Virus record (IMG/VR): IMGVR_UViG_3300028591_000142
Coordinates: 34,301 to 98,300 of that record
Strand: one strand, 5' to 3'
DNA: 64,000 nucleotides
Source: a virus
Lineage: Duplodnaviria > Caudoviricetes
Positions 1 to 64,000 of the stretch are shown here, one piece after another; positions within the stretch are counted from its first letter, which is position 1, and each line of letters starts with the position of its first letter. The notes under the pieces are model-generated. The model was given only the letters and a program-made list of their open reading frames with translations, was not told the origin of the DNA and searched no databases. The translations under genes were made by a program, and so were the position numbers.

Positions 1-77
1 CGAAGCTACCCTGAGTGGATTTGAATATATAACAGATATATCTAAAGGTATTCATCTTAATACCGAACCAAGTATTT

Positions 78-479
78 GTGAGAAGAATAACGAGTTACAC
101 TATGTGTAAAAGGAGAATAAAAATGAGTAAAAGAATAACACATATTGATGATATCGAAGCAAGAGCTTATAGGGAAGGATATGATGAGGGCTGGGGTAGA
201 GCTAAAGAAATCTTTGGTACCCACGAGATACTTGGCGGAGGTTCAAAAAGATATGTTTGTCTTGATGATATTTTAAAATTTCCTATCCGCGAAGACCATT
301 GTGATAAGAAAAACGGAAGTCAGGAATTTATAAATGGGATAGAAACGGTTTTTGAATACATAGAGTGTCTCCCAGTTTTTGAAATTGATATTAATAACAT
401 ACAAGATACATACGATAAAGGCTGGAGCGATGGTTTTGATTTTGCCTTGTATTTGGATGAGTCAGACAAAAGCATATAA
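78..479 (+). CDS. Hypothetical phage protein (likely start ATG at 123)
   Basis: ORF with AGGAG RBS before ATG 123; repeated Y-x-x-G-[YW]-x-x-G motif. Confidence 0.6.
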   Translation: MRRITSYTMCKRRIKMSKRITHIDDIEARAYREGYDEGWGRAKEIFGTHEILGGGSKRYVCLDDILKFPIREDHCDKKNGSQEFINGIETVFEYIECLPVFEIDINNIQDTYDKGWSDGFDFALYLDESDKSI

Positions 480-569
480 ATTATTTTATTTAGTAAAACA
501 AGGGTGGATTTTTGATGACGATTGTAAATAAAACTACGGTTTTATAAATAAATGAAAGCGAGGAATTAA

Positions 570-1274
570 ATGAAATTTACAGACACAAAAGAATTAAGCC
601 TTGCCGAAAAGATTTTTATCATTCAGACATACTGTGATGTTGTAAAGAAAGATAAGAAAGGTTACAACTACAACTATTCTGATATTGAAAAAATTCTTGC
701 CACGGTAACGGCTTATATGCAGAAGTACAGAGTGGATTTATATCCGTCTATTGTACCAGGAACAACAAACGTTCAACAGGTAACTTTGGCAAATACGAAG
801 TTTGACAGAACCGGTAAGCAGTACACAGAAACCAAAACAGAAATGATGGTCAGCGCGGATATGGTTTTCACGTGGGTAAATCTTGATAACACAGAAGAAC
901 GTATGGATGTTCCGTGGACGATTATTGGTATGCAATCAGACCCGTCACAGGCATTTGGTTCAGCGTTAACTTATTGTACAAGGTACTTCCTTACTAACTA
1001 CTTTAAGATTGCACAGACAGAAAAAGATGTTGATGCATATCGTAGCGCTCAGAAAGCTGCAGCGGCAACAGAAGATAGGCAAATAGCCGAAAGTATTATT
1101 AATGAATTTGACGGTTTAATAAAGGACTATCTTGCAAAGCACGCAGACAAAGCAGATGATATGAAGAGGTTTATAAGCAAGTACGTCAAGGATTCAGATT
1201 ATTTTAAGATTAAAGACCCGGCGTTGGCTTCAAAATTATTACAGGATTTTAATGAATTAATCAAAGGAGAGTAA
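570..1274 (+). CDS. ERF-family single-strand annealing protein
   Basis: ERF signature QAFGSALTYCTRY plus N-terminal GYNYNYSD; lies next to SSB. Confidence 0.85.
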   Translation: MKFTDTKELSLAEKIFIIQTYCDVVKKDKKGYNYNYSDIEKILATVTAYMQKYRVDLYPSIVPGTTNVQQVTLANTKFDRTGKQYTETKTEMMVSADMVFTWVNLDNTEERMDVPWTIIGMQSDPSQAFGSALTYCTRYFLTNYFKIAQTEKDVDAYRSAQKAAAATEDRQIAESIINEFDGLIKDYLAKHADKADDMKRFISKYVKDSDYFKIKDPALASKLLQDFNELIKGE

Positions 1275-1275
1275 A

Positions 1276-1671
1276 ATGGGTTTTAGAAACGATACATACG
1301 CAACAGTATGGGAAGTAGATGTAAAGTCAGATACTTTTACAACAGGCAGGATTTCAATCAGCCATAAGAACAAGAATACGGGTGAATATGAAACAGACTT
1401 CAGCTCATATGTTTGTTTCGTTGGCTCAGCAACGAGTAAAAAGGCGGGTTCTCTCGCACCTAAATCACGCATTAAACTTAAGTCTGTTGATGTAACTAAT
1501 AAATTTAACAAAGATACAAGGGAAAATTTTTACAGTTTTAAGATTTATGATTTTGAGGTCGTTGATAATAACGGCTCCGCACCCACCACGGTAAGAGATG
1601 CGGCGAGTGAGTTAGAGTTTTCCGTTGAGTCAAACGAAGAGGATGGCGGTAACAACCAACTTCCGTTTTAA
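1276..1671 (+). CDS. ssb: Single-stranded DNA-binding protein
   Basis: OB-fold-like sequence (KNKNTGEYETDF) and acidic tail ending LPF. Confidence 0.8.
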   Translation: MGFRNDTYATVWEVDVKSDTFTTGRISISHKNKNTGEYETDFSSYVCFVGSATSKKAGSLAPKSRIKLKSVDVTNKFNKDTRENFYSFKIYDFEVVDNNGSAPTTVRDAASELEFSVESNEEDGGNNQLPF

Positions 1672-1685
1672 ATAAGAGTTGATTA

Positions 1686-1714
1686 AAGCCGGTAGTTAAT
1701 GCGGCTACCGGCTT
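1686..1714 (+). terminator. Stem-loop after ssb
   Basis: AAGCCGGTAG...CTACCGGCTT inverted repeat; no clear U-tract. Confidence 0.45.
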
Positions 1715-1734
1715 AGAATAAAGGAGAATATATT

Positions 1735-1932
1735 ATGAAGTGTAACAAATGCGGAACCGAAATGGTTAAGGTTTTTTCGTTTGAAGAAGAAAACCTCCAG
1801 AAAATGATGTGCCCAAACTGCGGTGCGTCCACAAAAGGTCAACCTATCGAATATGATAGCGAAACCGGAGATGTGGTTTTGAGAAAGCCGAAGCGTCAGC
1901 ACCCTAAGAAAAGGGGTAAGGTAAATGAATAA
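1735..1932 (+). CDS. Small zinc-ribbon protein
   Basis: CNKC...CPNC; AAGGAG RBS. Confidence 0.7.
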   Translation: MKCNKCGTEMVKVFSFEEENLQKMMCPNCGASTKGQPIEYDSETGDVVLRKPKRQHPKKRGKVNE

Positions 1933-2512
1933 GTTGAACGGTTTACATACTTGGTTTTCAAAATCAGAGAATTTAAAGCTATTAGCCATAGTTTTTGCGG
2001 TCATTGCAGCGATATGTTTGCTTTTAATATTTGGCTTTAATGGAGTTAAAAACTCTGCGATTTCCCTGGAAGAGCAAATAATGTCTGCTCAATCTGATAT
2101 AAACGTACAGGAAAAGCGAAGAGCGGATTTATTACCTAATCTTGCCGATTGTGTAAAACAGTATGATAAACACGAATACGAAACACTTGTTGATATTATT
2201 GAAAAGAGAAATCTTAATAACGACAGTTCGGCTGAAGACGTTATGTTAATTGTTAACGCTGTGGCTGAAAACTATCCGGAATTAAAGAGCAATGAGAATT
2301 ACAAGGAGTTAATGAAGGAATTGTCAGTTACGGAAAATCTGATTTCAAACTACAGAACAAGTTTTAATAAATGGGTTAAAAAATATAATCAGTATGTCAG
2401 AAAATTTCCTAATAAGCAAATACTATCAATGCTTAATTACGAAGTAATAGATTATAAATACTTGGATTATAATTCTTCGGCTGACGCTCCGACAAATTTG
2501 TTCGGCAATTAA
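1925..2512 (+). CDS. lemA: LemA-family membrane protein
   Basis: N-terminal TM segment; KRRADLLPNL, ENYPELKSNENY, YNQYVRKFP motifs. Confidence 0.88.
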   Translation: MNKLNGLHTWFSKSENLKLLAIVFAVIAAICLLLIFGFNGVKNSAISLEEQIMSAQSDINVQEKRRADLLPNLADCVKQYDKHEYETLVDIIEKRNLNNDSSAEDVMLIVNAVAENYPELKSNENYKELMKELSVTENLISNYRTSFNKWVKKYNQYVRKFPNKQILSMLNYEVIDYKYLDYNSSADAPTNLFGN

Positions 2513-2516
2513 CAAT

Positions 2517-3242
2517 ATGGAGATAACTAAACGAGAGGTATTAGTAAGTCTTGTAATAGTGTCTGTTCTTCTCATTGTGGGATTTTTAATAGGCGGAAAA
2601 ATCAATGAACATCATATGGAAAAAGTCCAAGAATATAACACGGCTTTACAGATAGATAATAACAGAGACTTATTTGAGTATGGGATGAAGACTAACGTAG
2701 GACGAGCGTTTGTTTACGGGACTTTACAAGCCTTAGACCCAGTATCGTATGATGAAGTTGACGGAGAGTATTCTTCGATTAAGAAAGTTAAAGAACGATA
2801 TACGAGACACACAAGAACCGTTACAAAGACGAGAACAGTAGACGGGAAAACCGAGACGTACACGGAAGAAGAAGTATATTATTCTTGGGATTATGTTAGT
2901 CACGAAGAAACACACGCAACAAAAATATCCTTTATAGATGTTGAATTCCCGTATGGAACAATAAACTTCCCGGAACGTAAACACATAAAGACAAAACAAG
3001 TGAGTTCAACAATTCGTTATGTATATTCTGGAGCACCCGTTAAATGTGAGGGTACGATTTACGCTATACTAAAAAACAACACGATAAGTGATGTCTCAAT
3101 GAACCATTATTGTAATATCGAAGACACACTTGAAAGTTATAACCAAAACTTTGCGGTAGTTGTGTTCTGGATACTTTGGATTTTCTTACTCATCGTATCT
3201 GTTATCGGGTTTTTATACCTTGATAATTATTGGCTTGACTAA
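2517..3242 (+). CDS. Membrane protein with N- and C-terminal TM segments (LemA neighbour)
   Basis: Two hydrophobic ends around a beta-rich soluble domain. Confidence 0.7.
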   Translation: MEITKREVLVSLVIVSVLLIVGFLIGGKINEHHMEKVQEYNTALQIDNNRDLFEYGMKTNVGRAFVYGTLQALDPVSYDEVDGEYSSIKKVKERYTRHTRTVTKTRTVDGKTETYTEEEVYYSWDYVSHEETHATKISFIDVEFPYGTINFPERKHIKTKQVSSTIRYVYSGAPVKCEGTIYAILKNNTISDVSMNHYCNIEDTLESYNQNFAVVVFWILWIFLLIVSVIGFLYLDNYWLD

Positions 3243-3250
3243 GGAGTGAA

Positions 3251-4033
3251 ATGGAAAAATCAATTTTAAGTTATAAACCTTTTTATGACGAAATGGTTTG
3301 GAGTAACTCAAGGGTACAGTGCTACAGAGATTGTCCGTATCAGTTTTATATGAAATACATAGGTAAAAATGACGAGCAACCGCAGTTTTACAAATCATTT
3401 GGGCTGTTTATGCACAAGATAATTGAGCAGTATTACACGCAGGGCTTATCAAAGAGTGATATGAAAATAAAGTTCCTGGTCAATTATCAAAAAGAGGTTT
3501 TGGGTCAAAGACCGAGCGCATCTATATCTCAAAAATATATAGAAGATGCTCTTAAATACCTTGAGACATTCGAGCCGCTGCCATTTAATATGTTAGCAGT
3601 GGAAAAGAGAGTGGAGTTTAAGGTTGGAGACAAAAACTGTGTAGGTATTATAGACTATCTCGGAGAAAAGGACGGTAATCTATATATAGTTGACCATAAA
3701 TCCAGAAGATTAAAACAGAAGAGTAACAGAAAGAAACCTACGAAAAATGACTTGACTATTGACGACACTCTTAAACAACTTTACCTATATTCAAAGGCAA
3801 TAAAAGACGAGTATGGGGTTTTCCCAAAGGCGTTATATTTAAATTGCTTTTTAAACAGAGAGCTAATTGAACAACCTTTCGATGTAGATATTTATAATAA
3901 GGTTTTAGAAGAATTTGTGTCAGACATTAATTATATCTCAGAAGATAATGATTTTAATCCTTATGTAGAATTTTTTAATTGCAAGTATCTATGTGGGTTT
4001 AGCTCAGATTGTTGTTATTTTAACGGGAGGTGA
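3251..4033 (+). CDS. PD-(D/E)XK Cas4/RecB-like exonuclease
   Basis: GIIDYL...IVDHKS and QLYLY motifs; N-terminal CP and C-terminal CxxxC...C cysteines. Confidence 0.85.
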   Translation: MEKSILSYKPFYDEMVWSNSRVQCYRDCPYQFYMKYIGKNDEQPQFYKSFGLFMHKIIEQYYTQGLSKSDMKIKFLVNYQKEVLGQRPSASISQKYIEDALKYLETFEPLPFNMLAVEKRVEFKVGDKNCVGIIDYLGEKDGNLYIVDHKSRRLKQKSNRKKPTKNDLTIDDTLKQLYLYSKAIKDEYGVFPKALYLNCFLNRELIEQPFDVDIYNKVLEEFVSDINYISEDNDFNPYVEFFNCKYLCGFSSDCCYFNGR

Positions 4034-4041
4034 CATAATAT

Positions 4042-5370
4042 TTGAAAGCAGAAGATATCAATAGCTTAGAGAGCGAGTCCGGTATTATAGCTTCGCTTAT
4101 ACATAATCCGGAATGGTGTTTTTACTCAGAATTTCTGCTCCCGAATCATTTTGTAAACAAAGAAAACAGGTGTGTATATACTGCGATATGTGACTTGGCT
4201 TGTAAAGGGATAAGCACAGTCGACCCGTATAATATACTTGAGGATTTAGCCTCATCTGAGGCGACAAGGAAATACGCAGACGAATTGTCTGTAGAAAAGC
4301 TACAAGAACTCGTTGAAATGAGCGATGTTTTGGCGAGGGGCTCGGTAGAAGAATATAATTTGTTGGTTTCTAACGTTCTTGACGCAGCTTTTAGACGAGA
4401 TGCGTTTCAAGTTTTAAAAGAAGCACAGGCGTTATGTTGCGACAGGACGCAGAAAGATATCCAAAACCGTATTTACTCGCTTGTTGATGGAGTAATGACG
4501 GAATTTTCCACAACAAATGATATTCCGCAGTTTAAAGATGTCATTGATGAAAAGTGGGCGGAAATACAGGCAAGACAGAAAGAGGGTTTTGCCGGAATCC
4601 CGTTCAAGTTTCCCACGCTCAATGAGTATGCAACCATAGAGCCTGGAGAATTGTTTATTTTTGCCGCAGAAGCAAAGCAGGGTAAATCAATGTTGCTTCT
4701 GAACTGCGCGATGGACTTATTAAAGAAAGATGTTGCGGTTCTTTATCTTGATAGTGAACTTAATACAAGATTATTTACAGCAAGAGTGCTTGCGCACCTC
4801 ACAGGCATAGAATACAGGAGATTAACCTGCGGAAATTATAGTGACGAAGAGGGTAGGAAGATTAATGAGGCTATCAGGTGGCTGAAAACAAGGAAATTTA
4901 CGCATATTTACATACCGATGTTTGACCAGCAGAGTATTTTTACAGCAGTAAAGAAAGTAAAACATACTCAAGGCTTAGATGTGCTTATCGTTGACTACTT
5001 TAAGGGCTCCGGGGACGGAGACGCATTCGATTCATATCAAGAACTTGGACGGTTCGTTGATATGGTAAAGAATAAGATATGTGGCGATATGAATATCTGC
5101 GGTATCGGTGCCGCACAAGCCACAGTCAATGGTAAAATAGCGGATTCAGCCAAGATAGGAAGAAATGCGAGTACAATTGCATATATTCTTGATAAAACAC
5201 AGGAAGAAATTGAGGCAGACGGAGTTGAATGTGGTAATAAAAAGCTCAGAGTTGCATTAAATCGTAATGGAATGCAAATGGCGTCAGGAGAATATATAGA
5301 TTTGTTCTTTGACGGCAATCACGTTATGTACCAAGAGGCTAAACAACACATTCCGCAGTCTCCTTATTGA
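4042..5370 (+). CDS. dnaB: Replicative DNA helicase (DnaB-like), TTG start
   Basis: Walker A AEAKQGKS, YLDSEL, LIVDY motifs. Confidence 0.9.
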   Translation: MKAEDINSLESESGIIASLIHNPEWCFYSEFLLPNHFVNKENRCVYTAICDLACKGISTVDPYNILEDLASSEATRKYADELSVEKLQELVEMSDVLARGSVEEYNLLVSNVLDAAFRRDAFQVLKEAQALCCDRTQKDIQNRIYSLVDGVMTEFSTTNDIPQFKDVIDEKWAEIQARQKEGFAGIPFKFPTLNEYATIEPGELFIFAAEAKQGKSMLLLNCAMDLLKKDVAVLYLDSELNTRLFTARVLAHLTGIEYRRLTCGNYSDEEGRKINEAIRWLKTRKFTHIYIPMFDQQSIFTAVKKVKHTQGLDVLIVDYFKGSGDGDAFDSYQELGRFVDMVKNKICGDMNICGIGAAQATVNGKIADSAKIGRNASTIAYILDKTQEEIEADGVECGNKKLRVALNRNGMQMASGEYIDLFFDGNHVMYQEAKQHIPQSPY

Positions 5371-5412
5371 TAATCAATACTAAAATACAAAACGCAACTG
5401 AAGGGAGTAACA

Positions 5413-6396
5413 ATGGACTTAGAAGGTTTAATACAAAGCATTGATATTGTTGAGTATATCTCTCAGTTTGTTGACCTCGTTCAGCGCGGAGAAGAATGGT
5501 GGGGTTTGAGCTGTTTCAAAGACGAAAAAACTCCTTCGTTTTCAGTAAGACAGCATCCCCCGGTGTTCTTCGACTATAGTTCTGGCATTGGTGGTAATGT
5601 TTTTACATTTACAAAGCATTACTACAACTGTTCTGGACGAGAAGCAATAGAAATTCTTAAGAATTACTGTGGAATGACCGGTCTTGACGTTGTACCAAGA
5701 CACAAAATGGCCGCAACAACCACTTGTAAGAGATTCGCGCCAAGAAAATCAACGTCAAAACCCTCCACAGCAACCATTTTACCAGACAACTATATGGAAA
5801 AGTACGAAAAACGTGACGACAAACTGGTTGTTTGGGAAAACGAGGGTATATCAAGAGAGTCTCTTGATAAATTTCAGGTTTATTACGACAGTTTTTCTGA
5901 CAGATTGGTATATCCAATAAGAAATATTGACGGAAAAATAGTGAACATAGGTGGTAGGGCGCTCGACCCGGAGTGGAAAGAGAAAAAAATGAGAAAATAT
6001 ACGTATTTTTACTCTTGGGGAACGATAGATACTATCTATGGAGTCGCTGAAAACCTACAAAGCATAAAAGATAAACAAGAAATTATCTTGTTTGAAGGGT
6101 GTAAGAGTGTTTTGGTCGCTGATACGTGGGGAATACACAATTGTGGCGCAATCCTCACGTCACATCTTAACCCTAATCAGATGAAAATACTTGCAAAACT
6201 TGGTTGTAGGGTGGTCTTTGCTCTCGACAAGGACGTAAGAATTAAAGACGACCACAATATTGCTAAATTAAAGCAATATGTAAACGTAGAATATATCTGG
6301 GATTACAGAGACCTGCTTGACGAAAAGGATGCGCCTGTAGATAAAGGCAGAGATGTATTTCTTAAGCTCTACGATAGCAGACTTAAATATAAATAG
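5413..6396 (+). CDS. dnaG: DNA primase (DnaG-like)
   Basis: DEKTPSFSV, RLVYPIRN..GGR, Toprim EG and DKD motifs. Confidence 0.88.
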   Translation: MDLEGLIQSIDIVEYISQFVDLVQRGEEWWGLSCFKDEKTPSFSVRQHPPVFFDYSSGIGGNVFTFTKHYYNCSGREAIEILKNYCGMTGLDVVPRHKMAATTTCKRFAPRKSTSKPSTATILPDNYMEKYEKRDDKLVVWENEGISRESLDKFQVYYDSFSDRLVYPIRNIDGKIVNIGGRALDPEWKEKKMRKYTYFYSWGTIDTIYGVAENLQSIKDKQEIILFEGCKSVLVADTWGIHNCGAILTSHLNPNQMKILAKLGCRVVFALDKDVRIKDDHNIAKLKQYVNVEYIWDYRDLLDEKDAPVDKGRDVFLKLYDSRLKYK

Positions 6397-6418
6397 TATT
6401 AATAGGAGGTGTTTTGGG

Positions 6419-9400
6419 ATAGGAAACTACGTTATGTATCACTGTCACACAGACTATAGCCTGTTAGACAGTTGCACAAAGTATCAGGAATATATTGACT
6501 TGGCGGTAAGAGACGGTTCAAAAGCAATATCGTTCTCTGAACACGGCAAACCGTTAAACTGGACTGAAAAATGGGCAGCTTGTAAAAAAGCTGGGATAAG
6601 GTATATACATTCAGTCGAGATTTATTTAACAGAATCGCTTGACGAAAAGGTTCGAGACAATTATCACACCGTTTTAATGGCGAAAAATTTTGACGGCTTG
6701 CTTGAATTAAACAAGTTAATCAGTAAATCTTTTGATAAAGAACACTTTTATTACACAAACAGAATTAGTTTTGACGAGTTCTTACATATCTCAGATAACA
6801 TTATTTCAACAAGCGCCTGTCTCGCATCGCCGCTGAACAAACTTCCGGAAGACCACCCAATGATAATGGAACTGGCAAAAAAGTATACATTTCTTGAGGT
6901 TCAAGGTCATAATGTACCGGAACAAATTGAATTTAATAAGAAACTGTTACGGCTTTCTAAGGAGTTGAACAAACCGTTAATAGCAGGAACCGATACACAC
7001 AGTTCAAGCGCATACAAAGCAGAATGTCGTTCAATACTTTTAGAAGCAAAACACAAAAGGTATGAGGGCGAAGAGGCTTTAGACCTTTCTTACAAGACGT
7101 ATGATGAACTCGTTGATATGTTTAAGACACAGGGCGCATTACCGGAAGAAGAATATATGAAAGCGATTGAAAACACAAATCTTCTTTTGGATATGACCGA
7201 AGATATTGAACTTGATACATCAATTAAGTATCCGATACTGTATGGCTCGAGAGAGGCCGACTCCGAAATGTTTGTTAAGACGATAGAAAGAAAGTTCAAA
7301 GAAAAGCTTGACAATGGAATTATACCAAAGTCGCAAGAAGAAGCATTTAGAAATGCGATGAAAGAAGAACTTCGTGTATTCCAGAAGCTTCAAATGGACG
7401 GGTTTATGCTTTCTATGTCTGAACTTATAAGTTGGTGTAAAGAACAGGGTATGTCGATAGGCACAGCCCGTGGTTCTGTAGGCGGTTCAAGGATTGCTTA
7501 TGTGACAGATATTATAGACTTAAACCCAGAGACGTGGCACACGGTTTTCTCGAGATTCTGTAACGAAGACAGAAAAGAAATAGGCGATATTGATATCGAC
7601 TGTATTGATTCTGACAGGCCTGCAATATTCAAGTATATTGTAGACAGATTTGGTGAGGATAAGACAGCAAGAGTGGCTTCATATGGAACGCTTCAATCAA
7701 AGGCGGTTATAGACGAAATTGGACGAGCCTTATCAATACAATGGGAGAAGAAGTATCCCACTAGTGATAAAGCTGAAAACCCGTACTCGTTAGATAAAAT
7801 TAAGAAAATAAAGGCTGAGTTCGAGTCCAACCCTGAAACAACGAAAGAAAAGTACAAAGAAATCTTTTATTATTATGACGGATTGCTCGACACAAAAGTA
7901 TCACAATCCGTTCACCCCGCCGGTATGGTTATTAGTCCTATTACACTCGATGATAATATCGGAACGTTTGATAAAGAGGGCGAAAAATGTATGATGCTCG
8001 ATATGGAAAACGTTCACGACTATACCGGACTTGCAAAGTATGACTTTCTTATCCTTAAAACAGTACAGGTAATAAGGGAAACGTGTGACTATTTAGGGGA
8101 ATCGTATCCAAAAACTTACGAGATAAATTGGGACGATGAGGAAGTATGGTCTGATATGGTTAGTAATGCAATGGGATTGTTCCAATTTGAAGGGGCGTTC
8201 GCCTTTGAATGTTTAAAGCGATTTAAACCCAAAAGCATATTTGATATGTCAATTGTAACGTCTTGTATGAGACCGTCCGGTGCTTCATACAGAGATGATT
8301 TATTGGCAAGAAAAATACACAAAAACCCTTCAGAGATTATTGACGACCTGCTTAAAGACAATCTTGGTTATCTTATCTACCAAGAAGATACGATTAAATT
8401 CTTACAGCAGATATGTGGTTTGTCCGGAAGCGAAGCTGATAACATCAGACGTGCGATAGGACGAAAGCAAAAGGATAGGTTGGACGCAGCACTTCCCTCG
8501 ATTCTCGAAGGCTATTGCAATAAATCACCGAAGCCGAGAGAAGAGGCTGAGAAAGAAGCTAAAGAATTTTTACAGGTAATTGAAGATAGTGCGTCGTATC
8601 AGTTTGGCTATAACCACTCTATAGCATATTGCCTTTTAGGTTATTTGTGTGCCTATTATAGACATTATCATCCATACGAGTTTATTACTTCGTTCCTAAA
8701 TAATGCAGCGAATGAAGACGATATTGTTAACGGTACATCATACGCCGCAAAGGTTGGAATAAAAGTAACTATGCCGAAGTGGAACGTTTCTAAAGGCGAT
8801 TACTTTTACAATAAAGAAAAGGGAATTATTGCTAAGGGACTAACTTCTATTAAGTATATGGGCGAGGGTGTCGCAAATGAATTAAATGAGTTGGCTTCAA
8901 AAAAGAAATATACTAGGTTTATGGACTTACTTCTTGATTTGAACACAGAAACAACTCTTGACGCAAGACAGCTCGACATCTTGATTAAAATTGATTTCTT
9001 CTCTGAGTTTGGAAACCAGAGAGAGTTGTTAAAAATTGTTGAATTATTCAATCAGTTTAAAAAGGGCGAGGCAAAACAAATCAAAAAAGATATTGTTGAC
9101 GGAACGCCATTAGAACCGATTGTTAAGAAATACTCAATAGGTGTTACCAAGTCTGGTGGAGAAGCAAAGAGCTATACCTTGCTCGATGTTGTTTCGATAC
9201 TAAGAGAACTTGAGGAAAAGGTTAAGTCTCTGAAGATGGATGACTTGAGTGATATCTTAAAAGTCAGAAACTTTGCAGATGTAATGGGATATGTGGGATA
9301 TGTATCCGGCAAAGATTCTGACAGACCTAAATTATATGTATTAGATATTTACCAATTAAAACGTAAAGCCGATGGCAAGCAGTTTGGATATTCAATCATA

Positions 9401-9556
9401 ACTAAATCAATTGGTAGTGGCAAGGAAAGTAGGTTCACAGTACTTAACAGAGTATTTAATAAAGACCCTATTAAAAAGGGAGATATTATTCTTTGCAAGA
9501 GCTATGATTTTGACGGTAAGTATTACACATTAACTGGATATAAGAAATTGTATTAA
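6419..9556 (+). CDS. dnaE: DNA polymerase III alpha subunit (family C); start probably ATA 6419 (ORF track gives 6353)
   Basis: PHP HCHTDYS, RGSVGGS, catalytic DIDID, YQFGYNHS motifs; AGGAGGT RBS at 6404-6410. Confidence 0.93.
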   Translation: MGNYVMYHCHTDYSLLDSCTKYQEYIDLAVRDGSKAISFSEHGKPLNWTEKWAACKKAGIRYIHSVEIYLTESLDEKVRDNYHTVLMAKNFDGLLELNKLISKSFDKEHFYYTNRISFDEFLHISDNIISTSACLASPLNKLPEDHPMIMELAKKYTFLEVQGHNVPEQIEFNKKLLRLSKELNKPLIAGTDTHSSSAYKAECRSILLEAKHKRYEGEEALDLSYKTYDELVDMFKTQGALPEEEYMKAIENTNLLLDMTEDIELDTSIKYPILYGSREADSEMFVKTIERKFKEKLDNGIIPKSQEEAFRNAMKEELRVFQKLQMDGFMLSMSELISWCKEQGMSIGTARGSVGGSRIAYVTDIIDLNPETWHTVFSRFCNEDRKEIGDIDIDCIDSDRPAIFKYIVDRFGEDKTARVASYGTLQSKAVIDEIGRALSIQWEKKYPTSDKAENPYSLDKIKKIKAEFESNPETTKEKYKEIFYYYDGLLDTKVSQSVHPAGMVISPITLDDNIGTFDKEGEKCMMLDMENVHDYTGLAKYDFLILKTVQVIRETCDYLGESYPKTYEINWDDEEVWSDMVSNAMGLFQFEGAFAFECLKRFKPKSIFDMSIVTSCMRPSGASYRDDLLARKIHKNPSEIIDDLLKDNLGYLIYQEDTIKFLQQICGLSGSEADNIRRAIGRKQKDRLDAALPSILEGYCNKSPKPREEAEKEAKEFLQVIEDSASYQFGYNHSIAYCLLGYLCAYYRHYHPYEFITSFLNNAANEDDIVNGTSYAAKVGIKVTMPKWNVSKGDYFYNKEKGIIAKGLTSIKYMGEGVANELNELASKKKYTRFMDLLLDLNTETTLDARQLDILIKIDFFSEFGNQRELLKIVELFNQFKKGEAKQIKKDIVDGTPLEPIVKKYSIGVTKSGGEAKSYTLLDVVSILRELEEKVKSLKMDDLSDILKVRNFADVMGYVGYVSGKDSDRPKLYVLDIYQLKRKADGKQFGYSIITKSIGSGKESRFTVLNRVFNKDPIKKGDIILCKSYDFDGKYYTLTGYKKLY

Positions 9557-9638
9557 AAATGTGTATAAAACCGATATTTGATTAATTATCCATAAGAGTT
9601 ATTAATTGTCGGATTAATGGTTAGGCGAAAGGAGAGAA

Positions 9639-9899
9639 ATGAATAGATACATATTGTCCGATATGGGTTATGAGGATAGTGTGGTTTTTGAAAACCCGGA
9701 CTATGATAAAGCCATTATTGGTGTTTCTGATGATGACAGGGTTATATATGATTATGACAAGATGATAGAGTGTCTTGTAAGCGAAGATGATATGACAGAG
9801 GAGGAGGCCGTTGACTTTATTTCTTATAACACAATTCGTTCATTAACCTATATTCAGAATGACAAGAAACCCATTATAATGTTTAGTTTAATGGAATAA
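9639..9899 (+). CDS. Hypothetical phage protein
   Basis: ORF with AAGGAG RBS. Confidence 0.65.
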   Translation: MNRYILSDMGYEDSVVFENPDYDKAIIGVSDDDRVIYDYDKMIECLVSEDDMTEEEAVDFISYNTIRSLTYIQNDKKPIIMFSLME

Positions 9900-9929
9900 T
9901 AACTTTCAGATTAACCAGGAGGAATTATT

Positions 9930-10166
9930 ATGAAAAAGCAAATACCAAACACAAGCAAAGTAAAATGTAATATTTGTGGTAAGGAACTTGATTTTTGGGA
10001 TTTTACAGAGGACTATTCGATAAAACGTAGATTAGGATATGGAACCAAATACGATGGAGATGATTTAGAGTTACATATCTGTTGTGATTGTATGGATAAA
10101 CTAATCGACGGTTGTAAAATTTCCCCGATAACACCTGTAGATGAGGGAGAGTTATTTGCTAGATGA
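9930..10166 (+). CDS. Small Cys-rich (Zn-finger) protein
   Basis: CNIC...CCDC; AGGAGG RBS. Confidence 0.65.
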   Translation: MKKQIPNTSKVKCNICGKELDFWDFTEDYSIKRRLGYGTKYDGDDLELHICCDCMDKLIDGCKISPITPVDEGELFAR

Positions 10167-10849
10167 AAATAATGACGACACATAAGAAATACCTCGACAT
10201 CTTTGTTTGTTATCTGCTTATGCTGGTAGTTTGTTTTACGATAGCTACTACTAATGATTATAGCGCGGCTAGCGTCGATAATAACGAAGAAACCACAAAG
10301 CAGATTGAACAGGTAACAGAACCAGTAAGCAATGATATCGTAGAAACTACCACAGAAGAAGTCACGACAGAAGAAATAACCACAGTTTGTGCTACCACAG
10401 AAGAAATCACAACAACAGAAAATACAACACAGGCAACTGAACCGGTAAAATCATATAGTCACTACACCGAAGAAGACATTATTAATCTTGCTAAGGTGTT
10501 ATACGCTGAGTGCGGTAGTGTAAAAAGCAAAACAGAACAGGCTTGTGTAGCTTGGGTTGTATGTAACCGTGCTGATTATGATAATTGCTCTATATCGCAG
10601 TCTGCAAAAAAGAAGGGACAATTTGCATATAATCCAAACACGAGGGTTACAGATGAAATGTATGATTTAGCCGCCGATGTTCTCGAGAGGTGGAGTAGAG
10701 AAAAAGATGGAGAGAGCAACGTCGGAAGAGTTTTACCAAAAGAATACGGATTCTTCTACGGAGACGGTGTTAGGAACTACTTTAGAGATAAATATAACGG
10801 CGATTATAACACGTGGGACTATTCATTAGATAGTCCTTACGATACATAA
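10163..10849 (+). CDS. Cell-wall hydrolase (SleB/Hydrolase_2-like), membrane-anchored
   Basis: TM segment, T/E-rich linker, LAKVLYAE...VAWVVCNR...GQF. Confidence 0.8.
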   Translation: MKIMTTHKKYLDIFVCYLLMLVVCFTIATTNDYSAASVDNNEETTKQIEQVTEPVSNDIVETTTEEVTTEEITTVCATTEEITTTENTTQATEPVKSYSHYTEEDIINLAKVLYAECGSVKSKTEQACVAWVVCNRADYDNCSISQSAKKKGQFAYNPNTRVTDEMYDLAADVLERWSREKDGESNVGRVLPKEYGFFYGDGVRNYFRDKYNGDYNTWDYSLDSPYDT

Positions 10850-10859
10850 GGAGATTTTT

Positions 10860-11477
10860 ATGAAAATAATTTGTATATCGGGAAAGGCAAGACACGGTAA
10901 GGATACAACGGCCGGTCTTTTAAAAGAATATCTTGAACTCGCTGATAAGAAAGTACTTGTCACACACTATGCCGACTTATTGAAATATCTTTGTAAAACC
11001 TATTTTGGTTGGGATGGCAACAAAGATGAAAACGGCAGACAATTATTGCAATACGTTGGTACAGATATAATTAGAAAAAAGAGACCTGACTTTTGGGTTG
11101 ATTTTGTTGCAGATATTCTGGAATTATTTAATGATACTTGGGATTATGTAATCATATGTGATACCCGGTTTCCAAATGAGGTGTCACGGCTGAAAGACAG
11201 AGGGTTTGATGTTATACATCTCAGAGTAAAGAGAACCGAATTTGATAACAACTTAACAGAAGAACAAAGGAATCACCCGTCAGAAACAGCACTTGATGAT
11301 ATAACCCCTGATTACTGCATAATAAATGACACTACACTTGATGATTTAAGATATAAAACTGTTGAGTTTTTAGCTGAATATATGGTTACGTCAAGTATAT
11401 CAGATGTGTTTAAGAATTTAATAAAATATATAAACGGAAAAATATCATTTAACGATATATGGGGTGATACAAATTGA
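10860..11477 (+). CDS. Deoxynucleoside monophosphate kinase-like P-loop protein
   Basis: ISGKARHGKD, RQLLQYVGTD, DTRFPNE, HPSE motifs. Confidence 0.82.
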   Translation: MKIICISGKARHGKDTTAGLLKEYLELADKKVLVTHYADLLKYLCKTYFGWDGNKDENGRQLLQYVGTDIIRKKRPDFWVDFVADILELFNDTWDYVIICDTRFPNEVSRLKDRGFDVIHLRVKRTEFDNNLTEEQRNHPSETALDDITPDYCIINDTTLDDLRYKTVEFLAEYMVTSSISDVFKNLIKYINGKISFNDIWGDTN

Positions 11478-12076
11478 TACAAACAGCTATCAGTAAATAC
11501 CCGTTAACTATATTGGTTGATGTTGATAATGTTCTCGAAGACCTGGTGGCTGCGTGGGTAGAAGCATTAAATAAAAAATACGATAGGAACGTTAGCCCAA
11601 ATGATATTATAGAGTGGGATATAACAAAATTCTTTCCAGACTTATCGAGAAATCAAATTTTTTCTCCACTTCATACAAAAGAACTATGGGAGTCATTAAC
11701 ACCGATACCGGGGGCTGAGGAGTATCTTGAGAAACTTGTGCACGACGGACATAAAGTCATCCTACTAACATCTGCTCACCCGGATACTGTGTCATACAAA
11801 TATAAGTTTATAAATAAATACTTCCCATATATATCTTTTAACGACATTATATTTGCTTCAAGGAAACAAATGGTTAAAGGAGATATTTTAATTGACGACG
11901 CACCGCATAATCTTATAGGCGGAGATTATATAAAGATACTTATGACAGCTCCGCACAATACTTCATTCAGCGCGTATAATCATAACATTATGAGAGTGAA
12001 TACGTGGGAAGAAATATACGAACTTATCGGTTATATTTCAGAAAGGTTTGATAGGTATGAAAAATATCTTAAGTAA
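11474..12076 (+). CDS. 5'(3')-deoxyribonucleotidase (NT5C, HAD fold)
   Basis: DVDNVL and LIDDAPHN motifs. Confidence 0.88.
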   Translation: MIQTAISKYPLTILVDVDNVLEDLVAAWVEALNKKYDRNVSPNDIIEWDITKFFPDLSRNQIFSPLHTKELWESLTPIPGAEEYLEKLVHDGHKVILLTSAHPDTVSYKYKFINKYFPYISFNDIIFASRKQMVKGDILIDDAPHNLIGGDYIKILMTAPHNTSFSAYNHNIMRVNTWEEIYELIGYISERFDRYEKYLK

Positions 12077-12287
12077 AAAGGTTAAAAACGGAGTTATTGC
12101 AACCTTGGCGATTATATTAATCCTTGCAATATTACTCGGAGTAGACTACTGCTTGACGGTTGGTATTATTTACCTGATATGTAAATGTTTCGGTTGGAAG
12201 TTTACATTTGCAATAGCAACTGGTGTATGGTTAATAATCAATCTGCTGGTTGTTATATTTAAAAGAGGTGGCAATAGAAGTGAGTGA
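12048..12287 (+). CDS. Small membrane protein
   Basis: Two or more hydrophobic segments. Confidence 0.6.
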   Translation: MIGMKNILSKKVKNGVIATLAIILILAILLGVDYCLTVGIIYLICKCFGWKFTFAIATGVWLIINLLVVIFKRGGNRSE

Positions 12288-12489
12288 TATTATTCTGTAT
12301 TCAACGGGGTGCCCAAAATGCTCTGTTTTGAAATCTAAACTTAACGATAATGGTATTAATTTCACAGAATGTAATGATGTTGAAAAAATGCTTAGTCTTG
12401 GGATAAAGGAAGTTCCTGTTTTAAGCGTTGATGGTACACTGTTTAATTTTGTGGATGCTAATAAATGGATAGGTGAACATAGTGAGTAA
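12280..12489 (+). CDS. Glutaredoxin/NrdH-like redoxin (GTG start 12280)
   Basis: YSTGCPKC active site and cis-Pro VPVL; GAGGTG RBS. Confidence 0.82.
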   Translation: MSDIILYSTGCPKCSVLKSKLNDNGINFTECNDVEKMLSLGIKEVPVLSVDGTLFNFVDANKWIGEHSE

Positions 12490-12835
12490 AAAATTTAATC
12501 CATTTTACGATAGTGAATTTTTAATTTCGACAAATGAAAGCCCGGAAAAACGTTATTTAGTCGAACTATATGAAGACGAACTGATACAATTAAAGTTTGA
12601 AATCGAAAGTATTTTAAGGCAGATAAATACTGTAAAGAAAAGTAAGAGTAAACAAACTAAAACAAAAATAAACGCCCATATTAAAACAGATTACACAACA
12701 AGACGTTGTGTAGCACTTATACCTACACTCGAACCACACAAATATACAGAGAAATGGACGTGTATGAATTGTAACGCCGAATTATCTAAATCAGATACTC
12801 GTTGCCCAGTTTGTGGATATAAATTTATAGATTAA
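12473..12835 (+). CDS. Hypothetical protein with C-terminal zinc ribbon
   Basis: CMNC...CPVC. Confidence 0.6.
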   Translation: MNIVSKKFNPFYDSEFLISTNESPEKRYLVELYEDELIQLKFEIESILRQINTVKKSKSKQTKTKINAHIKTDYTTRRCVALIPTLEPHKYTEKWTCMNCNAELSKSDTRCPVCGYKFID

Positions 12836-12845
12836 GGAGCGATAA

Positions 12846-14762
12846 ATGAACATACCAATTAAAACAAATAAAGATTTTGAGAAGACACTAGGTCTCTTAA
12901 ACGAAAAATATGGTGAAGATTTTGAGTTGTTGAATGGATTCCACGAAACACAACTTAATTTTTCAGATTTTATTGACGGATTCGTTGGTAAAAATGTTGC
13001 AGATGTAACGATAGATGCTAACGCAAACGCTTCAAATAAAGATATACGCAGCCTTTTAAACGAAAAGGGCAAATCTCTTGATAAATTATTTGCTTTTAGC
13101 AAAATTTTCTATGAGATGAAGAAAAAATATAATCTCAGAACGGCTAAAGAATGGCTTGAAACCGAATATAACGGAGGTTTTTACCTGCACGACGCTCCAA
13201 GTGCAACATATATGCCGTACTGCTATGCTTACGACCTTACCAGATTAGCTACAGAGGGGTTATTTTTCCTTAAAAACTATAATAATCAGCCTCCAATGCA
13301 CTTAACAACGTTTTTAGACGACGTTATTGAGTTCATAAGCTATATGAGCAACAGAAGCTCCGGTGCTGTAGGCATTCCAAATGTTCTTATATGGACTTTT
13401 TACTTCTGGAAACGTGATTGTGAAAAGGGTTATGTGATTAAAAACCCCGAATACTATATCAAACAGTCATTCCAAAAGTTAATTTACAGACTTAATCAGC
13501 CATTTATGAGAATTGACCAAACGGCATTTGTTAATATGTCAATTTTTGACCGTAATTATCTCGTTTCTTTATTCGGCGGTATGCAGTACCCCGACGGAAC
13601 ATACGTAATTGACTATATTGATGAGCTGATTGAACACCAAAAGATATTTATGGAAGTAGTTTCTAAAGTAAGAAGCGAAAATATGTTTACGTTCCCGGTT
13701 CTTACATATAGCTTACTCTATAAAGACGGCAAATTTGAGGACGAAGAGTTTGCTCGCTGGTGTTCAGACCATAATACAACGTGGAACGACAGCAATTTCT
13801 TTGTAAGCGGAGATGTCACAACTCTTAGTAACTGTTGTAGATTGTTATCTGACACCTCAAAGCTTAATGCGTTCATTAATTCTATTGGCGGTACAGCACT
13901 TTCTATCGGCTCAGTCAAAGTTAATACCATAAACCTTATGAGAATCGCGCTTGAAAGCGGCTGTGATGAAAAGAAATATCTTACACTGCTTAAGAAACGC
14001 GCACTGTTATGTTGTAAAACACTTGATGTTGTTAGACATATTATTAAACGCAACGTAGAAAAGGGGTTGCTTCCCAACTATCAAGACGGTGCGGTCGAGA
14101 TGGATAAACAATACTGTACGATGGGCATTCTTGGACTGTATGAGGTCATTGAAGCGTTTGGGTTTACAAAAACAGACGAGCTTGGATATACATCATATAC
14201 AGATGAGGGTATAGAATTGGCTTGTAAAATATTTGAAGTATTAAACGAGGTTAAGGATTCCTTTACAGACGAGTATTCATTTAATATCGAATCTGTTCCG
14301 GCAGAGAGAGCTGCTGTAATTCTTTGCCAAAAAGATAATGTTATCTTTGATAAGAACGACAAGTTTATATACAGTAACCAATGGATTCCTCTTTCAACAA
14401 AATGTACTATTCAAGAAAAACTTCGTTTAAGTGCAATCCTTGATGCAAAGTGCAGCGGAGGTAGTATTGCACACATTAATCTTGAATCTAATTTCCCGAA
14501 CACAGATATGGCTTGGGATATGCTAAATAAGATTGCTCAATCCGGTGTAATTTATTTTGCATTTAACACAAGAATCAATGAATGTAAAAACCACCACGGA
14601 TTTGTTGGAACAAATATTTGCCCTACTTGCGGAGAGCCTGTATTTGATACATATCAAAGAATAGTAGGATATCTTGTACCAACAAGGTCTTATTCGAAAG
14701 ATAGATTTAAAGAATTTAATACCAGAAAATGGTATGAATATGCGGAGATGTTGAGCGAATGA
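12846..14762 (+). CDS. nrdD: Anaerobic (class III) ribonucleotide reductase, no ATP cone
   Basis: YLHD, PYC, SNCCRL, PAE, C-terminal Zn site and glycyl-radical loop RIVGYL. Confidence 0.93.
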   Translation: MNIPIKTNKDFEKTLGLLNEKYGEDFELLNGFHETQLNFSDFIDGFVGKNVADVTIDANANASNKDIRSLLNEKGKSLDKLFAFSKIFYEMKKKYNLRTAKEWLETEYNGGFYLHDAPSATYMPYCYAYDLTRLATEGLFFLKNYNNQPPMHLTTFLDDVIEFISYMSNRSSGAVGIPNVLIWTFYFWKRDCEKGYVIKNPEYYIKQSFQKLIYRLNQPFMRIDQTAFVNMSIFDRNYLVSLFGGMQYPDGTYVIDYIDELIEHQKIFMEVVSKVRSENMFTFPVLTYSLLYKDGKFEDEEFARWCSDHNTTWNDSNFFVSGDVTTLSNCCRLLSDTSKLNAFINSIGGTALSIGSVKVNTINLMRIALESGCDEKKYLTLLKKRALLCCKTLDVVRHIIKRNVEKGLLPNYQDGAVEMDKQYCTMGILGLYEVIEAFGFTKTDELGYTSYTDEGIELACKIFEVLNEVKDSFTDEYSFNIESVPAERAAVILCQKDNVIFDKNDKFIYSNQWIPLSTKCTIQEKLRLSAILDAKCSGGSIAHINLESNFPNTDMAWDMLNKIAQSGVIYFAFNTRINECKNHHGFVGTNICPTCGEPVFDTYQRIVGYLVPTRSYSKDRFKEFNTRKWYEYAEMLSE

Positions 14763-15244
14763 GAATAAAAACCATAGTCGATGAAGACTTCTTAAATTAT
14801 AAAAAGCCAACAATGTATATTGGTACGGCTTTTTGCGACGGTAAGTGCTGTAAAGAAGCAAACATACCTATATCTATATGTCAAAACGATGAGTGGCGGG
14901 CGGCTCAAATAATTAATATACCCGACGACACAATTATTCAAAGATATCTAATGAACGATATAACAAAAGCCATTTGCTTTGCTGGACTCGAACCGTTCCA
15001 ACAGTACGATGAAATGTTTAACTTTATCAAAAAACTAAGAACGGATTATAACTGCGATGACACAATAGTGATTTATACAGGATTTAATAAAGAGGAGATT
15101 GAGTCGCAGGTTAAAATCCTTAGTCAGTTTAAAAACATTATTATTAAATACGGCAGATACATTCCAGACCAAAAGAGGCATCTTGACGATGTGCTTGGAG
15201 TATATCTAGCATCAGATAATCAATATGCAGAGGTGATTAGTTGA
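14759..15244 (+). CDS. nrdG: NrdD activase (radical SAM)
   Basis: CDGKC...CQN, GLEP, IYTGF, KYGRY, LASDNQ motifs; directly follows nrdD. Confidence 0.88.
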   Translation: MRIKTIVDEDFLNYKKPTMYIGTAFCDGKCCKEANIPISICQNDEWRAAQIINIPDDTIIQRYLMNDITKAICFAGLEPFQQYDEMFNFIKKLRTDYNCDDTIVIYTGFNKEEIESQVKILSQFKNIIIKYGRYIPDQKRHLDDVLGVYLASDNQYAEVIS

Positions 15245-15438
15245 GTAAGGACGTAATGATTACTTTGAACCAGGACAAGAACTACGCTAATGATGTTCTT
15301 AGAAGGATTAGAGAGAATGACGGCTATTGCCCTTGTAAGCTCGAAAAAACTCCAGACACAAAATGTATGTGTAAAGAGTTCAGAGAAACCGAGGAGGGTA
15401 TGTGCCACTGCGGATTGTATGTTAAAGTCAAAAGGTGA
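15241..15438 (+). CDS. Ferredoxin:thioredoxin reductase catalytic-subunit-like protein
   Basis: GYCPC...CMC...CHCGLY cysteine pattern. Confidence 0.8.
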   Translation: MSKDVMITLNQDKNYANDVLRRIRENDGYCPCKLEKTPDTKCMCKEFRETEEGMCHCGLYVKVKR

Positions 15439-15453
15439 TTAAAGGAGAACTGT

Positions 15454-15903
15454 ATGGATTTAAAAATAGACCCAAACTTTTATATTAATATAAAAAGGCT
15501 TAGTGAAGACGCGGTTATCCCAACACGGGGTAGCGAGTACGCCGCCGGATATGATTTATACGCAACCGAAGATGTAACAATAGACCCAGGCGACACCGTT
15601 AAGATTGGCACGGGGTTGGCTATGGAAATACCTTCTGGATTTTTCGGTGCAGTGTTTGCGAGAAGTGGACTTGCTACCAAACAGGGCTTACGCCCGGCAA
15701 ACTGCGTGGGTGTAATTGATTCAGACTATCGCGGAGAATTAATTGTTGCCCTATTTAATGACTCTATTATGCTTCGCAAAATTAAGAAAGGTGATAGAAT
15801 AGCACAGATAGTCATTCTCCCATATCTTTCTTATTTATTCAAAGAGGTTGACGAACTCTCTGATACAGAACGCGGAGAGGGCGGCTTTGGTAGCACAGGC
15901 TAA
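15454..15903 (+). CDS. dut: Trimeric dUTPase
   Basis: AGYDL, RSG, GVIDSDYRGE, RIAQ and RGEGGFGSTG motifs. Confidence 0.95.
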   Translation: MDLKIDPNFYINIKRLSEDAVIPTRGSEYAAGYDLYATEDVTIDPGDTVKIGTGLAMEIPSGFFGAVFARSGLATKQGLRPANCVGVIDSDYRGELIVALFNDSIMLRKIKKGDRIAQIVILPYLSYLFKEVDELSDTERGEGGFGSTG

Positions 15904-15908
15904 TATCT

Positions 15909-16229
15909 ATGCCACAATACGATTGTATTATTATAGAAGCTACGGATTACTTTTTCCCCGGACAATTGTCAGCGTTAGAGGTTGAAATATATGATTATAT
16001 ATTTTGCTACTTAGCCGATTCCGATATACCATTGAAATATATAAAAGATGACTTCGAAAAAAGAACTGGATTGTGTGCAGACAAGGTATATAAGGTAGCG
16101 ACAGATACAGACGCATACAAAGGTATAATAAATTTAAGCGATGACAGTTATTATATCTATCCCTGTATTAAAATAGACGGTGAAGAAGTATCAATAACAG
16201 GCTTTTACATAAATGGAAGTGTTATATGA
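15909..16229 (+). CDS. Hypothetical protein
   Basis: ORF in operon, overlapping the next gene. Confidence 0.55.
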   Translation: MPQYDCIIIEATDYFFPGQLSALEVEIYDYIFCYLADSDIPLKYIKDDFEKRTGLCADKVYKVATDTDAYKGIINLSDDSYYIYPCIKIDGEEVSITGFYINGSVI

Positions 16230-16408
16230 GAGAAAAAGCAGATTTTAGGGACAACCTGGAGCGCCTCGACAGAAATTTTCCAGACAAAGAGTTACTTACA
16301 AGAGTTGAGTGTGCTAAATATTTAGGTGTGTCAGAGAAGACAGTTAAGAGAAGATATGGCGTTGGTAGAGATGTAACAAAAGTTGCATTTGCTAAGGCAA
16401 TTAGCTGA
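16226..16408 (+). CDS. xis: Excisionase-like HTH protein
   Basis: LLTRVECAKYLGVSEKTVKR MerR-type HTH; adjacent to attP and integrase. Confidence 0.72.
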   Translation: MREKADFRDNLERLDRNFPDKELLTRVECAKYLGVSEKTVKRRYGVGRDVTKVAFAKAIS

Positions 16409-16473
16409 CAGTAGTCAGTAATAAAATCAGTATAAATGCCGAAACGCCTTGAAAATAAAGGATATTAATTTGC

Positions 16474-16515
16474 CTTTTAATCAAGGTGTCCGGAGTTCGA
16501 ATCTCCGATGGCTCA
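16474..16515 (+). tRNA. 3' half of tRNA-Lys(UUU), serving as att core (not a full tRNA gene)
   Basis: CTTTTAATCAAGGTGTCCGGAGTTCGAATCTCCGATGGCTCA: anticodon loop TTT, T-arm GTTCGAATC, acceptor 3' strand; D-arm missing. Confidence 0.85.
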
Positions 16516-16525
16516 TAGAAAAGAA

Positions 16526-16570
16526 AACCCCGTAAGACCAAGTGTTTCAAGGTTTTACGGGGTTATTTTT
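16526..16570 (+). terminator. Rho-independent terminator after the att core
   Basis: AACCCCGTAAGACC...GGTTTTACGGGGTT followed by a T-run. Confidence 0.7.
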
Positions 16571-16656
16571 TTCTTTTACCACCTTCGTCAAAATAGACAA
16601 ATGTGGACAAAAAAGGACAATACAGGACAAAAAAGTCAGTATAAAAGTCAGTATAT

Positions 16657-17697
16657 TTATTTCTGCATCTGTGATAAATACTCGTTTATCTTCTGATTAG
16701 TCTTTTCTTGACGCTTTTCTCTAATATGAGTATAGATATCTTGTGTTACTTTGACAGAGGCGTGTCCCATTATTTGTTGCGCCTCTTTAACAGGAACATC
16801 ACTTTCATATAAAAATGTTGCGTATGCGTGTCTAAGCTGGTGTGGTGTCAAGTTAATTCCAGTTTCCTTTACATACCTATCCCACTTCTTACGGAATGAA
16901 GATTTTGTTAATGGCGCTTTGCCGCCAAATACAAAATCGTCCGGAGAGGTGGGTTTCAATTTTTCTTTTAACACATCTGGAATAAATACATCCCTTATAC
17001 CGGCCTCTGTTTTTGTGTGCTCAGTTAAGACGGGTTGATTCTGGTTATCTCCGCTATAAGTTATCTGTTTGTGTATATGAACGACGTCTCCGTCAAAATC
17101 TTTCCATTGTAAAGCAAGAGCTTCTCCACGTCTACAACCAGTTAATAAAAGGAAGTACGCAAACAAACCAAAGTCTTTATCAGTCGATGAAAGAATTACA
17201 TCAATATCAGATTGTTCTGGAACCGTTCTTTTTGACTTGTTTAAATTACGAGGAACTCTTGTTGAGTCAACGGGATTGACATCAATATATTCACGTAATA
17301 TTGCATACTTAAAAATCAAATTTAGAACATTTCGCTGAACCCTTACAGTTTGTTGCGAATACTTCTTACTTGCAAGGTCGTCTAATATACGCTGAATATC
17401 GAGCGGTTTGATTTCTTTGATTGGGATATCTCCAAACCAATCTTTTGCTCTTGATATAGCAGGGGAGTATGAAATACGCGTGCCACCTTGTATCTTTTTA
17501 AAATGTTCTTCTCGCCATTCGTCCGCAACAGATGTGAATAAATGGCTCTCAGACACGCTCAGTTGCTCCTCAAACGCTTTTTGCTTACTGCGAAGCTCAT
17601 TATCACTCCTATAATAAAACGACTTTTTAACCCTATTACCGTTAACGTAGTAGGTAACTTGTTTGAGATAATATCCATCAGGTCTTTTCTTAGGCAT
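16657..17697 (-). CDS. int: Tyrosine integrase (recombinase 1)
   Basis: TGCRRGE, HQLRH, MGH, DIY catalytic set; arm- and core-binding N-terminus; adjacent to attP. Confidence 0.95.
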   Translation of the reverse strand: MPKKRPDGYYLKQVTYYVNGNRVKKSFYYRSDNELRSKQKAFEEQLSVSESHLFTSVADEWREEHFKKIQGGTRISYSPAISRAKDWFGDIPIKEIKPLDIQRILDDLASKKYSQQTVRVQRNVLNLIFKYAILREYIDVNPVDSTRVPRNLNKSKRTVPEQSDIDVILSSTDKDFGLFAYFLLLTGCRRGEALALQWKDFDGDVVHIHKQITYSGDNQNQPVLTEHTKTEAGIRDVFIPDVLKEKLKPTSPDDFVFGGKAPLTKSSFRKKWDRYVKETGINLTPHQLRHAYATFLYESDVPVKEAQQIMGHASVKVTQDIYTHIREKRQEKTNQKINEYLSQMQK

Positions 17698-17747
17698 ATC
17701 ACACCTCTGTCAATAATCAAAGTATATAGTATTAAAGTTAGTATTAT

Positions 17748-17776
17748 ATAATACTGTATTTCGAATAAAATGTCAA
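17748..17776 (-). promoter_or_regulatory. sigmaA-like promoter for the integrase
   Basis: Minus strand TTGACA-17 bp-TATTAT. Confidence 0.55.
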
Positions 17777-18045
17777 GATTATATCACTTTAAATATATTG
17801 TATCACCGTAGTGATATAATACAATTAAAATGATATAATTCAAAGTGACAAAATTGCACTTTGAAATGTCACTTTGGTGCAAAAATTACACTTTATATAT
17901 TATCGTGCACTACAACCATACAGATACTAAGATTAATATCTATATGTTTGTCAACTAATTGTCAAGTTTTTTCAATTTTACTTGACAAATCTGGGCGCAA
18001 AAAAAGAGAGAACAGTATTAAACTATTCTCTCCTATTTTTATGTA

Positions 18046-18498
18046 TCAATCTTCTTCACCCGGATGCGCGGATTTATAGTCAATTTCCCAATCTTTCATT
18101 TCATCCAGTAATAGGGCTGCATAACTATTCCCGTTCAAACGGTTTACGTATAAATCTTCTACGCTCTTCAGAGCTTTCTTCTCATATAATGGTAATGTCT
18201 GTGTATCGCTATACCTATAAAAGATACCTTTGATTATATTACGGCATTGTTCTTTAGTGAACTCAAGATTTATCTCGTTCATTTCTGCCAAATTATCCTT
18301 GAATTCCTTTTCTTCTTCAATATGCCGCTCCAGCATCTCTTTAATTTCGGCAATACTCTTTTGCAGTTCATCTTGCTCCTTGCGTTTTTTTAATATTTTC
18401 AACACAAAGCTACGAACTGTTTTGGAGCACAATGTCAAAACGGAAGCAGCAGAAAGAATCACGCCAAGAATGGCTGCAATATTTTTTACTACTTCCAT
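18046..18498 (-). CDS. Membrane-anchored lysis-cassette protein (holin-like or accessory)
   Basis: N-terminal TM plus coiled coil; downstream of holin. Confidence 0.6.
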   Translation of the reverse strand: MEVVKNIAAILGVILSAASVLTLCSKTVRSFVLKILKKRKEQDELQKSIAEIKEMLERHIEEEKEFKDNLAEMNEINLEFTKEQCRNIIKGIFYRYSDTQTLPLYEKKALKSVEDLYVNRLNGNSYAALLLDEMKDWEIDYKSAHPGEED

Positions 18499-18501
18499 TT
18501 A

Positions 18502-18897
18502 TTATTCACCTTCTGCTTCCTCATCAAAGTCGTTGTCGCAGTCATCAATCTCATCGTCCAGAAAATCATACCACGCAATTGAGCTATTAAATTCATTAAC
18601 AGCAGACTCAATAAGCATTCTCATTTCAATTTCTGTGACGTGAATACCCTTTTCCCCAAGCATCTCTGTCATTGCTTCCATACACTTATCGAGCTTCTCT
18701 TGGCCGTGAAGCTCTTTGTATATCTGTTCAATAGCTCTGACACAAGTTTTCGCAACAGCTTTCTTCGTTGCGTCATTTAGATGCTCTTGGTACATCTTTT
18801 TAATTTGCGTACCAATGTAACCAGCTAATGCGGTAATAATAATACCGAGTAATTCTTTACCACCATAGTTGTTAAAGAAGTCATTTAAAAAGTTCAT
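18502..18897 (-). CDS. Holin (LL-H-like)
   Basis: N-terminal TM, VRAIEQ...GQEK...LIESAV; follows endolysin. Confidence 0.8.
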   Translation of the reverse strand: MNFLNDFFNNYGGKELLGIIITALAGYIGTQIKKMYQEHLNDATKKAVAKTCVRAIEQIYKELHGQEKLDKCMEAMTEMLGEKGIHVTEIEMRMLIESAVNEFNSSIAWYDFLDDEIDDCDNDFDEEAEGE

Positions 18898-18917
18898 AAA
18901 ATACTCCTTTCATAAAC

Positions 18918-18950
18918 ATAGCCCACCAATTAAGGTGGGCTATTTTTTTT
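18918..18950. terminator. Stem-loop between endolysin and holin
   Basis: ATAGCCCACC...GGTGGGCTAT with a T-run on the + side. Confidence 0.55.
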
Positions 18951-20097
18951 ATTTTCCTTTACGTACCAATTTTAAATCACCACGAGCAATAGGCGACATT
19001 ATAGCGTTCTTACCATTAACGTCTTTGTCTATAACAATACGGTTTCCAGAAATACTGAATACAACCCATTGTTTAAGCCTAACCCATAACGGTATCTTAT
19101 TCTTGCTATTGTAATAATACTTTCCTGTAATCTTAACTACGTCGCCAACTTCAATCACGTTTGATTTTGATGTATTGGTTGATGGTTTGGTAGTTGTGGT
19201 TGACGAGGAGCTTACAAGAGTAACATCTTTAATCTTAACCGGACTCATAATTGCATACTGCTTAGCTCTATCCTGGTTGATAATTACCTTATCTCCGGAA
19301 ACACTATATACAACCCACTGACGAGCCTTAACCCAAGACGGAATAACGGCTCCGTTATAATATTTACTACCAGTGATTTTTACAACATCACCAGCTTTAA
19401 TCTTTGTTGATGATGTAGGCTTGGTGGTTGTCGTTTTATCATCTGTCTTAGACAATGTGTTATTAGAACTAGATGGTTTAGAAAAACCATTTAATCCCTT
19501 CTTCTTGATATACACTGGATAATCAAAGTAAGAATAGTTCATATCTACTCTACTCTTAATCCCAGACACAGAGCCCTTGCTAGAATATTGCCACATAGTA
19601 TATGTACCCTTGTATGTAACTTCATTATTATACTGTGCAAGCCATATATCATAACCACCAATATTTTTTACATCAATCTTTGTGGTAAGCCAGTTCTTAT
19701 TTGAGTATAATACTACGCAATAACCAGCAGCCGCAACTGTATCGCAATAAGCCTTGATAATTGATGTTACGAGCGGCTTTGATAATTGATACACCGAAGG
19801 TTCTTCGATATCAAATGCTATAGGATATTCGAGCTGTTTACCCTTTAAATAAGAGAGCGTAAAGTTAGCTTCTTGAATTGCTTTATTAACAGTATCGGCA
19901 TATGAATAATGATATACACCAACCGGGACTCCAGCCTTTTTAGCATTTTTATAATTTGCTTCAAATGTCTCATCCTTTTCATATCTACCGTATCCACCCC
20001 TTAACATAGCAAATCCAATGCCATCTGCTTTTACCTTTCCCCAGTCAATTGATTTTTGAAATGTTGAAACATCAATACCTTTTGCAATAACTTTCAT
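18949..20097 (-). CDS. Endolysin: GH25 muramidase plus two C-terminal SH3-like repeats
   Basis: GIDVSTFQ, FDIEE, WQYSSKG, VDMN; repeated GDVVKITG..YYN...IP.WV unit. Confidence 0.92.
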   Translation of the reverse strand: MKVIAKGIDVSTFQKSIDWGKVKADGIGFAMLRGGYGRYEKDETFEANYKNAKKAGVPVGVYHYSYADTVNKAIQEANFTLSYLKGKQLEYPIAFDIEEPSVYQLSKPLVTSIIKAYCDTVAAAGYCVVLYSNKNWLTTKIDVKNIGGYDIWLAQYNNEVTYKGTYTMWQYSSKGSVSGIKSRVDMNYSYFDYPVYIKKKGLNGFSKPSSSNNTLSKTDDKTTTTKPTSSTKIKAGDVVKITGSKYYNGAVIPSWVKARQWVVYSVSGDKVIINQDRAKQYAIMSPVKIKDVTLVSSSSTTTTKPSTNTSKSNVIEVGDVVKITGKYYYNSKNKIPLWVRLKQWVVFSISGNRIVIDKDVNGKNAIMSPIARGDLKLVRKGK

Positions 20098-20134
20098 ATT
20101 TTTCTCCTTTTAATCTATAGTTTATTTTTCAAAA

Positions 20135-21520
20135 TTAAGAAGTTTTTATATAACGGATTGTTACATATTCTGTTAATGGATAAGTAAACACTTCATTATT
20201 TACAATTTCAGTAAAGATTCGACCTGTTGTTGGCGTAGAACGCTCATAAAATGCTGAAACCGACGCTACTATTTTACCATCAGCCATAACTATGCCTTGT
20301 CCCATTGTCTGCTTGTCTGCGGCAATTAAAATACAATCCATTGCAACACAACTGCCAATTTCAGTATCTTCGATTTCGATTTTATGTTCAAGGTCACTGC
20401 TATCGGCTATATTAGCAACAAATGTTCTTTCATATAACTTGCTACCATCAATCCAAGTACCAACTTCGTGTTCTTCAGTAGAATAATTAACTTTAGGAGG
20501 TAAAAACTTTTCATCTATTTTCTTAAGTTCTCCTTCTCCTATTACTACGTTTTCTAATTCAACACCAAGAATATCATCACTTATACCTTCTTCCATAAAT
20601 ACAACAACGCAATCTCCAGGAGAATATATATCTTCAGTCCCATTGAATTTTTCATTAATTGTTATTCCACAATATAAGTCAGAATCTTTTATACATAAAA
20701 CTGAATAAGTGTTATCAAAGTTGCCGCCTTCTCTAACTGTAACTGTTGCAGAGACGCTTTGACCGGATTTAGAAATTGTAGAAAATTGGATATTATCACC
20801 TGTTGTATATGGAAAATCAAACAGACGATAATTTTTATAATAGACTGTTACACCTTGTATAGTTGTTGGCTGTGCATCTTTAATAAGGAACCGATTAGTT
20901 GGAACTCTGCTATCATAGAATGGTCTGTTTTTAATGAATGACGTAGAATCTGTATCGTTATCATTCCAATCAGTTGCTACATATTTCTGAGGAATTTTAG
21001 TTATATTTTCAGAAATCAGATGTAAATCTACAAGTTGAAGTGCATCTGCTATATTTGATGCAGCCATAATTGTAATTTTACCTGGAACGTAAGGTGGATT
21101 AGTACTCGTTTCGTGTAACTCTGTATTCAATGCGCATACCATTGTCATCTCACCATTGACGTAACCTGCAATGATAGTAACCCTACTTGGCAATCTTGCA
21201 ATATCAATTTCACCCTGAAATGTTGTTTTAAAGTCTACCCACTGCCCACTATCTTTCAGTCTTACCTTCGCATCGACAGTCTCTGCGTCATCAGGCAAAT
21301 CTATATAACCGTCAAATACAAAGAATGCAGGTACATCGGAAAAATCTCCAAGTTCAAAAATTGCATCTTCTGACGTTTCTTCTGTATAAAACGGGCGATT
21401 TTTAATATAGCTCATTTTTGAGCTATCGTTTTGATTCCAGTCACTCTGTACGGCTCCTGACGGGGAGCCCCCGCCATTAACCGAACTACCAAGTGCAAAA
21501 CTGAAAGCATCAAATGACAT
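20135..21520 (-). CDS. Tail fibre/appendage protein
   Basis: Two DWNxND..S(Y/F)IKNRPFY repeats; C-terminal YSTEEHEVGTWIDG...Y module. Confidence 0.65.
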   Translation of the reverse strand: MSFDAFSFALGSSVNGGGSPSGAVQSDWNQNDSSKMSYIKNRPFYTEETSEDAIFELGDFSDVPAFFVFDGYIDLPDDAETVDAKVRLKDSGQWVDFKTTFQGEIDIARLPSRVTIIAGYVNGEMTMVCALNTELHETSTNPPYVPGKITIMAASNIADALQLVDLHLISENITKIPQKYVATDWNDNDTDSTSFIKNRPFYDSRVPTNRFLIKDAQPTTIQGVTVYYKNYRLFDFPYTTGDNIQFSTISKSGQSVSATVTVREGGNFDNTYSVLCIKDSDLYCGITINEKFNGTEDIYSPGDCVVVFMEEGISDDILGVELENVVIGEGELKKIDEKFLPPKVNYSTEEHEVGTWIDGSKLYERTFVANIADSSDLEHKIEIEDTEIGSCVAMDCILIAADKQTMGQGIVMADGKIVASVSAFYERSTPTTGRIFTEIVNNEVFTYPLTEYVTIRYIKTS

Positions 21521-21711
21521 TATTCGTCACCCCCAAATGCAGTCCACTCACCAGCTTCAATACAGAAATACACCTTACCCTCAGCCATAACCATAGCTCT
21601 ATCGCCAGGCTTAGGAGTAATGCTTTCAAGAGCCGCTGCTGATTTAGCTAAATATTCGTTATATTCAATTGTCGGTCTGTCTTTATAACCGACTTTAATT
21701 ATGTCTGCCAT
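21520..21711 (-). CDS. Small tail-associated protein
   Basis: AGGAGG RBS; position in the tail-tip cluster. Confidence 0.6.
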   Translation of the reverse strand: MADIIKVGYKDRPTIEYNEYLAKSAAALESITPKPGDRAMVMAEGKVYFCIEAGEWTAFGGDE

Positions 21712-21736
21712 ATTTACCTCCTAATTAGTTAGTGAT

Positions 21737-23563
21737 TTATAAACAGAATCCAAAGCAAACGCTGATAAACGAAGTCGCGCTTCCGTTAGCAGCACCGCCA
21801 TTAGTACCATTTATACAAATTACATATGCGTTGTTGTCAGGTCTTCTCATTCTACTTCTTGTTAAATATGAAGTATTTGCTAAGCTACTAGACTTTTTTC
21901 TACTTGTGGCGTCCGGAAATCTTGCGTATTGTGCACCCTGAGTCTTTCTTTCATAATAAGAACCCAAGTCAGCATCTACCGGGTTGGTAACTATTACATA
22001 TACATTGTCCTCAAGTTTATAATAAGTTTTACTAGATTCAACGGTAGTATCAGATGTCAAGAAGTAATACTCTGATAAATACATCTCTTTGCTCTGGTAA
22101 ATATAAGTCAACAAACCCAATTCACCTAGCGACGGGATGAATATTTTGTCTTTTACTGTTTGTATGCTGGTATTATCGTCATAGTCCTTATCTACTATCT
22201 TGATAGCCTTTTGTAGATTTTCCGGGAAAGATTTATAAACATCCCATAACATTTTTCTTAAGGTACATCCGTATATTAATTTATCGTTTGCATCTACGTC
22301 AAGAGAAACCTTGTAAATATCTCCGCTAGCTGCACCCCATCCACCGTTATTACCGGTGCCGGGAGTGGTGTCGCTTGTGGTGAGAGCATTATATCTATAA
22401 GAGTAATTCAACCATCTACCAATAAATGTTAAGGCAGCTTTATTATTATGAGTTAACTTAGTTAAAACTAATGTAAACTCATCGCCTGCGGCAATATTCC
22501 ACCTCCACGATGCTGTGTCACTGGGCAATATAGATGTTGTTCCGCCAGAATAACTAATCTTACCACCGTCGACTATTATAAAATTTCCATTATCATAATA
22601 TAAAATATTATATCCGTCGAACATTTCTGACACATCAGCTCCGGCATATACGGTCATTGTGTTTTCAAAAAGCTTTACTCCGTTTGAGTAGACTTTACCC
22701 GTATATACATCTCCGACATTAAGTTTTGAACTTAAATTAACATCGCCATAGGTAAGATAATCCTCACCAAGCGTACCATCCCGATTTACAATTTCCATCT
22801 TACTTAAAATATCGTGTTCTTTACCAGTAACTTCAAGCTGAATTGCCATCGGAATACCGCAAGGTCTACTGCTTTCTGATGTAAGATAATTAAACTCCAG
22901 AGTCTTAGTATCACCTATATTGTAAAAATCAGTACCATATCTATCTGCGTTTGCCATAATGGTTTCCCAGTCATCTTCAATTGTGTCTCCCCATTTTACA
23001 GTTGACCTTTCGGTCTTAGCGACTTTGTGTGCGACAATCGTTTGTCTGTATGATAAGCCAACACCCCATCTCCACGATGCTGTTTCGCTCGGTGATATTG
23101 AAATAGGCGTAGTCGAATAATTAAATGAACCATTTTTCACGACGGTGACAAGTTTTGTCTTTTCAAAATATGTACTAAGACCTGCCGCTGTTGGAGACTG
23201 AATAGCCGTATAAACACCAGCAAATAAACCGTAATATGTTTTACCAGACACAACACTTGTGTCTGTCGTAGGAAGATATTTTGTAAAATCCAAAACATCA
23301 TAACCAGAATATATATCCTCGCCAGCTTCTGCATATACATCGGTTTCAAACCAAACGGCATCTTGATTATTAAGCACAGAAATGTGATATTTATCACCGA
23401 CCTCAAAATCAATCGACGTATCAAATTCGCCATATACATAATTATCTATGCCCATCGTGCCACCTGTGTTCAGTATAGTAAAATCGGTGGGTATAGGCGG
23501 AACGGGGGTTTCACCACCAGCAGCTTTAGAACCTATCACAAAGCTTAAAACATCAATAGCCAT
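21737..23563 (-). CDS. Putative receptor-binding protein with a C-terminal DUF6273/C-type-lectin-like domain and inserted modules
   Basis: GGW...LR...LQKAIKIVDK...DKIFIPS.GELG...YLTRS...VCFGFCL pattern. Confidence 0.65.
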   Translation of the reverse strand: MAIDVLSFVIGSKAAGGETPVPPIPTDFTILNTGGTMGIDNYVYGEFDTSIDFEVGDKYHISVLNNQDAVWFETDVYAEAGEDIYSGYDVLDFTKYLPTTDTSVVSGKTYYGLFAGVYTAIQSPTAAGLSTYFEKTKLVTVVKNGSFNYSTTPISISPSETASWRWGVGLSYRQTIVAHKVAKTERSTVKWGDTIEDDWETIMANADRYGTDFYNIGDTKTLEFNYLTSESSRPCGIPMAIQLEVTGKEHDILSKMEIVNRDGTLGEDYLTYGDVNLSSKLNVGDVYTGKVYSNGVKLFENTMTVYAGADVSEMFDGYNILYYDNGNFIIVDGGKISYSGGTTSILPSDTASWRWNIAAGDEFTLVLTKLTHNNKAALTFIGRWLNYSYRYNALTTSDTTPGTGNNGGWGAASGDIYKVSLDVDANDKLIYGCTLRKMLWDVYKSFPENLQKAIKIVDKDYDDNTSIQTVKDKIFIPSLGELGLLTYIYQSKEMYLSEYYFLTSDTTVESSKTYYKLEDNVYVIVTNPVDADLGSYYERKTQGAQYARFPDATSRKKSSSLANTSYLTRSRMRRPDNNAYVICINGTNGGAANGSATSFISVCFGFCL

Positions 23564-23564
23564 T

Positions 23565-24527
23565 TTATCCCTCCTGATTACTTACCTCGTCATTGCAGGG
23601 CACAGCGTCAATTCTTATAGGTATTGGTTTAACGCGCCAGATAAAACTGGTTAAGTTATTTAAATCAAAGTACGCGTTTACAAAATCAATTACTTCCTGT
23701 CTCTGTTCTTCTGTAATGTCTAAATTAGTACCTACGATTTTAAAATCTAACGAATGTCTGAAACCACTTGATACAGAATCCCAACCTTCCGATATAGTAT
23801 AAGTAATATCACAGGGATAGGTGTCGTTAATTTCAGAAGTTATATCATCTATAGTATATAAGGTTCCGCTATAATCAAAGAACAGGGTGTCAATTTCCTC
23901 TTCTGTTACCACACCTCCCATTCCTGTTGGCGGGTGTGGGTTTGTAGTAAAGTTTTTAATCTCCCATCCATCATCATTACTTATGTTAAAATAAAAATTC
24001 GCACGTAATACAGTGTTTTTCGGACTTATATTAACATAACGGCTGAATAGTTCAGAGTTTTCGTTTGTGTCAACCCATACATCATACCCAACACTTCTTG
24101 TTAAGTCTGAATTAGTTTTTTCTAACGATACTTTCATTTCGTTAATTTCAGCACTTAGCAGCTCTATACTTGTATAATGTACGTTCTCACTATATTCATA
24201 ATCATCCGGCACAGCTCGCTTAATAATAGGAATTTTGATAGTGTCGGAGGTTCTATATGCTTTTTCACCTGTTTCAGAATACAGATAAATGAACATAGCT
24301 TCAGGATACTTAAATAATATATTGGGTATAGAAACCGTAATACTATGTTCGTCAATAATAGAAGGTGCTACAACAAATGCTGTGGGAAATGTTCTACTGG
24401 TAAAATGTACCATCATATTTTCTGTATTAAAAATATTTGTTATCTTTAATACCTGATTAACATCCCATTGATACATCTCGGTAATCGGATTATCATAAAT
24501 ATCAAGCACCTTGATTTTATTATCCAT
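23565..24527 (-). CDS. Baseplate-upper (BppU-like) tail protein
   Basis: N-terminal MYQWDVNQVLKI...IPN...IPIIKRAVPDDY pattern. Confidence 0.6.
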   Translation of the reverse strand: MDNKIKVLDIYDNPITEMYQWDVNQVLKITNIFNTENMMVHFTSRTFPTAFVVAPSIIDEHSITVSIPNILFKYPEAMFIYLYSETGEKAYRTSDTIKIPIIKRAVPDDYEYSENVHYTSIELLSAEINEMKVSLEKTNSDLTRSVGYDVWVDTNENSELFSRYVNISPKNTVLRANFYFNISNDDGWEIKNFTTNPHPPTGMGGVVTEEEIDTLFFDYSGTLYTIDDITSEINDTYPCDITYTISEGWDSVSSGFRHSLDFKIVGTNLDITEEQRQEVIDFVNAYFDLNNLTSFIWRVKPIPIRIDAVPCNDEVSNQEG

Positions 24528-24556
24528 ATTTTTACTCCTTTCTTTTATTTATATAT

Positions 24557-24590
24557 AAAACCACGCTTTGGTACACAGAGCGTGGTTTTA
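24557..24590. terminator. Stem-loop
   Basis: AAAACCACGCTTTG...CAGAGCGTGGTTTT. Confidence 0.6.
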
Positions 24591-24599
24591 TTATGTTTG

Positions 24600-27110
24600 T
24601 TACACACCATATACCCAGGCTAAAACCCAGTTATCATTATCGGTCGCCATTACCCGGTTTGTTACCCAGGTAAATGGGTTGTTATTAAACAAATGACCGC
24701 GAATTACGGTTTTACCATAATCCGACGCATATGTTCCAGTGTCATCCGATTCTTTATAAATATATAAATATTTGTGTCCTAGTCTAGTATACCAATAGTC
24801 AGGGTCTCCAGTACCGGTTGATGTGTGGTGTGCCGGGGATGCCATTATAAACGGGTATCCAAATCCACTACCTAACGATGTGGAACCAGCGGAGATAATA
24901 TTTTTGGGTATAAAAAATGACACCCTATTTGTGCCAATCGAGTCACCAGCACCCTTAAAACAAATACATAATCCGTGTGTTTGGTCTTGCACTCTTTCTG
25001 AAAGCACAATTCTTTCGTCCCCGGTCATTTGTTTTCCGTCAGACAAACCTAAATTATAATAACTCCATAATACGTGATTATTGTGGTTTGGTGCGTTAAA
25101 ATCTCCAACTACACTAAAGTCTCCATTGACTCTAAAATCGTTTTCACCCCAGTCAAAAACAGGTATACCCTTTTGAACAGTAGTCGTATAACTTAGTGAT
25201 GTAAGAGTTACATCTTTATATTCTTCCAAAAACGGGAACCACACATTTGAGTTACCATCTTTTGCATATATTTTAAACTGATAACTTTTTCTATAATCAA
25301 ATGTTTCTGGTAACTCTATTACATTACTATCCGGGGTTTGTCCGTCTGTAGAGCGATATGTTGTAGCCCCGGTTAAAATATTATTTGCGTTAATATAATT
25401 AATTGGGCTATAACTTCCAGTACCAGCTTCTCTATACTGATATCCTATTTTAATTTCATTACTATAGCTTCCGCCAAAATCATCTAAAAACGCATTACCG
25501 CTAAATGTAAGTTTTATAGTATTGTCTGTCGGATTTTCTCTATACAATTTATATTTAAATGTCAAAGGTGTGTATGATATAGACTCACCAGACGGCTGTA
25601 TTGTAAGTGGTGTGTTTTTGTATCCCCTTGAGTCTGTGACCTCGATATTGAAACTGGTTGCTAAAGAACCAATATAACCTATTTCCGATATTGGTGAGAC
25701 ACTAGGAATATATTCATTATTTACCTTAATTGATTCGATATCGGCTCCATATTTTACTGTCGTATTAATAGTAAGTTGCGCCAATGAGTAACCTGGTATT
25801 AAAATATTCTCACTCTCAGTAAGATTCACCATATCGCTTGTGTCGATAACCGTACCTGTCACAACAGGCCTGCTCTCAGACTCTTTTGTCTTTACGTTAA
25901 ACGTAGACGTCGTACTACCTAATGCACTACTAGCACTACTAGATGTATATGTGTAGCAAGTAAGCGTGCAAACTTCAGATTGCTTATTAGGCATCCAGTT
26001 AAAAAACGTTGTTGCTGTGGCAAGAGAAAACGATGTCGCTACAAACTTAGACTCAGTAGAACTTAAAGAGCCCACGCCGTCGCTAACACTAATCCACCAG
26101 GTTTTACTACCAACCTTTGCCTTGATACTATGATAGTATGATGTATTGTACCGCGTAACTGTAACGGTAATAGAGCCAGTTGCGCCAGACATATCACCAC
26201 TAGATTTCGCAGTGGTTAATAGCTGTTTCCCGCTAACTACTACAGTAGTATTACCAGATACAGTGTACGTGTTTCCACTAGTAAATGTCGAACCATTAAC
26301 CGTGTGTGTGTCTACTTGATACGTACTTGATGAAACAGAAAATGTTATTTGTAATTTATCATTTTTGTACAACACAGCGTTATTTGATAAGTTACCGGTA
26401 CTTCCGTAATTAGATGACGTCCTCTTGACTGTTACTTGTCCATACGAGGATGTGGATATGGTTAATTTATATGTTTGTTCTGCGCTAGACGTTACAGAAA
26501 CATTTCCAGATACAGTGTGGGTGTTCCCAGATGTGAATGATGAGTTATTAACCTTATGAGATGATACGATAAAACCACTATCAGCCCCAAATGAGATTTC
26601 TAATTTATCACCTTTGTATAATCTCGTGCCGTCGGCTATATTTCCAATAGAAGCACCGGTATAACCGGATGATGTTCTGTTTACTGTTATTTTTGAATGA
26701 GAGTCGGCGGATATATCTAGCGTATATGTATCTATTTTTGTAAGGTCGATTGTTCCTCCATAATCCTGAACAGTGCTATTATAAACCTGAGTTTTAAAAA
26801 CGACAGTTACGCCTGTCTTTGTACCGTTTGCATTATGAGTTACCGTTATTTTACCAGATGTACTACCAGTCTTTGCTGGAAATACCTCGTCACTCCAAGA
26901 TGTTTCACCTTTATGATAAACCTGTGTCCCGTTTATCTTAACAGTTGTTTCAGCTATACTATAAAATGTAGCAGAGCCACCAGAAGACTTTAATGTCCAG
27001 TTGAGCGTTGATGTATTTTTATCGGCATTAACCGTCTCTGATATTGTTAGTGTTAATTTACGCCCGCTATATGTGTTACTTGTAAACGTATGTGGTAGAC
27101 TATATGCCAT
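24600..27110 (-). CDS. Siphovirus tail-tip structural protein (DUF859-like) with two ~85-aa internal repeats
   Basis: S/T-rich beta sequence, VTDSRG and PVFDWGENDF motifs; tandem TY.L.IS...RTSS...FTSGNT.TVSGN. Confidence 0.65.
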   Translation of the reverse strand: MAYSLPHTFTSNTYSGRKLTLTISETVNADKNTSTLNWTLKSSGGSATFYSIAETTVKINGTQVYHKGETSWSDEVFPAKTGSTSGKITVTHNANGTKTGVTVVFKTQVYNSTVQDYGGTIDLTKIDTYTLDISADSHSKITVNRTSSGYTGASIGNIADGTRLYKGDKLEISFGADSGFIVSSHKVNNSSFTSGNTHTVSGNVSVTSSAEQTYKLTISTSSYGQVTVKRTSSNYGSTGNLSNNAVLYKNDKLQITFSVSSSTYQVDTHTVNGSTFTSGNTYTVSGNTTVVVSGKQLLTTAKSSGDMSGATGSITVTVTRYNTSYYHSIKAKVGSKTWWISVSDGVGSLSSTESKFVATSFSLATATTFFNWMPNKQSEVCTLTCYTYTSSSASSALGSTTSTFNVKTKESESRPVVTGTVIDTSDMVNLTESENILIPGYSLAQLTINTTVKYGADIESIKVNNEYIPSVSPISEIGYIGSLATSFNIEVTDSRGYKNTPLTIQPSGESISYTPLTFKYKLYRENPTDNTIKLTFSGNAFLDDFGGSYSNEIKIGYQYREAGTGSYSPINYINANNILTGATTYRSTDGQTPDSNVIELPETFDYRKSYQFKIYAKDGNSNVWFPFLEEYKDVTLTSLSYTTTVQKGIPVFDWGENDFRVNGDFSVVGDFNAPNHNNHVLWSYYNLGLSDGKQMTGDERIVLSERVQDQTHGLCICFKGAGDSIGTNRVSFFIPKNIISAGSTSLGSGFGYPFIMASPAHHTSTGTGDPDYWYTRLGHKYLYIYKESDDTGTYASDYGKTVIRGHLFNNNPFTWVTNRVMATDNDNWVLAWVYGV

Positions 27111-27124
27111 TTTTCACACTCCTT

Positions 27125-30100
27125 TTACTCATTTTCACCTATATAAAAACAACCAGTTCTTTCATTATTTGAACCATAGTCTTCAAACCTACTATTTGTA
27201 CCAACAATTAAATATTGTCTTGATGTTAAGTTTAATGCGTTTACACCATCTACTCTAGCGCTTAAGACCATCTCATCAACCTGTTCATAGTATGTGCTTA
27301 TTGCACTATCTACCGGGTTTGTAACTACCTGATAATCATCTCTGACACGCTGATAATACGTTTTATTTGGATTGACGGTCGTATCTTCTGTTAAAACATA
27401 ATTTCCAGAACTTCTGGATACATACATACCGGTTTCATCTACTTTGTTCTTTATATTATTTGCAGAATCAGTAATGTTTAGACCATCATCATTAAGTGTA
27501 AACCTCTTTTCCTTTGTTGTAACGTGGTCTGGTTCAGAGTTTTCTAGGTTTTGAACACTGATAGTTAAGTCTTTTGACGTTGTTTCTAGTGATAATAATC
27601 TGCCATCAGTATCTCCAACGGCAGCAGATATTTTTCCATCAACTATATCAAATAACGTCTTCTTTTCGGTTTCACTCTCTCTCTCGTAGTATGTATCAAT
27701 GTCTTGGTCTACAGGGTTATCCACAACTACATATTCCCCATCCACGTACTGATAATATGTCTTACTCGTATCTACGGTTGTATCTGATGTTAATACATAT
27801 GTCTCTGGTGTATAAGAATATATTTGCAAATTATTCCCTATAAGCACTTCTCCTATAATAGCTTCTCCGTTTACACCGTAAACAGTCTCACCATTACCAA
27901 GATTTAACTCACCAAGAGCGAGTTTACTTGTATCCCATCCGTCATTGGTAAATGCAATATTTGAACTTATTATTTTAATTTGGTGTGGGTCGAGCTCTCC
28001 GGTGTCTTCGTTTATCCTTCTTCCGGTATAACCGGCGGCATCAATAATAACCTCCTCACCAACAGATGACATTATATCAGCTAACGTAAAGTTTCTGGAC
28101 GATTTTATGGCTTCATTCATATAATCGAGCTCACCGTTTTTAATAGGATAAATAACATCTTTTACGTAGCTCAGTGTGTTAGCAGACTTACTAACACTAC
28201 CTAAAACATTTTCAAATAATGACCTTACATCATATTTATTTAATCTGTTACCGAATGTTAGACTAAAGTCTTTATCGTCATAGTTAATTGTCATTGAGGT
28301 TAAAAACAAAGATGCTATGTCGTTATTACGTAGTTCAACATTAATTATACAGCCAGTCTCAATACTATCGCTAAAATGTTTAAACTTTTTTGAAAAGATA
28401 AAATTTTCAACATCAATGCTAAATTCTTGTGTCGGAACCGACACTTTACCGAGTTGTAGCATAGCTCTGTCATACAAAATTTTCATCTGTGCGAACTTTT
28501 CACCATATGACATCTGGTCTGTAAAAACAACATAATCATCATTATAGCTACCCTGAAATATATAATTATTTAACTCAGCAAGCTCATCTGATGAAAAATA
28601 TGTATTAAACGAAAGCTCCTCTCTGATACCATTAATATTATCCAAGTCGTTATTAATGGCGTTGTTTATCATATCCAGTTCCCCGTATTCAGAATCAAGT
28701 TCGTCTTGGTAACTGGATATATAACCCTTAATATCTGACTTTAATTCATTTATTGACTTATTGATATCAATCTCAGGCGCGTGTTTGTCGAGATTGTTAA
28801 TAGCCGTATTATATCTGTTTATAAGTGTTTTCTTTGATTCGGCTATTATATTGTCCAAACACTGTTGGTATAAATCAATTATGCCTCTTAACCTATTAAT
28901 TTCTGCGTTGGTATTTGCCCTGGCTTGTAAATGAGTGTAATATGTGAGATTGTAATCATAATAATCGTCTCTTTGTAACTCAATCAAATCTTGCCATTCT
29001 TTGACTTTGTCACCGAGTTCGTTTGACATCCAGTCAAAATAATAACTGAAATTATATATTGTATTAGTACCTAATGGGTTTATTGCAGATATCAAAACAT
29101 CATCTCCGCCGGTAACACTGATTGCTGTATATAAATCATCTGCGTTTTCAGATACCGTCGCAGAGTCTATTAAATCATTGTTAGAAAGATAAATGTTTGA
29201 AGTATGGACGTACGAGGCTTGGTCATATACATTAACCAATCTGTTTATTATATCAAAAACAATAATACACTCATATGCATCTTGAACTTGCTCCATCAAA
29301 AACGATAAGCAATTGGAGTCAACAGAAATATCATTGAATGTTCTGTATCTGGATGCAACGCTTTCATCAATATGTCCGGGTTGCCATAAGGGAATTGTTT
29401 TTAATATCTGTTCCAGTATGCCCTCTCTATCATCTCCTGGTTGTGTAACAAACGGATATGTACCATCGCTAATAAATGGAATCATTTTTTGTTGAAGTTC
29501 TATGTCAATAGATTGCGCTTCGATATCCTTGTAATAGCGGTTACCATCATATCCATCTTGTACGCTATTTATCATAAAAAAGCCAATGTCTTTAAAAAAC
29601 ACAAGACGACGATTTTGTACAGAGTCATAAACACGTTCTGCAAACTCTTCCTTGCTTTCGTGTCTGACACCGATTACTTTTATGTTTATAATGTTCGTAT
29701 TGTCAAACAAATACCCCGAACCATCACCATATGTTAACTCGTAATCATCTTGACCTATAACCTCATAATACGTATCAATATCCTGGTCTACGGGGTTGTC
29801 CACCCTAACGTATTCACTGTTTATGTACTGATAATATGCCTTGTTGGGGTTAACCGTGGTATCAGATGTTAACACGTAGTCATATACTTCCGATAATACA
29901 AAATTATCCACAACCAACGCATTATTAAAACCAGTTATAGGAATTACCAGAATAACACTGCCTGATGGAAACCCGGTAAATCCGGGTGACTGACCGGGGT
30001 CAGCCGGGTATGACCTTGTACGAATAATAGTATTATCACTAAGAGTTACCTCGACATCATATTCTTGACCAACCTCAAGGCCTAGTGTCTGTGGTAATAA

Positions 30101-30382
30101 ACCTAAGACTCTGCTTTGACCAAGCACAGTTTCGGTTATCATATTTCTACCCAACATCGTTATATCATAATATTTACTTAATTCAGATTCGTGTTTTGGC
30201 TTATTTACCCTAAAATTAAGTTCAGACGTTGCGTTAAAATTAAATACAGCCTCTTCCGCCTCGTGGTCAATAATTGGGCATACAACGTTTGATAAGACGC
30301 CGTTATTATATGTACAACCAGGGTTACATAAAACTAGTTGAGGTTTTTCTAATCTGTCAAGCGCATCATACTTAACTATCAT
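27125..30382 (-). CDS. Tail-associated (Tal/hub-like) protein
   Basis: Follows Dit; coiled coil, IAFTNDGWDTSKLALG; three copies of the 40-aa module. Confidence 0.72.
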   Translation of the reverse strand: MIVKYDALDRLEKPQLVLCNPGCTYNNGVLSNVVCPIIDHEAEEAVFNFNATSELNFRVNKPKHESELSKYYDITMLGRNMITETVLGQSRVLGLLPQTLGLEVGQEYDVEVTLSDNTIIRTRSYPADPGQSPGFTGFPSGSVILVIPITGFNNALVVDNFVLSEVYDYVLTSDTTVNPNKAYYQYINSEYVRVDNPVDQDIDTYYEVIGQDDYELTYGDGSGYLFDNTNIINIKVIGVRHESKEEFAERVYDSVQNRRLVFFKDIGFFMINSVQDGYDGNRYYKDIEAQSIDIELQQKMIPFISDGTYPFVTQPGDDREGILEQILKTIPLWQPGHIDESVASRYRTFNDISVDSNCLSFLMEQVQDAYECIIVFDIINRLVNVYDQASYVHTSNIYLSNNDLIDSATVSENADDLYTAISVTGGDDVLISAINPLGTNTIYNFSYYFDWMSNELGDKVKEWQDLIELQRDDYYDYNLTYYTHLQARANTNAEINRLRGIIDLYQQCLDNIIAESKKTLINRYNTAINNLDKHAPEIDINKSINELKSDIKGYISSYQDELDSEYGELDMINNAINNDLDNINGIREELSFNTYFSSDELAELNNYIFQGSYNDDYVVFTDQMSYGEKFAQMKILYDRAMLQLGKVSVPTQEFSIDVENFIFSKKFKHFSDSIETGCIINVELRNNDIASLFLTSMTINYDDKDFSLTFGNRLNKYDVRSLFENVLGSVSKSANTLSYVKDVIYPIKNGELDYMNEAIKSSRNFTLADIMSSVGEEVIIDAAGYTGRRINEDTGELDPHQIKIISSNIAFTNDGWDTSKLALGELNLGNGETVYGVNGEAIIGEVLIGNNLQIYSYTPETYVLTSDTTVDTSKTYYQYVDGEYVVVDNPVDQDIDTYYERESETEKKTLFDIVDGKISAAVGDTDGRLLSLETTSKDLTISVQNLENSEPDHVTTKEKRFTLNDDGLNITDSANNIKNKVDETGMYVSRSSGNYVLTEDTTVNPNKTYYQRVRDDYQVVTNPVDSAISTYYEQVDEMVLSARVDGVNALNLTSRQYLIVGTNSRFEDYGSNNERTGCFYIGENE

Positions 30383-31446
30383 TAAAATCTCCTCCTATTA
30401 TTGAATTTAAATTCAATTTCAGCCGCATTACCAAATACAGACAGTATATTATCACCATCTAATAACCTAATAAAATTTTGGCCTTCAAACAATAAATAAT
30501 AATCCTCGTTAATATATTTTATATCCCCGTCCATCATTATTGTTGCTCCCGCAGGTACATTAACAAACTTCGTATATCTTGTGTTACTATCACTATGATT
30601 ATAGATAATAATATCTCCGTTTGTATTTCCGTTTATTATCGTTACCCTCGGATAGATATATTCACTCATATCATAATCTGTTGTAACAACAATAGATGTA
30701 CTGCTATCACCTGAGTTATGAATCTCAAAAGTCTGAGTTGTTTCGTCTTCCCAAAACATATTACTATCAGCCTCAAGCGTTGCTTTATAACCTATGATGC
30801 CGTTTCCGTATTCAATTTTTTCCGGATTCAAAAATCTACAATTTAAAAATAATCTTTTTTCATCTACCGGTGCCGGCGGGTCGTCCGTTTTTACAATATT
30901 AACGTCTACACTTCCAACCCTAATTAGATTTCCACTACTATCATATGTTAACGGAATGGTCTCGCCCTTATAATTAACCGATACTATATTACCATCCACG
31001 ACGTTTGGAATAAGCGTATAAGAATCTCCGAGCGTATCAGTAATAATATAAGAATGAGTGTCGTTTATGACCCAAGTATCAATATCATAGTTAGAAAGTC
31101 CATCGCCAGTCACGATATAACCACTTTCACAGACCTCTCCGTCTATAAAATATAACCTATAATATCTAGCCCTGTTAAAGAGCCACTTTTCAATTTGTCT
31201 TCTTTCGTTTTCGGGGATAACGCTCCCATTATATGTCATTATCTCTACTTCAAACGATAGGGGAGAGTCAGTATAGTCATCGTCGACTAAATAACGAGAC
31301 TTATCAGCTTTGTTAAATATTGACACACTATTTACATCGCCAGAAAGTTTTATAAATCTCGACGTGTCAAGGTTAGCAAATACTAGCCCATATTGCTGTG
31401 ACAGTTTTTCTCCGTACTGAAAATATGTGCCATAAATATCAGCCAT
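30382..31446 (-). CDS. Distal tail protein (Dit) with internal insertion
   Basis: Follows tape measure; FQYG..SQQYGL, IEKWL, FIRLLDGDN motifs. Confidence 0.72.
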   Translation of the reverse strand: MADIYGTYFQYGEKLSQQYGLVFANLDTSRFIKLSGDVNSVSIFNKADKSRYLVDDDYTDSPLSFEVEIMTYNGSVIPENERRQIEKWLFNRARYYRLYFIDGEVCESGYIVTGDGLSNYDIDTWVINDTHSYIITDTLGDSYTLIPNVVDGNIVSVNYKGETIPLTYDSSGNLIRVGSVDVNIVKTDDPPAPVDEKRLFLNCRFLNPEKIEYGNGIIGYKATLEADSNMFWEDETTQTFEIHNSGDSSTSIVVTTDYDMSEYIYPRVTIINGNTNGDIIIYNHSDSNTRYTKFVNVPAGATIMMDGDIKYINEDYYLLFEGQNFIRLLDGDNILSVFGNAAEIEFKFNNRRRF

Positions 31447-31480
31447 TTAACTTACTCCTTCCTTTGTGTGTTTATTATAT

Positions 31481-31520
31481 ATGAAGACGAGCCCCCGCTA
31501 ATCACGGGAGCTTCGTCATT
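31481..31520. terminator. Stem-loop after tape measure gene
   Basis: ATGAAGACGAGCCCCCG...CGGGAGCTTCGTCAT. Confidence 0.5.
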
Positions 31521-31534
31521 ATAAAACTATACTT

Positions 31535-34500
31535 TTATTTACTAAGCTTAGTAAATTCCTTAAGCATCATCTCGACGCTTTCACGTTGAGCCCTACGCAT
31601 CTGAGACACGGTTTGAGAGTCTGCGTTCCCATTAATGGTAATTGGACTCATAGTAATATTATTAACTATGGCACTACCACCAATCTTACCAAGTGCATTA
31701 TTACGCAATAACTCTGATAATAATCCAGAAATCACAGCACTGCCATTGTTAGCAAATTCATACAAGAATTTACTTGCACTAGCATTAAGAACCTTTTCGC
31801 CGCCGGTAAACATTTTATACCTATTACCGTCTTTCGACTCAAATATTGTTTCGAGACCGTTTTCGTCTACACCGTGTAAACCCCGGGTGGCGTATTTTGT
31901 ACCACTGGCATACCCAACAATATCACTTTTCTTTATCCATCCAAGCGGGGTGCCACCTTTTTTATTTGAAAGATTATATGCGTGCGTACCCTTCTCGTTG
32001 GTAAGAACAATATATCCATAACCGTCTGTCAGATAGGATTCTGCATTACCAGACGCTCCACCACCGTATGAATTAGCATACCATTTTGTTCCAGATTTGA
32101 CCTTAACTTTTGAGCCAACTGTTAATGACGGAGCGGATGTCGTAGATTTTGTCGTAGATTTTGCTGAACTACTAGATGAGCTTGTATTAGACTTACCACT
32201 AGACGAGCTGCTAGACTTACTACTTGAACTTGACTTACTGCCCGTTGACGGCGCTTTATATCCTGTTGCGTTTTCAAGATGAAAGTTTTTATAATACTTA
32301 CCATAGGCTGTGTAATAATCATCAAGCGCTTTATATGCGTCTTCCCAAGCGGTTTTAATGGTATTATCAATACCATCACCATATTTCCGGTTCCACCCAA
32401 GCATCTCCTCATATAACTCAATAGAACCATTCTTAACATCTGTTAACGCTTTTCTATATAACTCACCCTCGTTTGCTAACTGTTCTTCGAGGCGTGTCAT
32501 ACGTTTATTATATAACTCTTCCTGTGCTTCATACTCTTTGTCAAGAGTATCCTGCATCGCCTCAAGCCGATGGTCTTTTTCAAAATCATCGAGTTCTTTT
32601 TGCGCATCTGTAAGCTCTTGAGCAAGCTCCAACTTCCTTTTCTGAGCCCACGCCGAATCGTCAAGTGATAATTGTTGAATTTGAGCCTCGATGTCAGATA
32701 CAGTTTTACGCTTTTCAATTTGCTCTTCGAGATATTTATCTTCGTCATAAGCATCTTGCAGCATTTGTTTTTGCTTATCATAAAACTTTTTAAGCTCATC
32801 TAACTGGTCTTTTAAATTGTCTTTTAGCTTTTGTAAGTTTTGTTTAAGCATCTTGATTCTTATCTGAACCAGGTTATTAGTACTCTTTTCGGCGTTATCA
32901 CGCAACTTTTCCATACCATTAAATACTTCTTCCTCGTATTTATAGTATTCGCTAAGCGTTATTTCTTTTTGCTTGTAAGCCTCTTTATAAGCACTTTTCA
33001 ACCAAACTAAAAATTGGGCTTCTGTTTCTTTGCCCATCGCGACTTGATGCTTGTGGTATTCATACATCTGCTTAAAAATGTTGTCTTCATCATCTTTTTT
33101 AGACTTAGAACTACCACTACTACCACTACTACCACTACTACCACTACCGGTCTTAGCATATATATCTTTTAAAGATAATCCCTTTAATGACTCAAGATTA
33201 TGGATTGCGTTTAATGTATTGGCTTTAATTTCTTTTACTTGTTTGATTCTGCTCTCAGAGGCATCCTTCTGATTACTTATCCAGTCATTTACACTTTCTC
33301 CGCCAACAGTAACGACGTCTCCGCCAAAATCAATAGATAGGGTGCCACCGCTCACTCCTCCAACATCGGCAACTCCTTTAAAATATGAGAGTACTCCTCC
33401 CTCATCGACATTACCACTGAGGACATCTGAGATTAAATTTTTTAACGCACCCCAAAGATTACTTGCAATTCCTGTTAATTTTGTATAAAGTTTTGAAGAA
33501 TAATCATTTACAGCTTGTAGACCAGCGCTTAATCCTTTTTCGTGAGACTGTTTAACAACAGACGCGTATGGAGTCCAGACGTGTTCGTTTGATTTCTTGC
33601 CGAAGTCTGCACCCTGTTTAAGTTGGTCATTCAGAGCTTCTTCATTTACTTTTAATTCACCGTCTTGAAGTTCTACATAATTTTGACCTTGTAAATCATT
33701 TAGCTCAGTTACCTTATTTAAAAATTCCTCTTCCTGTGCTACCTTACCATTTACGGTCATATTTTCAAGTTCTGTAATGATATTTGCCTTTTGTTCTTCT
33801 AAATCAAGCTGATTATCAAGAACTTGAGCCGTTGCCTCTAACTCTTTAATCTTTGCATCTATCTTAGCATCGTACTCTTGTTCTTGCATATCTAAGATAG
33901 CATTTAATGCATTCTTTTGAGCCTCAACGCTACCATCGGCAAGAAGATTTTCTTGTTGAAGCAACTGCGGATACATTTCAATCAGCTCAAGAAGCTCTTG
34001 CTTAGAAAGCTCAGTACCCTCTGCAAGTTTAGACATAGCCGAAGTAACTTTATCAACACTGTTTGCTAACGAATCTAATCCAGACATTAATTCCGTTACA
34101 TTGAGTGGCTCAATCATTTCTGCAGACGCATAACGTATTTGGCGAACCTTTTCCTGTAACTCATCTAGTGATATAGAATTATTATCCGCAACTATATCAT
34201 AAACAAAATTAAATTCGTCACTAGTTAATCCGTTTATATATGTCTCAATATCTTCGGCACTACCAGTAATGTTATCTTTAACATATTGAACGTCTCGGTC
34301 AAAATCATCAAGGTCTAACTGTATTTCAATATTTTTTAACAGATTCCCATCTACACCAGCGTCTTCTAGTGCTTTTAATATATATTGAGATACATCAAAC
34401 TCTCCAACAGTTAATTCACCAGATTCAAATGCAGAGCGCATATCAAACAGCGCATACATAGCTTCTTGCACCTCTGGCTTTGCCTGTACGATTGGCTCCA

Positions 34501-37500
34501 AGAAGTTATCTTGGATGTAATTTTTAAAATCATCCGCTGTTTTTAAGCCCAACCCAGAATAATCTATATTACCAACGAGTTTTGTCAACAAAGCTTTCGT
34601 GTCTGTGCTGGATGAATTATACTCTCCTGTTGTTTGTAACCAAGCACCCATAATGGGAGAAAGTTGTTGCCACTTAGCCTTATTGCTGTTATTGATACTT
34701 TCAATTTGCCTATATAATGAGTCTACTTCGTTTTTGTATTTTAAAACAAATTCATCAGAATCAATTATTTGCTCACTGTCGTTACTACCTAAAATATCAG
34801 TTAACCCATTATCACCCAATGGCTTTTTTGTTGAGGCTATTTGGTTTAACTTTGCTGTTTCATAATTAGCTTGAGCTATTTTTAGCTGTGATTCAAGTTC
34901 CTCTACACGCTTATCGTACAGTTTATCAGACTCTTCGATATTTTTTATTGCTTTTGGGAAAGAATCTATAATTTTTTGATTCGTAGCTATTCTTTCTTGT
35001 TCAATTAAATTTTCGAATGACTTTGATAACGTATCTATACTATAAGAAAGTGCTAGAATATGGTTTCCGTTTGAGTCTAATCCCATATCTATCTCGGGGA
35101 ACAACTCGGCTAATTTATTATTTAACTCCCAAAATCTTTCATACTCTTCATCTGTTAATGATATGTTATTACCAAACGCATCAACGCCACTTGCGAGCTT
35201 TTGAAATTCTGGAATAATTTCATCAACATTATTCTTAAGAGACGCATATTCGTTTGCTGTGTTTTGTGCATCTCCAATAATATTGTTGAACTCCGAATCT
35301 AGCTCTGACATTTTATCAGTAGCAGAACCTGTGTTTAGAGATAATAACGAAATAGCTTCAACAACAACAGATATGCCTAATGCAATCCATCCCCACACAG
35401 GAATTGAAGCCATAAGTGATTTAAAGCTAGCAGCTAGTCCCTTGTTTGTTAAAGATAGTGTTGTTTCTGCGCCGGCCAATCCAAGCGTTTCTAATATTGC
35501 CTGTGCTTCCATATCTTTTAATGTGCCAGCCGAAACAGCGGCTAATATTTGTTCTTTAACTTGCTTTTGTTGAACAACAGATAGTGTCGCCGTCGCAACA
35601 ACTTGCTCTTCAGTTGCGGACTTAGCACCAATCATACTGGTGGTAAGAGCGGCTACGGACTTAGCAGCCTGACTAGTCGCAACAGCTATTTTAATTGACT
35701 TAATTGCCAAAACCGAGGATACTATAGTCGGCAATAAAAGATGAACTTTTGATAATGCAGTAACAAGCGACACCAACGCCTTCGCGATGCCAACAATAAC
35801 AGAAATTAAGTTAGTCGACACCAGGGTCATTGACATTTCTTCAAACGTGGCTTTGAGTTGATTTATTTTAGCTTGAGCACTTTCCATATATATCTCATTT
35901 GCTCTTGTAGCAGCACCCATTGAATTTGTCGCTGTTTCATATGCCGCAGCAGCATCTCCCCAGTTAGAAAGAATTGAGGAAATTACTTGTAACTGTCTTG
36001 TGCCACCAAGAATTTCCGCAACCCTTGCTTGTTGAGTATCCGACAAGTTATCCCATACACCAGCAATGCCTTCCATAATATCATATAGGTCTTTGAACGA
36101 ATTTGTCGTTCCGTCGACCATAATATTAAATCCGGTAAGAGCTTGAATCTCCTCAGCATATTTTGATGTCGCGTCTGCGAGGTTTGATGTATCTTCACCA
36201 AGCTCCTCTAAGTCTGATTTTGAACCCCTAATACGCGCTGATACAGTTTTAAGAGCCGTACCAACAGTATTTGCGTTTTGCACAGACGCATTAGCGGCTG
36301 CGATTAACGCTGCCGACTTTTCAAAACTAGTATTTGTTGCATTAAGTGCAGCGCCAGATTTTTCGTATGCAGTCATTAATTCCGAAGCTGATACAGCGTA
36401 TTTTTGACCCACATTTATAAGAACATCAGAAACGTGCTCCACTTCAGAGACATCTTTTTGATAACCCTTTATAATTGATGTAATACCAGTCGTTGCTTCT
36501 TCGTTATTAACCCCAGCAACATTGGACATTATGGTAGAATATTTTGCAAGCTCAGACGCTTCCGAAAGCGTATAACCAAGCCTCGAGAACGTTTCTATTG
36601 ATTTTGTTACCGACACAACGCTCTGTCCAAGACTCTTTGCGAGTGTTACGGTTACGTCTGTAAACGACTCCATTTCGTTTTTGGTAGCACCGGTTACAAT
36701 TTTTAATTGTGTAAATGCGCTATCGAGTTCTATTGATGCGGATACAGCCTGTCTTAAAACTCGATATGCAGCCATTATTACTCTTGAAATATTAAAATAC
36801 TGTGAATACTTAGCAAACGCACTTTTAATTTTTTCACCAAATGATTGGGCGTTTTCTCCAGCTAATTTAATTCCAGACGAGGCGGTCTTAACACCGATAC
36901 TAATTTCGTTAAGTTTTTCATTAAATACCTCTTCGGATATCGCCGCATTATCAAGTTGTGATTTAAGTGCTGCGAGGTCGGTGGCGTATTTACTAATTGC
37001 TTGATAGTCTGAGGCAGATGCACCATTTTTAGCCTTTGTCCACCCAAGCGCTGTCTGTATTTGGGAAACCGTTGAATTGTATTTTGAATAATCCGCTCCT
37101 TTTGGTGTACTAGACTTTTGAACAGCATTGACGCCCTTTTCTACACTCGCAAGTTCACCCATTTTTGCTATGAGTGTTTGTATTTCAGCCTGTAACGTTT
37201 GTACTCGTTTAATCTCGTCTGTTGTAGTCGTACTTTGCTCTTTTCTTACACCCTCGACTACATTTATTAATTCATTATATTTTACCTTTAATGTTTCCAG
37301 TCCTTCTGCTTCTTGTATATATTTATTACTAATTACACTTTGGTAATCTTTATCTATACGCGACTGAACAGAGTTTATGGAACCAATAGCCTGGCTTCTG
37401 GATATCGGTTTTACCGATATGCCACCACCAACAGATGCTATAGAAGCTTTGATTGATTCTATTTGCTGTCTAAGATTTTCTAGACCCCCCAAGTCATAAT

Positions 37501-37612
37501 CAAACTTTAATTTTATGGGGTTAATCTTCTCAGATAGCTTCTCTATCTGAGAATTAATTTCAGATAATTGCGTTTGTACCGCTATACCTACATCTAAAAT
37601 AATATCAGCCAT
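31535..37612 (-). CDS. Tape measure protein
   Basis: 2025 aa helical protein; TP901-type core (VGTALKTVSARIRG); C-terminal SH3-like segment and GYASGT. Confidence 0.93.
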   Translation of the reverse strand: MADIILDVGIAVQTQLSEINSQIEKLSEKINPIKLKFDYDLGGLENLRQQIESIKASIASVGGGISVKPISRSQAIGSINSVQSRIDKDYQSVISNKYIQEAEGLETLKVKYNELINVVEGVRKEQSTTTTDEIKRVQTLQAEIQTLIAKMGELASVEKGVNAVQKSSTPKGADYSKYNSTVSQIQTALGWTKAKNGASASDYQAISKYATDLAALKSQLDNAAISEEVFNEKLNEISIGVKTASSGIKLAGENAQSFGEKIKSAFAKYSQYFNISRVIMAAYRVLRQAVSASIELDSAFTQLKIVTGATKNEMESFTDVTVTLAKSLGQSVVSVTKSIETFSRLGYTLSEASELAKYSTIMSNVAGVNNEEATTGITSIIKGYQKDVSEVEHVSDVLINVGQKYAVSASELMTAYEKSGAALNATNTSFEKSAALIAAANASVQNANTVGTALKTVSARIRGSKSDLEELGEDTSNLADATSKYAEEIQALTGFNIMVDGTTNSFKDLYDIMEGIAGVWDNLSDTQQARVAEILGGTRQLQVISSILSNWGDAAAAYETATNSMGAATRANEIYMESAQAKINQLKATFEEMSMTLVSTNLISVIVGIAKALVSLVTALSKVHLLLPTIVSSVLAIKSIKIAVATSQAAKSVAALTTSMIGAKSATEEQVVATATLSVVQQKQVKEQILAAVSAGTLKDMEAQAILETLGLAGAETTLSLTNKGLAASFKSLMASIPVWGWIALGISVVVEAISLLSLNTGSATDKMSELDSEFNNIIGDAQNTANEYASLKNNVDEIIPEFQKLASGVDAFGNNISLTDEEYERFWELNNKLAELFPEIDMGLDSNGNHILALSYSIDTLSKSFENLIEQERIATNQKIIDSFPKAIKNIEESDKLYDKRVEELESQLKIAQANYETAKLNQIASTKKPLGDNGLTDILGSNDSEQIIDSDEFVLKYKNEVDSLYRQIESINNSNKAKWQQLSPIMGAWLQTTGEYNSSSTDTKALLTKLVGNIDYSGLGLKTADDFKNYIQDNFLEPIVQAKPEVQEAMYALFDMRSAFESGELTVGEFDVSQYILKALEDAGVDGNLLKNIEIQLDLDDFDRDVQYVKDNITGSAEDIETYINGLTSDEFNFVYDIVADNNSISLDELQEKVRQIRYASAEMIEPLNVTELMSGLDSLANSVDKVTSAMSKLAEGTELSKQELLELIEMYPQLLQQENLLADGSVEAQKNALNAILDMQEQEYDAKIDAKIKELEATAQVLDNQLDLEEQKANIITELENMTVNGKVAQEEEFLNKVTELNDLQGQNYVELQDGELKVNEEALNDQLKQGADFGKKSNEHVWTPYASVVKQSHEKGLSAGLQAVNDYSSKLYTKLTGIASNLWGALKNLISDVLSGNVDEGGVLSYFKGVADVGGVSGGTLSIDFGGDVVTVGGESVNDWISNQKDASESRIKQVKEIKANTLNAIHNLESLKGLSLKDIYAKTGSGSSGSSGSSGSSKSKKDDEDNIFKQMYEYHKHQVAMGKETEAQFLVWLKSAYKEAYKQKEITLSEYYKYEEEVFNGMEKLRDNAEKSTNNLVQIRIKMLKQNLQKLKDNLKDQLDELKKFYDKQKQMLQDAYDEDKYLEEQIEKRKTVSDIEAQIQQLSLDDSAWAQKRKLELAQELTDAQKELDDFEKDHRLEAMQDTLDKEYEAQEELYNKRMTRLEEQLANEGELYRKALTDVKNGSIELYEEMLGWNRKYGDGIDNTIKTAWEDAYKALDDYYTAYGKYYKNFHLENATGYKAPSTGSKSSSSSKSSSSSSGKSNTSSSSSSAKSTTKSTTSAPSLTVGSKVKVKSGTKWYANSYGGGASGNAESYLTDGYGYIVLTNEKGTHAYNLSNKKGGTPLGWIKKSDIVGYASGTKYATRGLHGVDENGLETIFESKDGNRYKMFTGGEKVLNASASKFLYEFANNGSAVISGLLSELLRNNALGKIGGSAIVNNITMSPITINGNADSQTVSQMRRAQRESVEMMLKEFTKLSK

Positions 37613-37634
37613 ATTTCACCATCCTTTTATAAAG

Positions 37635-37661
37635 AAAAGGATTGGCGAAAGCCAATCCTTT
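37635..37661. terminator. Stem-loop
   Basis: AAAGGATTGGC-GAAA-GCCAATCCTTT. Confidence 0.65.
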
Positions 37662-37665
37662 AAAA

Positions 37666-38307
37666 TCAATATGTATATTCTGTTATATCTAAATCATACG
37701 ACATTATAGCAGTTACGCCGTGAATCCTTGCGTATGTATCCATATATTCTCTAATCGCTTCTTCGACAAAATAAGCGCCTTCTCTTTTTTTAAGACTCTT
37801 TATTGGTTTATCCGTATGACCCTTCCATACACCAGCGACAGAACCACTTGCCGAATACCCGTGGTCTAATAAGACGACTATATCTTGAACGCCATTAGGA
37901 TATTTATTAGGATTGAGAGAATCTCTGTGCAAATTATCAGTAAAGTATATGCTTATTTTGTATGAATAATACATTGTGTTACTTCCAATTGCGGTACCAC
38001 TATCAATCATCTTAGGGTCTGAGTAATTTATGTTTTTAAATGCAGCAACTGCGGTACTACCAAGATTTCCTCCGGCATAGTCGAAACCAGCAGATTCATT
38101 AATGTGCGCCTTTAGTATATTAATAAACTGTTCTGCTATATCCCAACCCTCTCTAAAATCTGGGTCAGAAATACCGCCATTACCCCTTATTGCGCCTATA
38201 ACACGTTCATCAATCTTTTTCTTTCCAGCAGGTGTATGAAGAAGGTAATTATTTATTTTCTTTTCCAAAGCGGCATTATTAACAAACGCAGCCATTTTAT
38301 CAACCAC
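37666..38307 (-). CDS. Putative tail completion/neck protein
   Basis: Position between chaperone-like gene and tape measure. Confidence 0.5.
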   Translation of the reverse strand: MVDKMAAFVNNAALEKKINNYLLHTPAGKKKIDERVIGAIRGNGGISDPDFREGWDIAEQFINILKAHINESAGFDYAGGNLGSTAVAAFKNINYSDPKMIDSGTAIGSNTMYYSYKISIYFTDNLHRDSLNPNKYPNGVQDIVVLLDHGYSASGSVAGVWKGHTDKPIKSLKKREGAYFVEEAIREYMDTYARIHGVTAIMSYDLDITEYTY

Positions 38308-38331
38308 CCTTCGTTGTATATTAATTTTGAT

Positions 38332-38919
38332 TTACTCGGTGTCGTATTGATTCTTAATTGCTTTAACGATTCCTTCCTCCGTAATATTCATCCCAGAGAT
38401 AGAACTAATAAATCCAGAGAGTTCGTCGGGATTAATTCCCTTAAATATATTTTCAAATTGAGCCTGTAAGTTTTCGAGAACAGTATACATCTCGTTTACT
38501 TCTTTGTGGACGTCACTAATTCTCATACCAACAGTATAACGTATATGCTCATCAATAGACTTCATTATCTCATTAAATTGTGACATATCAATATTTTCTA
38601 AGATAATATCAAAAATATCGGAACCGTATACAAAATCATATTTCTTATCAATATTTTCCGGGAGTGAAAGATTTGTATAATATTCAAATGCATTTACTCT
38701 AATAGAAAAATCTTTTGCTTCCGGGATGTAGTCAGAATTTTCTTCTGAAAGACAACTGCTAACCACACCAGAAACAAATTCCATTACCTCTACGAGTTTG
38801 AGTCTCGGCTTAATATCAAACTTAAGCTCACCAAGTTCTATTGGAACGAGCTCCATCTTACAATCGTTAACATATTTTTCAAGTTTATTAATAGAAACTC
38901 TTTTAATTTTTTCTGCCAT
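38332..38919 (-). CDS. Putative tail assembly chaperone
   Basis: Acidic helical protein upstream of tape measure. Confidence 0.5.
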   Translation of the reverse strand: MAEKIKRVSINKLEKYVNDCKMELVPIELGELKFDIKPRLKLVEVMEFVSGVVSSCLSEENSDYIPEAKDFSIRVNAFEYYTNLSLPENIDKKYDFVYGSDIFDIILENIDMSQFNEIMKSIDEHIRYTVGMRISDVHKEVNEMYTVLENLQAQFENIFKGINPDELSGFISSISGMNITEEGIVKAIKNQYDTE

Positions 38920-38921
38920 AA

Positions 38922-39518
38922 TTATTTCTCCTTTTTATTCTTTGTCGCTCTTTGTTTATATTTAGAGCATACGTTATTTTGTATTTCTTGCTGTATTCTT
39001 CCCTCAATTGCTTTACGCAATATACTACAATTACGTGAATAACGAGTACAGTCGACGCAACTAGATTTAAAATCCTCTAGCTGAGATGCATTATTAAACA
39101 CACCTATATAATCCACTGGCTTAATTGTAGCCTCCATTCGTGGATTTACATTATCATAATAAATCGCTTGTACTCTTTCTAATGTTACATTATCATCAAG
39201 CCAGACAAGCTTTGTGTCAGTAATCGTATCTAAAAAAACTTTGAAATAATTGTTTGCGTCAAAGTCTATTGAAGGAAAATAAAAAACCGTATCTATATAA
39301 AAATGTTGTGTCTTGTTTGGAACGTGATTCCAGTTCTGTCGTTTAACCTCTTCTTGTATATAGTCAGCAAATTCTTTTTTATACTTAAGAACCCACGCCG
39401 GTTTATATGACATAGCCATATATTTACCGTTTTTTCTTACCACTCTATATTCGAGGTAATGATTAACAGAAGGGGGGATGCGACTAACCAAAAACAACTC
39501 TTTTGATTTATCTTCCAT
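38922..39518 (-). CDS. rusA: RusA-like Holliday junction resolvase with C-terminal Cys cluster
   Basis: PPSVNHY and DANNYFK...D...DDN motifs; AGGAG RBS before ATG 39518. Confidence 0.78.
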   Translation of the reverse strand: MEDKSKELFLVSRIPPSVNHYLEYRVVRKNGKYMAMSYKPAWVLKYKKEFADYIQEEVKRQNWNHVPNKTQHFYIDTVFYFPSIDFDANNYFKVFLDTITDTKLVWLDDNVTLERVQAIYYDNVNPRMEATIKPVDYIGVFNNASQLEDFKSSCVDCTRYSRNCSILRKAIEGRIQQEIQNNVCSKYKQRATKNKKEK

Positions 39519-39569
39519 ATTTTCTCCTATAAAGTAACTAAGAGCCACGCTCACGCGTAGCTCTTATTA

Positions 39570-39878
39570 CTATTCGTCATCCTCTTCGTCTTCGTCGTCT
39601 TCGTCCTCAAAGTCATCTTCATCATCTTCATATTCATCATCAATATCGTCAATGATTTCTTCTATGACTTCATCGTTAGATTTAGAAGCCGGGTCGGATT
39701 TATTTGTGTCCGTCGACGCTTCATTTCGAGCGGCCGCAACCGCAGCAAAGTAGGCGCTGCCGTGTTCCGGGCAGCACGCTACATCTTGCCAGCGAAAAAT
39801 ATCTGAAGTGCGACGGACGGTATGGCAGTACTCATACTCCTTGCCACACACTTTACATTTTCTTGTCGCACCAGCCAT
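39570..39878 (-). CDS. Small Zn-finger protein with acidic tail
   Basis: CKVC..YEYC...CCPEH; D/E-rich C-terminus. Confidence 0.65.
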   Translation of the reverse strand: MAGATRKCKVCGKEYEYCHTVRRTSDIFRWQDVACCPEHGSAYFAAVAAARNEASTDTNKSDPASKSNDEVIEEIIDDIDDEYEDDEDDFEDEDDEDEEDDE

Positions 39879-39892
39879 ATTTATTTCCTCTA

Positions 39893-40687
39893 TTAGTCAG
39901 CGTCTTCTGCGTTGGCACCAAATACAGTCCAAGTATAGAACTGTCCGCCTACGCCACAACCGCCAGCGAGAGCCGAAGCTTCAAAGTTATGAACTGTCTG
40001 ACTGTCGCCCATCTCAAGTGTAAACTCACCAGAGAAATCTGCCTTCGGAACAAAGAACTGTACTCTGTAAAGATTAGCGCACTTATCTTCGCCAATAGCA
40101 TCAATATAAAGCATAGCTTTGCCAGAATATTTATCGCTTTCGTTTACAAGTACATCAGCATTAATCTTTCTCTTGTAATAGACAACGATTTCTGTGCCCT
40201 CAGCGACATCAGTATGGAATGTTAATTCCTTAGTAGCGGGGGCATATGCAAACTTACCAGCAGCAGCCGTAGTATCCTGTTCAAGCTGCTCTCCGAGTGT
40301 ACCATCGGAATTTTTAATATAGAGAGCTTCGATTTCAGCGCCCAATGTGCCAACGGCCTTGTACTGTGTTGCAGACTTATGGCTTGCATTTACCGTAGCG
40401 TAATCAGTCCAAAGAACTTCAGTCGCCTTGCTTTCAAAAGTACCGCCTGTCTGTTTTTCAACAAGACCACTTGATACTAAGCCATTTGCACCACTAATTG
40501 TAACAGACTTATTTCTCTTAAGAGTGTTAAGTTTACGTCCCTGCTTACCGGTGATGTCGGTTGTCTCTTCTGACTGAGCAATCGAACCACTCTGAAGCTC
40601 GTCGAGAGTAAACAAATAATTACCTGTCGTGATATCAAACGCAGTGATAGTCTCAAGACTGGTAATCGTTATATCAGAAATAGCCAT
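39893..40687 (-). CDS. Major tail tube protein
   Basis: Size, position, strong AGGAGG RBS, beta-rich sequence. Confidence 0.75.
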   Translation of the reverse strand: MAISDITITSLETITAFDITTGNYLFTLDELQSGSIAQSEETTDITGKQGRKLNTLKRNKSVTISGANGLVSSGLVEKQTGGTFESKATEVLWTDYATVNASHKSATQYKAVGTLGAEIEALYIKNSDGTLGEQLEQDTTAAAGKFAYAPATKELTFHTDVAEGTEIVVYYKRKINADVLVNESDKYSGKAMLYIDAIGEDKCANLYRVQFFVPKADFSGEFTLEMGDSQTVHNFEASALAGGCGVGGQFYTWTVFGANAEDAD

Positions 40688-40707
40688 ATAAATATTTCCT
40701 CCTATTT

Positions 40708-41424
40708 TTATTTATGAACTAACCAGTTTAAATCATCCTGGTTGAGTGTCTTGACATCTAAGTTGCCGGTATAAACACCAAACATCTTATTTTCGTAGTC
40801 AACTTTCTTAACTACTTGCTTTACGCTTTCGTTAAATTGATATATAGTAAGGTCTCGCACACCCTCAAATGTATATTTAAATTGTTGTGTGTTAACCATT
40901 GCCGTTATTAAAGATTCTATTTGAGAATCTTCTGTGCGCCCCATACGGCGCTTTAATTTTTTCCTTGCTCGCTCCAATAAGTAATCCTGAGCCTCTTTAT
41001 TTGCGGGCTTCTTTATATTTTTTTCGATATGATGTATTTGGCGTAACGAGTCAGCGATACGACCATATATCGCTCTGTCTATGATAATATCGTTTTCTTT
41101 ATCAAGCATTACGGTCATACCATTCTCTTCATTAATTGCCAGACTAAATTTCTTTAAATCTAAATCCCCAAATATTAATGATGTATCCTGTGTTTGAAGG
41201 TTTGGGAATAATAATAAAAACAAATCATATTCATTGATTTGTGTGAAATCAATCCCTGCATCATCAAGAGGAACCATTAAATCTATGGGCATTGCGACTA
41301 ATTGAGATACAAGTCCATAGTACCTTTCTTCGTTGTCTAATATCTGCCCTACGGTCGGGATTACTATTTTAATAGAGTCGTTAATTACCAACTCATTCTT
41401 ATATAATAAATTTCGTATAGACAT
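40708..41424 (-). CDS. Virion morphogenesis protein
   Basis: Position in head-tail joining cluster. Confidence 0.55.
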   Translation of the reverse strand: MSIRNLLYKNELVINDSIKIVIPTVGQILDNEERYYGLVSQLVAMPIDLMVPLDDAGIDFTQINEYDLFLLLFPNLQTQDTSLIFGDLDLKKFSLAINEENGMTVMLDKENDIIIDRAIYGRIADSLRQIHHIEKNIKKPANKEAQDYLLERARKKLKRRMGRTEDSQIESLITAMVNTQQFKYTFEGVRDLTIYQFNESVKQVVKKVDYENKMFGVYTGNLDVKTLNQDDLNWLVHK

Positions 41425-41930
41425 TAATTCTTCTTACGATTAGACGGAGTGTATTTATTTGGGTCATACGGGCTATTCCACTCTTTAGCGTAGAATATCA
41501 TAACTTTCCCCTGATAATCAGTCATTGGAGCGAACCTTTTGACTGCGTGAAGTTCAAGTTCTCCCATTCCGTATTTTCTACTGCCGTTAATCAACTCACA
41601 TATCCTTGAGCACATAGCATCCGTTCTTACGCCACCCTCGGGTAAACGCAGATTGCTTCTGTGAGTAAATACCCATACATAAATTGTGGGTAAAAGATAG
41701 GTTTTATTCATAGATGTTTGCACATCTACATCAATGCATACAAATGTATCACCAGTTTGTACTGTTTCCGGCACATACTCGCACGGAAAAACATTTTTAT
41801 ACATTAAGGATGTGGCCTCAGACATACTGACGTTTTCATTTATTAACTTAACCATCTTCTCATCGGTTAACAAATCTTCGGCCAGTTGATTTTTGTAATC
41901 ATAAAAGTCACGTAGCTGCATTATAACCAC
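41424..41930 (-). CDS. Putative tail terminator
   Basis: Size and position upstream of tail tube. Confidence 0.55.
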   Translation of the reverse strand: MVIMQLRDFYDYKNQLAEDLLTDEKMVKLINENVSMSEATSLMYKNVFPCEYVPETVQTGDTFVCIDVDVQTSMNKTYLLPTIYVWVFTHRSNLRLPEGGVRTDAMCSRICELINGSRKYGMGELELHAVKRFAPMTDYQGKVMIFYAKEWNSPYDPNKYTPSNRKKN

Positions 41931-42691
41931 ACCTTCTTTCCTGTTTCATCGGAAACTGGCAATGTATCTGGTGTGTGGATTGCATCCGGATTAACAACCG
42001 TATTGTGAGGGAAATGCTTATAATAATCCGCAATTCTCAATTCTTGGTTATCGTCCTTTGTGCCGGTGACTTCTTGAAGTACAAACTTATATATACCGTT
42101 ACCATTATATATACCAGATATCTTTAGTGGCTTTGTTAACTGATATGCTAACAAAAAACCGGAATCGGGGTCGTCCACTAAGAACCTGTTTTCTCTATTC
42201 AGTTTTGCTGTAAACTCGTTCTTTGCAATAGTAATTGCGATTCTTGAGTCACCGCGAGTAACGATAAAGTTTCTGTCTTCGTACTCACCCGTAAGATATT
42301 TAGTTCCGTCCTCAACAATACACCACTGCTCGTGGATAACATCTGAATCATCAACCCACTTTAGCAGATAATTACACTGAATCATTTTTGCTCTTGTATA
42401 CAGCGTCGTATTAGCGTCCCTCTCTGTTATCAACCAATGCTCGTTCATCCAGTCAACATAGGCTCCGTGTCTGATGTCTTCACCAGGCAACGATATTATC
42501 GTCTTTTCATTAAGGTTGTCCGAATTAATAACAGCGACGTTGCGCTCAGCGTCGTCGACGACAGCGCTTTGATATGACATATTATCAGGGAGTTTATTTA
42601 CTATCATTCTCGACTCACGTTTTTTAGACGCTTCTCTTTTTGTGGAGCCGTGAACACTCATCCTGCTTGCGTATGTATCCCATCCGCTCAT
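41921..42691 (-). CDS. Putative head closure (stopper) protein
   Basis: Beta-rich; head-tail joining cluster. Confidence 0.55.
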   Translation of the reverse strand: MSGWDTYASRMSVHGSTKREASKKRESRMIVNKLPDNMSYQSAVVDDAERNVAVINSDNLNEKTIISLPGEDIRHGAYVDWMNEHWLITERDANTTLYTRAKMIQCNYLLKWVDDSDVIHEQWCIVEDGTKYLTGEYEDRNFIVTRGDSRIAITIAKNEFTAKLNRENRFLVDDPDSGFLLAYQLTKPLKISGIYNGNGIYKFVLQEVTGTKDDNQELRIADYYKHFPHNTVVNPDAIHTPDTLPVSDETGKKVWL

Positions 42692-43026
42692 ACATCATCA
42701 CCGCTTTCAGTATACTTTGCTTGAAGTTTATTGCATATAGAAATAGCCTTAAAAACCTCTCGCCTCATATCAGCAAAATCGCATTCGGGATTATCAATTA
42801 AATACTGCAATATAGATATTAAAGAGAAAAGCTGAGAGTCTTCCTTAACAGCAGTTAAGAGTTCCTGACAGCCCATTAGTTCCCTTTGTAAACTTTGCAT
42901 ATAAGTAACCAGTGAACTTTCCTTGTTTTCTCTTATAGGGAGGATTTTAAAAAATGAGTTCACAAGGTTTGTAAAATAATTACAAAGAAGTTCGTTACTA
43001 ACAATGGAGTTATCTAAATTATCCAT
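42688..43026 (-). CDS. Hypothetical virion-cluster protein
   Basis: ORF translationally coupled to its neighbours. Confidence 0.55.
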   Translation of the reverse strand: MDNLDNSIVSNELLCNYFTNLVNSFFKILPIRENKESSLVTYMQSLQRELMGCQELLTAVKEDSQLFSLISILQYLIDNPECDFADMRREVFKAISICNKLQAKYTESGDDV

Positions 43027-43475
43027 TATAAATGCAGCTCCGATAAATCACCGTGATTATAGCTATACTCCCTAATCATTTGCGTATAATCCTTCTTAGC
43101 TTGTGCGTGAGTATTACCAACTCTTAAAAGCATTTCAGCAGGGGAGTAGGTAGTAAAATCTCTTGTATTTAAAACGGTCTCTAATAACTCTTGTTTGTAT
43201 AAATACGGCTTTAACCACTGAACAACCATTCCTTCTGTAATGATATCAACTATTTCGTCAATGTCTTCATTTGGAATATCTACATTAAATACTCTTTCTG
43301 TGTCATCGGCGTTACCAAGTAAATCATATACACAAATTCTGTTAAATTCAGTAATAGCTCTTTTTAAGTAACCATCAACCGTCTTTTCCCTATCTTCTTC
43401 ACTAAGCTCTAGCAACTCGTACTCAGATATTTTTGATAAGAAGGAATCAGTAAACAAGTCGTAAGAAATGCTCAT
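43026..43475 (-). CDS. Putative head-tail adaptor
   Basis: Helical 149-aa protein downstream of capsid. Confidence 0.55.
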   Translation of the reverse strand: MSISYDLFTDSFLSKISEYELLELSEEDREKTVDGYLKRAITEFNRICVYDLLGNADDTERVFNVDIPNEDIDEIVDIITEGMVVQWLKPYLYKQELLETVLNTRDFTTYSPAEMLLRVGNTHAQAKKDYTQMIREYSYNHGDLSELHL

Positions 43476-43490
43476 TGCTGTTACTCCTTA

Positions 43491-44039
43491 TTATTTTTCG
43501 ATAAGCTCAATACCAAGCGCTTCTTCAAGAGCCATAATTGTCTTGCGAGAATCAATGGTACCATCAGTAACCAACTGTGTCGCTCTATAAGAAACAGACT
43601 TCTTTTGTCCATCAGAGAGCCCACTAACTATCTTCTTAATCTCGGGTATAGGTTTCTCAAACAATCCGTCAAAATCTCCGATAGGAAGTGCACTTGCGTA
43701 AAACTGATGAAGCCCAAGATAGTCAATTACCCAGGCGTCTTCCTCTTTAAACATAAACCAGTTATTCAGGAAAAATCCTTTCGCTGAACTCTTAGCGTTG
43801 CGTAACTCCCTAAGCTCAATCTCTTGCTCATCGCCAAAGCCGTCCCAAACAAATACTTCTTTTGTTCTCGGGCTTACATATACAAGCTTACCTTGGGAAC
43901 CGTTTACGACAGTGATATACTGACTGTCGTCAATATCCTTGGGAACAATGTTAGTCTCGACTTTTGCCTTTTCTACAACCTGTTTAGCGGAAGTAGCTTT
44001 CTTATTCTGGGTTGTCTTTTTTGTTGTATTATTTGCCAT
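43491..44039 (-). CDS. Hypothetical capsid-adjacent protein
   Basis: AAGGAG RBS; follows major capsid gene. Confidence 0.6.
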   Translation of the reverse strand: MANNTTKKTTQNKKATSAKQVVEKAKVETNIVPKDIDDSQYITVVNGSQGKLVYVSPRTKEVFVWDGFGDEQEIELRELRNAKSSAKGFFLNNWFMFKEEDAWVIDYLGLHQFYASALPIGDFDGLFEKPIPEIKKIVSGLSDGQKKSVSYRATQLVTDGTIDSRKTIMALEEALGIELIEK

Positions 44040-44058
44040 AATTACTCCTTTAGTTCAT

Positions 44059-44084
44059 ATAGCGGGGTTGTTACACCCCGCTAT
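44059..44084. terminator. Stem-loop after major capsid gene
   Basis: ATAGCGGGGT...ACCCCGCTAT. Confidence 0.6.
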
Positions 44085-44106
44085 TAATATAAATTGCTAT
44101 ACAAAA

Positions 44107-45120
44107 TTACGCTGTAATCTCGTACTTACCAATACCAGCGTTGCCGCCAGCAAGAACGAGACCGATACCATACTGCTCACCATAGAAATATTCCTGTGTG
44201 AAATCAGCATTAGCAAGCGGGTCGCCCATAATAACAATCGGATTGCCTTCGTAGACAACCTTTACGGGCTTGTCATCGCCGGCAACGATTGTAAGCATAT
44301 TATCATCATACGCGAATGTGGTTGTGCCAACCTTATGGCGCTGAGGAGTAGCAACAACGGGAGTACCGTTGAAATAACCCCAGAAGCCAAGCTTATACAT
44401 ATCTTCCTTACCAGCCTCAGCAACAACGCCAGGAACAAGCTTTCTGCAAGCCTTCTTTGTGCCAATGATTGTTGCCTGTTTGCCGCCAGCAGCAGCCTCA
44501 ACGTGAGCAATAAGGTCGATAAGAGAATCCTCATTATAGCTACCAGAAACGCAGTATGTACTACCGCCAATCTGAGCAGCCGTAGCAGAACCCCAAAGAG
44601 TGTAAACATCATCAAGAAGCTTAGCACGGAAAGATTCAGCTACCTTATCAATAAGGCGATTAAAATCAACACGACCAGCAAGAACTCTGTTGAGCTCTTC
44701 GTAAATACGTACGGTCTTCATTACTGTGGGGATAATAACCTCTGTGTCGCCACCAAGTCTCTGACGGCGTACACCCTGTGTACCCTTAGCTGTGTCATCA
44801 ACAACAAAGAGTGTGCTGTCTTCTACAACGAAGAGATTTGCGTCACCCTCAGCAACATTTCTGAAATCAACAAGAGCGTTAATAAGAGCGTCTTCCTGGA
44901 TGCCCTCTACAACAGTCTTGCTAAGAATTTCCTCAATAAGAGCAAACAATCCGTTGCACTTACCATCACGGATTGCTTTATAGTCAAGCTTTGTGCTTCC
45001 GTTGTTAGCTTCGATAAGAGCTTTTCTCAGAACTTCCTGAGACTCTTTAACAGAATACTTTTCAACTTTATTGTTATAAGCATCAACAGCAAGTCTAACT
45101 AATTCATTCATCTCTGTCAT
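44107..45120 (-). CDS. Major capsid protein
   Basis: 337 aa, strong RBS, biased codons, position after protease and decoration genes. Confidence 0.82.
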   Translation of the reverse strand: MTEMNELVRLAVDAYNNKVEKYSVKESQEVLRKALIEANNGSTKLDYKAIRDGKCNGLFALIEEILSKTVVEGIQEDALINALVDFRNVAEGDANLFVVEDSTLFVVDDTAKGTQGVRRQRLGGDTEVIIPTVMKTVRIYEELNRVLAGRVDFNRLIDKVAESFRAKLLDDVYTLWGSATAAQIGGSTYCVSGSYNEDSLIDLIAHVEAAAGGKQATIIGTKKACRKLVPGVVAEAGKEDMYKLGFWGYFNGTPVVATPQRHKVGTTTFAYDDNMLTIVAGDDKPVKVVYEGNPIVIMGDPLANADFTQEYFYGEQYGIGLVLAGGNAGIGKYEITA

Positions 45121-45142
45121 TTTAGTGTCCTCCTGTATTAAA

Positions 45143-45667
45143 TTAGTCTACCATAATGGCATAGAAAGTAAATCTGCCAACAACATTGATGTCGATAATC
45201 TTACCAACAACAGTTGAGCCAGATGTAGCGCTTGCAGCAACGTTAAGTTTTGTACCAGCTTTAAGCTCTACAACATTACCAATATCGGGTGTCGCTACAC
45301 CATCAAGAGCGTCCTTAGTTACACTAAAGATGTCGCCCTGATGAAGACGATAGCCTCTAGCGATTTCGCCAGCTTTGTTTGTGAAGTCATCGAGAGCGCG
45401 CTTACCTGACTCATAAACTACCTCGGGAGTAGCAATAAGGACGATATCTTTAAGAGCATCGCTCGCAGCAGGTGTAGCACCCTTAAAAACTTCTCTTGAA
45501 TCAATGACAGTAGCACCACTGGCTGTGTGTGACTCAAGGCCATCAAGCTTAACAACATTACCATTGTCAATAGCAGTCATTGTGCCACTGGGCTGATATC
45601 TAACTGATACCATACCGGCACGGTTATCAGTACCGTACATTTTATCTGTTCTTACAACAGCATACAT
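45143..45667 (-). CDS. Head decoration protein
   Basis: Small beta-rich protein between protease and capsid (IDNGNVV, GDIFSVT). Confidence 0.65.
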   Translation of the reverse strand: MYAVVRTDKMYGTDNRAGMVSVRYQPSGTMTAIDNGNVVKLDGLESHTASGATVIDSREVFKGATPAASDALKDIVLIATPEVVYESGKRALDDFTNKAGEIARGYRLHQGDIFSVTKDALDGVATPDIGNVVELKAGTKLNVAASATSGSTVVGKIIDINVVGRFTFYAIMVD

Positions 45668-45684
45668 TTGTCATTCCTCCTAAA

Positions 45685-47322
45685 TTAATCTTTACTATAT
45701 TTTACAAATACTCCGCCGTAAGGCTCGGTGAGATTTGCGTCGTTGTCGACTATGAGCTTAGGTGATTTTGCGCTAAAGTTTTCATTACGAATTACAGTGT
45801 TTCTTCCGCGAATAGCAAAACACTTTTCCTCTAACTCTTCTATGGAATAATTTGCGCTATCTGCCTTCAATGCCTCAAAGTCATCGTTACCAACTAAGTC
45901 TTCAAACTTAGCAAATACTTCATTTACTTTCTGCTCAGCAATCACACGCTCATTTTCTTCTTTATACTGGCGGAGCGACTCAATCTCTGTGTTTTGAGTA
46001 TTGATAGTTTCTGTAGCAGATACAAATTTATTTTCAAACTCTTTGAACTCAATAATCTTTGTCTCAAAGCTTGAAAATGCCTGTGCAACAGGAGACGCCT
46101 GTTCGCCGATATCAAAATCTTCGATAGCAAACTTCTTGCGTTTGGATGTTGCAAAATCAATAGAAATAGAATCTCCGTCTTTGCTGAACTTAGAACCGTA
46201 TAAAAGCCAATCGTTGGTATCCCAATAATATACTTCCTGTATATCTAAGTCGCAGTCGACATACCAAAAGCGATGACACTCACCCCACTCGCGCTCGATT
46301 TTTTCCTCACCGAGAATGCGACAAATTTCATCAACAACATTACTGGTTAAAGAATAGTCGCCGGGTTCGGGTTCTCCACCCTCGCCGATGGGTTCACTGT
46401 CAGGCTCAGCAACGGGCTCTCCTTCGGGCTCTCCTTCAGGTTCTCCTTCAGGTTCTCCTTCAGGTTCTCCTTCGGGCTCGCCGGCGGGTTCAGTGTTATT
46501 GTCAGAAGAAGCCTTAATCTCTTCAAACTTCTTCGTTAATTCTTCTATAGATAAATCTTCGATAGAAAAATCAAGACTCTCGATATCAATTCCGTACTGA
46601 AGTGCTAACTTTATTTTTTCGTCCAACTCCTTAGTTCCTCCTTCCGTGCTAGAATAATTTTGTAAAACTTTATTGTCAACTCCTACCGGAGCGTTGACTT
46701 GATTAAAACTTTCCTTTAAATCCTGCATCATAACTGACATCTGATTTTTAAATTCTTGTTTTGAGAACATAGTTAAACTCGAACTCTCGAAACAGGGTTC
46801 GACACCAATAAGCGTAAATGCCGTAAACTCAAAATCCTTTATTTGATAAACTCCGTCTACCATTTCGCCGTCTTTTACAAGAATCTCCATCGAATGCGCA
46901 GTAATGCCATCTTTCTTAAGCTTCCTATATGCTTCCTGTCTTTTCCAAATAAGTACCTCAACGTGCAGATATTCGTGGATAGTCCCGTCTTCTTCTTCAA
47001 CATCAGCCCACCAGTATTTTGCCGATTCAGGTACACAACCAACGGGGGTTGTTAAATTAACTAAATGTAATTCGCCGTCGTTGTCTTTTGCTAAATCCAT
47101 ATCGTGTCCGCCAAGTGTGTCGCTCTCTCTATCGTAATTGCAAACCAACGGACAATTATACATAGTTTTAATATTACGCTCGAACGCTTCTTTAGAAATT
47201 GCATTTCCGTTTCTGTTATCTCCCGGATATGCTACACGCAATACGCCTGCGTCAAACGAAGAGTTAATTTCACATAAATGGGAAAGTGAGGATGCATAGG
47301 TTAAGTTTAAAACTTTATTCAT
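45685..47322 (-). CDS. Prohead protease/scaffold
   Basis: NRNG, GGH, HSMEI, VEPCFE motifs plus coiled-coil scaffold. Confidence 0.78.
   Translation of the reverse strand: MNKVLNLTYASSLSHLCEINSSFDAGVLRVAYPGDNRNGNAISKEAFERNIKTMYNCPLVCNYDRESDTLGGHDMDLAKDNDGELHLVNLTTPVGCVPESAKYWWADVEEEDGTIHEYLHVEVLIWKRQEAYRKLKKDGITAHSMEILVKDGEMVDGVYQIKDFEFTAFTLIGVEPCFESSSLTMFSKQEFKNQMSVMMQDLKESFNQVNAPVGVDNKVLQNYSSTEGGTKELDEKIKLALQYGIDIESLDFSIEDLSIEELTKKFEEIKASSDNNTEPAGEPEGEPEGEPEGEPEGEPEGEPVAEPDSEPIGEGGEPEPGDYSLTSNVVDEICRILGEEKIEREWGECHRFWYVDCDLDIQEVYYWDTNDWLLYGSKFSKDGDSISIDFATSKRKKFAIEDFDIGEQASPVAQAFSSFETKIIEFKEFENKFVSATETINTQNTEIESLRQYKEENERVIAEQKVNEVFAKFEDLVGNDDFEALKADSANYSIEELEEKCFAIRGRNTVIRNENFSAKSPKLIVDNDANLTEPYGGVFVKYSKD
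46370..46490 (-). repeat. 12-bp coding tandem repeat (PEGE)n in the protease/scaffold
   Basis: EPAGEPEGEPEGEPEGEPEGEPEGEP. Confidence 0.9.
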
Positions 47323-47339
47323 CTTAATCTCCTCAACAA

Positions 47340-47368
47340 TTAACCCGCACCAATCAGGCGCGGGTTAA
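47340..47368. terminator. Stem-loop upstream of the protease gene
   Basis: TTAACCCGC...GCGGGTTAA. Confidence 0.5.
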
Positions 47369-47379
47369 GAATGAATATG

Positions 47380-47556
47380 TTAAAAAGACAAAATGTTTGA
47401 GAGACAATATTTCATTTCACTGTATTTAAATGTAAACTGTTCCTGATTAACAAAAACATATACATCATTTTTCTCATCTGATTTAAGCAAATGGAACCCA
47501 TCAGCCAACAATACATCTCTCGACTTTTTGTCAAATACATATATGAAATTTTCCAT
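47380..47556 (-). CDS. Small 58-aa protein absent from the ORF track (MENFIYVFDKKSRD...)
   Basis: AAGAGGTG RBS, ATG 47556, TAA 47380; fills the portal-protease gap. Confidence 0.65.
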   Translation of the reverse strand: MENFIYVFDKKSRDVLLADGFHLLKSDEKNDVYVFVNQEQFTFKYSEMKYCLSNILSF

Positions 47557-47581
47557 CTTGACACCTCTTTAGGCACCGACA

Positions 47582-49159
47582 TTAACCCCAATCATCTTTA
47601 TCTTCCCTTGATTGTTCGCCACTGTCGGTAAGGTCTCCATCATCTTTTTGTGGCGCACCGCCTTCGTCGGTTGCGCCATCCCCATTAAGCTCCTCTGAGG
47701 ACATTTGTGTTGAGTTCCTTACAGGTATAAACATATCCTGTAAGCCCAGTACTTTACCCTCAAGAAAACTCATACCATCTATCTCAGCCTGACCAATTCC
47801 CTGAGACGCCGCATATGCAGAAATGGTCGGGAATCCATAGGAAGCTGCCTTAAGGTAGGCGTCTCCCATCTCTTTGCGGTTATAAGGCGAAACATCAAGA
47901 AAGGTTATTTTAAAATTCTTCCCGTATGATTGAGCCTGTATAAACCTATTAAACGCATCTTCTATGCTTTTAACTATACCGTATGTTATAGACTGGTCTG
48001 CTTTAATAGAAAGAAGCAATGCGTTTGCCGAAGCCTTCTCGTTATTAAATAACAGCGAAGAAACACCGGCCTCTGTAAATAAGTTCTGCTCAGATTGTGC
48101 AACCGTATCCGTATCTCCAGTGTTAGAACGTTCGAAACTAATCTTGTCAATATCCATAGGGGATAAAACAGAACCCACTTCTTCTGGAAGGACTGCATCT
48201 AAATTTTGCCAGAAGCCCTTTGCCTTACCCAAGTCAATAGCCCAGTCTCCATCCTTACTCAACGGAAGCTTCATAACCAACATAGCGTAATTTTCTAATG
48301 CAGTCTTTGTCAATTTTAATTGTTTATAATCCTCAATATCGTAAATCTCTCTCAGTATTCCGGCAAACGGAGGAACTGCGTAATTCGGTATATCAGTATT
48401 ACATTTAATAGCAAATGAATTTGGAGCGTCAAGCTCAATCCACTTTTTACGCTTTTTAGTATCCTTGGTTAAATATATCTCGTTATACTTAGTAGTAAAC
48501 TCGTCAGGATAATAACTAAGCAAGTATTCTTTACCGTTAAAATAAGAAAAGTCAAAGCTTACGTTTGGTACATTACCTTCAATGGTAGATATCTTACAAT
48601 AGTCACTGGGTAACTGTTGTATTGTAATACTATCTTTAGTAATCCAAAGTGTGCCGTAAAATACATCTTCTCTTAAACAAGTTGTAAGTATTTTAGGACA
48701 CTGTGTCTTTATATTCATAGACGACAACGCATTAAGCACCTTACGATAATTATTGTTTACTATCCTTACGTTAGCTTTGGCTGGGTCTATTTTATAAGGT
48801 TCGATGATATATGATAAATCAGACAATCCAACAAAGTATTGAATTAACCTTCTGAAATGCGAACTTGCACAGTAAATATACCTAACAGCTTCTCTTAACT
48901 GCTTCTCGTTACTAGACGGGTTGGTTAGGAATTTTGTAATATTATCTTTGGTAAACTTAGTAAACGCATACGACGTAGAGTCCGCTCTGTTTAAATCACG
49001 TAAAATTATTTTGCCTAACTCGGTATATCCCCTAGGAAGATTAAAATCAAAAGGCACATCATCTTTTTTATTTGGCTTATTATCCGACTCTTTTCTAGAA
49101 ACAATCGGTTTTGCCACCACAGGTTTTGCTTTTGTTTGACCGCTTATCTTAATCACCAT
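47582..49159 (-). CDS. Portal protein
   Basis: 525 aa directly after terminase; acidic tail with GGAP. Confidence 0.78.
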   Translation of the reverse strand: MVIKISGQTKAKPVVAKPIVSRKESDNKPNKKDDVPFDFNLPRGYTELGKIILRDLNRADSTSYAFTKFTKDNITKFLTNPSSNEKQLREAVRYIYCASSHFRRLIQYFVGLSDLSYIIEPYKIDPAKANVRIVNNNYRKVLNALSSMNIKTQCPKILTTCLREDVFYGTLWITKDSITIQQLPSDYCKISTIEGNVPNVSFDFSYFNGKEYLLSYYPDEFTTKYNEIYLTKDTKKRKKWIELDAPNSFAIKCNTDIPNYAVPPFAGILREIYDIEDYKQLKLTKTALENYAMLVMKLPLSKDGDWAIDLGKAKGFWQNLDAVLPEEVGSVLSPMDIDKISFERSNTGDTDTVAQSEQNLFTEAGVSSLLFNNEKASANALLLSIKADQSITYGIVKSIEDAFNRFIQAQSYGKNFKITFLDVSPYNRKEMGDAYLKAASYGFPTISAYAASQGIGQAEIDGMSFLEGKVLGLQDMFIPVRNSTQMSSEELNGDGATDEGGAPQKDDGDLTDSGEQSREDKDDWG

Positions 49160-49167
49160 CCTTCCTT

Positions 49168-50916
49168 TTATTTGTTATATAGATACTTAGGCGGTCTAAC
49201 CATAAAATCCTCGACACCAACAGTATCTTTGTTTTTCTTTTTGTTATATTTATTTTCAAGTTGAATAGCAACATAGTAGTTGTATGCTAAACTTGAATAT
49301 CTATCCTTACGCATCCCGGACTTTTCAAAAACCTTTACGTTTTTACCGCCAGTTTCCTTATACTGGAGATTTACTAATTCATTTATAAGTAATGACGTAT
49401 AGATATACGGCATTTGCACCTCAAGCTTTTCTGCGGGAGTTAATGATTGATATCCTCGAAGTTCTGATAAAAACTCGTCTGCATCATATTCATTAACAAG
49501 CAATCTAATACGCCCACTTCTAAATCCTTCACGTAACAAATACGCAATATCAGAATTAAAACGCTCAGATGCCTTTACAGACCATATTGCCTTTTCAGCA
49601 TTTTGTACAACACATCTGGAAGCCATTTCCGCATCATTACAACAAGACAGTGCCGGATATACCTCTCCTGTTTCAGGGTCAACCATATCTTTTGAAAGAC
49701 AGTCGTATACACCAAGCCCTATACCCATTGTATCCAATACAATATAATCGCACTGAAATTCGTCATAAAGTTTCCTAGCTACAAGTGCTTCTTCTTCAGT
49801 TCTTAGGCCTTCATTTGAATCGGTATAAATAATGTTGTTAATAAACCTACCAGCCTTTGTAGGTAATAGTTGGTTAACAAAAACACCAGAAGCGTCGTTA
49901 TTATTTTTTCTACTTGACATCAAAGCAACGTCTATAGAAACAAGTCTTTTTTCTCCGGGCTGCTTTGGAGGAATATGTACAGCTTGACTGTTGTTTAATT
50001 TATTTGCAATACGTGCAGGTAGCATAGGATATTTGATTTTTCTATTTTTTGAGATTGAATCAAAATCAAAAAACGCCCCGTCTGCGGAACCGTAAAACAG
50101 AGCTTCCATTTCCATACTAAATTTAATATCACTGAAATCAGATTCGGCCATTTCGTCGGCAACTAACTCCGGGTCAAGCAACCCTTCTTTAATTGATAAC
50201 TGATATGGGAATCCACACACAAACTGATGTCTCGACGGATTTACCATCGCCTTTAATGTATCAAGACATTTTCTAAAAGACCAATTGTCTTTGTAAAAAG
50301 CAGAACTTAAATACATAGTTAAGTTCTTTTCTTTACTATATTCTTTAAGCCTTTCCTCTTCTGTCAAAGACTCGTATCTCGGCATACGACGCAATGTTAA
50401 GAATTTTCTTAATATTGTATCTATCGTATCTTTAGATATTAATCTAAATTCATCTAATAAGAGCACGTGGCATCTGTTACTACGTGCTGAGTCGCTTGCC
50501 GTTACAACTTTAATCATACTTGTATTATGAAATACAATTTGTGCATTTGTGCCGTTAATCTTGGTTTCCTTTTCATTTATTTCAGCGCACAGTTCAGGGG
50601 ATATTGGTTTAAGTTCGTATATTATTTTTTCCAAAACTGTTATAGCTTGCCCACGTGTACCAGACGCAATACAAACTTTTGTGCCGGGATATAAAATACA
50701 TCTGGTCACACAGTATATTGCACTTAAAAAGGTTTTACCAATACCTCTGCACGCAATAAACACAAAAGTCGTAGACCAAAACATCATTACGAGTAATATC
50801 TTTTGGAATGTTTTTAGTTTTAAATGTAGGTAGTCCTTTGCAAATTTATCCGGATTATATCTATAATAAGAGCCCCAATACGCAGCTCCACTCATAACGG
50901 TATCATATCTGGACAT
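49168..50916 (-). CDS. terL: Terminase large subunit
   Basis: Walker A CRGIGKT, Walker B LLLDEFR, nuclease SIDVA and KDRYSS. Confidence 0.92.
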   Translation of the reverse strand: MSRYDTVMSGAAYWGSYYRYNPDKFAKDYLHLKLKTFQKILLVMMFWSTTFVFIACRGIGKTFLSAIYCVTRCILYPGTKVCIASGTRGQAITVLEKIIYELKPISPELCAEINEKETKINGTNAQIVFHNTSMIKVVTASDSARSNRCHVLLLDEFRLISKDTIDTILRKFLTLRRMPRYESLTEEERLKEYSKEKNLTMYLSSAFYKDNWSFRKCLDTLKAMVNPSRHQFVCGFPYQLSIKEGLLDPELVADEMAESDFSDIKFSMEMEALFYGSADGAFFDFDSISKNRKIKYPMLPARIANKLNNSQAVHIPPKQPGEKRLVSIDVALMSSRKNNNDASGVFVNQLLPTKAGRFINNIIYTDSNEGLRTEEEALVARKLYDEFQCDYIVLDTMGIGLGVYDCLSKDMVDPETGEVYPALSCCNDAEMASRCVVQNAEKAIWSVKASERFNSDIAYLLREGFRSGRIRLLVNEYDADEFLSELRGYQSLTPAEKLEVQMPYIYTSLLINELVNLQYKETGGKNVKVFEKSGMRKDRYSSLAYNYYVAIQLENKYNKKKNKDTVGVEDFMVRPPKYLYNK

Positions 50917-51944
50917 TACTCTTCTCCCTTTTTAGTATCAGAGTCATCCATAAACAAATCCGTCATAAATACTTCATCGTCATCACCATCATACTCTGGT
51001 TTCTCTACGCGAAGTCTTGCTATCTCATCTTCATATAACTGCGTATAAGCGTTTTTAACACCAAGCATTTTACAAAGATGTCCCATCCACGTAAATATAT
51101 ATTTACGAAGCTTGTTGACATCTTGAAGGTCTTCATCTACCTCCGGAAGAGGACGCTCGTTTTCGTACCTATACAACCAAACGCCCATAGGAGTATTTAA
51201 TATAGAAGAATCTATATCTTCCTGCTTATTACGCTGAACAGGCTTCAAGTTGGCACTACCCAATAATGTATTAAGAACCGTTAAGTTTTTATCTACGCTT
51301 TTACCAGCGGCTCTATCTCTACTGATATCAAGGTCAAGTAAACATATCTGTTTAATATATACCTCAGTACCAATATCCAGCTCTGCGTCTTCATCGCCAC
51401 CAGTAAGTTTAGATGTTAAGCGTTTCCTTTTTTGTTCAAGCTCTTCATACGTCTCGGGAGAATATCCGGCTCCCCAAAAAGAAACCACTTCTTCCGGAAC
51501 GTCTATATCTTCTTTCGGTTTACTTTCGGTATTAACAGGAATTACGACAGTGTTTGTATTTTCATCCTCTTTGAAAGTCCATAAGGTTCCTTCTTCCGAA
51601 AGTGTGTCGTCGTATGACTTACCAACATATGATACTGTATTTATCTTTGCAATATATTGAGTCATCATAGTACGTGTTGTATTTTTTCTTTCTACAACAT
51701 CGTATACTTTATCACTCCAATACAAATCAAGTTTTCTACAAACCTGACGTACGGATAACCTTGCATCTTTTGACTGAGCGAGGTAACTATTATACAAAGA
51801 GTCTATACAGTCCTTACATATCGGCGTATAACCGACACCCTTGTTTAACAAAGAATAGCTGACAGGAAAATATCCCTTCCGTCTACTATACTTTGAACCA
51901 CATTTATAACATATTGCGCTCTCATTAGTTACCTCAAGAGACAT
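50916..51944 (-). CDS. Zn-finger protein, putative terminase small subunit
   Basis: CYKC...CKDC; coupled to terL. Confidence 0.55.
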   Translation of the reverse strand: MSLEVTNESAICYKCGSKYSRRKGYFPVSYSLLNKGVGYTPICKDCIDSLYNSYLAQSKDARLSVRQVCRKLDLYWSDKVYDVVERKNTTRTMMTQYIAKINTVSYVGKSYDDTLSEEGTLWTFKEDENTNTVVIPVNTESKPKEDIDVPEEVVSFWGAGYSPETYEELEQKRKRLTSKLTGGDEDAELDIGTEVYIKQICLLDLDISRDRAAGKSVDKNLTVLNTLLGSANLKPVQRNKQEDIDSSILNTPMGVWLYRYENERPLPEVDEDLQDVNKLRKYIFTWMGHLCKMLGVKNAYTQLYEDEIARLRVEKPEYDGDDDEVFMTDLFMDDSDTKKGEE

Positions 51945-51946
51945 AA

Positions 51947-52408
51947 TTATTCACGCTCCTTCGAATCAAGTTCGTCAAGTATAGCGTGTGAAATGTCTAT
52001 TTTATCACTTAACGAGAGTTCATAAATTTTTGCACATCTTCTGAGTTCATTACCAAATGTAAACTTCGGTACATATCTGGCCGCAACTTCAACCCATTCA
52101 TCAGTTCCAACCTGCTTTGTTTTTCTAGGCTTACGATACTTTAGTCCAAACGTACCAAAGCCGTGAAGAGATACCGTCTCTCCCTTTTTAATTGCGTCCT
52201 GAACTATTTCAATAAAGGTATTAATTACAGCTTCGACGTCATCATTTGTAAAAATAACGCTCTTTTCTGTTTTACGAACGGTGAAATCTTTTTGATTACC
52301 TTCATCATCCGAAATATGTAAAACCTGTTTCGGCATAGAAACAGGCTTTCTAATATCCTTTTCTCTCATAGACGCAGTTATGTTTTTAACTAAGTCCTTT
52401 TTATTCAT
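51947..52408 (-). CDS. HU/IHF-like DNA-binding protein
   Basis: MNKKDLV, GETVSLHGFGTF, PKFTFG motifs; ~30-aa insertion. Confidence 0.88.
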   Translation of the reverse strand: MNKKDLVKNITASMREKDIRKPVSMPKQVLHISDDEGNQKDFTVRKTEKSVIFTNDDVEAVINTFIEIVQDAIKKGETVSLHGFGTFGLKYRKPRKTKQVGTDEWVEVAARYVPKFTFGNELRRCAKIYELSLSDKIDISHAILDELDSKERE

Positions 52409-52431
52409 TTAATATTAACTCCTTTAATCCG

Positions 52432-53457
52432 TTATATTTCATCAAACCCCTTCTTAGAAGGAACAGAAATATCGCCGTCTTTGAAATACATACCTATTTC
52501 TTCGTCGGCGTCAATGTCTTTATATATCCTAACCATATCCCCGGATTCCCAAGACACAATACTCTGAATTACGCCATCGGGTATACCCGCCTTCGCAAGA
52601 CTTGTAGTAAAGTAATGACGAAGACTGTGAATATACGCGGGCTTGCCAGATAATCTGGAGAACGTATTACTCCAACTATTAATGGTCGAGATGCTTACAT
52701 ATTCATCAGCATTTTTTGAATTAGGGAATAGCCATTCGCTTTGAATTTTGTTTTGTTTCCTATAATTCATCCACATATCAAGATACGGTTTGAATTTCTT
52801 AGCAAGTGTGTAACAGTGTATCATCTTTCCGCCGCCACGACCTTTTGTTTTTATTGGAGCGCTCTTATATAAAGCGCCGTCGCAGACAAGCTTATCATCG
52901 TCAAAGTCAGAGACTTTATATCTGCAAAGCTCTGCCTTACGTCTACCACTGTACATTGCAAGAGCAAGATAACAAGCCTTCTCGTAATCTTTTCGGTCAA
53001 CAAGTTTGGCTAATAATTCATCCAACTCTTCGTCGCTCCAGACTGTCTTTTCTCTAACCGGTCTATTTACCGGATTCTCAACCTTGTTGATTATATTTCT
53101 AAAGTTAGGGAACTCGTCGTCTAAAACTGACTCAATATAGTTACTTAAAGAAGATAACGCAGCCTTTAACCTTCTTATACGAGCCGGACTGTTTTCGTTA
53201 TTCTCCAATAACCAATTTTGATACGCAACAATATTTCTCTTAGTCCAGTCTACAAAAAACTTATTGTCGTTATTTTGTAAACACCAAACCCAAGCGATAA
53301 GAATATCGTTTTCATATCCATATATTGTTGTTTCACTTCGTTGTATTGAACGAAGGTAATTTATAAAGTCCCGTAATAGTTCATTGTTTTTGGGGTTAAT
53401 TTGTGCAATCAATTCGGGACTTGTGATATTATTCATCTTGGTCTTACGAGCCAACAC
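52432..53457 (-). CDS. Tyrosine recombinase 2 (XerC/D-like, SAM-like N-domain)
   Basis: SGRRKAEL, HSLRH, W at the H/W position, RIY. Confidence 0.88.
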   Translation of the reverse strand: MLARKTKMNNITSPELIAQINPKNNELLRDFINYLRSIQRSETTIYGYENDILIAWVWCLQNNDNKFFVDWTKRNIVAYQNWLLENNENSPARIRRLKAALSSLSNYIESVLDDEFPNFRNIINKVENPVNRPVREKTVWSDEELDELLAKLVDRKDYEKACYLALAMYSGRRKAELCRYKVSDFDDDKLVCDGALYKSAPIKTKGRGGGKMIHCYTLAKKFKPYLDMWMNYRKQNKIQSEWLFPNSKNADEYVSISTINSWSNTFSRLSGKPAYIHSLRHYFTTSLAKAGIPDGVIQSIVSWESGDMVRIYKDIDADEEIGMYFKDGDISVPSKKGFDEI

Positions 53458-53532
53458 AAATCACCTCTTTACAAATTAATTACAACCAATCTGATAAAGA
53501 TTGGTTGTAAAAACAATATAAAATCTCCCACA

Positions 53533-53561
53533 AAAATGGCAGGGAGATTATCCCTGCCATT
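53533..53561 (-). terminator. Rho-independent terminator-like hairpin
   Basis: Minus strand AATGGCAGGGA-loop-TCCCTGCCATTTTT. Confidence 0.7.
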
Positions 53562-53575
53562 CCGTACCAATCATT

Positions 53576-53677
53576 CGGTCACTTTTTATTTTACCGACGA
53601 GTCAGAACCGTCACTCGTCTTCTTCGCACGGTCACTTTTTATTTTACCGACGAGTCAGAACCGTTACTCGTCTTCTT
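53576..53677. repeat. Two 49-bp direct repeats (period 53), each with internal hairpins
   Basis: CGGTCACTTTTTATTTTACCGACGAGTCAGAACCGT(C/T)ACTCGTCTTCTT x2. Confidence 0.92.
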
Positions 53678-53751
53678 TTTTTTTGATTGATAGTATGGGG
53701 TGACGGTAGCTTTTCGCCACCCCGATTTTTTATAAGGAGAGTTATTATGAT

Positions 53752-54963
53752 TTAGTTACATTTAATTCTATATTCCGCATCCAGCCCTTGATGGTTCATA
53801 ATAAGAAGCATCTGGGATGGATTAGAAAACAACCTCTTATCATTTGCATAATCATCAACTCCGCATAAAGAACCAGACAACATTGATGTCACACCCAGCT
53901 CTTCAAAGCTTTCTCTGTGATGCTTGTCACCAAGAACTATGTATTCTATATCTTTACCGTACGTTTTACTAAACAATGTTGTTAATAACCTTGGAGAAGA
54001 TTTAACATTATCTAAGTCGCCGTGTGATGCACACATATCGTGGCCACATACGGTCAATAAGATATATTCATTTTCGGATTCATCATTTATGATGATATTT
54101 TCATACGACAAGAGTCTCTGTTTTAACCACCACGGAATTAGCCTTTCCATATTATCTCTATGGATATTATCATTTTTATTTTGAACAGTTCTTCCGTGAT
54201 TACCATACGTTGTATATACTTCTACCTCTGGTACAAAACAGCTCAGCACTTCAATCGCCTGTGCCAATACCTCAGATACTTGCATTATTTGGTCACACAC
54301 TAATTCCTCTGATGCAACCCGCGCACTTGTATGAATTGCTCCGTGGAAAAGGTCTCCGAGGATAACAATGTGTAATTTACTGCATTGGTGTAGTCTTATT
54401 CTTTTAATTGTTTCACTCACTACACCTTTTACCCTTTGTTTACAAATATCTGTATTATATGTATTAAATATGTTATTAGCCTTCATTCCGTAATGCCAGT
54501 CACTAAAGACAAGAACCGCTTCGTTGTCTGTAACATCTTCGAAACTACCGGTTATATCATTAAACAAAACACCAACGGTGTCGTTTAGTCTATTTGCAGA
54601 ATCGGCTAATGAATCGTACAGATGTTCAAGCCTGCCTTCTGCAGAAACCATTTTATTATATTCTCTTCTTTGGTCGTAAAACTTTTGCGTTTCTTTACGC
54701 AACTCTTTCTTTTTGTTTTCGATTTCTGATATTATTGATTTATCCGTAACTGACGCCAAACCCTCGCTATCAATCAGTTCGAGCGTTCTGCGACTTCCGT
54801 ATAACATTCTTCTCGCAACATCGCTTGAATACGGCTGTCCATATACCAGCTCAGCAAGTTCGGTATAATCCATATCAGATAGCGATTTATCAACCAGCTT
54901 CCCATATACCATTCTCCTATGGAAGTCAAGGTTTGACTCGCCAGGCAATTTTGTCACCTGCAT
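53752..54963 (-). CDS. Calcineurin-like metallophosphoesterase
   Basis: SDWH, GDLFHG, GNHG, HGD, GDKHH motifs; probable start ATG 54963. Confidence 0.88.
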   Translation of the reverse strand: MQVTKLPGESNLDFHRRMVYGKLVDKSLSDMDYTELAELVYGQPYSSDVARRMLYGSRRTLELIDSEGLASVTDKSIISEIENKKKELRKETQKFYDQRREYNKMVSAEGRLEHLYDSLADSANRLNDTVGVLFNDITGSFEDVTDNEAVLVFSDWHYGMKANNIFNTYNTDICKQRVKGVVSETIKRIRLHQCSKLHIVILGDLFHGAIHTSARVASEELVCDQIMQVSEVLAQAIEVLSCFVPEVEVYTTYGNHGRTVQNKNDNIHRDNMERLIPWWLKQRLLSYENIIINDESENEYILLTVCGHDMCASHGDLDNVKSSPRLLTTLFSKTYGKDIEYIVLGDKHHRESFEELGVTSMLSGSLCGVDDYANDKRLFSNPSQMLLIMNHQGLDAEYRIKCN

Positions 54964-54973
54964 AAGCCACCAC

Positions 54974-55147
54974 CTATCTGGACTCAGAAGTCTTATTACG
55001 CGTACTATCAAGGTAGCGTATTACTCTGCGTGCTTCTTCACAATAATATCTGTGACGCTTGGACTTTTTTTTCATAGTTCTAACTATGTAAACGTCCGGA
55101 AATTTTTTCTTAATAGCGTCTCTTTCTGCCTTATTAATAGCAATCAT
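54974..55147 (-). CDS. Small basic 57-aa protein absent from the ORF track (MIAINKAERDAIKK...)
   Basis: Open frame from ATG 55147 to TAG 54974, filling the gap. Confidence 0.6.
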   Translation of the reverse strand: MIAINKAERDAIKKKFPDVYIVRTMKKKSKRHRYYCEEARRVIRYLDSTRNKTSESR

Positions 55148-55285
55148 TAATTAAAAATCAATCCTTTTCTTCTTATTTTTTTGAAATATATTATTTCTTT
55201 CATTATAGTATCCCATCACGCACCCGATAAACCCTTATGTGTCAAGGGTTTAAGGGGTGTTTGTTTTTCCAACAGTTTATACTTT

Positions 55286-56050
55286 TTAGTGTATTTGTCC
55301 ACGCCTTCTCATTACTGAGTTGACGTTTTGTTGCATTCTGACCTTGACAGCACAATCGTGACAATACTTTTGTCTCTTGCCCCTAACCTGATTATCACGC
55401 TTTGTTACTATCCCACAATTTTGACATTCAAAGTATGGCTCTCCACGATATCTCAAATATTGATAACCGAGGTTCCTAAAGTCTGTAATTGATAACTCAA
55501 CATTTCCTTCTTTTACAAAACAGACGCGAACATTTGTGTTATCAACTTTTCTAGAAAACTCTATAAGTCCAAGTTCATTAAGGGTGTGGTACATTAGACT
55601 CTGTCTTTTAATTGATGTATTGATATTAGCAAGCTTCATTATTTCACAATCCTTGTTATTAACCCAGTACTTATTATTGTTATTTACTTTATTCCAGTAC
55701 TTTGCCAAACAAAGAAGAGTAAAGGCGAGACGCCTCGTCTGGACACCCTCAAGCCCGTCAATTACTTCTAGTTCAGAATCGGTTATGTCTATTTTGTCAA
55801 TTTGTATTGCCTCGTATTTTAAAGCTCTCGCAAGCACATAATCCAGTGTGTTAGACCATTTAGGAAGAGATGCTACCGGGTCGCATTGTAACAAAAACGC
55901 ATCAAGTATTTTTCTTACATCTTTCTTTGAATAATCCTTATCTATGTAATATCTTGCCACCCTGCAAAGTGTTTCGGATGGCTTCTTTCCAAGTGAACGT
56001 GAGCGTATCATATCCTCAGCCCACTCGTGCTCGTTTAATACTATTGACAT
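55286..56050 (-). CDS. RNAP-adjacent protein with C-terminal Zn ribbon (possible transcription factor)
   Basis: CQNC...CHDC; AGGAGATGG RBS before ATG 56050. Confidence 0.6.
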   Translation of the reverse strand: MSIVLNEHEWAEDMIRSRSLGKKPSETLCRVARYYIDKDYSKKDVRKILDAFLLQCDPVASLPKWSNTLDYVLARALKYEAIQIDKIDITDSELEVIDGLEGVQTRRLAFTLLCLAKYWNKVNNNNKYWVNNKDCEIMKLANINTSIKRQSLMYHTLNELGLIEFSRKVDNTNVRVCFVKEGNVELSITDFRNLGYQYLRYRGEPYFECQNCGIVTKRDNQVRGKRQKYCHDCAVKVRMQQNVNSVMRRRGQIH

Positions 56051-56054
56051 ATTA

Positions 56055-58775
56055 TCAAACCATCTCCTTTGTCTCAGTCTTAAATTTCTTACCTTCAAAT
56101 TCAACATCACCGTCGGGGCTCATTACCGGATACGATATTATGTTTCCGTTATTCTTTAATAAATTATTTATTATCTCGTCGCCGCACATACTCCAGGCAA
56201 ACTGTTTGGTTGAATTTCTTTTGTAGCAAATATCAAGAATAATATTACAAAGAGCCGATTCATTAGGACATATCTTATGGCATTCTTTCTGAAAGTCGTC
56301 GTTTATAACAGATAGTGTCATAAATGATTCCGTATCCGGAACTCTTTCGTAATCGGATAACACCGCGTAACTTTTAAGTCTCTTATTATATTCTTTATAA
56401 AGTTTAAGTATTGAGTTATATTGATGTTGCATATATGGCGCATCGCTTTTCATAATCGTATAATCAAACGGATTATTTTTATTATGCTTTCCTATATGCC
56501 CGTCAAACTCGTGTTCGAATCGCTTGCATATTTTATTCATTACACAATCGTTTGTTCCAACCGGAAGTCTATAACCATAATACCTTAAAAACTCTTCTTG
56601 CCTCTCGGTGCGCTCTTCCTTTGGAATACTCTGTAGCTCCGATACTGTCATTTGAAATTCTCTTAATGCATTACTGTTTGTATTTTTAATATATGTATTA
56701 TATTGTTTCATTAAAGATGGATATATGTATCTCATAAAATATGGTTTCTTGTCTGCCACAATCTCTCTATATAATTTCCGGTCGTACTCGTCTTCTATTT
56801 GATTAGCGAACCTTCTGTCGTGCCAAGAACGCGGCATTGGTTTGCATACAATTCCTTTTGCCTTATCAATAGAGTTCTGCTGATATAGCTGTCCGCATCT
56901 AATACGATATGATAGAGTCTCATATTCTTGAGAATCAGGTTCATATCCGGCTTGGACTTCAAACATACTTGTAATCCAATTTGTAGTTTGTCCAATCTCG
57001 TTGCCGAAGCTGGCTATATTTGAGCTTACGAAATCTCCTTCAGTCGGTACTACCTTACCGGCCTTCCTTTGAGCGCACACTAAAGCAGGGAGGGGCTTAA
57101 GCTTATTTACCAGCAGCTTATTATCCGTTAACATTACAATGTCTCCGTCAAAGTCCGCTCCGTTTAAAGCTGATGTTATCGTGTCCCAAGAGTTAAGTAT
57201 TGTGCACGTTGTCATATACTGATACCAATGTTTTGCCTTATCACTGTTTACCGGATGTACAAGTCGTATATTGTTATGACAAGTCATTGGTGCTCTGAAA
57301 CACGCAAGTTTATCTGCACCAATATCAGCCCAATATTTGTTGTAGATTTCACCTTTTGCCAAAATACCTGTCTTTTCAAGACCAAATATACTCTGGCATA
57401 AAAGGTATGGGTCTCCTGAAATAATGGAATAATTTCCGTGAACTTTAATTACCCCCACCTTAGCCTCATTTATTCTGTTTTTAATAAGTCTGTATATATT
57501 ACTCTGAACAAATGGGTCGTTAAGCATCCTCTTATCTATCATTATAGCCTTGATATAATCGTCATCTATCCTATCAATCATTCTTTCGATACCAAGACCT
57601 TTTACGAACAATACCGTATCTCTCCAGTCGCCACCGAGTATACCGCTTATTTCCTTTATTGTAGGAGCAATAAGCTCTTCGATATCCTCATCTGAAAAAT
57701 CATAGCTTTGGATAAATTGATAATTCAAACTTCTTACGCTTTCAAGTTCCTCGGGGCAAGCCTTTGTTACACCAAACGTATATCCATTTTTTAACGAAGA
57801 TTCTAAATAATCATTACAATCTTTGTAACTATCCCATAGTTTTACCATAGAAGTTGTAAGAATTAGTTCGACATTTCTAATATCTACTGTATTTCCCCAC
57901 GCATCTTTAACAAAATATGTATGAGCGACATTTTCTGCAAAATCCAAAAAGTCAAATGTAAAAGCCATTCCTTTTTCGAAAGCGAACCTTGTATTTACTC
58001 CGCTAACTAAATAATCGAGCTCTAGTTCTTCACTCCATCGCTGTGCTAAAGAGGGGAGCATTAACCCGAACCCATCAGACGCATTTAGCTTTACAATATA
58101 ATCTTTTATATATTCCATCTCCGGCTCTTCGTCGCCCTCGTCTGTTAGATAAAGGACGTCTGATGTAAACTCCGTTTCGGCGTCGTTAACAATTAAAATT
58201 CCATTTGGTGTTGATACCGGAGTGGACGCGCTACACGTTAATGCCTTATATGCCTCGAGCTTCGCGGGTACGTGTTCCTTTTCCTTATCTCTGTCGTTAT
58301 CAATTCGCCTTCTTAATTCCGGCGCCAATCTCTCTGAAACAAATACTATTGTTGAATTTTTAATACCGCCGTTTGTACCTAACAGTCTTACGTATTTTAC
58401 ACCGTTGATAACGAACCCATTAAGTGCTCTGCGGTAATCACTATTCTTGTCAATGATTAAACACATATAGTCTTTTTTAAACTGAAGATTATCAAGCTCG
58501 CTATATAACTTTCTTATCTCTGTCTTGTTTGCGATATTATTGGGTTGTTTCTTTAAAGCCTTTATCTTACCCTTAATATTACGAGCCTTATCATCAGCAT
58601 CAACAATGCCGTTTAATTCGTCTATCCATCTTAATATCTGACTATCAGCAAGAGCAATAACTTCATCATTACGTCTTGCTTCGTCTATAGATATTGTTAA
58701 GTCCCACTTATTATTTCTTAAACGACTAGTATGAATTTTAAATATGTATTTCTGACAAGTCAGTTGTTTGCTTAT
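56055..58775 (-). CDS. YonO-like single-subunit (double-psi-barrel) RNA polymerase; frame extends to an ATA at 58775
   Basis: SDGFG, RAP and catalytic NGADFDGD; frame open 103 codons above the ORF-track ATG, with AAGGAG RBS. Confidence 0.88.
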   Translation of the reverse strand: MSKQLTCQKYIFKIHTSRLRNNKWDLTISIDEARRNDEVIALADSQILRWIDELNGIVDADDKARNIKGKIKALKKQPNNIANKTEIRKLYSELDNLQFKKDYMCLIIDKNSDYRRALNGFVINGVKYVRLLGTNGGIKNSTIVFVSERLAPELRRRIDNDRDKEKEHVPAKLEAYKALTCSASTPVSTPNGILIVNDAETEFTSDVLYLTDEGDEEPEMEYIKDYIVKLNASDGFGLMLPSLAQRWSEELELDYLVSGVNTRFAFEKGMAFTFDFLDFAENVAHTYFVKDAWGNTVDIRNVELILTTSMVKLWDSYKDCNDYLESSLKNGYTFGVTKACPEELESVRSLNYQFIQSYDFSDEDIEELIAPTIKEISGILGGDWRDTVLFVKGLGIERMIDRIDDDYIKAIMIDKRMLNDPFVQSNIYRLIKNRINEAKVGVIKVHGNYSIISGDPYLLCQSIFGLEKTGILAKGEIYNKYWADIGADKLACFRAPMTCHNNIRLVHPVNSDKAKHWYQYMTTCTILNSWDTITSALNGADFDGDIVMLTDNKLLVNKLKPLPALVCAQRKAGKVVPTEGDFVSSNIASFGNEIGQTTNWITSMFEVQAGYEPDSQEYETLSYRIRCGQLYQQNSIDKAKGIVCKPMPRSWHDRRFANQIEDEYDRKLYREIVADKKPYFMRYIYPSLMKQYNTYIKNTNSNALREFQMTVSELQSIPKEERTERQEEFLRYYGYRLPVGTNDCVMNKICKRFEHEFDGHIGKHNKNNPFDYTIMKSDAPYMQHQYNSILKLYKEYNKRLKSYAVLSDYERVPDTESFMTLSVINDDFQKECHKICPNESALCNIILDICYKRNSTKQFAWSMCGDEIINNLLKNNGNIISYPVMSPDGDVEFEGKKFKTETKEMV

Positions 58776-58828
58776 AAAAATTCACTCCTTTTCTGCGTTT
58801 TGTATTTTAGTGTTGATACCATAAAAAA

Positions 58829-59029
58829 TTAAAAATCCGATATATATTCTTCCCAGGCTTCTCTATACTCTTCTCGCCCGATTTCAATCATCTCTTCAAG
58901 TAAGTTATCATCCATAAATTCTGGGTGCATAACCATATCTTCAATCATCTCCTCTAATTCATCAATTGCTTCATCAAACAATTTATCAATATATGTATCC
59001 CAATATATAAAATCGTTTTTATAATCCAA
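58829..59029 (-). CDS. Small highly acidic protein
   Basis: GGAGGTG RBS plus TTG 59029; 24 of 66 residues are D/E. Confidence 0.6.
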   Translation of the reverse strand: MDYKNDFIYWDTYIDKLFDEAIDELEEMIEDMVMHPEFMDDNLLEEMIEIGREEYREAWEEYISDF

Positions 59030-60272
59030 TTGTTTCACCTCCTTCACTTCCAAGACTTTCTATCCATTTGTTTAATAACATTCTCATTCTTTTACTCGGT
59101 ATGTAAATATAAATTTCTTTGCCGTCTCTTATAGCAGAACGCCATATCCACTGAACCATTACAGATGTTGCGTACGCGTCCGTATCTATTGTTGTTCCGT
59201 GAGCTTTATAAAAACTCTCTTCTGCAATATTCATAAATATATTTACTGCATATACAAGGCAATACTTATCTCTATAATTATTCGTCGCTTTTGTATTAAA
59301 CGACAAGAAGTTTCGTGTGTATCCCTTTCCTTGTATTTTTGTATGTTCGTTCTTATAGCAGCCCCACAACTTTTTATCTCTCGGCACATCCCTCCAGATA
59401 TTATTGAAGTAGTTGGCTATGTTCTTCTGGAGCTGTTCGATTTGCCTACCATTCTTTTTAAACCAGTTCATTGATAACGCAAACTTGCCATTGCCAATTT
59501 CATTCATTCTTTCATTATCGAGAACGTGTATCATATTTGATATATTCTTGACATATTCAGGTACATAAAACTCCGTATCACTAAACGAATACACACCGTC
59601 TTCCGATTTCTTAACACCTATATATTCATAAGGTATATTGTATATCTTCAAGAAGTGGTGTAAGCTCTGACCCTCGAATAAATATGTTAGTATGTACACA
59701 TCTTTAAACGCAGTTATAAGGTCAGGGGGGAGAGCCCAGTAATAAAGATTATCTCCCTCGCCGGTATCCATTCTTATTAACTCTCTTGATTTAAGAAACC
59801 GGAATAATTCGGATAATGCCGTACCGTGATACTTATCATTTACTATTGAGTACACATTGTTCTCATACTTTATATACCCGGCATCAATAGCTATTTGAAG
59901 GTCGTCCGGGTGACACTCAAACTTTTCCAATACATCAACGTTTTCATCAATTATCAGAACGTATCCCTGTTCACGAATATCATCAAGCATTTCCGGTGTG
60001 TAACTCTTAAACGCCTGGTGCGTGGTCGTAATATTACAACCTTTCTTTATCAGAGCCGCTGTGTGTGTTGTCTTTTTAAAGTTATATTCAGATAACTTAT
60101 TGTTTGGTTCAACAAATTTTCTACCCGGACACCCCTTACGCACCCTCGCAGCTTCTTCGAGGTAGGGGGTAATGTAAATACATTTTTGTTCTGGGTGCTC
60201 GTTCAGAAAAGTTATTGCGGCGCTTGATTTACCGGTACCCATTATGGCACTACAAACTCTTACCACACACAC
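59019..60272 (-). CDS. SF2 helicase-like P-loop protein
   Basis: MGTGKS Walker A, LIIDE Walker B, QWIWRSAIR motif-VI-like. Confidence 0.72.
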   Translation of the reverse strand: MCVVRVCSAIMGTGKSSAAITFLNEHPEQKCIYITPYLEEAARVRKGCPGRKFVEPNNKLSEYNFKKTTHTAALIKKGCNITTTHQAFKSYTPEMLDDIREQGYVLIIDENVDVLEKFECHPDDLQIAIDAGYIKYENNVYSIVNDKYHGTALSELFRFLKSRELIRMDTGEGDNLYYWALPPDLITAFKDVYILTYLFEGQSLHHFLKIYNIPYEYIGVKKSEDGVYSFSDTEFYVPEYVKNISNMIHVLDNERMNEIGNGKFALSMNWFKKNGRQIEQLQKNIANYFNNIWRDVPRDKKLWGCYKNEHTKIQGKGYTRNFLSFNTKATNNYRDKYCLVYAVNIFMNIAEESFYKAHGTTIDTDAYATSVMVQWIWRSAIRDGKEIYIYIPSKRMRMLLNKWIESLGSEGGETIGL

Positions 60273-60319
60273 ATCACCTCCGCTCTATATATTAATTTAC
60301 GTATTAACAACTTATCACC

Positions 60320-60550
60320 TCATCCGAACGACCTTTGCGCTTCTTCTAATGTAGGATACCACCTGCATCCCCATTCGGCCGCAAAATATTTTCCGGTATC
60401 GTCCTTCTCTATATATCCTCGTCCGGTACGTTTAATAAATTCTTTGCAAGCGCTTAAAAATGTATTACCGTAACCGACACCTATAAATCTTGCACCGCAC
60501 TGATTACCAGTAATAAAATATCCTTCCTCGTATATATCCCACTCTTTCAT
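60320..60550 (-). CDS. Hypothetical protein
   Basis: GGTGGTG RBS; in operon. Confidence 0.6.
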   Translation of the reverse strand: MKEWDIYEEGYFITGNQCGARFIGVGYGNTFLSACKEFIKRTGRGYIEKDDTGKYFAAEWGCRWYPTLEEAQRSFG

Positions 60551-60562
60551 CTTATCACCACC

Positions 60563-61426
60563 TTATCCTACCTGCTCGCCGTATTCAACGATTTTACTAT
60601 TAATTAAATAGTTATGTTCAAGACTGCCAAGATTCAGAGCTCTGTATGCTTCGTCAATTTCCTCAGCCGTTATACCAATATAATCAAGCGTCTGGGCGGG
60701 GGAGGAGTGGTTAAGCATTTTCTGTAATAACAACAACTTTCTAGGGTCGTTGTGCGACATTAACATCTGATGATAGCAGAACGTCTTTCTGAGAGTATGC
60801 GACGATACTTTCATATTTAACCCTAAATCATCAGCTATACCTTTAAGTATATAGTTAACCGACTTAGGAGTTATAGGTACATTTTTACTACCCCCGTGGT
60901 TTGATTCACTACGGAACATATAATCACTAAGGCAAACGCCGGGCGTGTTCTCTAAATATAATGTTACCGCCTCAATTACCGCTGTATTAATTGTAATATA
61001 GCGGTTCTTTTTCTTCTTCCTTGTATTCCTGGTCTTCTTCTCAAATACAGGGAAAGAATCCTTAAACGTAAAGTTCTCATTTATTAAATTGGAGAATCTC
61101 AACATTCTGAGGTCACTGACTCTAAGTCCAAAGTTAATACCGACGATAAACAGCATATTATCCCTATACCTTTTATTATTAATAAGGTACTGCGAGATAT
61201 CAATGATATCATTCATACTCTTTATGGGGTCTGCCGCGTTATCGGGTGCAATATCCTCAACTACCTCCTCTGATGCCGGAGCTATAAGACCCGTTGCGAG
61301 CTTCTTATTATTTAACTTAAGCGCACTGATGTCAATTACATCATTAGCACTGTTAATTTGGTCATTCTGCTCTGAATGATAAAGTTGAACCTCTCTGTTG
61401 AATTGTATAACTGCCACTAAACTCAT
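60563..61426 (-). CDS. Tyrosine recombinase 3 (catalytic domain only)
   Basis: GLRVSDL, HTLRKTF, LNH, DYIG motifs. Confidence 0.88.
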   Translation of the reverse strand: MSLVAVIQFNREVQLYHSEQNDQINSANDVIDISALKLNNKKLATGLIAPASEEVVEDIAPDNAADPIKSMNDIIDISQYLINNKRYRDNMLFIVGINFGLRVSDLRMLRFSNLINENFTFKDSFPVFEKKTRNTRKKKKNRYITINTAVIEAVTLYLENTPGVCLSDYMFRSESNHGGSKNVPITPKSVNYILKGIADDLGLNMKVSSHTLRKTFCYHQMLMSHNDPRKLLLLQKMLNHSSPAQTLDYIGITAEEIDEAYRALNLGSLEHNYLINSKIVEYGEQVG

Positions 61427-61853
61427 CCTTTCATTCGTGGTAAAAAGTGATTAATATTTACAACGTTTAAAATACAATTTACAACCACCAAGGTTGTAAA
61501 CCTTTTTTCGAACCCTTATATATCAAGGCTTCCCGGGTTCTGCTTATAAAAGAGAAATACCATCTCTAATGTATACTGAAACAACTATAAAAAGCGTTGT
61601 TAAATATATACATTATAATATACCATTGCTTTGCTAAAGCATCGGTCAATATCTATTGTTTTAAATATTTAATTATTAAAATTAATTTGTCCAATAGATA
61701 CTTAAAAACGAATGTATTTATCCTTTACCATACTAACCGGTTCCGGCTGCGCCGGAGAAGTGACTTAGTCACTGACCAAGTCTGACCGGGCTTGCTAGAA
61801 TAAAAATGTCCTATACAAAATCCACTTGCGTATACTATTTTGGGTACGATAAC

Positions 61854-61882
61854 AGTATACCACAGGTATATATGTTTGTCAA
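61854..61882 (-). promoter_or_regulatory. Near-consensus sigmaA promoter (leftward)
   Basis: Minus strand TTGACA-17 bp-TATACT with extended TG. Confidence 0.75.
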
Positions 61883-62237
61883 GTGTTTTTAGGAAAAAAG
61901 TTTAAAAATTTTTCGTGGTTTTATCTTGGATAATTAAGATTGGTTGTTACTGATTTTTATAATACTGTTTTTTCAGAATCCGGAGCTTTTGCTATAAAAA
62001 ATAATACGGTTGTTATCGTGATTCAAATGTTAAAAAACACCGATTTATCAAGGGTTGTCGGAAAGTATTTTTTGGGATGTGGGAGATGAAGGGACTAGGC
62101 TCGTTGGCGTTCAGGCGTTCGCATAAAATACCATAATCACCCCGTTATCAATGTTTGATAGTGTTAAAATTGAACATTAAAAACAAAGGCACAAAAAACA
62201 AAAAATAATTGTATTATATTACATAAATAAAAAAGCG

Positions 62238-62266
62238 TTGACAAACAGACAAATATATGATATATT
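62238..62266 (+). promoter_or_regulatory. Near-consensus sigmaA promoter (rightward) with A-rich UP element
   Basis: TTGACA-17 bp-TATATT with TGn extension. Confidence 0.75.
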
Positions 62267-62339
62267 ATCATTGACAATTTGAAACGAACGCCTTTTCGTT
62301 TCATTGTCAAAAAATATTTATTTCAAGGGGGTTGTTTCT

Positions 62340-63830
62340 ATGAAAACAACAAACACAAAGGCAAAGGCAAAGGCAAACACTCAGGCGAAAAAGGAAACGA
62401 ACGAACGCCCGTTCGTTACCGAAAAGGCAAACACTCAGGCGAACACAAACAAAAATATTAAAAAGGACGTGGACGAAATGACAAACACAAAGGCAAACAC
62501 TCAGGCAAAGGCAAACACTCAGGCAAAGACAACGGCAAACACAAAGCGAATTGAAAAGGCAAAGGCAAAGAATGACGAACGCCTTGCCGAAACGTTTGCA
62601 AAGATTTCGGCAAAAATGGACGTTGATAACGTTATCAACGAAAAGGCAAAGGACGTATGCCGAATGTATATTCAATTTGGCAAGAATTCACCCGAATTCG
62701 CTAACGCCCTTTACAGTTTATCGGCAATTATATTCGGGTGTAAATTGAAACATTATCGAAATGCAATAAAGGACGTTACCGAAAACGGCAACGAATGGGC
62801 AACGAATGGGCAAAACGGCAAATATAAAGCGTTGCTAAAACTAACGGACGAAACGGCAAAAATATTCACCCGAAAAGGCGAACAACGTTGCATTATGTTC
62901 GTTAATGAATTGGACAAACTCTATAAATCACGTTACAAAAAAACGGGCGAATATGTTTGCGAATGTACGGACAACAAACAGGCAAAGGCAATTACCGAAC
63001 GCCTTGCGGACGTTTCTATATATTCGGGTGATGGGTTGGCAATTATTCACGAAATAATATGCGAAATTATAACAAAGTTAAACACTTTTGAAAACGTGGA
63101 CGAATTGGCACTAATACGCCCGTATAAAACGTTGATAAACGAAAAACAGAACGGCAAAAAAGACGAATTAAAACAATATAAATATACGAACGTTATAACA
63201 GAATGTTACAACGTTATCGAACGTCAATTCGTAAACGAACGGGCGTTCGGTTCTGCTAACGTTCTGGCGTTTGAAACTATACCCGAAAACACACCCGACC
63301 GAACGAATGTTCGGGTGGCTCATAGGTGTTCGGTGTACGTTGACGGGCAAGGTTTTTCGGTTGATATTGACGCTGAAAAAATCATTCGGGAAATTAGGCG
63401 TAAATGCACGTTTACAGAATTGGAAAAAGACGTTTTTATAAATTATCTGTTACCCGTTGCGGACAATAGAAAAAAGGAAACATATTCAACTATTGCCGAA
63501 CGTAACAACGTAACAGAACAGGCAATAAAAAAGGCGTTGCAAAACGTGCGTATTAAAATAGTAAAAACGGGCGTTTTCGGTGATAAATTGGCAAACGTTG
63601 AAAACGTTACAAAGGGCAAAACGAACGAACAAAAAACAAAGTATATCAACGTTTACGAATATTTACCGAACGACAAAGGGCGAAACGTTAAAACGTTTAT
63701 AACAACGTGCAAAGGCGTTCGGGCAACGGCAAAGGCGTTCAATGTATCCCCCGCAAGTGTTTCCTTGTGTTTATCGGGTGAACGTGGAATTTGTAACGGG
63801 CTTATTTTTGAATTGGCGAAAACAGAATAA
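62340..63830 (+). CDS. Putative DNA-binding protein: KANTQA repeats, sigma-region-4-like HTH, NUMOD1-like C-terminus
   Basis: TELEKDVF...TYSTIAERNNVTEQAIKKAL; VRATAKAFNVSPASVSLCLSG; GGGGG RBS before ATG 62340. Confidence 0.65.
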   Translation: MKTTNTKAKAKANTQAKKETNERPFVTEKANTQANTNKNIKKDVDEMTNTKANTQAKANTQAKTTANTKRIEKAKAKNDERLAETFAKISAKMDVDNVINEKAKDVCRMYIQFGKNSPEFANALYSLSAIIFGCKLKHYRNAIKDVTENGNEWATNGQNGKYKALLKLTDETAKIFTRKGEQRCIMFVNELDKLYKSRYKKTGEYVCECTDNKQAKAITERLADVSIYSGDGLAIIHEIICEIITKLNTFENVDELALIRPYKTLINEKQNGKKDELKQYKYTNVITECYNVIERQFVNERAFGSANVLAFETIPENTPDRTNVRVAHRCSVYVDGQGFSVDIDAEKIIREIRRKCTFTELEKDVFINYLLPVADNRKKETYSTIAERNNVTEQAIKKALQNVRIKIVKTGVFGDKLANVENVTKGKTNEQKTKYINVYEYLPNDKGRNVKTFITTCKGVRATAKAFNVSPASVSLCLSGERGICNGLIFELAKTE

Positions 63831-63844
63831 TAACAACAAACTAA

Positions 63845-63877
63845 AAGGGCGAACGTTCAGGCGTTCGCCTTTTTTTT
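63845..63877 (+). terminator. Rho-independent terminator
   Basis: AAAGGGCGAACG...CGTTCGCCTTTTTTTTT. Confidence 0.75.
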
Positions 63878-64000
63878 CGGGCGTTCGGTTACGTGTTTAC
63901 ACCCTTTTAGTGAACGGGTTTTCGTTCACGTTTCGGGCGTTCACGTTCGGGCGTTCGGTTACGTGTTTACACCCTTTTAGTGAACGGGTGTTCGTTCACG
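63876..64000. repeat. 70-bp-period direct repeat running off the window edge
   Basis: 55-bp unit at 63876-63930 and 63946-64000 with one mismatch. Confidence 0.88.

Follow-up and report, generated by a model that had tools for sequence, protein, structure and literature searches.

Five tyrosine-rich segments of about 40 residues in two phage tail proteins very probably represent an undescribed family of autonomous, very small insertion modules. Close relatives lack the unit at the same spots, and elsewhere it is found inserted in capsid and tail proteins and in surface proteins of bacteria. It therefore resembles a new kind of miniature 'plug-in' module for protein surfaces. The best overall explanation, to which we give a probability of about 0.6, is a family of surface modules that entered exposed loops of virion and cell-surface proteins by in-frame insertion on several occasions. 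Decoration of phage proteins by accessory modules is already known; the 40-residue unit itself is undescribed. Defining the family would annotate parts of many 'hypothetical' gut-phage tail, fibre and capsid proteins. The unusually clean, repeated loop insertions in tail-tip proteins, including an insert within an insert, would also help in reading adhesion-device architectures.

Module copies in the window

The window (the whole 64,000-nucleotide stretch of phage DNA that was analysed) contains five in-frame copies of 40 aa, two in P0001 (608 aa) and three in P0002 (1085 aa; Table 1). Each of them reads in frame on the minus strand. The original prediction had listed the same five, and its coordinates agree with ours to within 1–3 nt. 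No sixth copy was found in the window or in the whole 98.3-kb phage record. Twelve module columns are invariant (Y1, T4, D6, T7, V9, K13, Y15, Y16, Y23, P29, Y37 and E39). Copies in different proteins match each other in pairwise BLASTP at E = 7e-10 and 2e-4; given these values and 603 outside matches by profile, the similarity is not due to chance. The source is a gut phage, and the two module-bearing proteins, P0001 and P0002, are tail-tip proteins.

Table 1. Positions in the window of the module copies and of the genes and domains that carry them
Feature	Residues	Position	Strand	Description
P0001 gene		21737..23563	(-)	RBP-like tail protein, 608 aa; ORF list and translation
P0001 domain A	~30-181	23021..23476	(-)	carries module copy 1
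P0001 module copy 1	96-135	23159..23278	(-)	inserted in domain A; divergent 'TSVVSGKTYY...AGLSTYFEK' subtype
P0001 domain B	~258-377	22433..22792	(-)	domain A paralogue without module
P0001 module copy 2	500-539	21947..22066	(-)	inside DUF6273 lectin-like domain
P0002 gene		27125..30382	(-)	Tal-like tail-tip protein, 1085 aa; ORF list and translation
P0002 accessory domain	~66-248	29639..30187	(-)	~180 aa, inserted in Tal N-terminal domain; carries copy a
P0002 module copy a	169-208	29759..29878	(-)	nested within accessory N-terminal domain
P0002 module copy b	862-901	27680..27799	(-)	immediately past conserved Tal core
P0002 module copy d	995-1034	27281..27400	(-)	Tal C-terminal extension

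Family beyond this phage

The HMM search that had been suggested along with the original prediction was run with the five copies against 1.84 billion (1.84e9) cluster representatives. It found 603 protein clusters at E ≤ 1e-3, 123 of them at E ≤ 1e-10. Proteins that carry the module range from 151 to 7691 aa and include fibres and giant tail proteins, one of them a Prophage_tail giant protein. Other hosts are a DUF6711 protein, proteins with SLH, Flg_new and YadA_head domains, and an HK97-type capsid protein, P0326, in which the module is a 43-aa insert relative to the solved chain 9m66_A. SLH-anchored bacterial surface proteins also carry it. In GenBank, tblastn of 50,697 phage records found the module just once, in a faecal metagenome record.

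No family model for the module exists in Pfam, NCBIfam or PHROGs, and a PDB sequence search gave no match better than E = 0.31; the profile thus corresponds to no characterised repeat family in these four resources.

Insertion sites

Presence and absence are clean at all five copy sites, with gaps of 40–48 aa in alignments with orthologues and paralogues. The module comes and goes at its insertion points as a discrete unit, as had been proposed; homologues that bear the segments at matching positions as integral parts of the fold were looked for and not found. Its hosts in the window are a beta-rich repeat domain, a DUF6273 C-lectin domain, the Tal N-terminal accessory domain and two sites in the Tal C-terminal extension. 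These distinct domains, together with the capsid, fibre and SLH-anchored bacterial proteins elsewhere, agree with the original description of unrelated host contexts.

In P0001, two beta-rich domains that are paralogues of each other are followed by a DUF6273 C-type-lectin-like domain at the C-terminus. Domains A and B align by BLASTP at E = 3e-11 with a 40-aa gap that is exactly module copy 1. The only P0001 homologue found, P0069 (57% identity), shows the same relation between a module-bearing and a module-free paralogous domain. It keeps copy 1 at 36/40 identity and lacks only the copy in the lectin domain, where it has a clean 43-aa gap; this is the point, between IPSLGELG and GAQYARF, at which the lectin-like domain had been said to be interrupted. 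The DUF6273 match (Pfam PF19789, residues 432–585, 26.6 bits against a cutoff of 23.5) covers 154 residues for 116 profile positions, which fits an insert of about 40 aa relative to the family. An AlphaFold2 model of P0001 had a pLDDT of 29.

P0002 matches the 'minor tail protein' family phrog_6211 over residues 250–856 (E = 2.6e-55). Its tblastn matches are 'tail endopeptidase' and tail proteins of Bacillus, Lactococcus and Clostridioides phages, which cover the core only. Modules are absent from 118 of 119 Tal homologues, the sole exception being P0155. The IMG/VR Tal orthologues L006–L010 lack all three Tal copies and have no module anywhere in their loci. Site b is a clean gap in L006–L010 and in 118 other homologues; at site d a short variable loop shows a clean gap of 40 aa in every homologue, P0155 included. 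The accessory N-terminal domain is missing from Tal homologues of 811–843 aa. P0155 has this domain without the module, with the 13-residue stretch CILTDSTEPGWIK at the position of copy a. The distribution of modules in P0155 is partly different: sites a and d are empty, site b holds a tandem pair, and two more occupy a new site c. The P0002 copies resemble one another (26–31/40) more than they resemble the P0155 copies (16–24/40). The Tal lineage would have been module-free at the start and have gained modules at several sites.

Copy 1 of P0001 has its closest foreign counterpart in the capsid protein P0326 (29/40 identical) and shares just 13–18/40 residues with the other copies of its own genome. 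It forms a separate subtype closest to the capsid copy, which implies at least two acquisitions.

Two halves and a predicted ribbon

Each module has an N half, Y-x-L-T-x-D-T-x5-K-x-Y-Y, and a C half, Y-x2-V-x2-P-x4-I/L-x2-Y-Y-E. The halves are arranged as 121 single NC units, 16 tandem arrays (NC)n and 17 nested arrays NnCn. Among arrays with equal numbers of N and C, 33 of 42 are properly nested, compared to 13.2 expected by chance. The nested arrays in fibres come after a trimeric coiled coil. One such fibre, P0084 (NNNCCC), was modelled with AlphaFold2 from a 35-sequence alignment, with a pLDDT of 91–97 over the module region. The model has mirror-symmetric out-and-back strands (198–201/326–329, 214–223/304–313, 235–245/282–291 and 257–261/266–269). 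No PDB fold match covers residues 197–330.

The predicted secondary structure of the module is four short strands and two loops. Length variation clusters after columns 19–22, and the loops and the distal turn hold the variable positions. The top covarying pairs among 233 modules are 9–34, 14–25, 4–32, 18–23, 17–24, 16–23 and 9–29, although several strong pairs include near-invariant columns and may be artefacts. From the secondary structure, the symmetry of strand lengths and this small covariation data set, the module is probably a ribbon of two strands whose two loops pack together and whose termini lie next to each other. Strand 1 would lead outward through a loop to strand 2 and a tight turn at positions 19–22; the return path would be strand 3, a loop that includes a helical turn, and strand 4. 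Pairing would join strands 2 and 3, and likewise strands 1 and 4, the loops would pack on one another via V/I9, P29 and I/L34, and the conserved tyrosines would lie on both faces of the ribbon.

In such an out-and-back ribbon the N- and C-termini would emerge side by side, so that the unit could enter any surface loop, repeat in tandem or insert into its own distal turn. Insertion into the distal turn would produce the nested NnCn stalks of fibres. If the ribbon model is true, such a unit of 40 residues, with its two ends close together and its tolerance for insertion into very different folds or into another copy of itself, would make an attractive scaffold for display or for spacers of tunable length.

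A related chain path was reportedly described by Bartual et al. in 2010 for the distal 'needle' of T4 gp37, in which each chain is said to run to the tip and back. Nested arrays in trimeric fibres likewise appear, in a monomer model, to run out and back with the chain termini meeting at the base. However, the two share no sequence similarity or detected fold similarity, and the His/iron motif is absent from the module.

Possible function

Modules of this kind could form short, acidic, tyrosine-faced projections that act as accessory decoration or low-affinity adhesion elements. By analogy with Ig-like domains and carbohydrate-binding inserts on other phages, we tentatively suggest an adhesion or decoration role. 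The modules are probably not a specific receptor-binding site; their presence on capsids and bacterial surface proteins counts against specific receptor recognition. The family is acidic (mean net charge -4.2), and binding to anionic Gram-positive walls is therefore not obviously favoured. If glycan binding is true, no smaller accessory adhesion module would be known from phages.

The conserved residues could also be purely structural. The module would then be a ligand-free rigid spacer, stabilising clasp or glue between subunits or proteins; ribbons might, for example, pack by their tyrosine faces around a three-fold axis or between Tal and RBP. Every conserved position is plausibly fold-determining (the Tyr ladder, T4/D6/K13/E39 and P29). 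Inserts in capsid proteins, which are among the hosts, commonly stabilise inter-subunit contacts; the nested fibre arrays follow a trimeric coiled coil; and the modules described here sit in two proteins of one baseplate. We nevertheless find a purely structural role somewhat doubtful. Relatives build the same Tal and RBP with no module at all, so assembly does not depend on it, and it is also found on bacterial surface proteins with an SLH anchor, as one would sooner expect of an adhesive or exposed module. Some conserved tyrosines are probably exposed, since the pairs 15/16 and 37/38 must face opposite sides of the ribbon.

In a bolder form of the adhesion reading, which we regard as unlikely, the module would be an autonomous 'lectin-like ribbon' of minimal size that follows a recursive grammar, and its stalks would attach to a generic glycan of the envelope or of mucus. 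Adjoining termini and a distal turn that accepts further copies would let evolution set the stalk length (NC, NNCC, NNNCCC), placing tyrosine-faced stalks on capsids, tails and S-layer proteins. If true, the module would define a new class of fold and be smaller than any other promiscuous adhesion module known from phages, and it would offer engineering a ready-made insertion scaffold.

The module had also been proposed as a possible host-range system that needs no reverse transcriptase. In such a system cassettes would be swapped, added or removed to retarget the tail. Module number and position do differ between the two closest Tal relatives, one copy lies within a receptor-binding-type lectin domain, and the variable positions fall in loops and the distal turn. 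Yet the most conserved features are common to phages of presumably different hosts, to a capsid and to bacterial proteins, the opposite of what a specificity determinant would show. No donor cassette was found elsewhere in the genome, the copies are old (saturated pS, below), and there is no sign of rapid turnover within a population. We consider such a system quite improbable.

Origin and DNA-level evolution

Could the segments instead be ancestral and integral, with deletions in the homologues that lack them? For P0001 and P0069, the direction of gain or loss is judged from a single orthologue and from the Pfam span; with two sequences to compare, P0069 may also have lost its copy. Overall, deletion is very improbable: the 118 Tal homologues without modules come from many sources, P0002 and P0155 carry theirs at different sites, neither the DUF6273 Pfam profile nor the solved capsid protein 9m66_A has room for a module, and the same unit is present in unrelated folds.

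In the closest pair of copies (starting at P0002 residues 169 and 862), 31/40 residues match but only 86/120 bases do, and codons differ at 15 of the 31 identical residues. Over all pairs, nucleotide identity is 51–86/120, with pS of 0.67–1.0 (saturated) versus pN of 0.13–0.49. This comparison of substitution rates supports purifying selection at the protein level, as had been suggested from the synonymous differences. Terminal inverted repeats, flanking direct repeats and target duplications were sought at the copy edges, and none exceeded the 6–8 nt expected by chance. The GC content of the modules is the same as that of the host genes.

The original prediction that the module 'spreads' as an in-frame insert holds in the sense of domain insertion and duplication over evolution; the DNA gives no support for active mobility, as the nucleotide sequences of the copies have long diverged and lack mobile-element ends. 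A DNA-level element transposing in frame, of the Rickettsia palindromic element (RPE) or coding MITE type, would account for dispersed, always in-frame copies of a constant 120 bp that host proteins tolerate, but it is largely refuted, and the least probable of the readings, given the low nucleotide identity, saturated synonymous sites, lack of terminal inverted repeats or of flanking direct repeats longer than 8 bp (chance level), host-like GC content and amino-acid conservation among hundreds of distant proteins.

Comparison with known systems

Ig-like domains of the Big_2, I-set and FN3 types are promiscuous accessories of capsid, tail and fibre proteins in phages, as Fraser et al. reportedly described in 2006. 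The module is similarly a small accessory unit on unrelated virion proteins, variable among close relatives, common to bacterial surface proteins and dispensable for assembly, with a presumed weak adhesion or decoration role. As with other accessory modules, it is a discrete unit present or absent among orthologous structural proteins. It differs in size (40 aa, compared to 80–100 aa), is not a beta-sandwich and is inserted internally in loops, where it can nest inside itself, whereas Ig-like domains are appended. It has no Ig, FN3 or CBM match in Pfam and falls outside the 80–200-aa beta-sandwiches of Ig-like domains and CBMs.

'Evolved' Dit and Tal proteins of Gram-positive siphophages carry carbohydrate-binding-module insertions, which have CBM or BppA-like folds of ~120–200 aa, some with demonstrated saccharide binding (PMC7533335, PMC7291167, PMC10688798). 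The ~180-aa accessory domain of P0002 looks like an insert of this type. The 40-residue module shares with these inserts its position in loops of tail-tip proteins (Dit, Tal, RBP) of Firmicutes siphophages, its ability to nest and its variation between relatives. Unlike them, it is a predicted 40-aa ribbon with a putative ligand, and it also occurs in capsid proteins.

RPEs and in-frame coding MITEs are ~100–150 bp long and occur in many unrelated genes (PMC1779305, PMC10969869). The module likewise is a short repeat, in frame within unrelated ORFs that it does not destroy. RPEs are palindromic and recognisable as DNA; the module copies are conserved as protein only, with no nucleotide-level conservation, DNA signature, defined ends, inverted repeats, palindrome or target-site duplication.

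The choline- or cell-wall-binding repeats of PF01473 and the SlpA/SlpX domain (PF03217, PDB 8aol), which binds teichoic acid, are, like the module, built of ~20-residue hairpin units rich in tyrosine or other aromatics on Gram-positive surfaces. Module positions 11–28 weakly match the SlpA/SlpX hairpin (Pfam E = 0.021, PDB 8aol E = 0.31). Identity with SlpA was rejected, as the PF03217 match reached 15.4 bits against a cutoff of 23 and concerned one of the five copies only. The PF01473 choline-binding repeat gave no match at E ≤ 10. The two halves, the invariant T4/D6/K13/P29/E39 and the nesting grammar set the module apart from both.

No second copy of the last 224 nt of the P0001 gene, as a DGR template repeat would supply, was found across the 98.3-kb record, which is estimated to be 83% complete. 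The DUF6273 family is described as a C-lectin DGR target (PMC10743442), and the likeness of P0001 to such targets lies in its host domain only, which scores above the PF19789 cutoff.

Copies in the window and their genomic setting

The tyrosine-rich 40-aa module had been predicted to occur five times, in frame, in two tail proteins of the window: P0001, a 608-aa RBP-like protein, and P0002, a 1085-aa Tal-like tail-tip protein. Translation and coordinates confirm this (Table). A six-frame profile search of the window and the whole record found no sixth copy. Twelve positions are invariant across the five copies. BLASTP between copies of different proteins gives E = 7e-10 and 2e-4 which, together with hundreds of external matches, excludes chance similarity. 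The original prediction was also correct about synonymous divergence: the closest pair is identical at 31/40 residues yet at 86/120 bases, and over all copy pairs Nei-Gojobori pS is 0.67-1.0 versus a pN of 0.13-0.49. Selection on the copies acts at the protein level.

The window covers bases 34301-98300 of a 98.3-kb IMG/VR viral record, and the module-bearing genes sit in its minus-strand tail module.

Tail-module genes, module copies and associated domains in the window
Feature	Position	Strand	Remark
Tape-measure-size ORF, 2025 aa	31535-37612	-	By size
Dit-like protein with DUF6558 domains	30382-31446	-	
Tal-like P0002, 1085 aa	27125-30382	-	Residues 250-856 (core) match phrog_6211, E = 2.6e-55
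P0002 accessory domain, ~180 aa	29639-30187	-	Residues ~66-248, in N-terminal domain
P0002 module copy a	29759-29878	-	Residues 169-208, in frame, 40 aa
P0002 module copy b	27680-27799	-	Residues 862-901, in frame, 40 aa
P0002 module copy d	27281-27400	-	Residues 995-1034, in frame, 40 aa
Tail protein, 836 aa, and protein, 320 aa		-	Same tail module
P0001, 608 aa	21737-23563	-	Residues 432-585 match DUF6273
P0001 beta-rich domain, first copy	23021-23476	-	Residues ~30-181
P0001 beta-rich domain, second copy	22433-22792	-	Residues ~258-377
P0001 N-terminal module copy	23159-23278	-	Residues 96-135, in frame, 40 aa
P0001 lectin-domain module copy	21947-22066	-	Residues 500-539, in frame, 40 aa
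P0001 gene 3' end	21737-21960		Part of C-terminal DUF6273 C-lectin domain
Protein, 461 aa, and GH25 endolysin		-	Same tail module

Presence and absence at the insertion sites

Alignment of the host proteins to their homologues, the key check proposed with the original prediction, gives clean presence/absence of the module in each comparison. P0069 (565 aa, 57% identity), an orthologue and the sole P0001 homologue among 5.8 billion clusters, is colinear with P0001 apart from a clean 43-aa gap that corresponds exactly to the lectin-domain copy; it retains the N-terminal copy, with 36/40 identity. Scans of genome, metagenome and viral contig collections found no relative. In P0001 the Pfam DUF6273 match uses 154 residues to cover 116 profile positions; the module is therefore an addition to this family at large. 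P0001 also contains two paralogous beta-rich domains (E = 3e-11), the second of which lacks the module (40-aa gap).

All five Tal orthologues from IMG/VR (812-840 aa, ~52% identity) are without copies a, b and d of P0002. The alignments show clean gaps at b and d; copy a belongs to the larger accessory domain, which these orthologues also lack, and no module half is detectable anywhere in their loci. Among further Tal homologues, 118/119 (811-843 aa) are module-free. P0155 (1152 aa) is the exception: its accessory N-terminal domain carries no module, a tandem pair occupies site b, another two modules occupy a separate site c, and site d is empty. These presence/absence comparisons indicate gain and duplication of modules at at least four sites within the Tal family. 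Neither of the two findings that would have counted against the original prediction turned up: the segments are not an integral part of the homologues at the same positions, nor do they match a characterised repeat family.

Two host features were seen alongside. The P0001 duplication involves a ~120-aa beta-rich domain, each copy ending '...SP/PS(E/D)TASWRW', with the module only in the first; P0069 has the same arrangement. The accessory domain of P0002 is common only to P0155 among the 119 homologues; it has no Pfam match and, the module aside, does not significantly resemble the P0001 domains (E = 0.18).

Family and distribution

No model in Pfam, NCBIfam or PHROGs matches the isolated copies or ten strong external matches. 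A PDB sequence search produced nothing beyond a local, sub-threshold similarity to the SlpX/SlpA hairpin (E = 0.31), and Pfam SlpA scores E = 0.021 (15.4 bits, cutoff 23); this resemblance is only a lead. Among 1.84 billion representatives, the five-copy profile matches 603 clusters at E <= 1e-3; the count falls to 123 at E <= 1e-10 and to 11 at E <= 1e-30. The matched proteins are 151-7691 aa long and have as many as 11 credible stretches apiece. One labelled Amblyomma americanum (P0027, 1645 aa) was rejected as probably spurious and compositional: it matches the first half of the profile partially at 17 places and lacks the strict motif.

Hosts include a large family of 420-690-aa fibres (P0084, P0014, P0004, P0074 and others), built from an OB-like N-domain, a ~100-residue Ala-rich coiled coil, nested NnCn arrays of module halves, a short helix and a C-terminal domain ending '...NGxLSLKWIG'. 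Others are giant tail proteins with Prophage_tail and Phage_Tail_Tip domains, a DUF6711 protein, and proteins with Flg_new and YadA_head domains. The unit is not confined to phage proteins, since SLH-anchored bacterial proteins of ~1850-1950 aa from Eubacteriales MAGs (P0286, P0342 and ~45 related clusters) carry 1-3 modules each; one is named 'S-layer homology domain-containing protein [Eubacteriales bacterium]' at NCBI, and one cluster has 427 member sequences. Two HK97-type major capsid proteins, P0326 and P0322 (Phage_capsid_4), have one module each at the same site. Relative to the solved capsid chain 9m66_A, the module of P0326 is a ~43-aa insertion (residues 8-213 and 269-315 align to 3-206 and 219-265), and it would presumably be displayed on the capsid surface.

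We searched 50,697 GenBank phage records by tblastn with P0001, the fibre P0084, P0003 and a two-module segment of P0002. P0001 and P0084 had no match. The module was matched in just one record, a faecal metagenome phage; the P0002 segment matched MT835552.1 only. P0003 did match Ruminococcus gnavus, Enterococcus and Vibrio phages, through regions of the protein other than the module. This near-absence from GenBank phage records is probably why the module has so far gone undescribed. Literature searches on the motif or on tyrosine-rich tail-fibre repeats found nothing relevant, and the ESM Atlas returned unnamed viral clusters only (scores <= 0.83).

Nesting and predicted structure

The module divides into an N half (Y.LT.DT.....K.YY) and a C half (Y..V..P....I..YYE). 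Half-specific HMMs run on 150 profile-matched proteins found 121 single NC, 16 tandem (NC)n and 17 nested arrays (NNCC, NNNCCC, NCNNNCCC). Where N and C numbers are equal, 33/42 arrays are properly nested, against a chance expectation of 13.2; the others are mostly CNCN strings, which are tandem arrays whose end half went undetected. Residues 9 and 34 vary too little across 14 nested arrays to discriminate mirror from sequential N-C pairing.

A variant C half, ending '...(D/G)NP....(G)WYE' rather than '...P....I..YYE', occurs in P0008, P0020 and the loci L015, L016 and L020; because of it, the long arrays of some proteins score as N halves only. Opposite copy a of P0002, P0155 has at residues ~168-182 a 13-residue stretch, CILTDSTEPGWIK, that resembles an N-half start fused to the end of a 'GWYE'-variant C half and may be either a collapsed module or a proto-site.

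AlphaFold2 modelled P0084 (NNNCCC; 35-sequence family alignment) with pLDDT 91-97 over the module region. Outward strands 198-201, 214-223, 235-245 and 257-261 mirror return strands 266-269, 282-291, 304-313 and 326-329 across a turn at 262-265; loops between N-side strands have 11-12 residues, and C-side loops contain a helical turn. Mean-field covariation over 233 modules has 9-34, 14-25, 4-32, 18-23, 17-24, 16-23 and 9-29 among its top pairs, some involving near-invariant columns. This pattern suggests that strands 2 and 3 form a hairpin and that the loop on the N side packs against the one on the C side. Modules differ in length mainly after columns 19-22, at the distal turn, where nested copies also sit. 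Together, the strand segments, covariation and length variation support a predicted two-stranded ribbon whose two loops pack on each other and whose termini lie side by side. Foldseek against the PDB and VIA-align wide matched the P0084 model only at its N-terminal OB-like domain and coiled coil, and the BFVD matches were all generic tail proteins with low TM-scores. The model of full-length P0001 (608 aa, with its single orthologue) has pLDDT 29 and is unusable for placing modules on the host.

Origin of the copies

The three P0002 copies are mutual nearest relatives (26-31/40), as are those of P0155 (24-29/40). At site b, copies of the two proteins share 24/40 residues within a flanking core that is ~80% identical, a low identity that indicates within-gene copying or homogenisation after the lineages split. 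The N-terminal copy of P0001 is closer to the copies of capsid P0326 (29/40) and the DUF6711 protein (23/40) than to its genome-mates (13-18/40). It is a different subtype, making at least two acquisitions in this phage likely.

A DNA-level transposition signature is absent at the five copies: there are no terminal or flanking repeats beyond chance, GC is like that of the host genes, and synonymous sites are saturated. Resemblance to in-frame coding MITEs is superficial only. A retron- or RT-templated origin was rejected as unsupported, with no other module-coding sequence, and hence no donor copy, in the record.

DUF6273 is reported to be a C-type-lectin fold used by DGR targets (PMC10743442), and the C-terminal domain of P0001 is of this usually DGR-diversified type. 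No template-repeat-like second copy of the gene's 3' end was found in the 98.3-kb record (83% complete), and a DGR link is unsupported.

Putative function

Three observations favour a putative role as an accessory adhesion or decoration element: modules lie on exposed virion parts and bacterial surface proteins, relatives do without them, and the conserved adjacent tyrosines (15/16, 37/38) cannot all be buried in a two-stranded ribbon. A serious rival is a purely structural function, in which the module would act as spacer, clasp or inter-subunit contact. A specific receptor role, or the host-range role raised in the original prediction, is argued against by a conserved face common to very different hosts and to capsids.

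The functionally closest known systems are the promiscuous Ig-like domains found on phage structural proteins and, in evolved Dit and Tal proteins, CBM insertions (PMC7533335, PMC7291167). Both are alike in presence/absence behaviour and distribution but differ in size and fold. We classify the family as new, very small, self-nesting insertion modules within an already known practice of accessory inserts on phage proteins. The modules are acidic, with a mean net charge of -4.2 and values of -3 to -7 in four of the window's five copies.

Follow-up and report, generated by a model that had tools for sequence, protein, structure and literature searches.

A vocabulary-restricted 2-kb segment in a gut phage genome as a candidate specificity cassette of a sigma-like regulator and its own sites

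Why should the last 2 kb of a phage sequence depart so abruptly in word usage from the genome that carries it? The window considered here is the whole stretch of DNA analysed, 64,000 nucleotides of the 98.3-kb Caudoviricetes record IMGVR_UViG_3300028591_000142 (positions 34,301 to 98,300), and the initial annotation read its final segment as the leading end of the packaged genome, either purged of defence target motifs or carrying sites for a protective or translocating protein. The counts behind that description all hold, and the segment differs strongly from the rest of the genome. The plus strand lacks GAG from window position 62083 to genome position 279, a stretch of 2196 nt (runner-up gap in the genome, 861 nt), and lacks CCA over 2033 nt (runner-up, 785 nt). 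All 41 Glu codons of the 496-aa gene in this segment are GAA (background 67%), and 21 of 24 Arg codons are CGN (background CGN 33%, AGA 48%). The enrichment of GAACG and CGTTC is likewise real, with CGAACG/CGTTCG found 27 times in 2.1 kb and 13 times in the other 96 kb, as is that of GGCGTTC, which with GAACGCC occurs six times in the gene where 0.2 copies are expected after recoding and 0.9 under synonymous permutation. GATC, GGCC, CCGG, GCGC, AGCT, and CCWGG do not occur in the segment, which has two GAATTC sites, as described; the lack of GATC, however, is not specific to the segment, this word being absent from the entire genome.

Compositionally, the 2086-nt segment contains no GAG (33 expected from the coding strand of the remaining genome), 175 CG (78 expected, CpG thus standing at twice expectation), 59 CGTT (6.6 expected), and 40 ACGT (4.8 expected), and the bias extends ~190 nt beyond the window end into the contig start. 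When the same 496-aa protein was rewritten with the genome's codon usage as a recoding control, the gene still stood out for GAG (0 observed, 21.8 expected), CpG (120 observed, 57 expected), and CGAACG|CGTTCG (14 observed, 1.4 expected). The depletion is strand-asymmetric: against the same control, CTC (6 versus 7.1 expected) and TGG (16 versus 13.5 expected) are not lost. For 5-mer complexity, the gene has z-scores of −10.6 (recoding) and −9.9 (synonymous permutation), and the value stays near −8.9 when the N-terminal repeats are left out, whereas 23 control genes from the same phage have a median near −1 in both tests and minima of −4.9 (recoding) and −2.9 (permutation). Translational codon selection was rejected as an explanation, the effective number of codons being an ordinary 47.7, as was selection for unstructured mRNA, given that this mRNA has more structure than its recoded versions and that 14 relatives show no consistent direction. 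Palindrome or hairpin density was also discarded as a family trait (median z 1.0), this phage itself having no more than three distinct palindromes.

The features on which the argument draws are as follows (window coordinates).

61854..61882, minus strand: leftward sigmaA-type promoter, 11/12 matches plus TG extension, hexamers kept in relatives
62073..62198, plus strand: conserved non-coding element between the divergent promoters, present in 24/33 relatives
62094..62096, no strand: mosaic breakpoint that marks the cassette's left border, where relatives' contigs diverge and the k-mer bias begins
62106..62122, plus strand: two upstream GGCGTTC copies, from word positions
62238..62266, plus strand: rightward sigmaA-type promoter of the cassette gene, 11/12 matches plus TG extension
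62274..62313, plus strand: palindrome or putative 5'-leader hairpin with the CGAACGCC word at its centre, read from the sequence, beginning at about the transcript start
62340..63830, plus strand: coding sequence of the 496-aa protein P0001, from translation, 17 distant homologues, and profile and fold matches
62402..62415 and 63236..63249, no strand: in-gene palindromes CGAACG-NN-CGTTCG, from a word scan
62622..63269, plus strand: helical, possibly sigma2-like domain of P0001 (residues ~95–310), fold matches with Z 5–6
63240..63252, plus strand: 13 nt within the gene that exactly repeat the array core, from a core scan
63342..63590, plus strand: sigma-70 region 4/LuxR-type helix-turn-helix (HTH) of P0001 (residues ~335–417), from profile and fold
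63615..63827, plus strand: I-HmuI/NUMOD-type HTH of P0001 (residues ~426–496), PF22083 in the family, fold Z 9.3
63848..63877, plus strand: predicted intrinsic terminator, a stem made of the CGAACG/CGTTCG word followed by T8
63876..64000, plus strand: start of a 70-bp tandem array of ~4 units that crosses the contig junction to genome position ~165–190

Architecturally, the divergent pair of near-consensus sigmaA promoters proposed in the initial annotation was recovered at both positions. The leftward promoter heads an operon of tyrosine recombinase, YonV_C ATPase, and YonO-type RNA polymerase genes, followed by packaging and structural genes, and relatives have a promoter equivalent to the rightward one ~100–140 nt upstream of the start codon. 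The terminator scan returned the hairpin 63848–63869 as a minus-strand hit only, so that the plus-strand reading is taken from the palindromic stem and the T8 run, and Rfam gave only a sub-threshold isrP match over it. The gap separating the array from the following gene has no sigma70-like promoter in this phage, and the same is true of 13 of 16 relatives whose gaps measure 0.4–1.2 kb. The non-coding element at 62073–62198 holds a conserved 17-nt box (62080–62096), a AAAATACCATAA box, and a 7-bp inverted repeat (62150–62178), and its hairpin shows modest covariation, with 79.5% of cells paired versus 69% in shuffles, a level reached by 0 of 500 shuffles. RNAalifold found no consensus RNA fold for the element and Rfam no match, and it is a candidate conserved DNA site, be it pac, ori, or regulatory.

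The putative recognition word has the core GGCGTTCG, which occurs twice upstream of the gene, once in the leader, once in the terminator, and about eight times in the downstream array, each 70-bp unit of which contains two GGGCGTTC words and a GTGAACG-N6-CGTTCAC palindrome. The upstream 15-mer at 62108–62122 is repeated in the terminator arm (63854–63868). Inside the gene, further 7–9-nt copies of the core lie at ~62403, 62577, and 62997 (inverted) and at 63714 and 63734 (direct), using all three reading frames. The coding part shares 150 7-mers with its own non-coding downstream flank, as opposed to 78 ± 11 under synonymous permutation (z = +6.6), and across 31 family members the same measure has a median z of +3.2, with 16 above 3. 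The site words have no recognisable −35/−10 geometry. A dispersed promoter element was rejected as an explanation, the eight GGCGTTC/GAACGCC copies elsewhere in the genome lying at scattered positions, and so was mutagenesis of the diversity-generating retroelement (DGR) type, the segment having no template/variable repeat pair. Searches for arrays of this phage's site type returned none in viral contigs, and in metagenomes only single chance 17-mers on unrelated contigs.

Structurally, P0001 begins with a low-complexity stretch of K/A/N/T/Q repeats (residues 1–63), followed by three domains. The first, in the N-terminal model (pLDDT 83), matches the sigma2 domains of SigI6, pro-sigmaK, T4 gp55, SigB, SigW, sigma28, SigC, and AR9 gp226, weakly (Z 5–6.1, 85–99 residues aligned) and with dynamin stalks and other helical proteins scattered among the hits; Pfam Sigma70_r2 was found neither in P0001 nor in family members, and the domain is possibly sigma2-like. 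The second fold-matches many sigma region 4 structures (Z 6–7, rmsd 1.5–4). The third matches residues 111–174 of I-HmuI; a homing endonuclease of the I-HmuI/I-TevI type was nonetheless rejected, since only this DNA-binding module matches and no HNH or GIY-YIG nuclease domain was found. Among 18 family members, Pfam detects the NUMOD-like PF22083 in 16, Sigma70_r4 or r4_2 in 6–7, and GerE in 6, P0001 itself remaining under the thresholds. Searched against the PDB, the family profile matches LuxR/GerE and sigma chains (E down to 3e-5, including SdiA, VpsT, GerE, and NarL), and neither a receiver nor a ligand domain accompanies the GerE-type HTH. The 17 distant homologues were recovered only by exhaustive HMMER search; tblastn of P0001 against phages and a word-indexed protein search gave no matches, and the DNA of the region has no similarity to the phage collection.

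Is this module peculiar to one genome? More than 100 related, uncultured ~100-kb phage loci were fetched through a conserved neighbouring gene, as the family alignment is too divergent for back-translated searches, and about 30 of these relatives carry the same module in conserved synteny. Hosts of related phages are ruminant and human gut Clostridia; a crAss-like identity was rejected, as a tape measure protein is present and, by YonO homology, the affinities lie with SPbeta and Enterocloster phages. Profile searches detected no family member in PMBT24 or CB457P2, and we found nothing relevant in the literature describing an equivalent of the module. Low 5-mer complexity of the gene is general (32/33 members against their own locus, 30/30 against recoding, 28/30 against synonymous permutation) and persists within the folded domains. 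Biases can point in opposite directions among relatives (locus L003 is CpG-poor and GAG-rich). Perfect tandem arrays of 43–76-bp units, two to six in number, lie downstream of the gene in nearly all members, and in 20 of 32 a 16–24-nt array word recurs once upstream in direct orientation, as compared with cross-locus matches of 8–9 nt.

Protein and site vary together. In a clade of seven closely related loci (L075–L105), three types of region 4 HTH correspond without exception to three site words, TTTCCTAGTGGG, TTTACCTTACGGG, and TTTCCCCGTGGG, in the upstream copy and the array alike. The pairing does not follow backbone relatedness: flanks are 95% identical between L078 and L080 and 96% identical between L088 and L105, yet each of these pairs differs in type. 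The site in this clade lies ~27 nt upstream of the −35 hexamer, a placement unlike that in the phage studied here, where ~115 nt separate the upstream copy from the −35 hexamer and the copy corresponds to the terminator arm, not to a whole array unit. Gene bodies of the clade have few words in common with their arrays and still show low complexity, so that embedded sites can account for the vocabulary restriction only in part. A sharp mosaic border is visible in this phage: in three other gut metagenomes, contigs of relatives with ~90% identity follow its sequence as far as 62094–62096, just left of the first upstream site, beyond which two carry unlike sequence and the third ends.

We posit, with a probability of about 0.55, that the stretch from window position 62095 to genome position ~190 is one self-contained, recombining specificity cassette, in which a sigma-like regulator travels with its own sites as a phage-type-specific transcription switch. 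The gene would be expressed alone, from its near-consensus sigmaA promoter to its own terminator, and would have an evolutionary history separate from that of the phage backbone. Its product may bind the site upstream of its own promoter, giving autoregulation. It may also bind the tandem array and thereby turn on the ~50 kb of rightward genes beyond it, a cluster with no sigmaA-type promoter of its own, in the role of an activator or of an alternative sigma-like specificity factor. The recognition word and its fragments appear to enter the coding sequence by way of synonymous codon choice, so that the k-mer anomaly would be a small site-derived vocabulary laid over a K/N/T/E-rich protein, leading to excess CpG, ACG, CGT, and AACGTT and to the loss of GAG, AGA, GAT, and CCA. 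Protein and site would diversify together, leaving each phage lineage with a private switch. The dense binding-site-like words proposed in the initial annotation are real, and are better assigned to the segment's own HTH protein than to a protective or translocating one.

Phage-encoded alternative sigma factors and activators with cognate promoter elements include SPO1 gp28 and gp33/34, T4 gp55, and autoregulated ECF sigma operons. The cassette resembles phage sigma factors and LuxR–GerE activators in its region 4 HTH (by profile and fold) and possible sigma2-like domain, in being placed as an early gene under a host sigmaA promoter, and in having candidate cognate sites both beside the gene's promoter and before the following gene block; moreover, HTH type and the left part of the site vary together, as do sigma region 4 and the −35 element. 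Unlike phage sigma factors, P0001 has an additional NUMOD-type HTH at its C-terminus and a long low-complexity tail at its N-terminus, and its sites form perfect 43–76-bp arrays, are also embedded in the gene, lack −35/−10 geometry, and are of hypervariable specificity among close relatives. Perfect arrays of this kind also resemble centromeres or iterons, an observation that counts against the transcription-switch reading. The sopC/SopB-type centromere of the F plasmid has perfect 43-bp tandem repeats downstream of the gene for the binding protein, and shares with this locus a perfect array directly downstream of an HTH gene and a short inverted repeat per unit. Unlike sopC, the locus has no adjoining ParA, ParM, or TubZ-type NTPase; the 249-aa protein next door gave no family match, and inspection by eye revealed no Walker motif in it. 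P0001, for its part, does not belong to the ParB family.

The main rival of a transcription switch is an iteron-type replication module, in which P0001 would be an origin-binding initiator and the upstream, in-gene, and array sites iterons together with a copy-control locus. Such arrangements are known from P1 incC-repA-incA and mini-F incB-repE-incC, and from the lambda O ori iterons and RepA_N (pAD1), where the origin lies within the initiator gene and co-varies with it. The order of sites, gene, and array is the same here, direct cognate repeats flank the gene, recur inside its reading frame, and co-vary with the protein, and autoregulatory placement at the promoter is plausible. Specificity differs among close relatives, as incompatibility determinants would; the cassette sits at the transcription divergence point and the cumulative GC-skew minimum beside a stretch of 31–33% GC; an adjacent tyrosine recombinase could resolve multimers; and c-st, a distant relative, is a plasmid prophage. 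The skew turn, however, is confounded by the switch in gene orientation, and the domains are of transcription type (sigma region 4/LuxR, NUMOD). We detected no signature of a Rep, a winged-helix initiator, a helicase, or a primase, Pfam and PHROG gave no Rep-family match for P0001 or its family (Rep_3, RepA_N, and O-type signatures included), and fold searches returned sigma and HTH proteins. Unlike iteron replicons, there are no signs of a DNA unwinding element (DUE) and, by eye, no clear DnaA-box cluster; the 43–76-bp units are much longer than typical 17–22-bp iterons, and the upstream copy of relatives is in an activator-like position beside the promoter. We consider a replication module unlikely.

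A purely historical or mutational bias would make the segment a recently acquired foreign module, shaped by slippage and gene conversion with its array (cryptic simplicity), and the words in the reading frame unselected. Its mosaic border is indeed sharp, gene DNA is 86–90% and protein 90–94% identical where flanks are 99% identical, short tandem duplications are seen in the N-terminal coding part, and the array words shared in relatives are mostly in direct orientation. Cassettes, however, range from 24 to 58% GC with CpG observed/expected ratios of 0.27–2.07, beyond any backbone in the set (34–50% GC), so that simple exchange among these phages cannot supply them. Together with low complexity that reaches into folded domains and survives the synonymous-permutation test in 28 of 30 members, and with complete 13-nt array-core copies standing in differing reading frames, this makes history by itself an improbable explanation.

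What of the leading end of virion DNA, with a composition set by defence avoidance or by protein sites on the incoming end? As for a defence purge, avoidance proves to be genome-wide (GATC 0 versus 336 expected, CATG 0 versus 336, GGNCC 0 versus 115), GAATTC is tenfold depleted in the remaining genome while the segment holds 2 of 5 sites, and palindromes are enriched in the segment, 5-fold for ACGT (40 versus 7.3) and 20-fold for AACGTT (13 versus 0.6). Loss of GAG and CCA on one strand only is not a product of double-strand restriction, and PAM or restriction avoidance was rejected on this asymmetry and on the genome-wide palindrome counts. The opposite biases of relatives point the same way. 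In SPbeta-like phages the genome is opened between yonR and yonP, beside yonO (bioRxiv 10.1101/2021.11.22.469490), which by analogy favours a packaging start near this locus, as do one SPbeta-like isolate with ~2 kb of extra coverage past its pac site, the sequence-conserved non-coding element that adjoins the cassette, and the many contigs of ~100-kb relatives that stop just past the gene. These contig ends, however, are accounted for by the tandem array, an assembly breaker, and the module is internal in L006 and at least 15 other loci. TerL is 11 kb away, with candidate small-subunit genes next to it. A further argument against a fixed leading end is PMBT24, a distantly related pac-type phage with a circularly permuted genome (PMC11035940). 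Among phages with defined entry ends, the locus resembles the T7 leading end (gene 0.3) and the T5 first-step-transfer region in its apparently early gene, strong host-type promoters, position at a genome landmark, and downstream repeats, and differs in its genome-wide site avoidance and palindrome-rich segment. A leading end as the cause of the composition is, in our judgement, improbable; because of the conserved non-coding element at 62073–62198, a pac site near the cassette is a possible candidate by analogy.

An assembly chimera joined at ~62.1 kb, for which the abrupt composition change, a contig that starts and stops within a repeat, and the linear IMG/VR class of the record (CheckV completeness estimate 83%) might speak, has a negligible chance of being correct, as an independent Logan contig from the source sample covers 59000–63905 with zero differences and gene order is the same in more than 30 relatives, also past the array as far as the following gene, whose identity with its L006 counterpart is 46%. 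Synteny with L006 also supports the circular join of the contig ends, and array k-mers stand at ~3x flank depth in the source sample.

For these phages, then, a compositional island becomes a defined regulatory module, one that is probably the switch for half of the genome, and its array accounts for why their assemblies break at one place. Three HTH types paired with three words in one clade provide natural HTH–site pairs from which recognition rules may be drawn. Binding-site words would shape synonymous codon choice across a whole gene, with bearing on gene finders, codon-usage host predictors, and horizontal-transfer detectors that read such islands, and the local absence of a motif is no sign of defence evasion when avoidance is genome-wide. 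A stronger proposal, which we think doubtful, is that across a large clade of phages with YonO-type polymerases from gut Clostridia the reading frame of the master early regulator is itself part of its own recognition array, so that gene, leader, terminator, and tandem repeats would make up one ~2-kb block in private vocabulary. Two processes could keep this vocabulary up: selection for a nucleoprotein or promoter array with the coding DNA in it, or templated homogenisation copying array words into the reading frame. If true, specificity would switch only as a block, and DNA-binding specificity would constrain synonymous sites across a gene family in a new way.

The 98.3-kb single viral contig, from a sheep gut metagenome and with the window as its last 64 kb, encodes a long tape measure protein, TerL and portal, together with an 803-aa homologue of the SPbeta single-subunit RNA polymerase YonO (~42% identical to its counterparts in Enterocloster phages and in Clostridium phage c-st). 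Genes lie on the plus strand at 0.3–50 kb of the genome and on the minus strand at 51–96 kb, and the cassette (window ~62095–64000) occupies the point at which the two directions diverge. The same 70-bp tandem repeat is found at contig start and contig end, and the gene beyond it has 46% identity to the gene located past the homologous module of a 116-kb relative, in which the module is internal; because of this next-gene match and because both ends lie inside one repeat, the contig ends join through it. CheckV/IMG class the contig as linear and 83% complete, despite these ends. The relevant features, in window coordinates, are as follows.

52432–53457, minus strand: second predicted tyrosine recombinase gene
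56055–58466, minus strand: YonO-type single-subunit RNA polymerase (RdRP Pfam in relatives)
59019–60272, minus strand: P-loop protein of 417 aa carrying a YonV_C domain, conserved (mean column identity 74% over six homologues)
60563–61426, minus strand: predicted tyrosine recombinase gene, directly beside the cassette
62073–62198: non-coding element between the divergent promoters, sequence conserved in 24/33 relatives
62106–62122: two GGCGTTC words in the variable spacer of that element; 15-mer repeated in the terminator
62238–62266: promoter of the cassette gene
After the promoter: leader palindrome centred on a GGCGTTC word
After the Shine-Dalgarno (SD) sequence: ORF of 496 aa
62621–62640: perfect 20-nt palindrome in the ORF, coding for DVDNVIN
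After the ORF: terminator, its stem built from CGAACG/CGTTCG
After the terminator: tandem array of about four 70-bp units; every unit contains two GGGCGTTC words plus an inverted repeat of 7 bp

Homologues of the YonV_C protein are present in the genomes of Clostridia, Bacillaceae, Acinetobacter and alphaproteobacteria. The cassette-adjacent recombinase is missing from some relatives (loci L002 and L008); since the master repressor of SPbeta resembles a recombinase, a tyrosine recombinase of this phage could conceivably act as a repressor.

Every count by which the initial annotation had described the segment as compositionally biased was reproduced, as were its two sigmaA promoters, each with 11/12 matches and a TG extension. 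On the plus strand the GAG-free run extends for 2196 nt and the CCA-free run for 2033 nt, each ~2.5 times as long as the next such run of this genome, and the contig junction lies within both; even the SD of the cassette gene avoids GAG. Against the coding-strand background, CpG occurs 175 times (78 expected), CGTT 59 (6.6), ACGT 40 (4.8) and GAG 0 (33), and CGAACG/CGTTCG occurs 27 times versus 13 in the other 96 kb. Within the gene, Glu is GAA in 41/41 codons and Arg is CGN in 21/24. When the protein was kept unchanged and the genome's codon usage applied, expectation and observation were 21.8 and 0 for GAG, 57 and 120 for CpG, 1.4 and 14 for CGAACG|CGTTCG, and 0.2 and 6 for GGCGTTC|GAACGCC; with synonymous codons permuted within the gene, GGCGTTC still reached z = 6. 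By the same permutation, 5-mer complexity had z = −9.9 (−8.9 without the N-terminal repeats), whereas 23 control genes of this phage had a median z of −1 and none fell below −2.9. All three reading frames of the ORF contain core copies, one of them an exact 13-nt match at 63240, together with two CGAACG-NN-CGTTCG palindromes, and array k-mers have ~3x depth in the source sample.

With the conserved P-loop neighbour (YonV_C) as bait, >100 related loci were fetched, 34 of which carry the gene by a family HMM, with identical synteny in all 34. The bias at the syntenic position recurs in relatives as low 5-mer complexity, far under that of the own phage in 32/33 distinct members (median z −6.5), below the recoded control in 30/30 (median z −8.2) and below the synonymous-permutation control in 28/30, but not as a common compositional direction: GC shifts range from −15 to +12 points and CpG O/E from 0.27 to 2.07. 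The direction is reversed (CpG O/E 0.17–0.37, very GAG/CAG-rich) in a syntenic variant too divergent for the HMM:

L003, 378–3287, minus strand: syntenic variant, 969 aa

Its long AQAEAQ-type coiled-coil repeats use the words of its 76-bp downstream array. Perfect tandem arrays occur in nearly all members (unit 43–76 bp, 2–6 units, starting 50–90 nt past the stop), and at 20/32 loci a single, directly oriented copy of a 16–24-nt array word precedes the gene; across different loci, array words match over 8–9 nt. The 7-mers common to coding sequence and own downstream flank exceed synonymous permutations (median z +3.2; +6.6 in this phage), and these words are scattered along the gene and mostly strand-specific. 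Vocabulary restriction reaches folded domains even where the gene has few words in common with the array, and it may come from selection for extra sites or from templated homogenisation with the array. Non-coding gaps of 0.4–1.2 kb follow the arrays of L075–L105 and other loci, with further conserved hairpin-like blocks resembling the hairpin of the upstream element; these blocks may represent non-coding RNAs or additional sites.

Pfam and PHROG searches with P0001, the 496-aa product, gave no direct match. Across a family built with 17 distant homologues, Pfam detected an I-HmuI NUMOD-like domain in 16/18 and Sigma70 region 4 or GerE in 6–7/18, and the family profile matched LuxR-type chains, sigma chains and I-HmuI in the PDB. 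In fold matches of the AlphaFold model (pLDDT 72), the DNA-binding domain of I-HmuI reached Z 9.3 and many structures of sigma region 4 reached Z 6–7; modelled alone (pLDDT 83), the N-terminal domain gave recurrent sigma2 domain matches (Z 5–6), which is suggestive, not conclusive, of a sigma2-like fold. ESM Atlas neighbours, taken as a lead only, are viral Sigma70_r4/ECF/HTH clusters. Seven close relatives carry three region 4 HTH variants, each perfectly paired with one word, TTTCCTAGTGGG, TTTACCTTACGGG or TTTCCCCGTGGG, both in the copy that precedes the −35 hexamer by ~27 nt and in each unit of the array. This pairing is discordant with the backbone, as the flanks of L078/L080 and L088/L105 are 95–96% identical and their types differ. 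Of all the evidence, this co-variation points most strongly to recognition of the repeats by the protein that the cassette encodes.

The main rival, an iteron-type origin with its initiator, agrees with the topology, with sites inside the gene and with a specificity that varies, but not with the protein domains. The initial annotation had instead proposed a first-injected leading end with a terminus or pac site near 61.9–62.1 kb. The SPbeta genome opens beside yonO (bioRxiv 10.1101/2021.11.22.469490), and because of this analogy the conserved element beside the cassette may have a pac or terminus role. The element is conserved although the cassettes to its right are unrelated among relatives, contains an inverted repeat of 7 bp in which some changes are compensatory, and lies outside the transcripts of both mapped promoters. 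It is a candidate for a conserved site in the DNA, whether pac, ori or regulator. Many contigs of relatives, ~100-kb ones included, stop at the array, most probably because assemblies break in the repeat. Many near-full-length contigs (94–137 kb; IMG/VR and MAG loci L011–L113) start or end in the array, 2–5 kb from the YonV_C gene, and the array is therefore the group's systematic assembly breakpoint.

A purge of defence motifs particular to the segment does not hold, since GATC (0/336 expected), CATG (0/336) and GGNCC (0/115) are absent from the entire 98.3-kb genome and GGCC is threefold depleted genome-wide: restriction-type avoidance is strong and genome-wide. Outside the segment GAATTC is depleted ~tenfold, yet 2/5 sites lie inside these 2 kb, where ACGT is enriched 5-fold and AACGTT 20-fold. 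Depletion is strand-asymmetric (GAG and CCA, with their complements CTC and TGG undepleted), which argues against double-strand recognition, as this would hit both strands. L002 likewise lacks GATC over 13 kb. A chimeric join near 62.1 kb is contradicted by an independent source-sample contig spanning 59000–63905 with zero differences. Three further gut metagenomes hold contigs of relatives with ~90% identity, whose alignment reaches 62094–62096, a border 10 nt short of the first upstream site copy. Beyond it, two of these contigs go on with unlike sequence and the third stops; the segment is a mosaic, not a chimera.

The gap between array and next gene contains no sigma70-like promoter in this phage, nor in 13/16 relatives, and a near-consensus one is present at the cassette gene in every case. 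We posit, as the simplest logic, that two divergent sigmaA promoters would each deliver one transcription device, a YonO-type polymerase leftward and the sigma-like factor P0001 rightward, with P0001 acting on the array, whereby the rightward cluster would be opened, and also on its own promoter.
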